Of a stretch of DNA of 64,000 bases, positions 1-64,000 are shown one piece after another. Every line of letters starts with the position of its first letter. Position 1 is the first letter of the stretch. Both the position numbers and the translations under genes were made by a program. The notes beneath the pieces were generated by a model, which was not told the DNA's origin, did no database searches, and saw only the letters and a program-made list of their open reading frames with translations. Origin of the DNA: Hyaloraphidium curvatum SAG 235-1 (taxonomy: Eukaryota > Fungi > Monoblepharomycota); NCBI GenBank assembly GCA_025558095.1, contig JAIVFI010000002.1, forward strand, positions 62,001 through 126,000, in the 5' to 3' direction.

Positions 1-122
1 GGTGGCTGAGCTGATGCTGTTGAGAAGGGAGCGCGGCATCCCGCTGGGCAAGTGGGTGCCGATCTGAACGCTAGAGAAACGTGTAATCGGTCAATGTGGT
101 GAACTCTTCTTTGGTGTCTTTC

Positions 123-1647
123 ATGCTGCTGGTGTTCCCGCCCGCTCAGGGGGACCGCGTTTCCAGCGGGTCGGCGGTCCCGCTGCCCAGTTCTGTTTCA
201 ACTTGCATACCGTCGCTGCACGCGTCCGACGGCCTCAAACTGGAGGGCGACCACCCCTACAAAAATGATCCCGTCCCGACGGAGGGGCAGTGCGGCGCCG
301 CGATCGCGCGGATGGTCGGGCGCACGCGCTGGATCGACGTGGCGCGCGCGTTGGCACCGACAGATCCCGGCCACGGCGTGACCGTGCAGGACCCGAGCCC
401 CGCCGGGTGTGATTTCGTTCGGCTTCACAGAACGATCTCCGGGCAAGGCGGCGAGCTGGAGCTGCTCGCGCCCGACGTGGCCGAGCTGGAGCTGCGCCGG
501 GTCGTCTCCGCCTCGTTCCTTGAATGCAAGGCCGGCCAGAGGATGAAGTTCTTCGACGCAACGATGGAGTGGGTGGCGGCCGCCGAGGCTGAACGGGCAC
601 ATCTGTCGCCCGGCCAGAGGACCAGCGCGGTGGAGGCTCTGCGGCAAGAGACCGCCCCGCAGCGGTGGCAGCAGTTTGCCGACGCAGCAATCGCCCGGGC
701 GAGAGCGCACGGCGGGGCTTACAGCATCCTCCGCTACCGGCTCCACCATTTCTTCAGCAAGGCGCAGGTCAAGGGAAAGATCCCGCAACAGCACGGCGCT
801 CACGAGCAAATCATCGGCTCGGCCGGCCACCGCATCAACGCCATGGGCATCCCCGATGCCGTGGACCTCTCTGCGCACCTCGCTCTCCTGGGCGACGCGA
901 CGGCGGCGTCCGGCGTAGCGGGAGTGCTCTACCGGACTCACGACTCGCGCATTTTGTGCCCCCTGGGCGACAATGGCGTCCCGCTCCGGCCGTGGACGCA
1001 GCCGGACAAGGATTCGGACTTTGATGCGACGCGCGTGCGTATCCATTACGAGACGGCGCGGTCCAACGACGTCCGCGGTGCGGCCAGGGGCGCGATCATC
1101 CGCGAGTTTTCGATGACGTATCTGGATTCCAGCAGCGAAACGCCGCCCAGCGGGATCACCACCGGGCCCTGCTACTTCTGCTCCCGCCTCACGGGCCGCT
1201 ACTACACCCGCACAATGCCCATATCAAAGGACCACGTTAATCGCCCGCTGGATCCCCTCGCAGAGGAGTTCTGTTTTCTGGTGTGCACCGCCTCGGCTAC
1301 GAGCAGATGCGCGGCCAAGGGCAAGTCCGAGATGGATCGGCTCGTGGCGGCCTTCGTCGGGGTGCCAGATCTTTGCGTTGGCGAGCTCTGCTGGAACCCC
1401 ACGTGCGTGCGGCAGGGCAAGGGGGATGATGCTGGGAAGTACAAGAGATGCAGCCGCTGCAGGGCTGCGAGATGTGAGCTTCGATGCCACACGGACCTTG
1501 CTTCGTTCCTGCTCATGTGAGCTCCTTCCAGATTGCTCGGTCGAGTGCCAGAAGGAGGATTGGCCGCGGCACAAGGTCGATTGCAAGCGGCAGGAGGACG
1601 CGGAGGAAGCCACGGTTGCGGGCATCGGTGCCCTGTCGTTGGACTGA
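123..1647 (+). CDS. MYND zinc-finger protein, copy 1 (start uncertain: ATG123, CTG240 or ATG312)
   Basis: Removing intron 1474-1531 (gtgagc...ccag) gives CWNPTC...KRCSRCRAARYCSVECQKEDWPRHKVDC, a MYND finger. Strong collinear similarity to 3111-4518. Confidence 0.75.
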
Positions 1648-1888
1648 TCGCTCGCCGGACGCAAAGAGTCTTGTCACGGACGGTTTCCACAGGTTGTAGC
1701 CGTCCACACGCGGAAATGGCTGGCCGAATATCCCGAATCAGATATACTCACTTCGAACTCTTGCCTTCGCGAGAGGTATGGTCACCGGCACCGCAACGGC
1801 GCTTTTGTGATGGCTGGCGCGCGTCACTTCATCGGTCCATGTCCACCACACTCACCCTCGCACATCCTTCGCTCTTGCTCTCCAAACG

Positions 1889-2975
1889 ATGGCAGACTTT
1901 ACCGGTGTGTAGAGCGGCGGACATGTTGACCTTGTCTGAGCCCGCTCCGTCCCGCGCACCGTGCTTTCTGGCAGCGGCCCGCTTCTTCACCACCGCCGAG
2001 CTGCGCCTGCAAGAGAACCGCGGCGTCGTCGGGGTCAGATCACCTTCCGGCCCCGTTCCCACCTACCGCGATTGGGAGCCGATCGTTGCCGGGCCGCTCG
2101 TTGTTGTCATGGACCGGCCCGTCCCGTGGCAACTCCACGGCGTCGCCGCCAAGGAGCCGGGGGACGTGCGCTTCCACGTGTCGACCGACGTCGCCACCGT
2201 CTCGTTCAGCGCCGTTCCTTCGGGCCGCGGGGATCTTATGCCAGGCCAGTACCACATGGATGCCAAGGAGGGTGGCGGTTGGGCCGTGATCGGGCAAGGA
2301 GATGGTCCGGTGCCCTACAACAGAGGCGGCTTCGATGCGGCAGTGATCGACACCGTGCAGCCTGGAACTTTGTGGCAGCTTCCCGCCAGGTTGATCGAGT
2401 ACAATGAGAGCGGGATCAGGGTCGCCAAGGCCTGGCTCGCGCGGCCCGACTTTGCCTTTCGCTCGTGCCCCGGAATGGACGACCAGTGCCGGGCCCATGT
2501 GTACGTCGGGAGGATGGTGCTGGAATCGGGCAAGGTCGCCATCCACGACATGATTCACAAGGAGCAGTTCGCCGCTAGCGAGGCCACGAGCTTGCCGGTC
2601 TCGACGGGCATCGGAGACGGTCTCCACCCCATCAATCTCCGCCGCGATCTCAAGTAAGCTTCACAGTTGCATTTTGATGCGTCTTATCTCACCCGAACCT
2701 CATTGTGTAGAGGCCACATCTGCGCGATTGAAGTCGACTTCTTCCCTCCCGGCCAAGGCACCGATTCGGGGGGAGACGTCGGCGGATTCGCCGTGCCTTG
2801 GTGCCGTGTGTGCAGCTCGGACACGTTCCCGAGGCCCTGCAGCGCGTGCGGTTCGGTTCTCTACTGCGGGGCTGCGTGCCAGGCACAGGACAAGAGTGCG
2901 CGCAGATGCGCAACTGAACCAGGACAGGTCATCAAACAGGCTCTAGTCGCTCATGCACAGAATCATCTTCGATTC
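1889..2975 (+). CDS. Hypothetical protein with C-terminal MYND-like finger; 3' end unresolved
   Basis: ATG1889; intron 1905-1974 gives MADFTAARFF. The apparent TAA at 2655 lies inside a gtaagc donor (intron 2654-2710); splicing continues to WCRVC...PCSACGSVLYCGAACQAQD. Confidence 0.6.
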
Positions 2976-3110
2976 GTCACTTCATTCATTTTCACCAAGC
3001 TTCTTGTTTGCTGTCCGCATCCGGAAGAATCGGCGGGCCCTTGGTCCCTCCACCGACTTGCTCCCCCACTCTACGACCCGGCGCCGTCGCGTCCGACGGC
3101 CTCGTCCAAA

Positions 3111-4518
3111 ATGGAAGACGACCATCCCTACGCGTACGACCGCGTCCCGACGGAGCAACAGAGCGCCGCGGCCATCGCGCGCATGGTCGGGCGCCCGCGC
3201 TGGATAGACGTGCCGCGCGCATCGGCGCCGGCAGAACCCGGCCACGGCGTGATGGTGCAGGACCCGAGCCCCGCCGGGCGTGATTTCGTTCGGTTTCACA
3301 GAAGGATCTCGGGGCAGGGCGGCGAGCAGGAGCTGATTGCCGCGGACGTGGCCGAGCTGGAGCTGCGCCGGGTCGTCCCCGCCTCGCTCCTCGAGTGCAA
3401 AATCGATCTGCGGTCGAAATTCTGGGACACGACGATGGAATGGGTGGCGGCCGCCGAGGCGGAGCGCAGCAACTTGCCCGCCGCCCAGCGGAGGAAGGCC
3501 GTGGAGGCCCTGCGGCTCCAGACCGCCCCGCAACGATGGCAACAGTTCGTCGACGCCGAGGTTGCCAGGGCGAGCGTGCACGGCGGAGCCTACAACATTC
3601 TCCGCTACCGGCTCCACTTCTTCTTCCGCAAGGCCCAGGTGAAGCGGAAGATACCGCAGGCCCACCGTGCACAGGAGCAGATCCTCAGCTCGGCCGGCCA
3701 CCGCATCAACGCCATGGGCATCCCCGAAGCGGTGGACCTCTCTGCGCACCTCGATGTCCGGGGCGACGGGGCCGCGGCTTCCGGCGTTTCGGACGTGCTC
3801 TACCGGACCCTGGACTCGCGCGTGCTGTGCTCCATCGGGGACGAGGGCGTGCCGCTCCGGCCGTGGCTCGCGCCGGACAAGGAACGGGACGCCGACGCGG
3901 CGCGGGTGCGCCTGCAATCCGAGACCGCTCGGTCGTACGAGGTCCGCAACGCGGCAAAGAACGAGATCGTGGCGGAGTTTTCGAAGACGTATCTCGTTTC
4001 GAGCGGCGAGGCGCCACCCAACGAGAACTCCAACGGGCCCTGCTACTTCTGTTCCCGCGCAACGGGCCGCTACTACTCCCGCACGATGCCCATCTCCGAT
4101 GACCACGCCAGCCGCCCGCTGGACCCGTTGGCGGAAGAGTTCTGCTTGCTGGTGTGCACGACGTCGGCGACGAGCAGGTGCGCGACCAAGGCCAAGTCCG
4201 AGATGGACAGGCTCGTTGGGGCGTTTGTTGGGAGGCCCGACCTGGGCATCGGCGAGGTCTGCTGGAACGCCGGGTGCGCGCGCGAGGGCAAGGGCGAGGA
4301 AGCGGGCAACTACAAGAGGTGCAGCCGGTGCAGGGTCGCGAGATGTGAGCTTCGAGGCCACACGGGCCTTGCTGCGTTCCTGCTCATGTGAGCTCCTGCC
4401 AGATTGCTCGGTCGAGTGCCAGAAAGAGCACTGGCCGCGGCACAAGGCCAACTGTAAGCGGCAGGAGGACGCCGAGGAAGCCGCGGCCGCGGGCGTCGGG
4501 GCGCTGTCCTTGGATTGA
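3111..4518 (+). CDS. MYND zinc-finger protein, copy 2
   Basis: aaaATG start (MEDDHPY); intron 4345-4402; CWNAGC...CSRCRVARYCSVECQKEHWPRHKANC; additional CYFC...C...C cluster. Confidence 0.85.
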
Positions 4519-4543
4519 TTGCTTGCGGAAGCAGACAGTCTTG

Positions 4544-5075
4544 TCACGGTTTCCACAGCTTGTGGCCCGTCCAGAGGGCGGAGATGGCTGCCATTGAAGC
4601 GTCGAATAAGATACCCAGTTCTCGCCCTCATCCGTTCTGTCTCTGGCCCCACGCACCTGCGATCGCCGCCGGCCTCGCCGCCTTCCCCCTCGAAACCGTT
4701 CCGTAGACCCCGACCTCGAGCCCAAAGTACCCCAGCGCCAGCAGGAAGGTCGCATGCGCCGCACGGAGTAGCCCCCTGTTCTCCGGCTCTGCCGCCGCGG
4801 CGAGGGAGACGGCGCATGTGGCAGCGGTCCAGACGGCGAAGGTGCGGCCGGCCAGGGGGGAGAATCCGCGGCCGCCATCAAACAACTGGGTTTCGAGGTT
4901 CTCCCCGAGTAGGCGGCGGGGGTAGGCGTAGCCAAGGGCCACGGCGAAGAGCCTCATCGCGGCGACCAGAGTGAGCCAATTGGAGAGGGTGGCGTGCGCG
5001 AACAGGCGGTCGAGAAGCTGCCAGACGCGTCAATCGCAAAGCGAAGCATGTAATGAGGCGACCCACTAATGCCAT
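4544..5075 (-). CDS. ERG28: Ergosterol biosynthesis protein 28-like
   Basis: Spliced MAL|LLDRLFAHATLSNWLTLV...SPLAGRTFAVWT...TFLLALGYFGLEVGVYGT...|AISALWTGHKLWKP*. Matches the Erg28 PLxxRTFxxWT and F..E..V motifs; two introns. Confidence 0.8.
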
Positions 5076-5357
5076 TTGGGTCCAAAGGACGCCTGGGTGT
5101 CTGGGTTGAAGTCAAGATGGAAACGACTCCGGTTCTCTGGCACACCGCCTTCTGCCCGCTCGGAACACGACGTGGCGCCTCTTGGCCGCGAAGATCGCAA
5201 AACCTCACGTGAAAAGCGGGGAATCCGGGCTTATATGCCAGGATGCGGCCGCGACAACAGAGTGGACGGTGTGCAGTCTTCTCGCCCGACTTCGCACCTC
5301 GCCACCGCCTGGAACCCTCATGCCGCCTGAAGAACCGGGCTATTGTCTAACGAGGTT

Positions 5358-5453
5358 CTGGAGCTCCACATGGTCCCATCGGACCGCAGCGAGGACCTGC
5401 TGGAGGGCACCGGGCCCGCGACCCCACCCGGAGAGGCGAAAGCTCGGCTGTAG
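5358..5453 (+). pseudogene. Orphan 3' fragment of the Deg protease gene (LELHMVPSDRSEDLLEGTGPATPPGEAKARL*)
   Basis: Identical to the last 96 nt of CDS 9041-10705, with no matching upstream coding sequence. Confidence 0.85.
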
Positions 5454-5770
5454 CGAGGCTCTCCATTCATTCGTTGGCCAGCTTTCTTTTGGCGGCATCG
5501 ACGGCTTCCGTCCTGGACGTGTCTTGTCCTGGCTCGGCCTCGCCTGAGCGTGAGCTCGGAATGAGCGCTGCGTTGAGCCGATCCACGACCGAGCCCCATG
5601 GCCCGACATGCTCCTGCCCTCCGCTCCGAAATCCGCCACAGGTGGCCGCGGGAGCGAGGTGATGGGACGTCGTGCTGTCCGCAGCCGCTCTGGATGGCAG
5701 CGGGCGCGGCACCAGGAGCCCGTGGGGCAGTCTTGCCCGTGCGCAGCCCGCGATGCCAGCTGCCTGCGCG

Positions 5771-5822
5771 CCCGTAATTTCCCCTATGCCCGGAGAACGG
5801 TGGCGGCCCGCCCCCAATAAAT
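5771..5822 (+). promoter_or_regulatory. Candidate snRNA promoter: PSE/USE-like CCCGTAATTTCCCC at about -80 and TATA-like AATAAAT at about -35 (same at 11023-11074)
   Basis: Two AT-rich motifs in GC-rich DNA at spacing typical of snRNA promoters upstream of U1; function inferred. Confidence 0.4.
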
Positions 5823-5850
5823 CCGGATCGACCTCGTCTGCTGTGTCCTC

Positions 5851-6016
5851 ATACTTACCTTGCCTCGTCGTGCCGGTGATCATGAAGGCTGGACGGCGGT
5901 GCGGGAGGTCCGGCATTGCACAACCGTCGGAAAGCCCGTGCTGGACTGGGCTTCGGCTCAGAGCCGGGGCGCATTTTTTACCCCCGGGTAGGCGGGGTTC
6001 GCCTCGTCCACCTGGC
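5851..6016 (+). ncRNA. U1: U1 spliceosomal snRNA, copy A
   Basis: 5' ATACTTACCT; loop I GATCATGAAG (U1-70K site); loop II ATTGCAC (U1A site); SL III with TTCG loop; helix H TGCCTC/GGGGCG; Sm-like ATTTTTTA; SL IV with TTCG loop; about 165 nt. Confidence 0.95.
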
Positions 6017-6267
6017 ATCAATGAAGCAAAGACGGAAACGAATGAAGGGGTTCCTTCGGGCCGCGTCGGGGCCGCCGCCGCCGGATGGCGAAAACGAAGG
6101 CTGCCACCCCGCAAGCATGGGGAAGGAGAGTCGGGTGCAGGTTCGATGTACACCGAGAACAGGAGACTAGAAATCGTCCTTGCCTCTATTTCGCTCGAAC
6201 TGCCATGTTGCGTGATCCGCGACGTCGTCGCCGATGTGATTGCCGCGTATCCCCTCCTTCGCCGAGC

Positions 6268-8908
6268 ATGGCGTCCCCCATTGTGGTCGTGCGCTGTGCG
6301 GCCCCTGATCCTCTCGGAATCGTCGCTGCAACGCGTCCTTTCCACTTTGCGCGGGACGGAACGGCCTGGATACAGAGCACGGGCGTCGTGGTGGCCATTT
6401 CCGCGGGAGACGGCCGGGTGCCTGGAGACGGACCAGCGCGTGCCTCGGATGCCCATCCGACCTCTGATTCTGGGCCCGACGGCACTTTTCGTCATGGGCA
6501 TGGAGGAGAACGGCTTGCGGGCGCCCCGAAGCGCGTTGTTTGGGTGCTCTCCCACGCCTCGGCTGTGACCCCGTGCCTGGACATCGAGGCGGCTCTGACG
6601 GCTTCTTCTGGCCAACCGGCCGCGTCCGCTCATTCTGCGGATTCATCTGCGCGTCAGGGACGCCGTGAAAACGCTCTCGATGGCGGCAGAGACCTCCCCA
6701 CGGTCCTAGCAGGTGCCCAGACCGAGATTCTGCTTTCGCAGACCGCTCCCTATCTTCCTGCCACGGTTCGCGCCATTTTTCCAGTACCCGGCGTCGCAGA
6801 CGCCATAGCAAAGCTAGCGGAAGGCCCTTGGTGGAGGATCGGATGGGGCGGCGTCTCTCTGCGCTGGGCCGACATGAGGCTCATCTCGAAGGGCGACGCC
6901 GGCGTCGGTTGGACAACCTGCGACGCCACGCACCTCGCATTGCTGTCAGTCGATGTCCCGGACGGTATTGCTCTTCCAGAGGTGTTTCGGTGGAACACCA
7001 AGGCGTCGCGCGCGCCAACTCCGGGCGATCCGCTGGTGCTGTACTCGCACCCGTTCTCCCTCGTCAATCCGGAAATGTTCTGGGGCTCATTGGGTTCCGG
7101 CGTCGTCGCAAACCTGGTCTACGCTCAACGGAAGAACGAGGCTGGATCTGAGCCAGGCGACGGTCATGGTCGACCTAGACTGATCCTGACGGACGCGCGT
7201 TATCTCTCCGGATCCGAAGGCGGCCTTGTTCTTGCTCCCGCCAGGCAGGACGCAGCGTCAACATCATCCTCGGCACCATCATCACAGCCGCCATGGATGT
7301 CCGACCCCATCGGCATGATCTGGCCTCCGCTGTGCCGGCTTGACTCCTCGCACCCGATACCACCCATGCCGCCGCAGATACCCAAAACCGATCGCGAGAG
7401 GGAGAAAATGAGGGAGCGCGAAGCCATTAGGGTGCAGCCGCTCGAGTTTTCGCTCGTGGTGCCCGCCGAACTAGTCGCTGTGGCGCTCGATCGCGCTGGA
7501 CTTGGCGGCATGGTTGGAGCCGGGACGGCTACGTCGGCCCCTGATCGCGGCGGTGGCTCTTTTCTAGATTCCACCCAGACCGAGCACTCTCTCGGAGCAT
7601 CGCTCACGCCCGTGGCTCCCGCCAACCTCGCCGCCGCAGCGCAGGTTGAGCGAAAGGGACATCCACGGCTTCATGCGCCGCCGGTGCCGGACCTCTTTAG
7701 GACAATGTGCCCGATGGTGACCGTGTCGAGTGCGCGTGGCGGCACGACATGGGCTTCCGGCGTACTTGTCGTCGGCCGCGAGCCCGCGACGGAAGTCTAC
7801 AACTACATGCCGCGTGGGCAGAGCAATTCCACCGAATCGCTTGGCCCACGGAAAGCATGTGGGTGCCATGGGAGTGACAGTGTCGTTCCGTTATGAGCCT
7901 GACCCGTTTCTTCCAGACATCCTCACCAATGCCCACGTCCTTCTCCCCCATCTCCCGACCAACCCCCGCGGACACAACCGCTCTGTCGGCCCCAAGCTGG
8001 CTGCTAACGCTCCTCCGCCGGTCGAAACCAACATGGTAAAGCCGCGAGATTGGGAGCTGGGCACCGTACGGTGCGGGGCGCGCATCTGGCTTCCCGACGG
8101 CGACAAGGGCCGCATCCGCGACGAGCAGTTCCTTCATCCGATCTTCATCGCCCCTCCGTCGTCGCTCTGGGATCTCGCGGTCCTGGGGCCCGTCTACCTG
8201 GGCGAGGACGTCGAACGGATGCTCGAGTGGACCGAGGCGGCCGGCAACAGCACGGGTCGAGGTCTTGGCGAGCTCGTCGAGGGGTGCGAGGCCGCAGCCA
8301 TCGGACACGGTGTTTTCGGCCCGCGCTCGGATCTCGCGCCAACCGTCTCTCGGGGCATCCTACGCCGCGTCGTTCGGATACCTACAGAGCCGGCCGCTCT
8401 GCCTATCCAACTTCACTCGAACGCTGCCGTGCACAACGGATCCTCGGGTGGGCCCCTGCTGGCGCTCGACGGCGGGCGCTGGAAGTGGGCCGGACTGGTC
8501 TGCTCGAACCTCTCCTTCACCCCGCCGGGACAGGCCGCCCCGGGCGGCCGCAAGTTCCCTGTCAAGATGCCCTCCGTCAACTTCTCCGTGCCGATCGCGG
8601 TTATCGAACCCCTTCTGAAAGGCCTCTTTTCCGGCGACGGTGGAGCGGCCTTCGCGCGGCTCTGCTCTCCGTCAGCCCTGCACGAACCCTCCTTCTCTCC
8701 GGAGCTCGAGCTCCTCCTCGACGAGAAGCACTCGCACTTCGTGCGCTCTGTCTGGAGCATCGGATTCTCCAGGATGCCCGAGGAGGACGGTGAGATTGGG
8801 CGGCGGAGAAAGAGGGTGAGGGAGCTAGTGGAAGCGAGAAAGAGGTGGGCCGAGGAGCAGGAACGGAAAGTGGATCCGGATCAGGGCAAGCCAAAGGCGA
8901 AGCTCTGA
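6268..8908 (+). CDS. TYSND1: Peroxisomal leader-peptide-processing protease (TYSND1/DEG15-like), PTS1 -AKL
   Basis: N-terminal degenerate trypsin domain (LTDARYLSGSEGG); intron 7859-7916 restores WASGVLV...YILTNAHV; DLAVL; HNGSSGGP; ends KPKAKL*. Confidence 0.85.
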
Positions 8909-9040
8909 TGTGCTGCGAATATGGTCCGTCCAATTCTATACCTGAAATGCTCTTCCATCGTCGTCTGCATGGCTGTCTAGCCAACATGCAGCCTGCATTT
9001 TGGGACGTACTAGACGCCGTCCCCCCCTCACTCGACACCA

Positions 9041-10705
9041 ATGCCGCCGGCGCAACCTGAGCTCTCCGCGGCTTCGGAGCTCCGCGATTTGCTGCCGAGC
9101 ATAGTCAAGCTCGAAGTCGCACACTCGCAGCCGAACTTTGCGCTGCCCTGGCAGCAGGATCGCAGCTTCCGGTCGCACTCCACTGGATTCACCATTGCCG
9201 GCCGTCGGATCCTGACCAATGCCCACTGTGTCGACGGAGCGGCCCAAATCCGCGTGCGCCGACCGGGATCGCCGCGAAGATTCGCGGCAGATGTACTTGC
9301 CATCGGCAGGGACTGCGATTTGGCCGTTTTGACAGTCCGCGAGCCTGCCTTCTGGATGGACGCGGCGGACAAGGCCAAAGCTGCACCCTTCGTGGACATT
9401 GCCGCGCGGGCAAAGGCCGCAGCTTTGCCAGAACTTGAAGAAAGGGTCATCGCCGTGGGATTCCCGACCGGAGGTGATACCGTCAGCGTGACGAGCGGCG
9501 TCGTGAGCCGCGTGGAGATGCAGACATACTCCAACGGCGGCACGCGCCTCCTCGCCGTTCAGGTCGACGCTGCGATCAATCCCGGCAACTCAGGCGGTCC
9601 CGTGTTTGACGCCCAAAGGCGATTCGTTGGCATCGCGTTCCAGGCGCTCACTCAGAGCCAGAATGTCGGCTACATCATTCCGGTTCCTGTTGTGTGGCAC
9701 TTTCTCGAGGACCTGGAGCGCAACGGACGGTACACGGGCATTCCGGCTCTCATGTTTGAAACGCAGGGCCTGGAGAATGCGGCCCTTCGCGAGTACTTGG
9801 GTCTGCCCGAGAACATGTCGGGCGTGCTGGTCACGCGCGTGTACGATCTCTGTCCCTTCAAGGACCTCAAACCTGGAGATGTGATCACCGAGATCGATGG
9901 ACATGGCGTGGCGGATGATCACACCGTGCAGTTTTCCCCAGATTTGCTGCTCCTCGGGCCTCTGATGTCGTTGAATGACAGTTCCACGCCGCGTTCAAAC
10001 ACCGGATCCAGCAACACATCTGCCCCCGCAAGTGGCGCTACACGGCCGGCGGAACGAATCGAGATGGAGTTCGTCGTCACCCAGCACCATGTCGGCGACA
10101 AGTGCACGCTGACCCTGTTTCGGGACGGCACCACCCGCTTCGTGACTGCGACCTTGGCTCCTCCCTCGCCGCTCGTGCCGCTGGAGGGGACCCGCAGGCA
10201 CCGTGGCGGCCACTTGTTGCTGCCCAGCTACAGGCTCGTCGGCGGCATTGTGCTGACTGTCCTCACCGAGTCCCTCATTGCCTCCTCGGCCCACTTCTCG
10301 AACGAGTTGGGAGGTCTTTTGGCGCCGTGGTACGAAGCCCCAAAGAGATACGCGGACGAGGAGGCTGTTGTCTGCGGGGGCGTTTTGCCTCATTCCTCCA
10401 CCATCGGGTATGAGGGTCTGACCATGCTCAGGCTCGCACGCGTATGCGGTCAAGAGGCCAGGAACCTGGCGCAAGTCAGCCGTATTCTTGATGGAGCGAC
10501 CAAGGAAGCAGTGAGCAGCGGGACCAAACCGTTTCTCAAGCTGGAGTTTGAGCGCGGACCTGTAGCTGTTCTGGACGCCCGTTCCCTGGACAAAGACACC
10601 AAGGAAGTGCTGGAGCTCCACATGGTCCCATCGGACCGCAGCGAGGACCTGCTGGAGGGCACCGGGCCCGCGACCCCACCCGGAGAGGCGAAAGCTCGGC
10701 TGTAG
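9041..10705 (+). CDS. Deg/HtrA serine protease with PDZ domains (plant DEG2/9/10-type), PTS1 -ARL
   Basis: PNFALPWQ, ILTNAHCV, DCDLAVL, GGDTVSVTSGVVSR, VQVDAAINPGNSGGP, PDZ LKPGDVITEIDG; apparently intronless; ends EAKARL*. Confidence 0.9.
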   Translation: MPPAQPELSAASELRDLLPSIVKLEVAHSQPNFALPWQQDRSFRSHSTGFTIAGRRILTNAHCVDGAAQIRVRRPGSPRRFAADVLAIGRDCDLAVLTVREPAFWMDAADKAKAAPFVDIAARAKAAALPELEERVIAVGFPTGGDTVSVTSGVVSRVEMQTYSNGGTRLLAVQVDAAINPGNSGGPVFDAQRRFVGIAFQALTQSQNVGYIIPVPVVWHFLEDLERNGRYTGIPALMFETQGLENAALREYLGLPENMSGVLVTRVYDLCPFKDLKPGDVITEIDGHGVADDHTVQFSPDLLLLGPLMSLNDSSTPRSNTGSSNTSAPASGATRPAERIEMEFVVTQHHVGDKCTLTLFRDGTTRFVTATLAPPSPLVPLEGTRRHRGGHLLLPSYRLVGGIVLTVLTESLIASSAHFSNELGGLLAPWYEAPKRYADEEAVVCGGVLPHSSTIGYEGLTMLRLARVCGQEARNLAQVSRILDGATKEAVSSGTKPFLKLEFERGPVAVLDARSLDKDTKEVLELHMVPSDRSEDLLEGTGPATPPGEAKARL

Positions 10706-11344
10706 CGAGGCTCTCCATTCATTCGTTGGCCAGCTTTCTTTTGGCGGCATCGACGGCTTCCGTCCTGGACGTGTCTTGTCCTGGCTCGGCCTCGCCTGAG
10801 CGTGAGCTCGGAATGAGCGCTGCGTTGAGCCGATCCACGACCGAGCCCCATGGCCCGACATGCTCCTGCCCTCCGCTCCGAAATCCGCCACAGGTGGCCG
10901 CGGGAGCGAGGTGATGGGACGTCGTGCTGTCCGCAGCCGCTCTGGATGGCAGCGGGCGCGGCACCAGGAGCCCGTGGGGCAGTCTTGCCCGTGCGCAGCC
11001 CGCGATGCCAGCTGCCTGCGCGCCCGTAATTTCCCCTATGCCCGGAGAACGGTGGCGGCCCGCCCCCAATAAATCCGGATCGACCTCGTCTGCCGTGTCC
11101 TCATACTTACCTTGCCTCGTCGTGCCGGTGATCATGAAGGCTGGACGGCGGTGCGGGAGGTCCGGCATTGCACAACCGTCGGAAAGCCCGTGCTGGACTG
11201 GGCTTCGGCTCAGAGCCGGGGCGCATTTTTTACCCCCGGGTAGGCGGGGTTCGCCTCGTCCACCTGGCATCAATGAAGCAAAGACGGAAACGAATGAAGG
11301 GGTTCCTTCGGGCCGCGTCGGGGCCGCCGCCGCCGGATGGCGAA
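10610..11344 (+). repeat. 735-bp direct repeat, copy B (native context: overlaps the end of the Deg gene)
   Basis: Near-identical to 5358-6092. Confidence 0.95.
11103..11268 (+). ncRNA. U1: U1 spliceosomal snRNA, copy B
   Basis: Same sequence and structural elements as 5851-6016. Confidence 0.95.
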
Positions 11345-11611
11345 CGAAGTCGCTTTGAAACGATCAAGACCACGGAAAGAAATGAGACGTCATATCCATG
11401 CTCGGTGTGCTGGCAGCGGAGCCGCACGCGCGGCTGGTCATTTGGGGCCCGAATGTCGACCGGTTGGTCCGCTCCGCGAAGCAACGTTGAGCTTGCACAA
11501 GCGAACTCTGGAGCGAGGTTCCTGACGCATGAACCGATAGCGAGAAGGTCGCGACGTGGAGCGGACGATGCAGCACCCGGCAGTCCCTTGAAGTGAAGCC
11601 GGTGTAAACGG

Positions 11612-12764
11612 ATGTCTCTCTCCCCGACTCCGTTGCCGCCTTTCGCGGCCCATTTGTTGTCTCTCGGCGCCGATCCCGTTGGCTTTGACATCGATGCGTC
11701 GGCAGCACACCGGCTGGACGCCTCGCGGCCCTTGTGCCCGGCCCTGATCCACCCGGATCGCGTCTCCCGCTTCATTTCCCGTGCCGGGCCCGAGGAACAA
11801 AATAGCGCAATCCTATGTAATAAAGGGCTCATGGGTGGTGGCGGAGGTGCCACCCTACACGGCGGGATGGGGATGGTACTGTCGGCAGCGTCGGCGGAGA
11901 GTACCGCATCGAGGTCGTTGGGACAGGCCGTTTCGCTGCGATCCATTACCGTGGACTACAAGGGCCCTGTTCCGCTTCCGGCTTGGTTGATTGGCGAGGG
12001 ACGGACGATCTCGAGCGGGGAGCACGAGGTCGTGGGGGAAGGGCTGCTTCGCCTGCCGGACAAGGACGTCGCGCTCGTTCGCAGCACGGCAACTTGGGTG
12101 CCGGCGCGGGACATTCCATCTTCCAGCTTTGTTCACGGATACGCTCCGGAACTCCCCACAGGACTCGAACGTCTGATTCAATCTGCGGGGCCTGCGAATC
12201 ATGATTATTCCTCCTCCGAGCTGGTTGTGATCTCGAACCTTACTCCACCGACGGCTTCCCACCGTTTTGATCACCCCGCCCGAATCCACTTCATTTGGAA
12301 GACGCTTTACGCGCCGGGCCAGCTCGAGCGGTCTTTCGAAACATTGAGCCAGGACGGTCATGGCGAAAGCTGGTACGAATTTCGGAACGCGGATGGGTGC
12401 CTTTCGCGGAACACGGCAGCTGTGGACACTGGAATTCTCTTTTCCATTGTCGAGTGAGTCCTCCTTGAGCGACATGTGCTGCTCGGACAGAGTTGGCTAA
12501 CGTTAATTCCGCTCTCACAGCTTTTCAATGTCGAACTTTGCCAGGGTCGTCGGTCAAGGCTTGACCGTCACGGCGACCCTGACTTTCGAGCCCGCTCCTG
12601 CCGCAGCCCAGTTTGTCTCCGGCTGGATCCAGGTCGTGCACAAGTGCGCCAAGGCGGATGGGCGGAAGCTGTTCCTGGAGAGCACTGCGCGCGACGGACA
12701 AGGCAATCTAATTGCGACTGGCAAAGGCCTGTGGATAAGGATCGGGCCGTTGCCTAAGCTATAG
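11612..12764 (+). CDS. Tandem hotdog-fold thioesterase (PaaI/THEM4-like), PTS1-like -PKL
   Basis: LHGG motif; ITVDYKGPVPL; intron 12454-12520 gives GILFSIVDFSM; second hotdog ends GRKLFLES...IATGKGLWIRIGPLPKL*. Confidence 0.7.
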
Positions 12765-13017
12765 AGCTGTCCTCGCGCCCTTCCCTGTTTCTCCTGCCTC
12801 GTCCGGATGGCAAACGCCAAGACGGCCATCCTTGGGACTGATATCAAGGGAGACTGATTCCAGGTTCCCGCTCTGCTACACCGTGCTATGCTGTGCCAGC
12901 GCAAGGACCTCTGCGCCCTGAGCCGACCGTATTGTTGCGGGGGCTGTGCTCGATCCGCACAAATCTTCGGTCTCCCACGGCAGCGCGTCCTCCTCAGCTC
13001 GGCATCGGCACGCCGCC

Positions 13018-15950
13018 ATGCGTGCCGCTCTGCTGCTGCTCGCGCTCGGCGAACTGCTCGTGCCGGCCCTTTCCGCTCCCGCGCGGCGCTCGGAGCCTCG
13101 CTACCGTCCCTCGCCTCGCTTCGAACCCGTCCGGTCCTACGGCTTCAATCGGCAGGCCGAGGTGGGCATTCTCACGCTCTTCTCTAGTGAAGGCGACATT
13201 CGAACCGAATGCGGCAGTTCCACCGGCTGCACGTCGACCTCCTGTCGCCCACGCCCGAGTTCGACATAGCTGCCCTCAGAAAGAGGCAGGACGAGGGAGC
13301 CGGCCACGATGAGCCTTCGTCCGGTACGTTCACCCGCTTCACGTACGAGTTACGGTGCCGGCTAACGCGTTTCTCCAATCCGTGCAGCCAACAGCACCGA
13401 GCTTCTGGCTGCCGAACAGGCCGTGTACGACTACTTTGTTCGCGTGTATGCCTATCTGGATCCCGAGGTCGACGCATACGTCTACGACGCGCACATCGAC
13501 GCCAAGGGCCTTTCCTTCGTCTAGTGGGTGAAAAATGCAGGCGCGATCGGGCCGAAGTGGCTAACGCGACCGTACTTCCAGCATCGTCCAGCTAGTCAAC
13601 GGCATCGTGATCACCAACCGCGAAGCCTCCGCCACCGTCTACAACGGCACGGTGATCTCGTCGGCCGGCAACCTCCTCACGCAGGCCCAGACCGAGGCCG
13701 CGAAGCGTCTGTCCACGGCGCCGCGCAACTCCCCGGCCGATGCTGCAAAGGCCGTGATGGCGCAGCAGTACGCCGAAGCCAACGAGACCTTCCCTTCCAA
13801 CGTCGGCCTGCAGGTCGATTCGGAGTTTGACGCGGGGGACAACGCGACATATTACTACGTCACGGGCGTGGGCGAGCTGGGGTACACCGAGCCCATTTGG
13901 GCGGAGCTGGAGTTTTGGTACGTGACTTGCGCTCTGCTCGCTGCATGAGCTGAGGCTGCTTGGCGTTTCCAGGGCATTTGAGAACGGGACGTTGGACTTG
14001 AGCTGGTACCTGGACGTCGAAGACGATTACGGAACGTGCGGATTTGGACGTCGACGCCCGCCTGCCCGCGAAACTCATCTTGCCGCCTCCCCCAGCTGGA
14101 CGGGCTACGTCGTCTCGGCCTCGACCACCAACGCGACCACGCCGAGGATCCACGCCGTCGTCAGCTACGAGACCAACGCGGCCTCTAGCGTCTATCTGTC
14201 ATTCCCGCCGAACGGCACGTTCGATCCCCTGACCGTCCCGCCGGCGCGCTACACCGAAGGTGCCGTGGCGAACGCCGTCGCAAGTCCGCAGGGGTGGACC
14301 GGCGACGCCGTACCCGTCACCAGCGGGAACAACGTCAGGGTCATGTGGACGCCCGAGGGGCTCCTGGTGGGTTCTCGGTCGCTTCGAAGGGGCTCATCTC
14401 CGCAGACCTGACGCGCGAGCCTGCGAGTGCAGGAGCCTGCTGTCGACAACGTGGCCTCCGACTTTGTCGTTCCCTACAGCGTACAGAGTCCAGTGTCTCC
14501 AGAATCTGTCAATTCGTCGCTCAGCATGCTCTTCTTCTACACGAACTGTGGGACTCGCCTTCGGACAGGGCGCTGAGCGTCATCCTCACCTGCATGCCGC
14601 AGACATCCACGACATGACCTACATCTACGGATTCGACGAGGCCTCGGGCAACTTCCAGGAGAGCAACTTTGGCCGCACAGCATTTGGAGAGAAGGATCGC
14701 ATAAATGCCCTCGCCCAGGTGCGACCCGGCCCGGATGCCTGCCGCCCGCGTTGATCTGACCCATTCCGCAGTTCGGCTCCCTGGCATGCCCCCTCCGGTT
14801 CAAGGAGCGAGGCGGCTGCATGAACAACGCCAACTTCGCCACTCCGCCCGACGGCAAGAAGCCTGTAATGCGGTATTACTTATTTGACGTCAGCGGCACG
14901 GTGCGCGACTCGACCATCGACAGGGAGGTCATCGCCCATGAGATCATGCACGGGATCAGCAACCGGCTCACCGGGGGCAGGCGGGACGGGGCCTGCCTCG
15001 AGACCCAGGTCAGCGGCGGGATGGGCGAGGGATGGGGGGACGTGCTGGGGCTGCTCACGGGGTTTACCGCGGCCAGCACGCCGGCGGACGACAGGCTGAT
15101 GGGGGCGTTCCTGCTCGGGGGGAGGAGCATTCGGAGCTATCCGTACTCGACGAGCGGGGCGAAGAACCCGCTGCACTACGGGTCGCTCAACAACCCAGAG
15201 ATTGCGGACAAGGTGCACGCGATCGGGACCGTGTGGGCGTCGATGCTCTTTGAGGTGTACTGTGGGTGTCGTGACCTGTCCCGTGCGTATCCATCTTTTC
15301 TCACGATCCGCCGCCGGCAGGGCAAATGATGGGGCAGACCAACTCCTTCGGCGACCTCATGGATCCCAAGGCGACGGGCTCCAACAACGCCTTCATGCTG
15401 TACCTCATCACAGGCCTGAAGCTGCAGCCGTGCAACCCGACCTTTGTGCAAGCCCGCGACGGTGCGCCATTTGTCGTGGGGCGCATGCACACTCGCCAGC
15501 ATCTGACCGGGCTCTGCAGCCTTCCTCCTCGCAGACGCAACAGTCGGCAACAAGCTCTACCTGTGTTCCATCTGGCGCGGCTTCGCCAAGCGCGGCCTGG
15601 GCGTCAACGCCACCGGCACGGAGGAGCCCAACTGGCTGCACATCCCTTCGTGGGACGTGCCCGCCGGATGCACCGGGGTCGCGGAGGCCGACAAGGTCGG
15701 CGCGGCCACTTTCGTACGGCCCGGAGGGGCAGGGGTCGCCAAGCCGACGGACAATTCGGTGCCGAACATCTGCGGGAGCGCGGACTGCGGGAATCTGGGG
15801 AGCAGGACGACGGCGACCGTGACGAGGCCGACGACGGTGGCGACGGGGACGGGGGCGGCGACGAGCAGCAGGCCGTCCGCGGGGGAGAAGACGATTGCGA
15901 GGCCGTGGCTTGCCCTGGCGGCTGCGGCTTTCTCTCTGGCCGTGCTTTGA
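13018..15950 (+). CDS. Fungalysin (M36) metalloprotease, secreted, probably GPI-anchored; many introns
   Basis: Signal peptide MRAALLLLAL; YGFDEASGNFQESNFG; NNANFATPPDG; HEIMHGISNRLTGG; GGMGEGWGD; VHAIGTVWA; GLKLQPCNPTF; Ser/Thr stalk and hydrophobic tail. Confidence 0.92.
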
Positions 15951-16246
15951 GTAGGTTGGGCTGGGTTTGGAAACTGTGGCGGGCCTTTACGCAGATAGCT
16001 GGAGAATCGTGTGAAGGCCGAGCCGCGAGCCGGTAGAGTGGGGCGTGGAGGCGTGGTGACCGATCCGTTGTAGTTCTAGCTCCGCAGCGAGTAAATATCT
16101 TATGAATATGTGCCCGACGGCCTTGTTTCCTTACTCCTTCGCGCTCCAGATCGAGCCGATTTGTCTTTGGAGTCGGAACCGTCCGTCCCCGAGCACCGCA
16201 TAAACAACGGTAAACACGGACTCGGACCACTCATTCGCGCGGCACG

Positions 16247-17179
16247 ATGGCCTCTGCGACGCCGGCGGCCTCGCGGCGCGTGCAGCGGATCATCGCGCTC
16301 CCCGTCCTCTCGCTCCCTCCGAACCCCGAGGCCGCCCTGCTGCCCTATCCGCCGCGCCGCGTTGCGCTGCACGCGGCGTTCCTCCGCCCGCGGACGCCGC
16401 TCGAGCGCACCGCGATCCTCGCGGGCTTCGCGTCGCGGAGGTTGCGGTACCGCCTGTGGGATGCCGTGTGGGAGCCGTTCGAGGCGGTGGTTGGCGGGGC
16501 GGTGGCGAGGGGCGCCGCGGACCCCGTCACCGCGTGGACCTGGCGGATCGTGAACAGGGCGACAACGCGCAAGGGGGGTGCCGCCGAGTGGACGCTGAGG
16601 GGCATTGCCGACGGCACGGAGGAAATTGCCGTGCTTTACCCGACGTTGGAGGGCGAGGGCGTGGCGGCGAGCGTGCCGCCTCTTTCGGAACAAATCCCCT
16701 CGACGCTGCTCTCGCAGCACATGCTCCCTCTGCTCTCCCCCGCGCTGGCGAACCGGATCCGGACGCGGATGGCGCTAGCCGTGCTGCTGGCCCCGGCCTC
16801 GGTTCTGTTGGCCAAAGTGCTCCTGCCCGCCGCGCAGGCGCTGCTGGCCTACAACCTGTTCACGGCCGCGCAGTGCTGGCGGGCGCTGTCGGGCCGCGCC
16901 AAGCTGGAGGCGCTGTGGCGGGCGGGGAGGGTGCGCGTCGAGGGGTCGCCAGAGGCGGGTGAGGCCATCCGGCTCGGGCTGCTGGACCGGTGGGCGGTGG
17001 AGAAGGACGCCGGTGCGGAGCAGCCCACGTTCTCGTGGGGGGACCTGGACAAGGAGACGGTGGCGGACCTGGAAAAGAGCATGAAGCTCTACGAGCTCGG
17101 GCGGTCCTACGAGCGGTACCGCAGGGAGCTCCTGGTGCGGCCGGAGAGCCAACCAGCATCGACATCGAGCGGAGAATAG
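16247..17179 (+). CDS. Probable mitochondrial K+/H+ exchange-related protein (Mit_KHE1/YDL183C-like)
   Basis: Intact 310-aa ORF; EWTLRGI...IAVLYP...hydrophobic hairpin...WRALSG pattern recalls this family. Confidence 0.5.
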   Translation: MASATPAASRRVQRIIALPVLSLPPNPEAALLPYPPRRVALHAAFLRPRTPLERTAILAGFASRRLRYRLWDAVWEPFEAVVGGAVARGAADPVTAWTWRIVNRATTRKGGAAEWTLRGIADGTEEIAVLYPTLEGEGVAASVPPLSEQIPSTLLSQHMLPLLSPALANRIRTRMALAVLLAPASVLLAKVLLPAAQALLAYNLFTAAQCWRALSGRAKLEALWRAGRVRVEGSPEAGEAIRLGLLDRWAVEKDAGAEQPTFSWGDLDKETVADLEKSMKLYELGRSYERYRRELLVRPESQPASTSSGE

Positions 17180-17405
17180 AGTCCTCGCCGTTTTGCTCTG
17201 CCGCTTGATTTTGCCGCTCTTCCGTTCCGCGAACGAAGACGTACGTGAACGTCAGCAGGGCTCCCCGCCGCACGACCACGCCCGCTTCCAACCCCCTTCT
17301 ATTTGGACCGGGCGCGTCCCCTCTCCGCCCCTCCCGGTCTCGGCGGGCCGCTACTCCTGAACCTCTAAGGCCTTTCTAGGCCGGTCGTGGCGGCATTCCG
17401 GCGGA

Positions 17406-18702
17406 ATGCTGATCCACTTCACCGTGTTTTCGCGTTTGCCCGACGGGCTGCCCTTGGTTGCAACTATGGACACGTCCGAGGATGCCGACGTCGAACGGCT
17501 CAAGAAGGCCGTCAAGAACGTTCCCCGGCGCGCTGCGGCGGGTGGCGACGGGCGGCTGCCTCCGTGGGCGTCGGTTTCGGCGGGCGATTTCGCCGTGCAC
17601 TACGCGTCGCTGCCGGGCGAGGGCGCGCACCCGGCCGCGCTGTTCCTCGCCGTGTGCGACCGCAGCTATCCGCGGCTGCTGGCGTTCTCGTACCTGCAGG
17701 AGCTGGCAAAGGCGTTCCGCAGCGAGGTCGGCGGCGAGGAGGTCGCGGCCGCGGTGCGCCCGTACGCCTTCATCCGCTTCGGTGGGCCCGCAATCACAGT
17801 TAGCCGTGCTTGCTCCCTCTAACGCTTTTCCTGCCGTGCCAGAGTCCGCAATCCAGGCCACGCGGCGGCGCTACCTCAACACCCGCTCCCTGCGCACCGC
17901 CGACAACCTCGCCGAGCTCTCGACCGCGCTGCAGGGCGTCCCCGTGCTGCGGGCCGAGGACGCGCTGCCGGAGATGGGCCCCTCGAAATCGGCCGCGTCG
18001 AGGCCGCGGCTGAACGTGTCGCTCGGGTTCTCGTCGGTACTGCCGGGGCAAGCGTCGGTGGGGGAGCGGCAGCCGGCGCTGCTGCCCGGCCGCGCGTGGA
18101 CCTATTTTATGCTGGCCCTGGGGACCGTGGTCGGGCTGGTGGACTGGTGGTACGCGTCTTTGTGCCTGGATTACGCGCTTTCAGGCAACGCCCTGCGCGA
18201 TCTGCCCGTGGGTCGTTCCTCTCTGGTGCACTGTTCGCTTCTTGACCCCCCTACCCTCTTGCAGGACATCCCCGAGCCGCACCTCCCCCGGCTCCTGATG
18301 CCCACCTCCCTCCTCGTCCTCCTCCTCTGGACAACGCCCATCTTCTACGCCGTGGACCGCCTCCGCCCCCTCCCTTGGTTCCTCGCCCCCTCCCCCTGGG
18401 CCATCCTCGCCTACGCGCTCGCCTCGCTCGCCCAATCCTGGGCGCTGACGGACATGCCGCACCCCTCTTCGCCCGCGGACCCGGCGCGCGGGCTGCCGAG
18501 GGGGATGCTGGGGCTCAAGGTGGCCGTGGCCGCGCTGCTGCTGGCCACGGTCGCGTTCGGGCGGCAGCCCGGGGAGCCCAAGACACCCGTGCTGCCGAGG
18601 GGCATGCCGACGCCGACGAGGCAGGTGAGCGGGCACGCGCACGGGAAGAAGGGGTGGTTTGGAGGGCTGCTGGGCGGCGGCGGCGGGGGCAAGGGGGACT
18701 GA
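17406..18702 (+). CDS. Sec22-family longin protein lacking a SNARE core, multi-TM (SEC22A/C-like architecture)
   Basis: RLPDGLPL, CDRSYPRLLAFSYLQEL, RPYAFIRF; introns at 17782-17842 and about 18208-18264; about four hydrophobic segments follow. Confidence 0.8.
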
Positions 18703-18772
18703 TGTGGCCGGAATGAAAGGGCGGCAAACGATACCCATTCACGAATCTTGCGTTCCCCTTTCCCACCCACGA

Positions 18773-19792
18773 TCACACCTTGGGCCTCCCGTACATCCTC
18801 CTCGTCCGCTCCAGCACCTCCTCAGGTATCGCCCTCACCAGCGCGCTCTGCCTCCCAGTCGCAACCAGCTTCCCGTCGGCGTCCCAGAGGGCCACCTCGT
18901 ACTCGACCAGCTCCCCCCTGCGGAGCACCAGCATCGGCCGCGCGCGGAGAGCGGTCCCCGTGGGCGGCGCGAAGAAGCGCACGGCGAGGGAGAGCGACGA
19001 GTGCGGGGAGAACGTCTTCGGGGGGCGGGGTACGGAACCGCCGGGCATGAAGCGGATGCCGTAGTTCTGCGGCGCGAGTCAGAGCAGGGCATCGGCGGCA
19101 ACGGTGCGGCTTACCAGGGCGCCGATCAGGTCGGCGAAGCACACCACGGAGGGCACGTCGAGGGGCCGGTCGTCCGCCATCGAGATCCACGTGTCCGCGT
19201 CCTCGCCCAGCAGCAGGCGCTCGCGGCTTCCCACCGGCGACGCCCGCGCCTCGCTGATCTTACTCTTGGTGGCCTCGAAATCCGCGCGGGACGTGCGCAG
19301 CTTCATCTGGTTGATGAAGGGCGGCGGCGGGACGAACCACCCCGCGGCGCCGGACAGCGCCCACGCGTCCACCGCATCCCCCGGCTCGGGGGGCCGCGCC
19401 GCGCCCCGCGCATAATGCGGCAGCGTCTCCGCCTCCCCCGCGGCGGCCAGCGTGCCGAACGTCCCCAAACACGCGCCGAACTCGTCGCCGCCCGCCTCCC
19501 TCAAAACGCACGACGCCGTGCCGAACGATTTGCCCCTGCGGTGCGCGCGCACCTCGATCTCGACCTCCGCGTCGGCCTTTGGAGCGCCGAACAGCTCGAC
19601 GGTCACGCTAACGGCGTGCGGGTAGCTTTCCAAAGAGAGCTGCATCGCCTTGGCCGCGAGCGCCGCCGAGTAGCCCCCGAACGGGACGCCGCCGCCGCCG
19701 CTCCAGGACGGGTCGAGGCGGAGGGTGTAGAGGTCCGGGCGGGGGGAGCGGAGCGCGATGGAGGCGTCGAACGCGTGGGATTGGGGCGACAT
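18773..19792 (-). CDS. Acyl-CoA thioesterase-like double hotdog protein (TesB-like superfamily)
   Basis: W...PFGGY, HRRGKSF, CFADL, VALWDADGKLVATGRQ; one intron (gtaagc...gcag) near 19067-19114. Confidence 0.8.
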
Positions 19793-20068
19793 GTTTGGAC
19801 GGGCGGGCCGATCGGAAGCCGATCCCGCGGAAAGTGGGGAGGGAGCCTCCGAATCTTGCAGCCGGTTGTCCTAGCGAAAGAGTCCAACTGCGGTACAATC
19901 ATGGCAATCTCTATCGTCGGTCGTCGAAAACGGTCATGTACCCCGCCCCCGCCTCTTCCGAGGCCCCATAATGGAGCGCCACCGTATCCCCTTCGTCGAG
20001 GCACAAACAGCAAGTAATGGCAGCAAATCAGAATAATCTATGATCGGTATCGCAGCAGATCTACAGCT

Positions 20069-21957
20069 CTACAGCTCGAAGTGCTCCCAGTGCACCCCCA
20101 CGAGCCCCTTCTCGTCGCTCGCCCCCGCGCACCCGTTGCGCACGTCCCGCACCAGCATCGACGGCCCGCAAACGGCGACCGCCACGTCCCCCCTCGGATG
20201 CCGCGCCTTGACGTCGCGGAGCAGCTCCTCGGGCGTCGGCCGCGTCGGGAACACGTTTGCCCGCTCTGCCGGCAGCGCGTCCGCCGGCAGCGCGGCCTCG
20301 CGGGTGAGGAACACCCGCAGCACGGCCTTGCCCCCGCCCGCGGCGCGGAGGAGGTGCGCCTGGTGCCAGAACTTGAGGCACTCCCCCCGCAGCCACGCGT
20401 ACTCGCTCCACGTGCGGGCGTACCACATGAGGTACACCGCCCGGGTACGGAAGGCCAGGGTGGGCGCGCCGGGTTCGGGTGAGAGGGGGAGGCACATGCG
20501 GTTGAGGATGTCGCGGGCGATGGAGAGGAGCGGGGTGATGCCGATGCCGCCGCCGACGAGGGCGACGGCGGGGTGCGTGGAAAAGTCCAGCTTGGAGGAT
20601 CCGTGGAAGCCGTCCACGTGGAGGTGCGTCAATTTGCGCATGGCTTCGACGCCGGATTCCAGGAGGGCGTCCGGCGAGGAAGGCGCGGGGCCGCCGGCGG
20701 TACGGAGGTTCGAGGCGGCGGCGTAGAGGTCCGAGGTGAACCCGCCGGCGGCCTTGATGTGGAAGGCGAGCACGGTGCCGTCCGGGGTGTTGCCGTCGGG
20801 CAGCCGGTATATGCCGGTCGGCGAGTGCTTCCCCGTGAGGAGGTGCGCGTACTGCGAGCGCATGGCCACGTCCGGGGGCGACGAGACCGACATGGGGTAG
20901 TAGTCCAGGCCCGTGCCGATGCGCGGGAGGGAGAGGAATGCGTACTGCCCGGCTTCCCACTCGCGCGGCCGGCCCGAGCCGACCTTGACGATGAGGCGGG
21001 TGCATCCGCCCGCCTCCGAGGTGAGCGCGCGCACGTCCAGCACCTCGGTGCGGGCACGGGAGCGCACGAAGCGCACGGTGCGGTCGACGAGGTAGAGTGC
21101 CATGCCCATGCCGACGAACCATGCAAAGGCGACGCGGTGCAGGGCACCAAAGACCACAAAGGCGAGGAAGAGGAAGTGCGTGTAGTAAAATGCCCGGAAG
21201 AGCTTGCGGCGCACGGCGGGGAGAGACATGATCGAGAGCACCACCAGAGACGCCCAGCTGACCGTCGCAAAGGTGTTGTCGAGGGTGGCCATCATGCGCG
21301 CGAGCTGGCCGAACTGTGCGTAGTTCACCATGGAGCATGCGGCGTGCACGGTCATCTCGGCAAAGATGAACCAGCCGAACCAGCGGTGGAACACTAGCGT
21401 ACGCTCGAACGAGACGCCGGTGACGAAGGTGAGGATGGAGTTGCGGGTGGCGCCTGCGTCGGGGGGCCATTCAATTAGCTACGGTCCGCGAGTTCGGCCC
21501 GCCCGGCCAACCCACTCATAAAGATAAAGAATGCGTTGCCGCAGCCCACCCAGGCGGCCCGGTTGCCGACGGCGACCATGTCGAATACCATCTCCGGGTC
21601 GTCCGGCCACTGCACCGGCAGCAGCACCAGCAGGGCGTTGAGGAGGACCAGCCCCGACAGCATCAGGATCTCGCCGGTGCCCATCGAGGTGCCGAGCACG
21701 GAGGGCAGCGGCGGGATTGCCTGCAGCGTGCCGGCTTTGTGCACGGCGACTCTGGTGGTCGAGTGGGTTTTCTCGGATTCGGCGAGTGGGCGGCCATCTG
21801 CGACAGCGGCGACGTGCGCCGCCTTGTCGCCCGTGCGGCGCCAGTCGCGCACGCGGTCGGCGACGGACGCGGCGGCCACGACGGCCGCCAGCGAGATGGT
21901 GTAGACGGCGCCCGACGCCATCGCCGGCGTCATCTCGACGTTGGGCGTCCACGACAT
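20069..21957 (-). CDS. Ferric reductase / NOX-family transmembrane flavocytochrome
   Basis: ATRNS after splicing; heme His pairs FHRW...VH and THF...LH; GQYAFL; LVGGGIGITP; VCGP; C-terminal HWEHFEL. Confidence 0.9.
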
Positions 21958-22264
21958 CGCGGCGTCGCTCGGCGAGAGGAGCAGTGCTCAGTCTGAATGA
22001 GTTTGACCGTCGGCCACCGGCGGCCGGCCGTTCATATCCGCGGGGTGCTGATTTTCGGCCAGCTCAGCAAGGAAGCGGCGGCGGCTCGGCGGCGGCGTCC
22101 CTACGCCGATCGGGAGCGGTCGGCTCCAAAATTGCTGGGTCCGACTCACCAGCAAGCAAACCACCAGCAATGACCTGAAAACCGCACGTGCCGGCGGCCG
22201 ATCCTCACATCCCACAACCGCCCCTCTCCGAGCGCAGGCCGCGATTCGCCTCGCCCGCCGCAGG

Positions 22265-23370
22265 ATGAAAGGACCCTTCCTCTCACTCGCGCTCCTCTCC
22301 CTCCTGGCCGGCCCCGCCCTGGCCTGGCCCGACAACGCCGGCACCATCTGCGGCGTCTCCTCGTCCGACATCTCGGAAATGGCACGGTCCCGCCACGGCG
22401 GCCGGACGTCGGGCGGGAGCTTCTCGGTGGCGGCGGTCGCTGCGTCGTCGGGCAGCGGCTACTCCGTGACCCTGAGCGGGTCAACCTACACCGGGCTCGT
22501 CATTCTCGGTGGGCGGTCCGCTGTCCCGGTGCTGCGGACCGGGAATTGACCCCGCCACCCGCCCCTGCAGCCCGCGATTCGTCAAACAACCTCGTAGGCT
22601 CCTTCTCCGGCTTCCCCTCGGGCCTCTCGGTCAAGGGCGACTGCGGGGGCAACCGGGGTGCGATCCTGGAACACAACTCTGCCAGCCGCAAGTCGCTGCC
22701 CATGACCCTGCAATGGACGCCGGACTCGTCCCTCGCCGCGGGCGCCACCGTGACCTTCGAGGTGCGTGGGGCGTGGCAAACTCCCTCCGAAAGCGAAGCT
22801 GACTTGCATGATGTACAGGCAATGGTGGTGGTGACCACCAGGTCATGGTACGTGGCGAGCGCAGGCTCGGTCGTGCTCGGAGGCGCCGAGGAAACAACGA
22901 CAACAACAGAAACAACGACCACGACGACGCGGGCAGCGGCCACCACGAGCACGAGCCGCACTTCGCAGTCGCAAGCCACCGCCACGACATCTTCCGCATC
23001 CTCCGCCTCGGCAACCGCCACCTCCTCCTCGCGGACCGCCTCGGCGACCGCCTCCTCCTCCTCCTCCCGCACGACCAGCACCTCCTCCCGCACCACCTCG
23101 ATCTCCTCCCCCGCACCAATCCCCACCGACGACACCGACGGATCCGAAGCCTACTCCCTCACCGCCTCCTTCACAAACTTCGCCGCCTCCCCCGCCCTCT
23201 TCTACGCCCTCTGGACCGCCTTTGCCGCGCTGACCGTCCCCGCGCTCGCCATGCGGGCGTGGGAATCGAGGGTCGATGCGCGCGCGCTGGACCGGGCGGT
23301 GCTGGTCGCCGCGGGGGCGGCGATGGAGGGGCGGGCACCCGTGGGACCGGACATGACCATGCGGCGCTGA
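22265..23370 (+). CDS. Reeler-domain cell-surface protein with Ser/Thr stalk and TM segment
   Basis: Signal peptide; WPDNAG..C...HG; YTGLVILARD...VGSF; C...ILEHNSASRK...LQWTP; TFEAMVV; two introns; 3' end may be spliced further. Confidence 0.75.
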
Positions 23371-23477
23371 TACTCGTGCACATTCGGACTCGTTTTGCAC
23401 TGCTCGCACGGGGACGGCTAGAGTTGTAGAGCTGCCATGAATGCATGCATCGTGGCCACCGGCCTGGGTATTCACTA

Positions 23478-24785
23478 CTAATGCGGTCCTCGTGCGGGAG
23501 AAGTCGGCGACAGGGGCGCAATCTTGCGCCTCATCCAGTCGTCCAATATCGCAGCCACCTCGTCCGGCCGTTCCAGCGCCACCCATATCCCCGCCCCCGC
23601 CAGCGTCGTCTCTTCGAGGTCCGGGCACAGCCTGCGCATGTCGGCCCTGCGCCCCTCTGCCGAAGCCGGCTGGAACTCCGCCCCCACGAACAGCACGGGA
23701 ACGGTGATCCCTCGCGGCACGCCGCGGAACTCGTCCACCGTCGACGCTTCCAGCCGGTAGAGCTGTATCGGCCCCCCGAACCCGCCGATGGAGCGGTAAT
23801 GCGACACCAGCAGCTCCTCGTCCTCGGGGGGCACCAAGGGCGACCTGTCCGCCGCCCGCTTCCGGATCGCTTCCCTCGCGACCGCGCCGTCCATCCGCGG
23901 GCTGAACGAGGACATCATCGCCGCCGTCTTCTCGGCCTCTTCCCGGCCCCCGGGCCGGAGGGCGACGTGCAGGCTGGCGGCCAGGTCCGCGTCGAGCTCC
24001 TCCACCGCGCGGTCGGTGCCCAGGTACAGCCTGTGCGCGATCAGCGGGTCGGCCTTGGCGGCAAAGAGGGCCGGGGGCACGTAAATCTCCGCGGGGGGTA
24101 TGTAGGGTGTGGAGAGGAACACCGCGTGCGAGACGACGTGCGGGTAGAGCAGGTACAGGGCCGAGGCGAATCGGTGCGCCTCGTGGTAGGCGACCACGGC
24201 CGCCCGCGGGATGAGCAGGGAGGCGAGCAGGCCGGCGAGGTCCAGGGCGATTTCCCGGCAGCTGTAGAATGTTCTGCGTGCGGCGGTGTCGGCCTGCTTG
24301 GGCTGCGGGTCGCCGGGGTTGAATCCGCGGATGGAAGGGATGAGCAGGCGGTAGCCGCGGGCGACGAGCCTGGGCACGAGCCGCCGCAGGCCGTGCGGTC
24401 CTTCCACCGAGGTTGCGAGGCACAGAAGAGTCGCCCGTAGTGGACCGACCGGCGGCGAGGCGTCCACATATGAGAAACGGTACCCCCGGACGTCCGCGGT
24501 GAGCAACGGATATCCCGCCACGCCGACATCCCGCCGCCCCGCGCCATCGCTGCCCGGCCGCGCCGGGAGCGGGTCGCTGTTTGTTTGTCCGTTTGCGTGC
24601 TGCAGCCAATGGCCAGGGACCGGCGGCGAGACGGGCGACGGCAGCGGCCACGAGGAGGCAAACGCCGGCAGCGGCGGCGGCCCGCGCCCGGCGCCGGCCG
24701 CAGCCGAATCGCGGCCCTCCGTCGACGCCGAGACGTCCGAAAAGAAGGAATCGTCGGTCTCGGTGTCGGAGTCCGTGCCCGACAT
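23478..24785 (-). CDS. Epoxide-hydrolase-fold alpha/beta hydrolase lacking catalytic residues, paralogue 1
   Basis: GYRLLIPSIRGF, DLAGLL, LSTPY, ITVPVLFV and W..LERPDEV match the fold; the nucleophile elbow reads AYHEA and the His position reads GAGIW. Confidence 0.8.
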   Translation of the reverse strand: MSGTDSDTETDDSFFSDVSASTEGRDSAAAGAGRGPPPLPAFASSWPLPSPVSPPVPGHWLQHANGQTNSDPLPARPGSDGAGRRDVGVAGYPLLTADVRGYRFSYVDASPPVGPLRATLLCLATSVEGPHGLRRLVPRLVARGYRLLIPSIRGFNPGDPQPKQADTAARRTFYSCREIALDLAGLLASLLIPRAAVVAYHEAHRFASALYLLYPHVVSHAVFLSTPYIPPAEIYVPPALFAAKADPLIAHRLYLGTDRAVEELDADLAASLHVALRPGGREEAEKTAAMMSSFSPRMDGAVAREAIRKRAADRSPLVPPEDEELLVSHYRSIGGFGGPIQLYRLEASTVDEFRGVPRGITVPVLFVGAEFQPASAEGRRADMRRLCPDLEETTLAGAGIWVALERPDEVAAILDDWMRRKIAPLSPTSPARGPH

Positions 24786-24999
24786 CGCGGAGACGGATTC
24801 TCGAGTGTCCCAAGTTCCAAGGAAATGACGTGGAGGCGCGGTCCAGATGGGGAGAAACAGGGACGTTCGATGAGGAACCACATCCGACTCACTCGCACAC
24901 AACTCGAAACTCGATCGACACCCGTCCAATACCGCCGAGCTGCGCCAAGCCAGGAACCGGCCGCTCTTGACGGGCCTCGCTCGCACCCCCGCAATGCAG

Positions 25000-26684
25000 T
25001 CATCGCTTCCCGTCCCTCGCCCCTCCCACCGCTCCCTGAACCACCTCCCCCGACCCCGCCCGCATCCGCTTCTCCCTCCCCAGCATCCACACCTCGGCCC
25101 ACGCACACGCAGACGCGACGAGGATCATCGAGCCCCCGAACATCTGGATGGGGATGTAGTTGGTCGTCCGCGCGCCGTCGGGGGCGTAGGACGAGAAGGT
25201 GTCGAAGAGGTAGCCGACCAGCACGGGGCCGGCGAGGCCGGGGATGCAGCACCTGCGTGTGCGTCAGGAGACGCGCGGGACCTGGGGTGGGCTACGCACC
25301 AGGAATAGATCAGGCCGATCGCGCTGGCGTAATGGTCCGGGAAGGCGTTGGCGACGACCACGGGGTACAGGCCGTGGTAGGCGCCAGTGGCGAACGTCCC
25401 GTCTGCAGGAACATGGTAAGGAACGGTCGCTCAGGCCACGACAGCACGCCACTCACAGAGGAGCGAGAAGGCGATGATGGAGCCCAGGTTCTTTGCAAAC
25501 GGCCAGACCAGGAACTGCACCAGCGCCGCCCCCCCGATGCCCCCGGCAAACATGCTCGCGGGTTCGAGTAAGCGCGCGAGGAACCCCTGCGCGACGCGGA
25601 AGACGAGGCCCGCGATGTTCATGATCGAAATCATGAGCGAGGCCTGGCCGGGGGAGAGCCCCTGGTCCGTCGAGTACTGCGGGAGATAATACGTGGGAAT
25701 GTAGTAGCCCCAGGTGATCCAGAAGCCGACCGCGCTCAGGATCCAGTAGTGCTTGGACCGGAAGAACATGGGGTCGAAGAACTTTGGCTTTTTCGCGACC
25801 CTGCTCGGCGCTCCGAACGGCCGCACGCCCACGGGCTGCAGCACGAGTGTGCACGTCCCCAGCACTACCGCCGAAACGAGCGCCATCACGCGGTATGCCC
25901 AAGCGGGTCCGACACTGTCCAGGAGCGCCTGTATGACCAAGGGCCACACGAACCCTCCGACCCCGCCACCGGTCCCGCCCAGGCCGATCGCCAGCGCCCT
26001 CCTCTCGGGCCGCCAGTGCGTGACCAGCACCCCGCCGCTGGGAATCAGCAGGCACGCGATGCCGAGGCCGTACATGAACCCCTGGGTGAGGTAGAGCGCC
26101 CAGAGCTGCCCCGCGGCGGCGGCAAACGACGACGCGAGCCACGACAGGCTGAACAGCGCGGTGCCGAAGCAGAAGACGCGCTGGTGGCCGAGGATGTCCG
26201 AGGCCCGGCCGACAAAGATGCCCAGGAGGGTCGAGCAGGCGTATGCGATCGAGCCGACCCAGGCCAGCGCCTTCTGCGACTGCGGGCCGAACGTCTCCTC
26301 GGCGTAGAAGTAGCGCTGCCACACGCCCTGGCTGAACGACGTGCCGTAGCTGAAGAACATGGCCAGGAAGGTCGCGATGAGCACGATCCACGCGCGGAGG
26401 CCCTCGGGCTGGGGCGTCGGAGGAGTGGCGGGCGCGTCCGGCGGGGGGTCCGCGGCAGCCTCGCCGGGCTCTTTGGAGCTCATGACGTTGTCCGGCTGCG
26501 CCGCCGCCGCGAGCTGCGCGCTGGCTGCGGGCGGCGGCTCCAGGGGACGCGGTTCCGGCGCCGAGACGGCAACGTCCTCAACCACGTCCGAACGCTCGGT
26601 GCCTCCGAACGCCGCTGGAACCCCATGTTCTGGCTCAAAATCTGTCCTTTTCGGGCCTTCGTCAGAGTCGTCCGCCGGCGCCAT
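25000..26684 (-). CDS. MFS monocarboxylate-transporter-like permease (MCH family)
   Basis: PEGLRAW, SFSQGVWQ, LAWVGS, GRASDILG, LYLTQG..YGLG, RRALAIG; about 12 TM; two 3' introns; start could be 26483. Confidence 0.9.
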
Positions 26685-26868
26685 GTCCGCAGCGTCTCCC
26701 AGGATGAGGAACCAAGTCAGAGCCCGCCTTCGCCACGCCGCCTCCCCGACCAACTCCTTCATGGAGGCGATCATCTCCCAGTACCGCGGCTCTTTTTCGC
26801 TAAAGACAATACTCCATCTGCCGTCCAATCTCGAGCTACCATGAATGGGTGCCCCGCGCCCCAACCGC

Positions 26869-29638
26869 CTACCCCACGACGTGCGAGTTCCTCAGCACCT
26901 CGAGCTCCGCCTCAGTGATCAGCGGCCCCCCCGCGCCCTCGGCCAGCCTCTTGACCACCTCCCGCACCACCACGTACGCGCGGTGCGTGTTTTCCCACAC
27001 GCCCCCGGCCCCCGCCATGCCCTCCAGGCACCCCTCGATGTCGCCCACCAGCTCCCGCACCGTGTCCACGGCCCCCGCGTCAGCCGCCTTGGAGCCCGAC
27101 AGCGCCGCGTTGAACCTGCGTATGGCCGACACGTGCACCCAGGCCGCACGCAGGACGCCGAGCGCCCAGATGGGCGGCAGGTCCTTGGCCTCCTCGGCGA
27201 GCCGCTGCCGGTCCTGCTCCGGGTCGCGCGGGCCGGGGCCGTCGTCCTCGGGGCGGAGGAGCGTGCGCATGAGCCGGGAGATGGTGATTGCGTTGGCTTC
27301 CGCGCGGACAAAGGCCTCGGAGCTCGGCCAGTCCGGGTCCGGGTTCTCCATCTCGGCCAGCAGGTCCGAGGGCGAGTGCAGCACGAGGTCGAACGAGTGG
27401 ATGAAGATGAGGACCTGCGTGCTATGGGATTGCGAACATCAGCGTCGTCCGGCGAAACGGCAGCGCGCGCGACCCACAGCCTGTTGCCCCGCTGCCTGCC
27501 CCACCAGCGGATCGTGAGCTCCTTGAGCCCCCTCCCGTCCGCCTCCGAATCCATCCTGCGCACCTCCTCGGGCAGCCCGTCGAAAAACTCCCGCAGCGCC
27601 CGCGCCGCCTCCTCCTTCATCCTCCGCGCCGTCGCCTCCTCCTGCGACGCCCCCCTCGGCGGATCGAACAGTCTGTACCCCCTGTCCCGGAAGTACCTCC
27701 TGCACGCGAACGTGCGCTCCCACAGGCACGAAAACACCACGTAGAACGCCGACAGCCCGTTGCGGAGCATCCCCCCCGCCGCGAACGCCGCCGTCCTCCT
27801 GCGCGCCTCGGACCCCGCGGGCGCGTCGGCCCACTCGGCCACCTCGCGCACGGGGCGCAGCGCGACGGCGTCGAGGATGCCGCCCGAGGCGCGGTCGCGC
27901 TGCAGCCAGAGGGCGAGGTCCGCCGGTGTGGCGGGGACGGGGGGGAGGGATTCGAAGACGATGTCGGGGCAGGGGAGCGGGGCGTCGAGCCAGGGGCAGG
28001 GCTGGGCGTCGGCGCGGGAGCGGTCCGGGAAGAAGGCGAGGGCCGCGCTGCGCGCGTCGGCGAGGGCGACGTCGGTCATGAGGAGGACGGTGTTGAGGCG
28101 GGCGCGCTCCTCGGCCCAGATCCAGGAGGCGAGGTCGCGCGGGTCGCGGGTGGCGCCGTCAAGGGGGTGCTCGCCGAAGCGGACCAAGGGATGCAGCTGC
28201 AGTATCGCACGCGCCATCTCCGAGTAGTCCGTCCCGTGGCCGAGCATGGTGGTCCGCGCGACGACGGCGGCCATCATCAGGGTCGTCGCCGTGTCCGGAT
28301 CCGCCGCGGCGGGGTCCACCGACAGCATCGCGCGGACCTCGCGGCGGATGCGGTGCGCCACCTCGTCCGCCAGCGCGGGCTGGACAAACAGCGCCGCGTG
28401 CTCGTCCTGCTCGTCCGCCATAGCCAGGCCCGACCAGATCAGCGAGAGGACCAGGGTCGGGTCGGCCTGGAGCTGGCGCAGGCGCTGCTTGAGGGTGGGG
28501 ATGTGGATGAAGGGGTGGATCGAGTTGTGGTAGTGGAAGTGCAGGTCGATCATGTGCTCGACGGCGTCCCACGAGGGGAAGAAGGCGGGGAGGATGGTCG
28601 GGTACGGGTTCGCGTCGGGCGCCGGCGAGACCGCGGAATAGGGGGGCGCGAACGAGCCCGACATCCGCCGATCATCGACCACGTGCGCCAGCGGTCCAGG
28701 CGCAGGAGGCGTGGGGTAGCGAGGATCCGGGTAGCTGCCGTAGGTCGGGTACTGCGGGTTGGAGCCCGGTCTGGGCGAGCCCGAGACGGCCGAGAACTGC
28801 GCCGCCGAGTACTGCGAAAACGGCGACTCGGCGTAGCCGGATCCGTAGCCGGAGTACTGGCCCGCGGGCTGGCCGTAGGCGGCGGCCGCTGGGTACGGCT
28901 GCGGGGCAGCGACGGGCGCGTTGGAGTAGACGGCGCCGTCGTGCGCTGCGTGCCCGTAGCCGTGCTGCTGCTGCTGCGCGCCGGCGACGTAGCCAATGTC
29001 CTCGCTGCCGTAGCTCTCGGCCTCGCTCGCTTCGCCGTTGGCGTCCCCGTCCGCGTTGCCGTAGCTGGCGTCGTCGCCCTCGCCCGCGGGCCTGCGGCGG
29101 CGCACGGTGCACGACTTGCCGCTCTTGCCGGGGCGCAGGTGACGCTTCAGGGCGTCGCCGCGGGTGAAGGCTGCGCCGCAGCGGGGGCAGACGTGCGAAC
29201 GGTCATTGCTGTGCGACGCCTCGTCTGGGAGGGGGAAGGAAAAGTCAGATTCCGGCCTGCGAAGACCGCAGCCCCGAGGCACGACACCCACGCCGCCGCA
29301 GCTCGTACACGCGCCCGAAGGCCTTGCCGCAGCGCTCGCAGCGGTGGTTTTTCTCGCCGGTGTGTGTGAGCATGTGCGCCTGCATGTTGTGCTGTATTGA
29401 GGTTGGAGATCAGTGCCTCCGTGCCCTCCAGCGCCGCCAAACCCGCCTTGCGCGAGAACTTCGAGCCGCACGTCGGGCACGCGAAGCGCTTGTCCTGCGC
29501 GGCGCCGGGGCTGCGCGGCGACTCGGCGTCGGACGCGTCGGAATGCTCGCGGCGCCGCGCCTTGCCGCGCGGCCCGCCCGCGCCGCTGTCGGCCTCGCCC
29601 GCGCCGCCGCCGTCGGGCCCGTCGTGCGCCGCCGCCAT
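26869..29638 (-). CDS. C2H2 zinc-finger transcription factor with fungal middle-homology region
   Basis: Spliced fingers FACPTCGSKF..HMLTHTGEK, HRCERCGKAF..RH, HVCPRCGAAFTRGDALKRH; HPFIHIPT and WIWAEERAR motifs. Confidence 0.88.
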
Positions 29639-29875
29639 AGGAGCGCCGGCGGTGCTGGAAAACCCGCTGATCCTCTGGGTGGCAAGGTTCGGGAACCGTT
29701 TTTCGCAATTTCTCGCTAGACGTGGCGAAGTCGGTAGCAAAATCTGCTAAGCACTCGCAATCCCCCGCCCTCGGGATCGCCGTTCCTGGCGCGAACGGCT
29801 GCTCGGGTGGTGTCGCCCGGTCCTCGTGGCCATCATTGAAGTCCGCCCGGCACGAGGCCGTGTCTGCCGACGGCG

Positions 29876-31060
29876 ATGGGACCTTCCGATGCCGGGCCAG
29901 CGTCGAGCCCGCATTTGGGGGACACGGGAGGCGCCCTGGCCGTGCTGTCGAGCCTGCTGCGGCCGAAAAGCGCGTCTGCTTTATCTAGGGCCCTGGAGGA
30001 CGAGACCGTCGCGGCCGGTCTGCCTGACTACTTTGGAGCGATCGCGCTCGCCGTCCGGGCCGAGACGGCAGTGCTTCGCGACGAGCCGCCCTCGTTCGAC
30101 GGCCAGCTCGACGCTTTCAGGGAGCGCTTGACGAATGACGCGTCGAGACGGGACTTTGCCGAGGTTCTGGAGCAGCTCGGGGTACCCGCCAAGGCGGCAA
30201 TGTGGGAGACCGCCTCTGATAGTTCACTTGAGGCGCGACTCGTTGCTTCGCTTTCATCGCTGAAGGCTATCGCCGACGCCATTGGCGATGCGTCTGCCAC
30301 GCGGGCTTCAGGCCGGGAACCTCCCCGCGTGATTCGCGCCGCGACAGCCCTCCTCTGTGAAACCCTCTCGGATCTCATCGTCTCCTACGACGACCGGACA
30401 CAATACCCGGCTCCCCAAATCTCATCATCCGACGTTCTCCCCTCCACCCTCTCCATTCTCTCCCAGGATCCCGATCCAAACGCCGCCTCCTCCCTCCGCT
30501 CCCTGGCCGCCAACGCCCTCGACGCGGGCTGCTTCCCCCCCGCCCTCCTCCCCTCCCTGACCTCCCACATCCTCCGCAACCCCTCGGCACCGGACTTCCC
30601 GCGCCTCGTCGCGCTGGCCCCCCTCTCCCCCGCGGAACTGTGCTTCCTCCACGCGCGCTCGCGCTCCCCCGACCTCGCCCAGGCGTGCCTGGCCCGCCTG
30701 CCCCGCGCTTTCGGGGGGTGGGACGACCGCACCGCCGGCGTGCTCCTGGACGGCTTGATCGACGACCTCCGCTCGGCCGGCACGCCGTCCCCTGCGGGCG
30801 CGGCGATGCCCGGGCTCGCGTGGGCGAGGGACGATCTGGGGACGTACGATGGGGAGCCGGAGGAGCTGCCGGACAGCGTGCCGGTGCGGGAGCAGCTGAG
30901 GGAGAAGATCGCAGGGGGGGACGTGCTGAGGGTGCTGGCGCGGGCGGTGGAGAAGGGGTGGAGGCCGGCGGAGGGGAAGGCGGAGACTCTGGCGGGGTTG
31001 GTAAAGGGGTGGGATGTTCCTGGCTGGAAAGAGTTCGTTTCGGCGTCGCGGCACGGGTAG
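29876..31060 (+). CDS. Hypothetical alpha-helical protein (394 aa)
   Basis: Intact ORF filling the space between neighbours; Leu/Ala-rich; no family recognised. Confidence 0.6.
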   Translation: MGPSDAGPASSPHLGDTGGALAVLSSLLRPKSASALSRALEDETVAAGLPDYFGAIALAVRAETAVLRDEPPSFDGQLDAFRERLTNDASRRDFAEVLEQLGVPAKAAMWETASDSSLEARLVASLSSLKAIADAIGDASATRASGREPPRVIRAATALLCETLSDLIVSYDDRTQYPAPQISSSDVLPSTLSILSQDPDPNAASSLRSLAANALDAGCFPPALLPSLTSHILRNPSAPDFPRLVALAPLSPAELCFLHARSRSPDLAQACLARLPRAFGGWDDRTAGVLLDGLIDDLRSAGTPSPAGAAMPGLAWARDDLGTYDGEPEELPDSVPVREQLREKIAGGDVLRVLARAVEKGWRPAEGKAETLAGLVKGWDVPGWKEFVSASRHG

Positions 31061-31104
31061 CGCCCTCTATATCATTGTAGAATTCCGACTCGGCAACCAG
31101 CTTC

Positions 31105-33137
31105 TCAGTCCCACACCCTCCTCTTCCCCACGAGCCACGTCTCGAGCACCGCCAGGGACCCCAGCTCCCGCGTCGGCACCGCGAACGGGTCTCGGTCCAG
31201 CACCACAAAGTCGGCGAACTTGCCCGGCTCCAGCGACCCCGTGATGTCCTCCACGCCCAGCGCCACGGCGCCGTTGATGGTCAGCGCGCGAAGGGCCTGC
31301 TCGCGGGTGACGGCCTGCTCTGGGGAGAAGGCAGCGCCGGAGCGGGTACCGCGGTCGACCATGACTTGAAAGTCGCGGATGGGCTGGATGGGGACGACGG
31401 GCGTGTCGGAGTGCACGTTCCAGATGAGGCCGGCGTCCTCGGCGGACTTGAAGGTGACCATGCGTTCGCGGAGCTGGTCGGCAGGGGAGTCAGATACCCG
31501 GCGTGAATGAAGTCGAGGCAATCACCTTGGGCCCGAAGACTTCTTTGTAGCAGAATTCGCCGAGCCAGTAGTAGAACGACGACATGTAGCTGGGAAACAC
31601 CCTGTCGAGAAACAAATTGAGGAATCGGAATCCCAGGTAGCGACCAAGGCGACGAACCCCAGTTCCTTCATACGCGGGTACTCGTCCTGCCTCGACACCG
31701 TCACGTGCTCGAGCCGCAGCCTCCAGTTCGCGTCCTCCTTGCGGTACTCCTCCGCCTTGCCCCAGTGCTTCTCGAACCCGTCCATGACCACGTCCTGCGC
31801 CCTGTCCCCGATGGCGTGGACCATGGGGCTCCACCCGCCCTCCTTCATCTCCTTCAGCCGGTCCCAGATCTCCTGCTCCGGGAAGTTCAGGCCCCCGCAG
31901 TTGTCCTCGGGCGGGCCGAGGTACGGCTCGCTGACGAACGCCGTCTTGCCCTGCCCCGACGCGTCCGAGAGCATCTTGATCCCCGCGACCGAGAGCAGAG
32001 AGCCGTTTCCGGCGGCGAGCGGGGAGAACATTGGCGCGCCAGGTCGGGCCTGGGTCCAGCCTTTGGAGCGGAGGTTGGCGGCGAGCACGGGCGGGCGGGG
32101 TTCCTGCTGCGTGTGGGCGTGGAAGCCCACGCGGACGTGCAGGCCGCCGGTGGCTTCGGCCATCTCGAACACGGCGAGTGCCTGCTCGGAGCTTCGTGCT
32201 TGAGGGACCCTATGGGAAGAGAAGCGTTAGGTGTCTGAGCTCGAGTCGGCTGAGCAACATCGCACCATGCTTCCGAGATGGTCGTCAGACCCTTCCGCGC
32301 AAACACTTCCGACAGCGTGTCCGACAGGATCGACGACATTTCCTCGGGCGACGGCTCGGGGATGTGCTTCTGGAAGGCTCCGACCAGGCTCTCCTCGCCG
32401 ACACCGTTCATCCGCCCGTCCGGGAACCGCTGGAAATGCCCGCCTCCGGGATAATCCTCCGTCGTCTCGGTGACGCCCTCCATAATCAAAGCGGGAGAGT
32501 TGACGATGATGAAATGGGACGTGTTGTGGGTGACCACGATGGGTCTTTTGTCCGAGATGGCGTCGAGGTCGTCGCGGGTGATGAAGGTGCGGTCGGGCGA
32601 CTGCATGGCGTGGTTGAAGCCCGCAAAGGCGATGATGCCGTCGCCGGGCGTCTCGGCGTGCACCTTGCGGATCTTTTCCAGCACGTCGTCCTTGGTCGGG
32701 CACACGAACATGCTGACGTCGTGGACGACGCTGCGGCCCACGGCGGCGATCATCGGATGGGTGTGCACGTCGATGAGGCCCGGGATCACGGATTTTCCTG
32801 CGAGCTCGACGCGTTCGACGCCCTCCTTGCCGTACGCGGCGAGGATGTCGGAGTCGCTGCCGAGGGCGATGATGGTGCCCGCTTCCGACAAGGCCATCGC
32901 CGTCGCGTCCTGCGGCACATTGTCCGACACGGGCACGATCTTCTGCAGGCCGAACACGACCGTCTTTGCCTTGTCGCGCGACTTGGCCTCCGCCGCCGCC
33001 GCGCCGTCTCCCCCGCGGAGCCGCAGGACGGCATCGCCCGGCCACGACGGCGGGAAGCTCAGCGGCGCGAAACCCGCGGCGCAGCAGCACGTCGGTGCGG
33101 GCGCCGGAGCGTGCGAGGCGTCGCAGGCGTGGGACAT
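31105..33137 (-). CDS. Amidohydrolase 3 / YtcJ-like metal-dependent hydrolase
   Basis: VIPGLIDVHTH, GIKMLSD, HAIGDRA, RLEH, HSDTPV, GSLEPGKFADFVVLDRDP; three introns. Confidence 0.9.
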
Positions 33138-33350
33138 CGTGGGAGTGATTCGTCGGATGTTTGTCGGCCAGCGGCCGCGGGCCGTTCCCACTGCGCAGGG
33201 ATCGCCGCTCGCAAGACGGGGCAACACTGCTCTCTTCCCTAGAAAAGGTGGGAAAGAGTGATCAATCCGTGTCTACTACTGCGGATGGATGTCCAACGCC
33301 GGTAGATGGCAAGGCTGCAATAGATATTACGGGCGGAATACACCAAATCA

Positions 33351-34937
33351 TCATCCCCTCTCCGCCAAGTCGTACTCCGCCATGTAGTACGGATGGTTTG
33401 GATCGAACCGCGTCAGCGGCACCGGCCGCTCCACCCTGCCGATGGGCACCGTCTCCCTCCCCTTCCTTCCCAGCCTGGCGTCCCCCAGCGCGTCCCTCCC
33501 CCTCTCCGCGAGCTCCTCCAGCCGCGCAACGACGTCCGGATGCCTAGCAATCACGTCCTCGTTCTCTGCCGGGTCCGCTTCCAGGTCGTACAGGGCGCGG
33601 AGCTCTTTCCGGCGCTTGGAAAAGTGCAGCTTGAAACGGCCCGAGCGGACAGCCTCGAGGTCGTCCATGAAGTAGTAAAGGAAACACTCGTGCGACGATT
33701 TGGCCCCCTCGTGGAGCCAGAGCGGGGAGATGTCGCGCCCGTCGATCGCCCGGCCCGCGGGGAGCCTCGCGCCGCAGAGCTTGGCGAGCGTAGGGAAGAG
33801 GTCCATGGCCGTCGCCAGCTCGCCCGTCGTGCGCCCCGGGCGGACCTTGCCGGGCCAGCGGATGATCGCCGGAACCCGCATGCCGCCTTCCCAGGTCTGG
33901 CCTTTGGTGCCTCGAAAGGGGCCGTTGCTACCGCCCAAGGGCTGGCCGTCACCCCCGAAGGGAGCGGGGTTGGGGCCCAAAGAGCCGTTGTCGGAAGTGA
34001 AGATGACGATCGTGTCATTCTCTAGGCCCAGGGCGCGGAGCTCGGTGAGGAGGACGGCGGTGGCCCTGGCAAGGGCTCTAAATTAGCAGCAGGCAATGGC
34101 GCGGTTGGGGGCCTGCGCGTACCAATCAATTGATTCAACGGCAGCACCGTAACGCCCGTTCTTGGTTTGCTTCATGAACCGCTCCTGCACGTAGATAGGA
34201 AGGTGCACGTACAAGTGCTGCTCACCCAACGGAGTCAACTCCTCGGTCGAAAGCACGAAGCCCCCTTCCGTGCAACCCACCGCCAGGTAAAGAAACCACG
34301 GCTTGCTCTTCTCCGCCCGCATGAACCTGATCGATTCCGCGACGTACCGCCCCGTGAGCGACGCCTGGTCCGGCTGCTGCTCGATCACCTCGTCCCCGTC
34401 CATCAGGGGCAGCGGCGGGTAGGGCGGGAGGAATGAGGGCGTGTTGGCCTGCCGGCCCATGTCGTTGGAGTAGGGCAGGCCGAAGTAGCGGTCGAAACCG
34501 TGGTTGAGGGGCATAAAGTCGGGCTGGTCACCGCAGTGCCTGCCCCCGGGGCGTCAGGCGCGCCGAATCGCGGAGCAGGCGCGGATTCGCACGCGTCCGC
34601 ACCATTTCCCGATCATGCATGTCGCGTAGCCCGCGCCGGAGAGCACCTTTGCGATCGACACCTCGGTTGGCGCGAGCCCGACGGGCATCGCGGGGAACAG
34701 AACAGGGAGGTTCTCGAAGCTCCCGAATCCGAACCGCGGCGGGTACCTCCCCGTCAGAAGCGCGCCGCGCGACGGCGAGCAGACGGGGGACGCGGCGTAA
34801 AACGCGTCCATGCGCAGGCCTTCGGCTGCGAGCCGGTCCAGCGTCGGGGTCGCGTTGAGCCGCGAGCCGTAGCAGCCGAGGTCGCCCCATCCGAGGTCAT
34901 CGCAGTTGATGAGGAGCACGTTGGGCGGGCGGGACAT
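33351..34937 (-). CDS. Cys-type (formylglycine-dependent) sulfatase, no signal peptide
   Basis: PNVLLINCDDLGWGD, CSPSRGALLTGR, GKWHCGDQ after splicing, FTSDNG, KGQTWEGGMRVP; three introns. Confidence 0.93.
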
Positions 34938-35075
34938 TCTGCCGAGGATCCCCGAATACAGCGGCGCCGTTGGGACGATGGCGTGCTCGACGCGCGTTCA
35001 GTGTCTCCCCAAGACCCTTATGACACCCTGACTCCAGTTGTTCACAGCACTCATCTCGATCGGCTTTACTGCGGG

Positions 35076-36344
35076 CTACGACCTGGAGTACAACCACGAT
35101 CCGACAATGTCTGCCACCTCCTCCGGCCTTTCGAGAGCAATCCAGCTCCCCGCCCCCTGGAGCACCACCTCGGCCAGGTCCGGGCATAGCTGCCGCATGC
35201 GCACGCGCTGCGCCTCAGCAGAGAGGGGCTGGAACTCGGCACCGACGAACAGCACGGGGACGTGAATCTCCCTCGGCACGTCCTTGAAGTTCTCGACGGT
35301 CCCGGATTCCAAGCGGTACCACTGGATGGGACCGCCGATCCCGCCTATCGACCGGATGTGGGCCACCAGCGCCTCGGTTTCCGCGTCCGAAAGCAGCGGC
35401 GACGCCGTGCCGAACCCGGCGCTGAGGGCCGCCATCGCGTCCTCGCGCCCCGCCGTGATTTCGGCGCTCATCCGCGCCGTCTTGGCCGCCTCCTCGGCCC
35501 CACCGGGACGGAGGAAGGCGTGCAAGAGCAGGGCGAGATTGGCGTCAATGTCCCGCACGGCCCGGTCGGTTTGCATGTACAGGCGGTGGGCCATGGCCGG
35601 GTTGGCGCGCATTGCGAAAAGGGCGTCTGGTACGTACACCTGCGCCGGGGGGATGTAGGGCGTAGAGAGGAAAACGGCGTGCGAGACGAGGCTGGGAAAA
35701 AGCAGGCACAGGGAGAATAGAGCATGGCATCCGCCGTTGTATCCCATGGCGACGACGCTCTGCAGGCCCAGCTGGCCCAACAGGCCTGCCAGGTCCTCCG
35801 CGATGGAGCGCAGGCTGTAGAACGCCACGCGCTCGGCGACCTCTGCCTGCTTCGGCTGCGGATCGCCGGCGTTGTAGCCCCGGAGCGAGGGGATGATGAG
35901 GCGGAAGCCCCTCGTGAGGAGCAGCGGCAACAGTCTGCGGAAGCCCAGCGGGCCCTCGGGGAACGAGCCCAGGAGCAGCAGCGTGGCGACCGGTCGCGGA
36001 GGAACCGCGTCCACGTAGTCGAAGGAATATCCGCGAACGCGGCACCGCCTCGGCGGCGGCCAGAAGAAGGGCAGCGACGGCGCGTGGCCCGCACCGCCGC
36101 CGTCGGCCCAGTCGGCGCCGTCGGGCTCGGCGAGCGTGCTGCGGCTGCACTCCGACGCCTCCGTCGCCGCCGCGAACTTGGCGCCGCCGCGGTGCGCCGC
36201 CGCGTCGAACGGGGCCGCCCCGGCGAGCGCGGAGTCGAGTCCGAGGGACGCGAACGAGAGCGACGACGCCGACGACCGCGAGAAGAACGAGTCTAGCGAC
36301 CCGACGTCCGAGTCGAGGTCGGCGCCCGCGTCCTCCCACGACAT
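35076..36344 (-). CDS. Epoxide-hydrolase-fold alpha/beta hydrolase lacking catalytic residues, paralogue 2
   Basis: Collinear with 23478-24785; LGSFPE instead of HGFPE, GYNGG instead of GHDWG, GAGSW instead of GHW. Confidence 0.82.
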   Translation of the reverse strand: MSWEDAGADLDSDVGSLDSFFSRSSASSLSFASLGLDSALAGAAPFDAAAHRGGAKFAAATEASECSRSTLAEPDGADWADGGGAGHAPSLPFFWPPPRRCRVRGYSFDYVDAVPPRPVATLLLLGSFPEGPLGFRRLLPLLLTRGFRLIIPSLRGYNAGDPQPKQAEVAERVAFYSLRSIAEDLAGLLGQLGLQSVVAMGYNGGCHALFSLCLLFPSLVSHAVFLSTPYIPPAQVYVPDALFAMRANPAMAHRLYMQTDRAVRDIDANLALLLHAFLRPGGAEEAAKTARMSAEITAGREDAMAALSAGFGTASPLLSDAETEALVAHIRSIGGIGGPIQWYRLESGTVENFKDVPREIHVPVLFVGAEFQPLSAEAQRVRMRQLCPDLAEVVLQGAGSWIALERPEEVADIVGSWLYSRS

Positions 36345-36713
36345 CGTGCCGGCGTGGTGCTGGGCAGGTGTTGGTTTCGTTCAGGCACGGAGGAAAGTTC
36401 CCTGCCGGTCGGTCGGGGTCTGGGCCGGTCCCCTAAAGCGCGATGCCGCTTGAAGGAACCGAGGGATCTTCCACATGAGGACGTCACTGATGCTCATTGC
36501 ACCGGCGCGAGGCACACACAGAAATCAGCAGAGGGCAGGTGGAGAAGGGACGGAAGCTGAAAGAAGCGGAGAAAGTCGACCAGAAGCCTCGGGAATACAG
36601 AGCTCCTGCAGCAAGACAGTCTATGCAACGAGGTATGCTGGTGTCTACAGAGTGCGCTGATCAAGTTCTGATCCACGTTGTGCGGTATAGAAGGAGTGCA
36701 TAAGCCTTCGGCC

Positions 36714-39700
36714 TCAGGGGTCGACGATGATGTTGCGGTCCACGTAGTTCCTTCGACCACACATGTCGGTCGCCGCGAACCGGATTTGAATATAATAGTA
36801 CTGTGAACCGTCGAGGGGATGTGGCGGGATCGTAAGCCGCCCCGATGCCAGCCCCGGGTCCCCCGGCAGAGCTGGGATCTGGCTGAGGAAATGGGTGTGG
36901 CAGAGCGGCCCCTGGCAGTGGATGAGGTTGGTGAACCACTCGAAGCTGCGGGCCGCGATGGCCTGCCCGCGGAAGTCGGTCGCCGAGCCGCGGAAGGAGA
37001 TGACGGTCCCCGGGCGTGCGCGCCGCGGGGTGCCCGACCCCGAGACGACCGAGATCGTGGCCGTGAGGTTGGGCAGGTACGGCGCGTCTGGTCCGCAGAG
37101 CAGTCGTATGTCGCCCCAGTCCAGGCGGTCGTCGACAATGTTTCCGGCGGAGTAGGTCCCTCCGAAGGGCCGGGTGGCAATCAGTCGAATCCCCTGGTAC
37201 CGGTGCAGGTTTGTCACGCGGAACCGCAGGGGATCCCTCCCCCCAGCGAGGAACCTCCCGCCCATCATCGTGGTGCTGTTCCCCAGCCCGACCCGGTTCA
37301 GGGTCTGCACGGCAAACTCCCCGACGCCCCTCCCGCCGCTCTCGTCGTCCACTCCCACGTTGGCCTCGAGCGCGAAGCAACGGTAAAAGTAGCTGACGGT
37401 GATCTCGCTGTTTGCCCGGACGCCCAGCCCGAAGCTGAACCGGTTGCCGTTGATCGTCATCTGCCGTCCGTCGTTGGCCGCCGTGCCGCCGACGGACGAG
37501 TCGATCTCGACCGGCCCGGCGCCGGGGCCGTTCAGGCGGTACGAGATGCCGGGGATCTGGTTGGGCCGCATGATCGTCGACCAGCTGGCGGGGAGGGCAT
37601 TGACGCGGGGGCCCGGGTAGCAGAAGGACCGTGGGGGCGTCGGGGGGCGGCCGCCGAGCTGCGAGGTGGCGAGGAAGCACCAGCGGTAGGCGGCGAGGGT
37701 GCTGTTGTAGGTGGCAAATGTGCAGGCGACGGTGCGGATGGCGACGGGGGCGTTGAGGACCGCGGAGATGCAGGCCTGGCGGTCGGCGGGGACGAGGCAC
37801 TGCGTGGTGCTGCCCGGCGCTGGCATGCACATTGGCTGAAGAGGTCACCTCAAATGGTCAGCAAGTATCATGGGGAAGGCATCAGAGGCCAAACTCACCA
37901 CCGATCCGACGTCCAGCTTGACCGGCGTGGGCGTGTTGGGCAGGCACTGCCACCGGTTTCCCAAGGCAAGGAAGGCGTTGCGGCACGGGTGCCCGTTGGT
38001 CGAGTACATAGTCACCGTGCACTGCAGCGGCACCGCCGCTCCGTTGCGGGTGCCGACCAGCTGGTTGCACTGCTCGGCGGTCGTGGTCGAGTTGATGCAG
38101 CTGCTGCCGTCAAGCGACATGCAGAAGACCTGGAGGAGACGTTTGTCAGGCACGGCTGCCGACGCCAAGTGATAGTGCGGCTCACGTTTCCGTTGCGCAC
38201 GAAGATGGGAGTGGAGACGCCGCTGCCGTCGGGCAGGCACCTCCATTGGAGGGCCACGGGCGACGAAGGTCCGTCGAGCCAGCTCCAAGCGACACCGCAG
38301 ATGTCCGTGGGCGACGAGTTCAAGTCGGCAGAGCACTGAAAGATCGCGGTCAGCTTCGGATGCGGAATCGGGCTTCAACTACTGCTGTGCCCACCCTCTT
38401 CTCTGACGCCCCGGCGGGCCGGGCCGACGCTAGCGCCATGCAGCCCGCCGCCGACCCGCCGTTGACGCAGGTCGCACCGCCGTCGGTCGACATGCACGAG
38501 GCCGATCCGCCGTCGTTGATCCGCACGGGGCTGTTGTACCCGTCGCGACCGACGCAGGACCACGTCTGCTGGATGAAGGAGCGGCCTGCGCTGCACCACG
38601 TGTTTGGTCCGTAGCCTGGCGCAGAGAGCAGTGAGCGGCGGCAGCCTCCTGCCCGAACTTTCGCACGAGCATACCCGTGTTCTGGTACTTGGCCATGTGC
38701 TGCGGCCCGCACCCAAAGCTCGTCACCGTCGCGGGTGGGTTGTTGGCCAGCTGCACGCATGCCGCCGCGTCGGCGGCCCAGAGGCAGTCGGTCGGGCTCA
38801 CGGTCGAGGCCATGCACGCCGTGTTGCCGGCAATCATCCGCATGGGGGTGGTGAAGTTGGGCGCGCAGAACCACCCTATGGCGCCGTTGATGGCGGGGCC
38901 GGGAGGAGGAGGCGGGGGTGGCGCGGGCGAGGGCGGCGGGGGCGGGGGCGGGGCAGGGCTCGGGGGCGGTGGGGGAGGAGCCGGCGGGGCTGGTGGTGTG
39001 TAGCCGGTGTAGGTGATGAGGCGAAGCACGCCGTAGTTGCCGCACGAGGTGCAGTGCCCGAGGTACCAGATCCGGCCGTCATATGGGTTGAGCTTGATGG
39101 CCACCGGATCGTCCATGCCGCGGGAAAACACCTCGGTGCTCCCGTACTGCCCGTTGTTCCAGTTCATCCGGAAGAAGATGGACTTGGCAAAGTCGGCGAA
39201 CAAGTAGCTGCCCCCCAAGGGGGCCGGGTAGCTTCGCGGGAAGAAGGTGCCGCCGATCGCCGCCGACGAGACGCCGTCGTGCGACCAGGTGTAGGCGGCG
39301 ACCTTGGATATGTCCGCGTACGGGTACCCCGAGTTGCCCGTGTAAAACGACTGGCAGGCCGGAAAGTCCCTGTTGGGCGCGGTCGCCATTTGGTTTCCCT
39401 CGTAGCAGGGCCACCCCCCGTTGCTCCCCCTCGTGGCGATGGCTACCCATTCCCACAGGTACCAACCCACATTGCCGCAGATAATGGTACCATCCCGCTC
39501 GGGCGTGAAGGAGCACTTGAACGGGTTGCGCAGGCCGACGCTGAACACCCTTGAGCGGGACGAGTCCGCGTTGCCATCCCACCACGGGTTGGAGGGCAGA
39601 CCCAATCCCGTCTCGGGATCGATGCGGAGGATCTTGCCGCCCAGGAAGTTGGGATCCATGGCCAGTGCCCACGTAGTGGGTATCTGACTGCCGTATTTGG

Positions 39701-40394
39701 TCCAATCGCCTCCCTCCTGGGTCTGGCCCTCGCCGACGGCGGCGTAGAGCATGCCGTCGCTTCCAAAGTCCAACCAACCAATCGAGTGGGTGGTGCCCAG
39801 CATGGGGCTGCAGTCGCCGCCGTACCACCCGCCCTGCATGTTGTTGCACTTTCCTATCAGGATGCGCTGCGAACCGGCGTCGGCGTAGTCGCCGAAGACG
39901 GTGAAGCGCGACAGGCGATTCTGCTTGGGACCCTCGATGTCTGCCGGGTTCGCGTCGAACACCAGGCTGAGGTAGATGTAGGGCGTGGCTGGGAAGTTCG
40001 GGTGCTTGACGATGCCCATGAGGCCGCGGTCGCCGTAGGCGGAGCCGACGGCCGACCGCAGGTCCAGCAGCACGTTGGAGAAGAACCATCCACCGTTGCC
40101 GTTGGACTTGTACAGGTTGACCATGCCGTTCTTCTGGAGAACGGCGACGCGGTCCCGGTCGAGGAACTCAAAGTCCGTGACGATGCCGAGGTTGGACATG
40201 ACGTCCTGGGTCCAGACGCCGGCGGGAAGGCCGAACGGCACCGCTGCCGCGGTGCGGGCGAGGAGGAGGAAGCAGGCGGCCGCCAGCGCCGCGAGCCATG
40301 TCCGGGAAACTCCCTGCCGCCGGGGGCCCTCCACGCCCTCTCGTCGGAGATGCCGCCGCTCTGATCCCCCGGAAAGCCCATCGCCATAATGCAT
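36714..40394 (-). CDS. Secreted glucose/sorbosone (PQQ-type beta-propeller) dehydrogenase-like protein with Pro linker, four Cys-rich modules and NPCBM domain
   Basis: DRGLMGIVKHPNF, THSIG.LDFGSDGMLY, GKILRIDP, GLRNPF, NGGWPCYEG; NPCBM GQMTING..F..GLGV.ANSEI..VGVDD..DWGD; IHCQGPLCHTH; at least three introns. Confidence 0.85.
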
Positions 40395-40848
40395 GGACGT
40401 CTGCGGCGCCAGATCCGTGCCGTACGACGTCTCCGGAGTCCTGTGCCGGGTGCAGTGCTGTGAGATGCCGTTTAGGGACGCCGCTCCGCCGCCGACTCCG
40501 CCACGCGCGAAATCAGCACCCACCATCTGGAGGGGGCCCGCCGATTCCGGGCCAAAGCAGCATCCCGGTGACTGTTGACATCTTGGGTGCACAAAGAACA
40601 CTTCCTGGCCATTGCTTGTCTGTCCTGGACATCGAGCGAACCTCATGCGTTTCGATGGTCCCATCCATCGGCAACAACCTCAACCCCCTCAACCGACCCG
40701 CAATAGATTCTGCTCCCGAAATTGCACCATTCAATCCCTGCTGTGGATGGGCCTCCCACCCACAGCACCCTCAGCCCAGTTGGCCGCAAGGCCACGGGGC
40801 TCGGTGTTTTCCGCTCATCCCGTTCCGCGCTTGCGGATTCCAACAACA

Positions 40849-41894
40849 ATGTCCCCCTCCACGGATCGCCTCGCCGCGCACCTCGCCCACCTCCTCCCGC
40901 CCTCCGCGGCGGAAGATGCTGCTCTCTCTCCCTCCCCCACGGCCGGCGCCGGGGGCAAACCCAAGGTCCGCCTCTCGCGCGCCGTTTGCGACGGTTTGCC
41001 AACAAACCTCCCTCGCACAGCTCTACGACTCCAAGAACGCGCCCAACCCGCGTCTTGTGAGGCTCTTCATCCACGAGAAGGGAATTGGCGGGGAACTGGA
41101 CGTCGTGAACGTCGACATCAACAAGGTGGGCGCCGGGTGTCTCCCGCGGCGAGATGGGCGGGCAGCTGACGCGCGGGCGAGGGTAGAACGAGAACAGGCA
41201 GGCTCCCTAGTGCGTATGGTTCCGCATTGCGTTCCGGAACGGCGGCTGACAGCGGGATTGGGGACGCAGCACGGACAAGAACCCCGGCGCTCAGGTTCCC
41301 GCGCTCGAGCTGCCCGACGGGACCGTGGTGGCCGAGGTCACCGTCATCTGCGAGCTGCTGCAGGACCTGTTCCCCCACATTGGCCCGAACCTGATCGGCG
41401 AAACCCCGGTGGAGCGTGCTCTGACCCGGATGTGGTGCGTTCCGCGTCGGGTCGGCCGGTCCCTCGGGAAGCTGACGCGGTTTGCGCCGACCTACAAAGG
41501 TGCCGCCGCATCGATTACAAGGTCGCGGAGAACATCTTTGTTGGCTTCCGTGCCGTCGAGGGCAACAAGTTCTTCACGCCCCGCATGAAGCTGTTCCCCG
41601 AGGCCTCGCCCTCGCTCAAAGAAATGGCGCGGATCGGCACCATGTGGTTCGACGAGCAGCTCAGGAAGAGCGGCAAGCCCTACCTCCAGGGAGACAAGAT
41701 GATGCTTTCGGACCTGTGGCTCTACACGGTGCTGCACTTTGGGCGCACGGTGAAGCAGCCCGTGAACCCCGAGGCCAAGGTGCGTCCTGGTTGGCCAGAT
41801 GTGGCCGTTGCTCAACCATTCGTCGCGGCAGGCGATAGCCGAATGGATGAAGCGGATGGACGAGCGGGCGTCGATCAAGGCGATCAAGGCCTAG
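40849..41894 (+). CDS. Glutathione S-transferase (Gtt2-like) with N-terminal PTS2
   Basis: Spliced LYDSKNAPNPRLVRLFIHEKG...KNPGAQVPALELPDG..VAE..ICE..LIGETP.ERA; five introns including a 23-nt micro-exon; leader RLAAHLAHL. Confidence 0.88.
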
Positions 41895-41999
41895 AGGTGG
41901 TCGACAAGTTTGAGCGCACGGCATGCTCTCTTATTGACGGAGCAATAGATTGTTGGACCGCCCCGTCGATCCGACACCAGTGAAATAGCTGTTCCCGAC

Positions 42000-42892
42000 C
42001 TAGCCGTCGACGTTGGGCCACGCGTACTCTTTCGCAATGTCGACCCCGGGCAGCAGCTTCCTCGCGTTCGCAAGCCACAAGTCCATGATCGCCGACAGGG
42101 AGTCGAACTCGTTTATCCTGGGGAACGGCACGTCCGGTACGGGCACGCCCAGGAAATCGCAGAGCGGACCCCATCCCGACTTCACGTCGAAGACAAGGAG
42201 CTGCGAAGGCGGCACGGAGGCCTTGACGTGGTCCTCGTAGGTTTTGAGAAACTGCAGTGCCAGTTCCTACCGCAGCTTGCCGTCAAGACGGAGAGTAACC
42301 ACAACATCGAGCACGGGATCCCACCTTTGAGAACTTGTGCGGGCCGTACGTCCGCCTCAACTCGTGGCCTAACCAGTCCAGGAACTCCGGCTCGCGGTCC
42401 GGCTTCGCCCCGTCCATGTCCAGTATGAGGCGGTAGTAATCGATGGACCACAGCGCCTTCCAGTAACTCCGCCACCACGACTCCGGGTCTCGGACGGTGA
42501 GTATGAACTTTGCGTCGGGATGGAGGCGGAGGAGCTCGTCGAACGCTGCGGAGGTTGGCGCGGACGCCTCAGCCCAATGTCGCGACGCAAGGAGGGGTCC
42601 CCGCACCGTAAGGCATGTCCACGCAGGCATCGAAGCAGTTGCGCTCGTCAAAGTAACCCTGGAGATCCACGTTGTCGGCCCCGTGCTTCATCATGTCGAT
42701 CCAAAGGTTTAGGCCCTTTGGATACAGCGGATCTCGGGGACTCCCGTCCATGGCCTGATCCACAGGAAGATCCACAGGAAGCAGCACGAATCCCGGGTGA
42801 AAGCATTCGACGCCCAGGATGTTGAGGGCAAAGGTCATGGAATAGGTGCCCGTCCGGTGCTGGCCCGCCCCGATGACCTTCAGCGGCCGCAT
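42000..42892 (-). CDS. Sulfotransferase-like P-loop protein (Sulfotransfer_4 type)
   Basis: LKVIGAGQHRTGT, DACVDMP, PDAKFILTVRDPESWWRS, GWGPLCDFLG..VP..PFPRIN; two introns. Confidence 0.88.
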
Positions 42893-43153
42893 TCCTGTGC
42901 CTTGAGGAGCCTCACGTTTGGAGAACAGCGTCCGAAACGGTCCTCGGCGGTGTGCTGCGTGGCACAACTACTGGCGTGTGTCTTCCGCGGAAGCTTCGAT
43001 CATTTGCGCGTCACCGCGTCCGCTCGCGATCTGTCCCCCAACGCGTACCGCGGACCTTGCTTGACAAAGGAGGGACTACGCGCCGTCCCCGCTCGTTTCC
43101 TTTAAAGCGGCGGAATCCAATCGGATCTGGAGCTCAGGCACCGTCTTGTTTCA

Positions 43154-44656
43154 ATGACTCAGACACGCGCACAGCTCGCCTTCGACGCCGCCGAATGGGC
43201 GGCCCTGTTTCCCGCGCCGGCGATGCCGCCGGGCCCGTTTGAGCAGGCCCCGCCGCCGCCCGCGCCGCCCGCCGAGAAGTTGCCCCGCGAGGAACTGCTC
43301 CGCACCCTCGGCGGCTCGCTGCTCGGAAGGATGACGGCGCTGCAGTTCGCCGTGGGGCCCCTCGCGAGGAGGGTCAAGGGGCGCGTCCTGGTGGGCCTCG
43401 TCCCTGGATACCTGAACCTCGCCGCCTGCGGGTGGGCCGCGGCGAATGCCCCCCCGGCGTACGGGTTCACCCCGCTTTCCGTCGGCATCGGCGTCGCCTG
43501 CGTGTTTTTCGCGATGGGCGTCGTGGTGGTCGGGTCCTTGACGGGCGCCTGGAAGACGAACCTTTCCGGCCCGCCAAACACGGGCCTGCTCGCGGTTGCG
43601 GGCATCGTCAGGTGGATGCATCTGGCCGGCACCGCGGACGGGTCGGACGGGTCGGAGGGCGGCGGTTCCGCGCAGCCGGCACGGTCGCCGCTCGTGGCGC
43701 ACGATCCCGCCGATCCCTGGTGCCCGTGCGCGGAGGCAGGCTGCGCCGGCGGCCTTCTCCGGCGCGCCGGGCTGCTCAGGTTTCTGGAGGTGTTTGCGCG
43801 GGCCGTCGTCATTGCGTTCGGCTACGCGTTCCTGCCGTATTGGACGCTGTTCGTGACCCTCGGAAGCCAGTCGTGGACGGCGTGGTACGGGCCTCTCTGT
43901 TTCGTCGGCGGCATCTTCATGGGCGTGCTCGTGAACGGCGTCAACCACGCCGCCCGCTTCCAGACAAACGTCGCGCTGGCGGAGCTTTCCCGCCGCCTGC
44001 GCTGCCGCGCCGTGCGCCTGGCCCTCTCGGACCTCGTGGAGCGGTGCGAGAACCTCCTGGAGCGCGCGGATCGCGGGGAACCGGGCACGATTCCCAAGGG
44101 ACGCTCTCCTCCCGAAACGTACCAGCAGCTCCACGGCGGCCTCGTGTCCAGCTGGACCCGCGGGCTGGCCATCATCAACACGGGCGCCGTCCACATCGCC
44201 GCTGTTCTGACCGGCTTCATCCCCTCCATCGTCGTCTCGGCGGCGGTGGGACGCTGCATTCCCTTCTACATGATCTACGACGTGCTCATCGCCCTCGGCG
44301 TGCTCGTCCTGACCGATCTGGTGAACGTCGCCGCGGGCAACGCCGAGGTCACCGCCTGCACGGGGCTGTACTCGCGCGCGCGCACCGCGCTCGCGGTGCT
44401 CCTGGCGCGGTACCCCCACGCGGACGGGCCCGCTGCAGCCGTCGCGCGCAGGCACGCGGAGGTGCTCTCGCGGTATGCCGATCCCGCCGGGGTGAGGGCG
44501 AGGTTCCTGGGGTTCGTGGTGGATGCCGCCGTGGTCAGGAACCTGGTGGTCACGGTGCTCACCGTGTCGTTTGCCCTGTTCGGTCTCGTGAGGTCGTTTG
44601 GCGTCTCATTGACCATGGATACCATGTGCCGGCTCGGGAGTGAGAGCGCTGGTTGA
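43154..44656 (+). CDS. Seven-TM membrane protein, candidate gustatory-receptor-like (7TMIC/DUF3537-like)
   Basis: Intronless 500-aa ORF; seven hydrophobic segments; C-terminal RFLGFVVD + TM. Confidence 0.6.
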   Translation: MTQTRAQLAFDAAEWAALFPAPAMPPGPFEQAPPPPAPPAEKLPREELLRTLGGSLLGRMTALQFAVGPLARRVKGRVLVGLVPGYLNLAACGWAAANAPPAYGFTPLSVGIGVACVFFAMGVVVVGSLTGAWKTNLSGPPNTGLLAVAGIVRWMHLAGTADGSDGSEGGGSAQPARSPLVAHDPADPWCPCAEAGCAGGLLRRAGLLRFLEVFARAVVIAFGYAFLPYWTLFVTLGSQSWTAWYGPLCFVGGIFMGVLVNGVNHAARFQTNVALAELSRRLRCRAVRLALSDLVERCENLLERADRGEPGTIPKGRSPPETYQQLHGGLVSSWTRGLAIINTGAVHIAAVLTGFIPSIVVSAAVGRCIPFYMIYDVLIALGVLVLTDLVNVAAGNAEVTACTGLYSRARTALAVLLARYPHADGPAAAVARRHAEVLSRYADPAGVRARFLGFVVDAAVVRNLVVTVLTVSFALFGLVRSFGVSLTMDTMCRLGSESAG

Positions 44657-45012
44657 CTGATTGGGGGCGATCGCCCTGCCGACGAAGCGGGGGGAGCGAG
44701 CCGGCGGAATAGGCAAACCTGAGCATGTCGTGCATGACTCCGCGGAGGTTCGGCGATATGCAGATAAGGCCGAGTTGCGTGCAGCTGCCCAACCACGGAT
44801 CTGACGGATCGGAGCCGGATTCCATCGTCCGCTCACATAAAGTGCAGTTTGCACTGCTTTTACGTCGGCACGGCGGCCCGCAAGGGCGCCGTTGACGCAA
44901 CGGCGTTGAAAGGTGGCGGGCGGCGCCTGAGCGGCGGCGCTGACTCCACAGCAGCAGCAAACAACGGCGCCCTGACCGGGGCAGGCCCCGGGTTCCCCCG
45001 GATCTGGGCCCG

Positions 45013-47388
45013 ATGGCCACTTTATTACCCGCGGCCCCCCCCGAGGCCGGGGAGGCGGAGGTTTCCAAGGCCGCCGACGCTTTGTCACTGGCGCCGTCGG
45101 CGGACAGCGAGCGGACGCTCGGGCTGCGGCGCGGCGAGGCGTCGGACCGCGCCACGGTGTCGTCGGCGGCGTCGCGGGATGACACTCTCGGCGGCGGAGG
45201 CGAGGAGGCCGAGGGCGGCGGGGGCGGCGGGCCCGCGCGGCTGCGGCACCGGCGGCGGCGGCACGACGGGCAGTCGCAGCTGTTTGCCCGCATCTCCTCG
45301 TTCCTGAACCCGCTGTTGCGGAGGATCCAGCGGACCGAACTGCGGCCCGACGCACGGGTCGACCTGCGGGGCGAGTGGCGGGCGGACTCCGCGGCGAGGG
45401 ACCGGGCCGCCGGCGGGGGCACCGCCGCCCAGGTGCGCGCCAGCATCGACGAGCTCGCCCACTCCGGCAAGGACACGCGGGTGCTCGAGAACATCGTCGG
45501 GGCGGCCGAGGCCGCGGCGCTGCTGGCCGGCCCGCGGCCCCGGGCATCTTCCCCCGGGCATCCCTCGGACACTGTTAGGCGGGGCACCGCGGAGGAGGTG
45601 CAGCTCCGCGATCTGGGCACCTCGGCGGCGCAGGCACCCGCGATCGTCGTGTCGCCGGCGGCGGACGAAGGGGAGGTCTCGCCGGTGCCGGTGCGTCCGG
45701 GCAAGTCGGCGCGGGCGGCCGAGCTGCTGGCCGGCCTGGCGCCCATCGACACGGGCCGCTTGCCACCTGCAGCCGCTCCGGAAGACGCCTACTTCATCCC
45801 GCTCAACGACACAGCGCCGTCGAGCGGCTCGCTCGCCTCGAAAGACGCATCTCCTCCCCCTGCCGAGGAAGCCACCGGCGAGTCCGCTGCCCCGGACCCC
45901 GCCACCGCCGACTCCCCCGCGCCCCCCGCGGCATGGGACCGCCGCAGCGTCGCCAGCAGCAACGCCGCCATCTTCCAGCCCTCGCTGCTCTCCACCTCCT
46001 CCGCCGTGCCCAACCTGGGCTTCGGCACCCCCGCCGCCCTCCCCCCCTTCCCCTTCCCCCTGCCGCCCGACACCCCCGCCCCCATCGACCCGGACCCGTC
46101 CCCGCCCGCATCGGCGGCGCCCCAGGCTGACCACGCGCGCGCGCCGCTCCCGCTGCGCATGTACCCGTACGAGGAGGACCTCGCGGTGGCGCGCATGGTC
46201 AGCGAGTCCGAGGACGAGGCCGAGCCGCCGGCGCAGTGTTCCCCGGAGGAACCGCCGCCCAGCGCGGACGAGCCGCCGGAGGAGGTGCAGAGCATCTCGG
46301 AGATCGTGTACCCGGCGCACTTTTTCCGGCGCGCGGGGCCCAGGTCGGGGGACCTGGCGTCGCTGAGGTCGAGCGGGCGGTCGTCGCGCTTCCGCACGCA
46401 CCGCTCGGCGTCGTTCGATTCGGGGTCGGAGCGGTCCAGCGTGCTCTCCAGGGACGACTCGGAGCTCCCCGACGCGGCGAGTTTCCTCGCCGACGCCCGC
46501 GCCCTGCTCCTTTCGGCGGTGCTGCGGTGCGAGGAGGGGCCGGGAGTCGCCCCTAGCGAGGCCAACGTGCTCAACAGGCGCAGGCTGGCGATCCAGTCTT
46601 CCCCGGCCTACCTGGCGCGCTCCGCCCCCGCCCCCAGGGAACGCGACGGCACGCTGACTTCCAGGCTGCGGAGGCTTGGCGCCTCGCGGCGGGTTTCGGA
46701 GCGGGACCGGGACCGGGACCGCGCGTCCCGCGGCGGCCGCCGCGAGGCGGACCCGCCGTACGTCCCGCACCACTTCGACGAGAAGCCCGTGGGGCAGCTG
46801 TACCGCTACCGCGGCGGCGTGCTGGAAGGGTGCTGGCTGCTGCGGCGCACGCTCGAGAACGCGACCCTGTGCGCGGCCGAGACGAGCGTGCGCGCCCTGT
46901 CGGAATTCGCGGACTACTCCGCGTACCTGAGCCTCTACTCGCAGGCGCTGCGGAGGGAGAAGGAGAGCGAGGGGCGGTGCGTGCGGTGGAGGCAGGGCCC
47001 GTTCGAGGGCGGGAGGGCGGGGATACTGAACCCGTTCCGGACGCGGAACGGGTGGGACGCCGCGAGGGTGTGCAAGGGGGTGATGCAGATGGTGCGGAGG
47101 GAGGCGGCGCGGAGGGCGGGGGAGGAGCAGTGCGCTGCCTCGGGGCTGTGGCCGGGGGATCTGGCGCCGCCCAAGGTGCGGGTGAGCGTGGGGTTCCCTT
47201 CGCACCACGCGCGGGCGGCGGCCGCGGCGGCGGCGGGACAGGGGCAGGGGCAGGAGAGGAGGAAGCCCAGCTTGGCAGCGCTGACTAAGGACGTGAGCAG
47301 GAAGGTGCTCCTGAGCATCGATCGCAAGCTCGAGGCGTGGGCGGGGGGTGCGGGAGCCGCGGCGTCGGCGGGGGCGGCGAACTTGTAG
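45013..47388 (+). CDS. Hypothetical low-complexity protein (791 aa) with a possible folded C-terminal domain
   Basis: Long intact ORF; Pro/Ser/Glu-rich core; no family recognised. Confidence 0.6.
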   Translation: MATLLPAAPPEAGEAEVSKAADALSLAPSADSERTLGLRRGEASDRATVSSAASRDDTLGGGGEEAEGGGGGGPARLRHRRRRHDGQSQLFARISSFLNPLLRRIQRTELRPDARVDLRGEWRADSAARDRAAGGGTAAQVRASIDELAHSGKDTRVLENIVGAAEAAALLAGPRPRASSPGHPSDTVRRGTAEEVQLRDLGTSAAQAPAIVVSPAADEGEVSPVPVRPGKSARAAELLAGLAPIDTGRLPPAAAPEDAYFIPLNDTAPSSGSLASKDASPPPAEEATGESAAPDPATADSPAPPAAWDRRSVASSNAAIFQPSLLSTSSAVPNLGFGTPAALPPFPFPLPPDTPAPIDPDPSPPASAAPQADHARAPLPLRMYPYEEDLAVARMVSESEDEAEPPAQCSPEEPPPSADEPPEEVQSISEIVYPAHFFRRAGPRSGDLASLRSSGRSSRFRTHRSASFDSGSERSSVLSRDDSELPDAASFLADARALLLSAVLRCEEGPGVAPSEANVLNRRRLAIQSSPAYLARSAPAPRERDGTLTSRLRRLGASRRVSERDRDRDRASRGGRREADPPYVPHHFDEKPVGQLYRYRGGVLEGCWLLRRTLENATLCAAETSVRALSEFADYSAYLSLYSQALRREKESEGRCVRWRQGPFEGGRAGILNPFRTRNGWDAARVCKGVMQMVRREAARRAGEEQCAASGLWPGDLAPPKVRVSVGFPSHHARAAAAAAAGQGQGQERRKPSLAALTKDVSRKVLLSIDRKLEAWAGGAGAAASAGAANL

Positions 47389-47533
47389 CTTCGTCTTGGC
47401 ATGTACTGTGCGTGGGAGGGGTGAAACGATCGGATTCAATGGGATCTGCACCGAAGTGTCCTCGCAAGCCTGCACCTGACGGGCCGTGCTTAGGCGAGCT
47501 CCTTGGCCAACTATTCCCACAACCCCGCCCCCG

Positions 47534-49008
47534 ATGTCCGCCGCCCGCGCCTCCGACCGCGAGGCCGAGGAGGCCTCGCTGCTTCCCGACGCCGCGCCGC
47601 CGTCACCGGGCAGCAGTGCGCCGCCGCGCTACAGCATCGCGCTCGGCGACCCGCCCGCCGACCCGCCCGCCGAGCCCGTCGCCCCCGCGGCGTCGTCGTC
47701 CTCGGCGCCCGGCCCGATAGACGCGGAGCTTAGAGCGTTCACGCACGATGGTATGTCGGCTGCGCTGGACGGTAGGGGTGGTACGGGGCGTCTAACCGAC
47801 CGCCGCCCCCCCGATGCCTTGCGTCGGCCGCCCCCGACCAGTCGACGCCCTCTTCTCGCACATCGACTCGCTGCGCGGCACACCCGCCGAGAAGCTGCCC
47901 ACATACACCGAGGCCGTCTCCGCCCCCGCCACCGCCGTGCGGCTGGGCGACGGCACCACCGTCGTGCAGTCGTCGGCCGCGGGCGTGGCGGTGCAGCACA
48001 ACCCGTTCGTGACCTACGAGAGAACTTATGGGGAGGAGGAGGTGTACGTGGAGGGGTGGGTGGTGGGGTCGTGGGTGGTGTTCCTGCTCAACTGCGTCGG
48101 TGGGTCGCCCCCTCCGTTGCCTTCCCGAACTTGCGCTCACTCCCGGTTGTCGGTTAGCCTCGACGGCGTTCGACTTCATCGGCTTCGTCCTGACCTTCTT
48201 CCTCGCCACCTCGCACGCCGCGCGCGAGGGCGCCCGCGCCGGCCTGGGCGTCACCCTGGTGCGCTACGGCCTGTACGTGCACGACCACGCCGGCGACCCC
48301 GAGATGGACGGGCGGTGGCGGGAGGACTACGCGATGGGGCGGAACGGAACGGCGGCGGAGGGGGACGCCGACGGGGACAATCAGGCGCCGGCAGGCAACG
48401 CGACGGCGCCGGCCGCCAACGCCACGGCTGCGGGGGAGCTCGAGATGCACCCCGCAAACTGGACCTCGCTCGGCAATGGCACGCTCGCCCCCGAGGGCAC
48501 CGTTCGCATCTCGGACGCCCTGAACGGCACCGCCAACGCCACCTTCCCCCTCCTCAACGCCACCTCCCCTTCCCCCCTAAATTCGACCGACTCCCTGAAC
48601 CTCACCCTCCCCTCTGCGCCCACCCTCCCCGCCCCGCTCTTTGCCCGGCAGCAGCCCGCCCCCTCGGACGTGGAGTTCACCTCGTACACCGGGCTCTTCA
48701 TGATGGTCCTGGGGTGGGTGCTCATCTTCCGCGCCGTGGTCGCGTTCGCGCGCGTGCGGCGGATGGAGGCGCTGGCGTTGAGGGGGGCGAGCGCGACGCC
48801 GGGGGAGGGGTGGTTCGGTGGGTGGGCTCAGCCACCTGCGGCGGCGCCGGCGGAGGAGGGGGCGAGGGAGGGGGAGGGGGAGGAGGCGGTGCAGCTGCCG
48901 CCCGATGCCGGTGCGCGGGGGTCGGAGGAGGTTGGAGAGGGGCAGCCGAGGGATGAAGAGGCGCAGGGGGAGGGGCGGGCGAGGTGGTTGCTAAGGAGGG
49001 AGGTGTAG
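47534..49008 (+). CDS. BSD2: Bsd2/NDFIP-type Rsp5 adaptor (metal homeostasis)
   Basis: PY motifs PPRY and LPTY; VEG..VGSW..F..N...S..FDFIGFVLTFFLATSHAAREGARAGLG; two introns. Confidence 0.88.
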
Positions 49009-49662
49009 GCCGCGAAGTCGCGAAGGGGAATGACGAATATTGCGTTTGCTCGATTCGCCCGCTGCCGGTCAGTAGCCTCGTCCAGCAGAGTGGATGCTTG
49101 CTGAGCCATCGAATCCATGGCCTGAACACTGGTTTTGGTTCGACGTGCTTGGCCCGCGGATGGATGTCCTCCCTCTCCTTGTCCTCTTGACCGGCTCGAA
49201 ACACATCCAATTCAGTAGATCTCCAGCATCCAGCGATAGATCCACATCATCTACAATGCGCACCCCTGCAAAATAAGCCTGATGGAGGAATCTTGTGCCG
49301 TTTCGTGCAGCTACAAGACGCCCGTGCGACGTGAGTGGTGCTCGGTCGGCCAGGCGCAACGACTTTTCTGCCCGCCCGACCGGAACCTTGCCGAACGGCC
49401 GGCACCGTCCTCCGCGCCGCCACCCGCCCTTTCGCGCCTCGCCGGACGCGCCCCGCGCCGCGCACCGTGCGGAACGCGGGGAGGCCGGGGGGAACGCGCG
49501 CTGGGTGACCCCACGGAGCCCGACGCGCTGACACCGCCAGGCGCCGGCGATTCGCTCCGCGCCCCGGCATACGGCAATTCCGGACGATCCGACCGCGGCT
49601 AGGTGGCCGCAGATACCTTTTCCGCGGAGGGAGCCGGGCGGCACCGCACCGTTCCCGTTGAG

Positions 49663-52600
49663 ATGGCGACGTGGGGCTTCGGCTTCGCGGACATCATCGG
49701 GTCGGACCCCGAGCCGCTGCTGCCGCTGCTGCCGCCGGTCTCGGCGGTGGTCGGCGCCGCGCAGCCGGGCGCGCAGCCCGCGGGGCCTCCGCCCGCGGGT
49801 GCGCAGGACGTCCCGCAGGGGCACCTGCCGCCGCGCCTGGCAAAGATCAAGCAAGGCGGGCCCGCTGCGGCGCCGGCAGCCGGACAGGCACCGCAGAATG
49901 GCCCCGGTTTCTCGGTGTTTTTCAGGCCGCCCGTGGACACTTCCCCGGCCGGCACCCCGGACGCCCCACTCCCGCAAGCCGCATACACGCTCAAGCCCGC
50001 ACCGATACCCAACCCTGCCGCATCATCTGCATCATCCGGCACCAACACCGCACCTCCCCCCTCATCCGCCCCCACGGACCCCTCGCACCGCGTGTACATC
50101 TACCCCCTCGACCCCTCGCTCCCCGCGTCGGCCGTGCAGTCCGCCTTCGAGGCCGCCTTCGGCCGCGGCGCCGCGGCGCGGGTGGACGTGAACCCGCGCG
50201 GGTTCGGCTTCGTGCACTGCCGCGACGCCGGGGCAAAGGCCGAGTCGATGGCAAGGGGGGCGTTCCAGCTCGGTGGGGCGACGGTCAAGGTGCGCGAGTT
50301 CAGGGGCGGGGCGGGGGCGGCGCAGCCTGCCGCCGAGAGGAAGGATGTGAGGGGCAGGGGCAGGGGGAGGGACGGGTCTACGGGTGGGCAAGGGGTGAAC
50401 GGGGTCGTGAACGGCGCACCGCAGCAGCAGCAGCAGCAGCAGCCGGCCAAGGAACCCGCCAACGACGGCAAGAAGCCCGCGCCGCAGGTGCAGCAACCCG
50501 CCAAGGAGCCCGAGAAGCCCAAGCAGCAGCGCAAGAAGGCCGCCAACCCGTACTCGGCGCTCGGGCAGACGCAGCTCGAGGCGGACGAGGAGCTCGCGCG
50601 CAGGCTGCAGGCCGAGGAGGAGGAGGAAGCTCGCAGGGAGCGCGAGCGCGCGGCCGAGCAGGCGAGGAGCAGGGCGGCGCAGGTGCAGGCGCAAGCGCAG
50701 GCGGCCGCGGCGGCGAAGAAGGAGGTTCCCGCCAAGCAGCCCGCCAAGGTCGAGCCGGTCAAGGCCAAGCCGGCCCCTGAACCCGCCAAGCCCGAGCCGG
50801 CCAAGCCTGCCGCGACAAGCAAGCCCGCGCCGGAACCCCACAAGCTCCCCGAGAAGGCCGCCGCGAAGCACGAGCCCGCCAAGCAGCCCGAGCCGGTCAA
50901 GCAGCCCGAGCCGAGCAAGGCGGCCAAGCCCAAGGAGCAGCCCAAGCACGTTTCCGAGCCCGCGAGATCGGCCCCGGAGCTGTCGAAACCCGCCGCTTCG
51001 CAGCCCAAGCCCGTCGTTGAGCACGCCAAGCCCGAGCCTAGCAAGGCGGCGGAGAAGAAGGACACGGGCAAGCCGGCGCCCGAGCCCGCCAAGCCCTCCG
51101 AGCCCGCCAAGCCAGCCCTTTTGGCCGAGCAGGGCAAGTCCAAGGAACAGCCCAAGCCCGCTGCAGCGCCCGCCAAGGTGACACAACCGGAGCCAGTCAA
51201 GCCCAAGGAGCAGCCTGCCCCGGTCCAGCAGCAGGCGCCCGAACCGGTCGCGACCGAGGTGCCGGCCAAGGAGCAGGCCAAGCCCGCGGAGCAGGCCAAG
51301 GTCGCGGAACCGTCCAAGCCCGCGGAGCAGCCGAAACCCGCGGAGCAGCCGGCCGAGAGCGGCAAGAAGAAGAAGAGCAAGGCCGCGGCCGCGCCGCCCG
51401 CCCCCGCGCAGGAAGCCAAGCCCGATCCTCCCGCGGAACCCGCTCCCGCCCCGCAACCGGCTCCCGCACCCCAACACGAGCCGGAACCCAAGCCCGTTGT
51501 GCACAAGGTCCCCTCGGAGGAGACCATCGCGGCCCCCGAGGCCGACGACGACGACGGGACCGAGGACGACGGCGGCGGGCCGGCGGGCAAGAACGCGAGG
51601 AAGAACAAGAAGAAGAAGGAGAAGGCCAAGGAGAAGGCGAGGATGCAGAAGGAGTCGGGCAAGGGCGGGGCGGCGCCGGCGGCGTCTGCTGGGGCGGGAG
51701 GGCACGTGCCTGAGAAGGCGGCGGACGAGGCGAGGCGGTTGATGGATGATGGGAAGGGGGAGGAGGCGCTCAAGATTCTGAACGCGGCGATCGGTGGGTC
51801 CTCGTCTTTTGGAGCCAGCCCTTTTGGGTCTGACGAAGGGTGCTCGATGAACCCACAGCCGCGGCGCAGCCCTTCCGCGTGCTCAACTCCCTCCTCCTGC
51901 TCCGCGCTGAGCAGCTCCTCGCCTCCGACCGCCCCGAGGAGGCCTCCAAGGACTGCCTCCGCGTGCTCGCTGCCTCGGACTCGGAATACCCCCGCGCCTA
52001 CCTCCTCCAGGCCCGCTCCCAGGCGCGGCTGCACCGCCCGCCCTCGCAGCTCGTCCCCTTCCTCGAGAAGGCCCTCAACAAGACGCGGCACCTGGCCGGG
52101 GAGGACCCGGACGCGCTGGCGGATCTGCTGGAGAGCCTGGGGGAGGTGGAGAGGATGTTGGTGCAGGCGGAGGAGATGGTGTGCAGGGGAGGGGATTTCG
52201 AGGGGGCGCTGGAGATGTTCGACGGGGCGATGGAGGAGTGGCTCGATGCCGTTTACGGTGGTGCTTTTGGCCGCCGCTCTGGGATTGCACAGCTTGCTGA
52301 CATACACGTTCGTAGAACAAGACGAGGGGCGCGATCTGGACAGCTCATGGGAGGACGCGGCGAGGCTCTCGCGGGCGTGGCGGCTCAAGAGGGCGAGGCT
52401 GCTTCTGTCCACGGGCGAATTTGGGACGGCTCGGCTCGCGACGTGTGTTCGCTTCTTGTCTTCGTCCCGGCTTGGTCTGACCTTTGTCGATTCCAGTGCC
52501 CAGGTGGCCGAGGACCTCAACGACCCCGACTTCCTCTACGTGCGCGCGCTGGCCGTCATCCTCGAGGACGGGATCGAGGCGGTGCCGCAGGTGGAGGAGA

Positions 52601-54144
52601 TCCTCAAGAAGGGGGCGTCGATCAAGAAGCCCAACAACAAGGTAGGTTCTAGCCAGTATCGTGTGGACTGTCAGTTTTCACCTCAGGGGTGCCTTTTGTT
52701 CCCACAGTGCCAGACGCTCGCGCAGACCTTCCGCCGCATCACGGACCTTCGGCACCAGGCCAACATCGCCGCCAAGAACAAGCCGCTCGAGGCCAACGCG
52801 ATGCTCTCTCAGTGCATGTCGCTCTTTGCCCGCATCAGCGACCCCGCTGCCCTGGGCTGGTTCGCCATGGACGCCGAGGCGCTCGACGCAATCGAGGACG
52901 ACGCGTGGCGGCAGGGCGGCTACGCCGGCGTCCGCGTGCTGGTGGCCATCGGGCAGGCCAACCTCGCCGCCAAACACTACGGCGAGGCCCAGTCGGCCTA
53001 CTCCTCGGCGCTGCAGAACCTCTTCGAGCTTCTCAACACTGGCCCGGACAACGACCCTGAGCCGGGCGAACTGCCATACCCCGAGGACCTGGCGGAGGAT
53101 GGGTCGCCGTGGCTGGGGACGCTCGCGGCCGCGCATGCGGGGCACGGGCAAGCGCTCTCGGGGCTGAGGTACTTCAGCGAGGCGGTGGACGAGTTTGCCT
53201 ACGCTGTCAGGATCGCGCCCAAGAACGCCGGTGAGTGCTCGGCTACATTGCGTGCGTCGTCTATGCTGGTCCCTGACCTGTGCTATCCCGATCAGAGTAT
53301 GCCACGATGTTCCGGAAGGCCGAGGAGGACGAGATTAAGGACCGCGAAGCGCAGGCCGCCGCCGAGGCCGAGGCCGCCCGTCAGCGGGCCCAGGAGGAGG
53401 CGCGCCGCAAGAAGGCGGCCGAGGAGCAGGCCCGCGCCAAGGCCAAGGCCAAGCAGCAGCAGCAGCAGGCGCCGCCGCCGTCGGGCTCTTCGTCGTCGAG
53501 GCCACAGGGCAACGGCTACGGCGGATTCCCTGGCGGGGGTGGCGGCTACGGCGGATCGGGGAAGCAAGGCACCGGATCGTCGTCTCGTTCTGGCGGCGGA
53601 GTCCGCGAGGGCAAGGTCAACTACTTCGAGGTTCTGGGGGTCTCCGAGGAGGCCTCGGACGACGAGATCAAGAGGGTCGGTGGCGTATCATTTGCGAATC
53701 GGCGATCAGCGTGGTGACCGCCGCGTCCACAGGCCTATAAGTACCTCGCCCTCCAGTGCCACCCCGACAGGCACGTCGCGGCCACCGAAGAAGAGCGCTT
53801 CGAGCAGGAGCAGAAGTTCAAGGTCGTCTCGGAGGCCTACACGGTGCTCAGCGACCCGGATAAGAGGCGGCAGTGGGAGATGGGCGACGACGATTTCGGC
53901 TTCGAGATCAACCTCGAGGACATCCTCATGCAGTGAGCGCCGCCGCGTTTCCGCCGGGTCCACCTTGCTGATCGCCCCGGCCGGCATCAGGATGTTCATG
54001 TCGCAGATGATGGGCGGTGGACGCGGCGGGGGAGCACGGCGCGGCGGTGGAGGCAGGGGTGGCTCGCCCTTCGCGTCGTTCTTCTTCGGCGGCGGGTTCG
54101 AGAGCATGTTCGGATTCGACGACGACGATTATCCCCCGAAGTGA
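49663..54144 (+). CDS. Large TPR + J-domain co-chaperone (DNAJC7-like) with N-terminal RRM/RGG and Pro/Lys/Glu repeat
   Basis: J domain NYFEVLGV...AYKYLALQCHPDRH...FKVVSEAYTVLSDP after splicing; TPR-like helices; RNP1 RGFGFV; several introns. Confidence 0.8.
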   Translation: MATWGFGFADIIGSDPEPLLPLLPPVSAVVGAAQPGAQPAGPPPAGAQDVPQGHLPPRLAKIKQGGPAAAPAAGQAPQNGPGFSVFFRPPVDTSPAGTPDAPLPQAAYTLKPAPIPNPAASSASSGTNTAPPPSSAPTDPSHRVYIYPLDPSLPASAVQSAFEAAFGRGAAARVDVNPRGFGFVHCRDAGAKAESMARGAFQLGGATVKVREFRGGAGAAQPAAERKDVRGRGRGRDGSTGGQGVNGVVNGAPQQQQQQQPAKEPANDGKKPAPQVQQPAKEPEKPKQQRKKAANPYSALGQTQLEADEELARRLQAEEEEEARRERERAAEQARSRAAQVQAQAQAAAAAKKEVPAKQPAKVEPVKAKPAPEPAKPEPAKPAATSKPAPEPHKLPEKAAAKHEPAKQPEPVKQPEPSKAAKPKEQPKHVSEPARSAPELSKPAASQPKPVVEHAKPEPSKAAEKKDTGKPAPEPAKPSEPAKPALLAEQGKSKEQPKPAAAPAKVTQPEPVKPKEQPAPVQQQAPEPVATEVPAKEQAKPAEQAKVAEPSKPAEQPKPAEQPAESGKKKKSKAAAAPPAPAQEAKPDPPAEPAPAPQPAPAPQHEPEPKPVVHKVPSEETIAAPEADDDDGTEDDGGGPAGKNARKNKKKKEKAKEKARMQKESGKGGAAPAASAGAGGHVPEKAADEARRLMDDGKGEEALKILNAAIGGSSSFGASPFGSDEGCSMNPQPRRSPSACSTPSSCSALSSSSPPTAPRRPPRTASACSLPRTRNTPAPTSSRPAPRRGCTARPRSSSPSSRRPSTRRGTWPGRTRTRWRICWRAWGRWRGCWCRRRRWCAGEGISRGRWRCSTGRWRSGSMPFTVVLLAAALGLHSLLTYTFVEQDEGRDLDSSWEDAARLSRAWRLKRARLLLSTGEFGTARLATCVRFLSSSRLGLTFVDSSAQVAEDLNDPDFLYVRALAVILEDGIEAVPQVEEILKKGASIKKPNNKVGSSQYRVDCQFSPQGCLLFPQCQTLAQTFRRITDLRHQANIAAKNKPLEANAMLSQCMSLFARISDPAALGWFAMDAEALDAIEDDAWRQGGYAGVRVLVAIGQANLAAKHYGEAQSAYSSALQNLFELLNTGPDNDPEPGELPYPEDLAEDGSPWLGTLAAAHAGHGQALSGLRYFSEAVDEFAYAVRIAPKNAGECSATLRASSMLVPDLCYPDQSMPRCSGRPRRTRLRTAKRRPPPRPRPPVSGPRRRRAARRRPRSRPAPRPRPSSSSSRRRRRRALRRRGHRATATADSLAGVAATADRGSKAPDRRLVLAAESARARSTTSRFWGSPRRPRTTRSRGSVAYHLRIGDQRGDRRVHRPISTSPSSATPTGTSRPPKKSASSRSRSSRSSRRPTRCSATRIRGGSGRWATTISASRSTSRTSSCSERRRVSAGSTLLIAPAGIRMFMSQMMGGGRGGGARRGGGGRGGSPFASFFFGGGFESMFGFDDDDYPPK
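50440..51500 (+). repeat. Coding low-complexity repeat (PAK/PEP/EQPK units)
   Basis: Many imperfect cccgccaag/gagccc units. Confidence 0.7.
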
Positions 54145-54548
54145 GCAGGCCGACACTCGCTGGCTAGGATTTGTGTTGACTTGAGACTTGAAGGCGTGGC
54201 CAACGTTCTCGTCGGCGGTGACATCCCGGGACATCATGAGCAGAGAACCCGGATTGCGCGAGCAAAGGGTGGATTGCGAGATAGGAACGCGGTGGGAAGG
54301 GAAGCGAGGCGGCGCCTGACGCATGGTCACCGTGGTCTTGGAAGACGGCCTGGAAGCGAGATACCCCGCTTTATCCTGGACGATGTAGCGGCTGCGGTCA
54401 GGTAATCTGAGGCTGTGTCGTCTACCATTGGCACCGTCCTGAACTCCAAAGATTGGCACAACTATGGACTTTAGTTGCTCACTACTCGGGTGCCTCCAAC
54501 GACCGCCACCTCATGGCCCCCGTTTCAACACGCCCTCCATCGACGAGC

Positions 54549-55461
54549 TCAGAGCTCCGAGTAGCGGTTTCGGATGGCAAAGTGGCACCCATCCTCGGGC
54601 TTGCACTCCCTCCTCCCGTCGGGCCCAGTCTTGGTCTTGGTCGCGAGGTCCGAGAGGTGGTAGTGCGCGTCGAGGGGATTCCCCGCCGGTCGCTCTTCTT
54701 CCTCCTCCGTCGCGTTCTCCTCGTGGTGATGGTGGTGCCGGGGAGCTGCTCGTTGCCCGGCAACTCAATCTCAACCTCTCCCGTTCCGCAAGGCCGGAAG
54801 GAACCCACCGAGCCCCTCCAGTAGCTCGTTCATCTCCTTCATCAGCTCCAATGCCATGATGTGCCTGTCCAGCTCCGCGTTCTGCCGCTTGTGCCCCTCA
54901 TGGCAGCGGTGCTTGGGCCCGAGGTTGGCCAGCACCTCCGAGAGCTCCTCGTACGAGGCGCCAGCGGCACGGCGGTGGGTGTAGGCGCCGAGGCGGGAGG
55001 CGGGTGCGCGCTCGGAGCGGAGGAGGGAGAGGGAGGGGTGGGAGGCGTAGGTGGCGGCGAGCAGCGCGGCTGGAGGCCGGAAGCACATGAAAATCCAGGT
55101 GTCAAGCTCCATGGCAGGCCACGGACGAAGGCAGCCCACCTGCGAGCAGCGCCGCGACCCCCAAAATCACTTTCCACGGCTCGATCGGCCTCCTGCCTTC
55201 CGCCTCCTTCGGGCTACCGCCGTCCGCCGCCGGGGTCGCTGGCGGGCTCAGCGCGAGCACGTCAAGCAGCGCCCCGAACGCCCCCCGTACGGTGGCCTTG
55301 TTCACGGCGACGGACGTCGACACCTTCCGCTTGCTCTTGCGGCGCTCGATCTTGGTCGTCGGGGAGGAGAGGGAGCGGCGGAGGTTGGTGCGCAGCTGCG
55401 CGAGCCGGTCGGGTTCGGCCGCGCCCGAGGAGGCACGGGCGCCGGGCTGCGGAGACGCCAT
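54549..55461 (-). CDS. Hypothetical single-pass membrane protein with His tract, ending in YSEL
   Basis: MASPQPG...WKVILGVAALLA|...ELLEGL|APRHHHHHEE...RNRYSEL*, using two GT-AG introns. Confidence 0.55.
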
Positions 55462-55781
55462 CACGGGCGTGCGCCACAGAATGCAGCCGATGCCGGCGGA
55501 CCCGGGCGGGATGCGATGCGGGAGACGGTGGAGTCGGGCGGGCGATTTGGGGGTATCGCTTCTGTTTGGATCGGCGACCCTTGCGCGCACGACCCCCGGA
55601 AGACCTCATCGCAGAGCCTGGCAGAAACAAAGAAAATTGTTGTGTTTGGTGCGGGTTCAACAACGAGAAAGGAGAGATACTTCGCAACGTGGCCACCCCA
55701 GCATTTTTGATTGTAGAGTACACCTTGCCCCCCGGGCACCAAAGAAGGAGGCACGAAGGGCCGACATACGGTCCTCTTTTG

Positions 55782-56740
55782 TCAAGCAATCGTCATGGGC
55801 GTGAGGTCTGCGACCTCTTGGGCTGTATGATTGCCGCCGACATTGGTGATCCAGTTGGCGCCGTCGTTGATGGTGGCCAGCGCCGCCGCCTGCGAGGCGA
55901 AGCTGGTCCCCTTGCTGCGGTCGTAGTAGCCCCAGTCGGTGCTTGGAGTGATTGCCACGGCGGTTTGCCCCGCCACGAGGCCCGTGCCTTGCAGACTGGT
56001 GCCGAAGCCACCCGATTCGGTGGTGACGGCGGCCAGGAAGGTGCCCGGAGCCTGGGCAAGGTAAGCGTAGACGGTGCTGCCTCCGGAAGAGAGCTGCATG
56101 ATGGCGGGGTTGCTGCCACCGGTGGAACCCTGGCCGGTGCTAGCGACTACGCTCGTGGGGGTACCGCTGCCCGTATCGGCGCCGATCGAGACCACCGTGC
56201 CCTTCGGGACAGGGGCTGTCGTGGTCCACACAATAAAGGTACCTTCCGCGGGGAAGGTCCCGGTCCAGGTGTTGTCGTTGATACTGATCTGGCAGCCCTG
56301 CGGGATGTCGACGGTGGCAAGGAAGGCGACGCGGTCCTGATCACCGCCGTGGGCGACAAAGACGAGGTCGCCCGCGACCAACTCGCTGCATTGCTTGGAG
56401 GCGTACCGGCGGTACAAGCTATGGAGGCCGGTGTAGGCGACGCATGCGACGTGGCCTTTCGGAGCCCCGGGATAGGCGTACTCGCTAGGTCGGTCCGTCA
56501 GCCTGCTACGACGGCAGTTGAGGCGGCTTACCAGAAGTCATTGGAGGAGGGGCATTCACTGCAGCTGCGGCGGAAAAGGACACGAGGGCTCGGCACGCTG
56601 CGCAGCGCGGGACGGCGCGGTCAGCGTTGCCAGCGCCCTCCCTCGACGCGCCGCCGCGACGCCCACGTGGCGGAACTCGCAGGGCAGGCGAAAAGCAGGA
56701 GCGTAGCCACGATGGCGATGACGAGGGTACGCGGGGCCAT
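55782..56740 (-). CDS. Secreted protein with a bacterial-type extracellular beta domain
   Basis: Signal peptide, two introns, then LVAGDLVFV..D..F....DI......INDN.W...EG..WT...GTVV...LS..G..VY...INDGANW. Confidence 0.7.
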
Positions 56741-57143
56741 TGTCGTTGCGAGGGCAAGGCGGCGAGATTGGTCGGGTCGGAATCAATCAACCCTGAAACG
56801 CAGGGACCTGCGGAGGCATTGCGTAAAGCCGGAACGGGTGACCTGACTTCTGCCATCCGATGGCGCCGAAAAGAGCCGGGGAATCTCAACGGAGGAGTGA
56901 GTCTTCTCGTGTGACGATTTTCATTCCACTTTGTGTCGGCCAGCGCTGGGGGGTGCTTTTCCTGTTTCGGCGCCTGCGCAAAGCCACCTCGGCAATTGCG
57001 CCGACAACGACGGGCAGTTGCGCCGCCAGCTCTGGCCTGGTGAAGACTCTGTATTCGATGCGGCTCCAAAGGAAAGAAAACATGATAGCAAAGATGCCCT
57101 ATCGGCAAGAAGTCCGCCCCGTCCCGCCTCAGTAAATCGAATC

Positions 57144-60100
57144 TTAGTCCGTCCTCGTCCTGACGCTCCCGCCCGAAAGCTTGGCCTCCCTCGACACCTC
57201 CTGCGGCCCCAACCCGGCGTACCCCTCCTCCTCCGAGAGCCTACGCAGCGGCGACGGCATCGGCGCCCTCCCCGGCCCCTCGTACCTCCCCGACGACGGC
57301 CTGCCACCCGGCGCCTGAGCCTGCTGCCCCCTCGATCCCGTGTCGACCTGCGGCTCGTAGTACGGCCCCCTCTGCCCGCCGCGGACGTAATCAAACGCCC
57401 CGCTTTCCCACGCCGATCGCTCCTCGCGCTGCGGGGGCGCGGCGTACTCCCTGTACCGCGGCCGCGGCGTCGACACGGGCGCGCGGTCGTCGCGCTCCGG
57501 CTGCTGCTGCTGGGGCTCGTAGGTGAACCTGCGCGGGGTGGAGCGGGCCGGGCTCGGGGTTTCGGGGGTGCTGCTGCGCTCGCCGTACTCGATCCTGCGG
57601 GCGGAGGGGACGGCGGGGCTTTCCGCGCCCGAGGGGATGCGCGAGCGCGGGGGGGTTGCGTAGGCGGCTTGGTCCTGCATGCATACCATGAGCCCGATCA
57701 CCACCGAAACGCATCCAGAAGGACGTACCTCGAGCGTCCTGCCGACGTCCCTGATCCTGCGCTGCATCTCGCGCACGAGGTTGTTCAGGTCCCGGACTTG
57801 CTGCTCCGATTCGCGCGCCTGGTCGTCGAAGGCGCGGGAGAGCCTGCTGAGCTGGATTTCCTTGTCGGCCAGGCGCTGGCGGAGCTCGGCGCGCTCCGAG
57901 ATGGCGTCTGGGGCGACGGGACGAGTCAGCGTTGAAGCGGCGTCCGACGGCAAGGACAGTAAGGACGAACCGTCGAGATCCTTGAGGATGCGCCTGCGCG
58001 TCTGCATCTCCTGGCCGAGGCGATCTTCAAGCTGTGGAATGTCGTCAGTCTTCCTGCTTGCCTGTTTGCAAGTTCGAGCCGATCGACGATCCCACCTCCC
58101 TCGCCACCCTCGTCCTCTCCTCCACGTCCCTCGCCAGCATCCCCGACACCCTCTGCGCCTCCTTCATGTCCCCCCTGAGCATCTCCGCTTCGTCGCGCGC
58201 GCGGCGGAGCTGCTCCCGCGCGAGGTCGAGCTCCGAGGCCTGGGCGCGGAGGTCGCGGTTCTCGCGCTGCAGGTCCTGCAGGGTGCGGACGGTGCGGCGG
58301 GAGGTGGCGTGGGCCTTGGGACGGCATTGCATCGAACACGTGTCAGCTTCCTGATACCGAACGCCGACAGCGATGCGGATCGCCCCACCTGCTGCGCAAC
58401 CAGCTCCAGCTCCCTGATCCTGTCCTCCCTCCCCAACAGCTCGTCCTGCACCTCCCTGGTCCTCGCCTCGACGATCTCCGCCAGCCGCACCACCCGTTCC
58501 TTGAGCGCCTCCTTCTCCTCGTCCACCGCGGGCTGCGGGGGCTGCTCCTGGTAGGTGACCTGCTCCCCGAGGCCGGCCAGGTCCCGCGTCATGCTCCGCA
58601 GGTTCGTGAGCAGCGACCGCACCCTGCCGCCCACCTCGGGCCTCTCCTCCCCCCCGTACCGCACCTCCTCCTCCCCGAATCCCTCCCCCTCTCCCACACC
58701 CTCGCCTCCGGCGAACACCGCCCCCGGCCGCACCGCCGCCGCCGGCACCTCCTCCCTCCCCGGGGTCAGCTCCTCCGCCGGCACCACGTGCGCGACGGGC
58801 TTCACCATCCCCGGCTCCGCCTCGCGCAGCTTGGCCAGGTCGATCGCCTCGGGCGCGAGCTCGGCGGCAGGGATCTTGTGCGCGGGCGGGGTCGGCGACG
58901 GCTGGATGCCCGGGAACGAGCGCGGGGGGGCGGCCGACCCGGAAGCGGCGGCGTTCTCGGCGGCGCGGAGGAATTCCCGCGCCTCGGGCGTGATCGGCCT
59001 GCTGAACACGGCGGCGGGCTCGTCCTGCATGCGCGGCGCGGGCGCTTCCCTCCCGATCGGCAGCGCGGGCGGAGCCGCGCCGGATTCCTTGCGCGCGAGC
59101 TGCGCCGCGACCTGCCTGTACGCCTCGGGGGTCACCGGCCTCTCCGTCTGCACCGCCGCGGGCCCCTGCAGACCCCGATCGCCGCGCGGCACCGCGATGC
59201 CGGACCCGGGCACCTCGTCTTGCGTGCGAGCTCCGGCCCCGGGCGCGGCTTCCCTCCCGATCGGCAGCGCGGGCGGCGCGGCGCCCGACTCCTTCCTCGC
59301 GAGCTCGCTCGCGACCTGCGTGTACGCGTCGGGCTCTTGCGGCCGCGCCATCGGCCCCGCGAGCCTCAGCCCGCCCGCATCGCCGCGGGGCACCGCGATC
59401 CCGGGGCCCGGCAGCTCCTCCTGCACCTCGGGCGCGGCGGCGGGGTGCCTCCCCATCCCGATGCTCGGCAGCGAAGGCGGCGCGGCCTGCGACCCCATGC
59501 GCGCGAGCTCGGCGGCCGTCTGCCTGTATGCCTCGGGGGTGACCGGCCTCTCCGCCAGCGGCCCCAGCTCGGGCGTCGGCACCCTCCGCACCTCCCCCTG
59601 CCGCTCCCTCGCCCCCGTCCCGGGCTCGAGGTGCGCCGCGGGCTCGTACCGCGGCAGCGACGCCGCCTCGCCCACGGGGAGCGCGTTATGCTCCTCCCCT
59701 CCGACCGGCGTCGCGGGGGAGATCGGGGTCGCGGAGCGGGAGGTGGGCGGGATGAAGGGCTCCTCGGCGGCGGTGGGGTAGGCCACGGCCTCGTCGGTGG
59801 GCGTCGGGAGCGCGGCGGCGGGCTGTTGCTGTTCGAAGGCGGGCACGACGGGGGCGGGCTGCATGCCGGCGGCTGCTTCGAAGGCGAGGCCAGACGGCTC
59901 GCCGGTGGACGGGGTGCCTTCAGTCTGGAGAATTGCGCGATCAGATGCATCGGCGGTGCGCGCGGGGAAGGCGAACGCACAGTCTCCCTTCCGCTGTCGG
60001 AGACGATCATCCTGTCCGCCCCCGTCCCTCCCTCTCCCGCGCCCGCTTGCTCCGCATCGAAAGGAAAAGGAGGTTGGGGAGGCGGGATCCCGGGCATCGC

Positions 60101-60712
60101 GGCGTGCTCGGCCGTGGGCGTCGGTTCGGTGACGGAGAAGCCCGGGGCCGAGGTCGGGCTCGAGATGGAGATTTCCGAGGGCGCCTGCGCCAAGCAACGC
60201 CGTCAGCGATCTCCTCGGAGCCTGCGGCCGCGCTCGTACGCACCGAAGTCCCGATTCCCCCCGCCTGCGCCCCCCCGACCGCCACGTCACCCCCTTCTCC
60301 CCCGGCCCCCATGCGTTCCTGCCGCCGGAAATCAGCTCCCCTCCTCCCGCGCCCCCGAGCCGGGCCCGGAGACGCACGTAATGCCGCACGAGCCGTCCTA
60401 CCGTGCCTGCCTCGGGCCCGCTGTGGCGCCGCCCCATGCCCGAGCGGGTGCCTATGGTCGGGTCGCGCGTGGGGCGGCTGAGGACCACGTGCTCGGGCTC
60501 GTCTGCAACGGAGGGCGGTCAGCAATTGCGGGGAGAGGGGAGGGGAGGGGAGGGAAGCTACCCGTGGCCTGGGGCTCCATGGCGGTGCCGGGGTCGGACC
60601 TGCGCGTCGCGGGGCGCTCCTCGGGTTCCAGTTGCTGCGTGCCCCCTGCCGACGGGAAGATGGCGCCGATGGTGTCCTTGAGCCAGCTGCCTGCGGGCTG
60701 CTGCGAGGCCAT
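57144..60712 (-). CDS. Large Pro-rich protein with internal repeats and C-terminal coiled coil
   Basis: MASQQPAGSW start; consecutive minus-strand ORFs joined by short introns; heptad-rich Glu/Arg/Leu segments at about 57730-58620. Confidence 0.65.
58915..59553 (-). repeat. Three to four imperfect coding repeats of about 50-68 aa (RPVTPEAY...LAR..S.AAPP.LP)
   Basis: DNA units such as cttccctcccgatcggcagcgcgggcgg recur near 59045 and 59249. Confidence 0.8.
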
Positions 60713-60835
60713 CGTCGGGGTTGTGGGCGAAGTCAGCGGTCGGTGAAGCCCGGCCAAGGGAACGGACGCACAACACCTTGAGACCTTGCCTCTACCCTCT
60801 GCTCAGCACACCTTCGGACGCCATCGCGTCCGCCG

Positions 60836-61800
60836 ATGCTGCTCCGCCCCTCCGTGCTTTGCCCCTCCCTGCTCCTCGCGCGTCACTTCTCCTCCGCCGC
60901 CCCCCGCCGCGTCCCCGCCATGGACCCGTTCCCGCCCGGCGCGCGCTTCGCCGACCCCGCGTGCCTCGCGTGCCCCGACCCGTGCCCGCCCAAATGGCTC
61001 GTCCCCGACGACGTCAAGCGCGAGATCGACCACGACGGCGGCATCGCGGGGAGCATCAAGCCGTACTCGCGGCACCTGCTCGTATGCGCAGGCAGCGGCC
61101 CCGAGTGGCCCGCACAGGCCGAGGGCGTCGACGCCGTGGGCGGCGCGGCGGCGGCGGTCAAGGCGCTCAAGGGGTCCGTGCCGGGAAAGACGCGTGGGTT
61201 GCCGCCCGGCGCCGCGTTTCCCGTCCTCACGGTGCCCGGACGCGCGCGCGGTTTGCAGTCGTCGGCGCCGCCGAATCCCAACCCGACCTCTTCCCCGCGC
61301 CCCCAACCCCCGGCAACCTCGACCTCCTCCTTCTCCCCGCCATGCGCTCGCTCTCCCTCCCCCCCGCCTCCCTGGACTCCCTCCTCCCCGGGTTCCTCCT
61401 CTCCCCCTCCTCCTTCCCGGGCTCCCTCCCGCTCCCGTACACGCACCTCGTCCTCGTGTGCATCCACGCGCGCAGGGACACGCGGTGCGGCCGCATCGGG
61501 CCGGCGGTCGTCGCCGCCCTGAAGGAGGTCGTGGAGGAGAAGGGGCTCAAAGTAAAGGTGGCGGGCTGCTCGCACGTGGGGGGCCACAAGTGGGCCGGCA
61601 ACGTGATCGTGTACCCCGGTGGGTCCTCTCTTTCGTTTGCCCGGGAACGCAAATGCTGACTGCGTCCGGGCGCGCGGACAGGCGGGGACTGGTTCGGCAG
61701 GGTGCTCCCGCACCACGCGCCCGCCCTCATAGAGGAGTACGTGGGGAAGGGCAACCTGCTCAAGGAGCTGTGGCGCGGGCGGATAGGCGAGGAGGCGTAG
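60836..61800 (+). CDS. Apd1/Aim32-type thioredoxin-like [2Fe-2S] protein (sucrase/ferredoxin-like)
   Basis: IAGSIKPY.RHLLV; VCIHARRDTRCG; SHVGGHKWAGNVIVYP; WFGRV; two introns. Confidence 0.92.
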
Positions 61801-61888
61801 CACGGGGCGACGGATAGATGCAGAGATACCCATTACGACGAGCTCAATCTACAAACGGAACGCCCGCCCTGCCGCCGCACGGGCGCCA

Positions 61889-62702
61889 TCAGGCAGCCGC
61901 CGCCACCGGCGGGACCGAGGTCGGGTAGCCGAGCTGCCCCGGGAAGGGCCCCCCGGCTCCGAACAGGGTGCGCAGCACGATCCCCTTCTTCAGCGTCGCG
62001 TGCGCCTCCCTGCACCACCCCTCGCCCGTGTTCATCGGGTTCGACATTCCGTAGCCGGCGGGGCAGGCGTAGAACGGCGCGCGGCCGTCGAGCGACGCGC
62101 GGCGGGCGAGACGGTCGCAGCAGGCCGCGTTGCGGACCCAGATGCAGCTGGCCGAGTCCTCGGAAAGGCAGGCCGGGATGTCGTCCGGGCCGGTGGTCTT
62201 GACGGGGGTGTAGACGGGGATGCCGTCGCCGTCCGGTTTGTAGGCGATGCTTCAGGGAGGGGAGGCGTCGTCAGGATCGCCGCATCCGGGGCGCCCCCCG
62301 TGGATGGACCCACCAGGTGAACCTCCGTGCGCCGTAATCGACGGAGCCCGCCGGCACGGGCGGGCAGCCCGCCAGGCTCCCGCAGTCGGTCTCGTTGCCG
62401 CCGAGGCTGACCACCTTTGCCGCCTCGACGCACCAGTCGGGCCCGACGCCGGGGGCGGCCAGGCCGGGCGGGCACTCGACGGCCTCGACCAGGCCGTCCG
62501 GCGCGCCGCACGCGCCGGCGGGGAACCACGCGCACTCGCCGGCGCGCGGGCCGAGGCAGACGTTGAGGCCGCGGTGGTTGGGCGCGACGAGCACCGACGC
62601 GGCGTCGGCGCACGACGTGATGCAGCGCGGCGCGGCTGACGCGGCAGGCAGCAGGGCGAGCGCCGCGAGGGCGAGGGACGCGAGCGGGGTCAGCGGGCGC
62701 AT
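61889..62702 (-). CDS. Small secreted protein made of two Cys-rich modules
   Basis: Signal peptide; one intron gives FTCIAY...YTPVK...PACLSEDSASCIW...CC...C...WCREA; ends VAAAA*. Confidence 0.75.
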
Positions 62703-62944
62703 CGCTGGTGGGCAAACGTGTGAGTGGGTTGGTTGGTTTGGCTGGCGAGGATGCGACGCTGCGCCTCCGGCTCTTGAGGGCGGGCGCGGAAACTTGTGGC
62801 GGGGATATCCGCGCCCTGACTCATTTCGGCGTTTCCGCGCCCCTGCGCCCCAGGCGCATAAGGACAGCAGGGGACGCCCTCCGCCGCTCACTCACCATCT
62901 CTCGCCCCCGAAGTGCGACAAGCCCCGAACCACTCGCCTCCCCG

Positions 62945-64000
62945 ATGCCAGCGCGCCGCAACCGCCCTCGCGCCCCGGCCGCGTTGGCCGTGTCCGCGAT
63001 GCTCCTCCTCGCGGGGGGGACCGCCCTCGCCAGCGACACCGTCGACATGCAGGTTCTGTGGGTGTCCCGCTCGTGCCGCCGCTCCATGGCACCCGATGAC
63101 CGGCGACCGCCCGCAGCGTCCTGAACATGGTCGACCAGACCGTGCTCTACGAAGTGCACGGAAACGGCGGACAGAGCGCCGTCATCCCGCCGCTCAACTG
63201 CTATTCGTTCTACGGTCCCGCCTTCGACAACGGCGCGTGCTATGCCTCGGCCGAGAACGGCACCAACACGGGCTACACGGGCTTCAACTGGGAATCCAGC
63301 GTGCCGGCGGTGGTGGGCCCGTACGACAACGGCGGCTCGTGCTGCGGCGGCACCTACGCGGGCTGGTACTACATGAAGCCTTACGGGAGCAGTAGCTCCT
63401 ATGGACCTGGCGCAATCTCCGGTACCCTCTACGGGTATCCTGGCGAGTGGTACAACTCCTACTCGTCACGCATGACCTGGGACTTGTCGAGCACCGGCCA
63501 GGTCGAATGGGCAGACGTGGCGTATGTGCCCTACGTCCTGGCCTACACGGGCAGCGGCTCGACGACGCCGCTCATCTCCCCGGTTTACGCCATGTCGAGC
63601 TCCTGCGCCGCCTATGGAGAAATGGCCTTGCTCGGCGCATCCGCTTCCGAGGAGCTTCTCAAGACCGCGATCAAGAGCACGCCGATAATGGACGAGTTCA
63701 GCCCCGTCTATTTCTCGTTCACGTACGGCTGCACGTCGGGCCTGCCCAAACCCACGAACCTCAACTGCAAGAATTCCGGCTCGGGTCCCATGATTCTCAT
63801 AGCCGGCAACGCTGCCCTGAACTACGCAGGTGGCAACTACATGATTGCGGAGAACATCAACTACGATGCCGCCATGATGATGATCCAGACGGCGGGGGCC
63901 ATCCTGAACAACCTCATCACCACCGCCGACGGGATGAGCATGAACGTCACCTCTTCGACGCTGGTCGCGAACGACGTCTACGGGGCACTGTACCAGGGCT
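62945..64000 (+). CDS. Secreted Tyr/Gly/Ser-rich protein, truncated by the window edge
   Basis: Signal-like N-terminus; intron about 63058-63116; open frame VLNMVDQTVLYEVHG... to the end of the window. Confidence 0.7.

Follow-up and report, generated by a model that had tools for sequence, protein, structure and literature searches.

Three neighbouring genes encoding two proteases and a thioesterase-like protein with PTS1-type tails in the zoosporic fungus Hyaloraphidium curvatum

TesB-type thioesterases are classic peroxisomal proteins, and the peroxisomal members of the TesB/ACOT8/yeast Tes1 (Pte1) family, namely ACOT8 and Tes1, carry PTS1-type ends. Proteolysis within the peroxisomal matrix is described in terms of Lon and TYSND1/DEG15. 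The latter are classic peroxisomal proteins as well, and have no recognisable PDZ domain (PMC3830196), with PTS2 cleavage being described for mammals and plants (PMC4490337, PMC3781343). The Deg2, Deg9 and Deg10 proteases of plants are chloroplast, nucleolar or mitochondrial proteins, and Deg15 is the only peroxisomal one in plants (PMC3473262).

The locus described herein lies within a window of 64,000 nt (the whole stretch of DNA analysed) from H. curvatum SAG 235-1, an early-diverging zoosporic fungus (Monoblepharidomycetes); the window covers positions 62,001-126,000 of the forward strand of contig JAIVFI010000002.1 (assembly GCA_025558095.1). It contains three genes in the order G1-G2-G3, all on the + strand, the products of which end in -AKL (G1, 6268-8908), -ARL (G2, 9041-10705) and -PKL (G3, 11612-12764). 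The original prediction for this DNA took them to suggest a linked module for peroxisomal protein processing and quality control. Whilst the protein families and the conserved PTS1-type tails stand, a linked module is not supported, as the genes yield separate RNA contigs and the trio is found in no relative with gene context.

Gene models and protein families

The models of all three genes are backed by spliced RNA contigs and by the NCBI models P0122 (G1), P0001 (G2) and P0123 (G3), the ends of which are the same as those modelled in the window:

6268..7858, + strand: G1 exon 1, with ATG at 6268, comprising 530 codons and the first base of a split codon; N-terminal, family-specific half
7859..7916, + strand: G1 intron of 58 nt (GT..AG), skipped by the RNA contig; same junction in P0122
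7917..8908, + strand: G1 exon 2, trypsin-like catalytic domain (Pfam Trypsin_2; RNA contig), ending KPKAKL and stop
9041..10705, + strand: G2, a single ORF of 554 aa with protease, PDZ and PDZ_3 domains (Pfam; RNA contig 9025-10639), ending EAKARL and stop
11612..12453, + strand: G3 exon 1, with ATG at 11612, first hotdog and most of the second (RNA contig 11315-12453, with P0123 in agreement)
12454..12520, + strand: G3 intron of 67 nt, with GTGAGT donor, CTAAC branch point and CAG acceptor (sequence read), skipped by the RNA contig
12521..12764, + strand: G3 exon 2, remainder of the second hotdog (AF2/Foldseek), ending GPLPKL and stop (12762-12764); orthologues end -PKI

The RNA contigs skip exactly the two modelled introns, and that of G1 is unbroken across 6063-7858, which includes exon 1. 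Several properties originally ascribed to the trio are readily recognised, including the start of G2 132 nt past the stop of G1 (8906-8908, with the G2 ORF at 9041-10705), the paucity of introns (one, none and one in G1, G2 and G3, respectively) and a lower GC content, although only modestly so (0.60-0.65 at the trio versus 0.676 for the whole window). The proposed families likewise hold, with G1 appearing TYSND1/DEG15-like, G2 a Deg-PDZ protease and G3 possessing a hotdog thioesterase fold. The two proteases are, as was claimed, not simple tandem duplicates of each other, with a BLASTP comparison giving an E-value of 0.03 that is confined to motifs. For G1 and G3 the exons were searched separately, and whole proteins were represented by the database models P0122 and P0123 only.

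G1 is a single-copy gene encoding a protein of about 860 aa, in which Trypsin_2 matches exon 2 only (E 1.4e-7) and no PDZ family matches either exon (Pfam, E ≤ 0.01). Its orthologue P0121 displays 42% identity across 100% of the length. Exon 2 is 55% identical to that of the relative's gene at locus L002, with both ending -AKL, and the TNAH, WDLAVL and NGSSGGP motifs (His, Asp and Ser, respectively) are invariant between G1 and this L002 orthologue. In the ESM Atlas, exon 1 scores 0.96 to both DEG15 (180 shared features) and TYSND1 (172 shared features), and exon 2 reaches 0.97 with the clusters of both TYSND1 and DEG15, with 172-182 shared features over both halves. PDB sequence searches with G1 gave no match, and a metagenome scan with the exon 2 alignment found no relative. 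Judged by language-model features, architecture and motifs, as opposed to direct alignment to TYSND1 or DEG15, G1 looks like a peroxisomal processing protease of this type. As in the setting of TYSND1/DEG15, its genome contains a possible substrate, a PTS2 thiolase encoded on contig C44 with RVEQVASHL at residues 4-12; the presequence has no obvious Cys cleavage site, which counts against the explanation preferred below.

G2 matches Trypsin_2 (5.7e-26), PDZ_2 (5.6e-6) and PDZ_3 (2.8e-21) in Pfam, retains the His, Asp and Ser motifs, and is without an N-terminal presequence. Among solved structures it comes closest to Deg2 (4fln, 4.1e-88) and Deg9 (5il9, 8.8e-88), and its best database matches are 'protease Do-like 9' proteins from plants and algae. 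The orthologues P0002 and P0007 both end -AKL, and in a tree built with FastTree only, the PTS1-bearing P0001, P0002 and P0007 group together at 100% support. Their sister is P0003, a paralogue lacking a PTS1, the end of which, read from the genome, has a stop directly after DRSEDLVEG. A separate green-algal clade of PDZ-HtrA proteins contains P0096 (SKL), P0097 (SRL) and P0119 (CKL), and green algae seem to have independently placed a PTS1 on a Deg2/Deg9-type HtrA. This PDZ-bearing HtrA clade with PTS1, and its counterpart in green algae, is what is most novel about the locus. The idea that G2 stands in for an absent peroxisomal Lon was ruled out, because the H. curvatum genome encodes a Lon ending -AKL.

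With regard to G3, AF2 gave a pLDDT of only 33 without an alignment, and a 14-row family alignment was used instead, resulting in a model (pLDDT 84, pTM 0.87) with two central helices and a sheet wrapped around each. Foldseek searches with this model retrieved 3cjy (1.5e-14) and TesB (1c8u and 4r4u, about 1e-13), which with 4r9z span 1e-12 to 1e-14; TM-scores by target are 0.6-0.7, at a sequence identity of 10-15%. Pfam matches to 4HBT_3 and then 4HBT_3C occur in the right order, at 15-16 bits and under the cut-offs of 24, whilst the paralogue P0128 passes 4HBT_3C at 35.5 bits, and the family profile matches the PaaI-like 1zki (1.3e-6). The family has 14 matches among 1.84 billion representatives, those that are named all being from Hyaloraphidium or Gonapodya, and includes six further H. 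curvatum paralogues. Going by its modelled fold, G3 is a predicted divergent TesB-like double-hotdog thioesterase belonging to a small monoblepharid family.

C-terminal tails and predicted peroxisomal targeting

The three tails claimed for these proteins can be read directly from the sequence as KPKAKL, EAKARL and GPLPKL. Set beside their orthologues (window protein first), the final tripeptides are AKL/AKL for G1, ARL/AKL/AKL for G2 and PKL/PKI/PKI for G3, and they are kept even though the orthologues are only 40-57% identical and neighbouring residues vary. The orthologues thus retain PTS1-type tails, removing the concern, raised with the original prediction, that they might lack them. Within the G3 family as a whole the ends PKL, PKI, PKI, PRL, PKM, PRM and AKI are found, which are mostly of the form P-[KR]-[LIM]. 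Both G1 and G2 end in the canonical A-[KR]-L and have Lys at position -4, and as a control for chance, only 3 of 381 ORF ends in the window (ORFs of at least 100 codons) fit [SAP][KR]L, two of these being G1 and G2. In Histoplasma, -PKL, -AKI and -ARL are each enough for peroxisomal import (PMC13343957). Taken together, the conserved tails and the family assignments leave the predicted targeting of G1, G2 and G3 to peroxisomes well supported by inference.

The trio may alternatively not be fully peroxisomal, with at least one tail (likeliest -PKL of G3 or -ARL of G2) importing inefficiently, such that the protein is cytosolic or dual-localised, and with the PTS1 pattern being in part a coincidence in an Ala/Arg/Leu-rich genome of 68% GC. 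Counting against peroxisomal targeting of G3, -PKL and -PKI are weak or rare signals, and its tail extends only about 6 residues past the last strand. In keeping with inefficient import, in Histoplasma that conferred by -PRL is only partial, with rare tripeptides depending on context (PMC13343957). Furthermore, the final tripeptide is PAM, LKL or SKV in certain G3 paralogues, and one spurious ORF of the window ends -PRL. Set against these points are the conservation of the tails amid variable adjoining residues, the canonical ends of G1 and G2, the lack of a presequence on G2 and the classically peroxisomal nature of TesB-type thioesterases and TYSND1/DEG15, and incomplete import of this kind is considered quite improbable.

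Transcription, a direct repeat and gene order

Each gene is represented by its own RNA contig, at 6063-8955 (G1), 9025-10639 (G2) and 11315-12700 (G3), with rare read-through being beyond the reach of such contigs; a shared transcript is not borne out. The G1 and G2 contigs are separated by 69 nt. Contig depths of 135, 127 and 341, respectively, are of the same order, although depth of this kind is a poor measure of expression.

Two features of the locus had been overlooked in the original prediction, namely a U1 snRNA gene between G2 and G3 and a direct repeat of 735-744 nt that overlaps the end of G2:

5349..6092 (core 5358-6092), + strand: direct repeat copy 1, with the dead last ~32 G2 codons and stop (to 5453), G2 3′ flank and U1 gene
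5851..6014, + strand: U1 snRNA gene copy 1 (Rfam RF00003, 63 bits, E 4.5e-15, full model 1-166)
10601..11344 (core from 10610), + strand: direct repeat copy 2, in the original context, with the end of the G2 CDS, 3′ flank, U1 and 78 nt reaching into the G3 mRNA contig
11103..11266, + strand: U1 snRNA gene copy 2, identical to copy 1 and situated between G2 and G3

The U1 genes are missed at the Rfam gathering score (63 versus 69.5 bits), and an RNA unitig at 11116-11344, corresponding to copy 2, has a depth of 4685. A U1 gene is also present upstream of the G3 orthologue at locus L003, and was looked for but not found on L001 and L002.

Self-BLAST of the window returns the repeat as 744 nt with 99.5% identity, all of its mismatches being at 5351, 5354, 5357 and 5842, with one falling in the 735-nt core; copy 2 includes the last ~32 codons of G2. 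This near-identical 735-nt duplication flanking G1-G2 shows that a recent local rearrangement has taken place. Its A-B-A layout is not obtainable by simple tandem duplication, which was rejected as an origin, and there is no Deg-like sequence upstream of copy 1. As the repeat is near-identical, with its left edge inside the G2 CDS, it could in principle reflect a mis-join in the assembly, in which case the -ARL end of G2 or the gene order would be artefactual. An independent RNA run nevertheless yields contigs with all four repeat junctions, of which the left one of copy 1 is seen as a contig's loose end and the right one of copy 1 lies within the G1 mRNA contig, and the G2 tail encoded by the repeat fits the conserved C-terminus of the orthologues (HMVPSDRSEDL ... 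A-K-L). An assembly artefact is consequently rejected on the RNA junction evidence, and is extremely unlikely.

Among related species, the trio is absent from L001, L002, L003, L019 and L020, and the Gonapodya loci display no clustering of G1, G2 and G3. In the closest relative G2 is unlinked, lying beside an ADH gene (L001), and L003 has the arrangement U1-Y-G3 only, with neither G1 nor G2. The sole recurrence is at L002 (Longin-X-G3-G1, with G2 elsewhere), where G3 and G1 are found once, in the opposite order, co-oriented and 217 nt apart. Microsynteny between L002 and the window is general, extending to the Longin gene and to one for a zinc-finger protein, and therefore the proximity of G3 and G1 may simply be inherited. 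A gene at L002 that seemingly ends -SRL was discounted, since the ORF call belongs to a zinc-finger gene and is cut at an intron, and the end is not a PTS1.

The explanation we prefer, at a probability of roughly 0.57, is that of three independently transcribed neighbours whose products are peroxisomal via PTS1, and whose adjacency arises from local rearrangement as opposed to a conserved module. G1, G2 and G3 would be made in the cytosol and imported by PEX5 through their C-terminal PTS1. Once inside, G1 would serve to trim matrix proteins after their import, the PTS2 thiolase among them. G2 would be an oligomeric, lineage-specific Deg2/Deg9-type paralogue that gained a PTS1, and would carry out quality control in the matrix, independently of ATP, as a protease or chaperone beside peroxisomal Lon, whilst G3 would be a divergent TesB/ACOT8-like double-hotdog acyl-CoA thioesterase. 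The adjacency itself would be a lineage-specific outcome of rearrangement within an old syntenic block, neither operon-like nor conserved, and linkage would presumably not be under selection. Two points run counter to this view of the adjacency, as G3-G1 adjacency recurs in a relative and three PTS1 genes in a row would seldom arise by chance, with a rough estimate of 0.006-0.2 such runs expected per genome (for a PTS1 share of 0.8-2.5% and about 12,000 genes).

Those same two points would fit a selected, co-regulated unit of peroxisomal proteostasis and lipid metabolism, the linkage of which is kept by shared regulation. In such a unit the G2 promoter would lie no further than 69-132 nt from where the G1 mRNA ends, and the 735-nt duplication would have set the same upstream DNA (U1 and 78 nt) before G1 and G3, so that both mRNAs start in or upstream of identical sequence. 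The co-orientation and tight spacing of the three genes, the similar contig depths, and the G1 and G3 contigs, which both enter the right end of the repeat by 30 nt (k-1), are in line with this. The 5′ ends cannot, however, be read from the contigs, just as their depth says little of expression; in addition, the transcripts assemble separately, the trio is conserved nowhere, with G2 unlinked in the closest relative, and the L002 arrangement may reflect inherited microsynteny. A selected unit is accordingly possible, but on balance doubtful, and independently transcribed neighbours remain the preferred explanation.

Significance and comparison with described systems

As each gene has its own transcript and relatives do not retain the trio, the proteins are of more interest than the cluster. 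H. curvatum appears to encode three PTS1-tailed proteases, namely Lon, an orthologue of TYSND1/DEG15 and a Deg2/Deg9-type HtrA. If import holds true, a PTS2-processing protease would reach into the fungi, and an ATP-independent, PDZ-gated quality-control protease would be added to the peroxisome, seemingly recruited twice (in chytrids and in chlorophytes). The clustering is less important, and gains weight only if PTS1 genes prove to be linked above chance genome-wide in H. curvatum. A bolder proposal, somewhat more doubtful than a selected trio and in our view unlikely, is that Hyaloraphidium keeps peroxisomal matrix genes in linked, co-regulated groups, with the trio as a proteostasis unit having one duplicated upstream segment before both processing protease and thioesterase, and with G2 as the first PDZ-bearing HtrA inside peroxisomes, its retargeting having apparently occurred independently in green algae.

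When compared with functional gene clusters of eukaryotes, such as the metabolic clusters of fungi, the trio is similarly co-oriented and tightly spaced, with products predicted to reside in one compartment, but it differs in having neither a shared pathway logic nor a shared transcript, and in not being conserved as a unit. G3 resembles the acyl-CoA thioesterase II group (TesB/ACOT8/Tes1 (Pte1)) in its double-hotdog fold and PTS1-type end, yet at 10-15% identity it falls below Pfam thresholds, the named members of its family are all from Hyaloraphidium or Gonapodya, and its role as a thioesterase is predicted. G1 shares with TYSND1 of mammals and DEG15, the glyoxysomal processing protease of plants, a C-proximal trypsin-like domain, the lack of a PDZ domain, a PTS1 and a family-specific N-terminal half, whilst being longer than either and containing low-complexity inserts; moreover, in contrast to the PTS2 cleavage described for mammals and plants, it comes from a fungus and its processing activity is a prediction. 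Finally, G2 has the same protease, PDZ and PDZ_3 architecture as plant Deg2, Deg9 and Deg10 (E-values of about 1e-88 to 4fln and 5il9), but unlike these plastid, nuclear and mitochondrial proteases it combines the lack of a presequence with a conserved PTS1, and its predicted location is the peroxisome.

Structure and transcription of the three genes

The genome of Hyaloraphidium curvatum, a monoblepharid chytrid, comprises 31.9 Mb in 55 contigs, with the window at C2:62001-126000, and proteins encoded in the window match NCBI entries of this species identically (DFJ74DRAFT tags). Three adjacent genes within it encode a TYSND1/DEG15-like protease (G1), a Deg2/Deg9-type HtrA (G2) and a TesB-like thioesterase (G3), and the best-supported reading is that these are separately transcribed genes for predicted peroxisomal matrix proteins. 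Their plus-strand coordinates, the 132 nt gap between G1 and G2, and the -AKL, -ARL and -PKL ends, which resemble the C-terminal import tripeptide PTS1, are as first described:

6268 (ATG) to 7858, +: G1 exon 1, continuous in the RNA contig
between 7858 and 7917, +: G1 intron, 58 nt, GT..AG, skipped by the RNA contig
7917-8908, +: G1 exon 2, C-terminus KPKAKL
9041-10705, +: G2, single ORF, C-terminus EAKARL
11612 (ATG) to 12764, +: G3, C-terminus GPLPKL
12454-12520, +: G3 intron, 67 nt, with GTGAGT, CTAAC and CAG signals, skipped by the RNA contig

Transcript evidence is drawn from spliced contigs of one public run, evidently RNA. Those for G1 (6063-7858 spliced to 7917-8955) and G3 (11315-12453 spliced to 12521-12700) confirm both introns, and their coverage establishes that G1 exon 1 is continuous; the G2 contig spans 9025-10639. 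With one, zero and one introns, and a GC content of 0.60-0.65 vs 0.676 for the window, the genes are indeed intron-poor and less GC-rich. The true G1 protein is about 860 aa. Its NCBI model (P0122, 525 aa) is truncated and over-spliced, with a start that falls within exon 1 and removal of stretches that are continuous in the RNA contig (6268-7858), and the annotation lacks the conserved N-terminal 530 aa of G1 (42 % identity in a relative). Exons of G1 and G3 were searched separately, and the database models P0122 and P0123 (G3) served as whole-protein queries. The next gene 3′ of G3 encodes a fungalysin M36 metalloprotease (13607-16036, +, several introns), which is without relation to peroxisomes; together with G1 and G2, it brings the number of protease genes in 10 kb to three.

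Among the 381 ORFs of 100 codons or more in the window, three have ends that match [SAP][KR]L, two being G1 and G2. Assuming that 0.8-2.5 % of ~12,000 genes carry PTS1, 0.006-0.2 runs of three such genes are expected per genome. A run of three is uncommon by chance, yet not compelling for a pattern picked after the fact.

A repeat carrying U1 snRNA

Self-BLAST identifies a direct repeat in which 5349-6092 matches 10601-11344 with four mismatches, three of which lie within the first nine bases, so that the true unit is 735 nt with one mismatch:

5358-6092: repeat copy 1, upstream of G1
10610-11344: repeat copy 2, spanning the end of G2
5851-6014 and 11103-11266: U1 snRNA genes, identical copies (63 bits, E-value 4.5e-15)

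The unit comprises the 3′ end of the G2 coding sequence (~32 codons, with -ARL and the stop), the G2 3′ flank and a full-length U1 gene; U1 is highly abundant in the RNA run (unitig depth 4685). Copy 2 represents the original context, as its coding segment agrees with the C-terminus that orthologues conserve, and copy 1 is a dead fragment. The A-B-A layout could not arise by simple tandem duplication, and mis-assembly is rejected since all four junctions are present in RNA contigs. One such contig (~5094-5470, depth 47) joins the unique sequence preceding copy 1 to the dead G2 tail and so crosses the left junction of this copy, showing it to be transcribed; the contig may represent the 5′ end of a minus-strand ERG28-like gene at ~4628-4957.

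RNA contigs of G1 and G3 each extend k-1 bases into the right end of the repeat, which means that the two mRNAs begin either within identical DNA or upstream of it; contigs cannot locate their 5′ ends. This would favour a dedicated, co-regulated module of G1, G2 and G3. Against it, each of the three genes assembles as a transcript of its own, and 69 bases between G1 and G2 are uncovered.

Gene order in related fungi

Gene context was compared in two relatives (runs SRR26194948 and SRR23967301) and in Gonapodya. In the first relative, contig L002 carries, in order, Longin, one other gene, the G3 orthologue (-PKI), the G1 orthologue (-AKL) and the contig end. On a separate contig, L001, its G2 orthologue adjoins an ADH gene, and neither G1 nor G3 lies in the 10 kb upstream of it or the 2 kb downstream of it. 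In the second, a distant relative, contig L003 holds U1 (6806-6968), one gene and, ~1.9 kb downstream of U1, the G3 orthologue (8834-9923), with no G1 or G2 on its 11.6 kb; U1-G3 linkage may therefore predate the H. curvatum arrangement. No clustering was seen at Gonapodya loci with a Deg or G3-family gene.

The trio, found in neither relative nor Gonapodya, is therefore specific to H. curvatum. The only recurring adjacency is G3-G1, in reversed order, within a block on L002 that keeps Longin and zinc-finger genes nearby, and inherited microsynteny fits this as well as selection. The linked module of the original prediction is not supported, and a dedicated, co-regulated unit appears rather unlikely. 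Under the preferred reading of separately transcribed genes, recent local rearrangement would have brought together a matrix set of a processing protease (G1), a retargeted PDZ-HtrA (G2) and a TesB-like thioesterase (G3). Orthologues keep PTS1-type ends, these being -AKL for G1, -AKL and -AKL for G2, and -PKI and -PKI for G3, so that a loss of PTS1 in orthologues, named in the original prediction as grounds for refuting it, is not seen.

The encoded proteins and known peroxisomal systems

Separate pieces of G3 gave no Pfam match at E ≤ 0.01; the whole protein weakly matches 4HBT_3 with its N-terminal half and 4HBT_3C with its C-terminal half, and its paralogue P0128 exceeds the 4HBT_3C cut-off. 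The proposed hotdog thioesterase fold is borne out by AF2 with the family alignment, which yields a confident double hotdog (pLDDT 84, pTM 0.87), and by Foldseek matches of this model to 3cjy and TesB thioesterases (1e-13 to 1e-14); the family profile also matches PaaI-like 1zki at 1.3e-6. Only 14 family members emerged when 1.84 billion representatives were searched exhaustively with HMMER; among them are six more H. curvatum paralogues and a single protein from Gonapodya, and the family appears restricted to monoblepharids. The other six of the seven H. curvatum copies (P0127, P0128, P0131, P0133, P0135 and P0136) are on other contigs; P0131 and P0133, with consecutive accessions on the same contig, are probably a tandem pair. 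The best-conserved short feature is the extreme C-terminus, G-P-x-P-[KR]-[LIM] (ends PKL, PKI, PKI, PRL, PKM, PRM and PKI), with several H. curvatum paralogues ending P-[KR]-[LM]. Any one of -PKL, -AKI and -ARL is sufficient to target a reporter to peroxisomes in Histoplasma, and -PRL does so partially (PMC13343957).

Three loci elsewhere in the genome concern the proteases, which are of different kinds, as predicted:

C34:155169-157098: P0003, second Deg2/9-type paralogue, stop directly after DRSEDLVEG, no PTS1
C4:223021-223700: Lon protease ending -AKL, peroxisomal type
C44:197055-197270: 3-ketoacyl-CoA thiolase, N-terminal PTS2 (import signal) followed by two short introns

G2 bears Trypsin_2, PDZ_2 and PDZ_3 (Pfam), its closest solved structures are Arabidopsis Deg2 and Deg9 (E ~1e-88), and no N-terminal presequence was found. 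Among 120 homologues, only P0002 and P0007 are close (55-57 % identity, both ending -AKL). In the FastTree phylogeny they form one clade with G2 (100 % support), nested among monoblepharids as sister to P0003, which has a large acidic insert between its PDZ domains. Given this position and the lack of PTS1 in P0003, the PTS1 form is an old paralogue retaining its tail. A separate chlorophyte Deg2/9/10-type clade (100 % support; P0096, P0097 [Chromochloris zofingiensis], P0118 and P0119) has conserved tails VAASKL, VAASRL and AAVCKL (P0096, P0097, P0119), and one member ends SKV; from these tails, it looks as though a PDZ-HtrA had been redirected to peroxisomes independently. As a Lon ending -AKL is present, alongside a second Lon without PTS1, G2 would act in addition to the usual matrix protease and not as its substitute. 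A review of plant Deg proteases gives Deg15 as the only peroxisomal Deg (PMC3473262), and our literature search for HtrA with PDZ and a peroxisomal targeting signal found nothing beyond DEG15 work. What is most novel here is the Deg2/Deg9 clade that carries PTS1.

G1 is single-copy in H. curvatum, and its TNAH, WDLAVL and NGSSGGP motifs are invariant in a relative's orthologue. It gave no matches to PDB sequences. The genome's PTS2 thiolase, with RVEQVASHL at residues 4-12 of its first exon (MASRVEQVASHLAGG), provides a candidate substrate; this exon has no evident Cys cleavage site. PTS2 cleavage is described for mammals and plants (PMC4490337, PMC3781343), and no paper linking Tysnd1 with chytrids was found. 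The nearest ESM Atlas clusters, for the annotated protein and for exon 1 alone, are 'Peroxisomal leader peptide-processing protease' and 'Glyoxysomal processing protease' (scores 0.96-0.97, 172-182 shared features). Pfam searches of both exons confine Trypsin_2 to exon 2 and found no PDZ domain. The DEG15/TYSND1 group is likewise described as having a C-proximal protease, no PDZ and a PTS1 (PMC3830196), and from these features and this shared architecture G1 is likely to belong to it.
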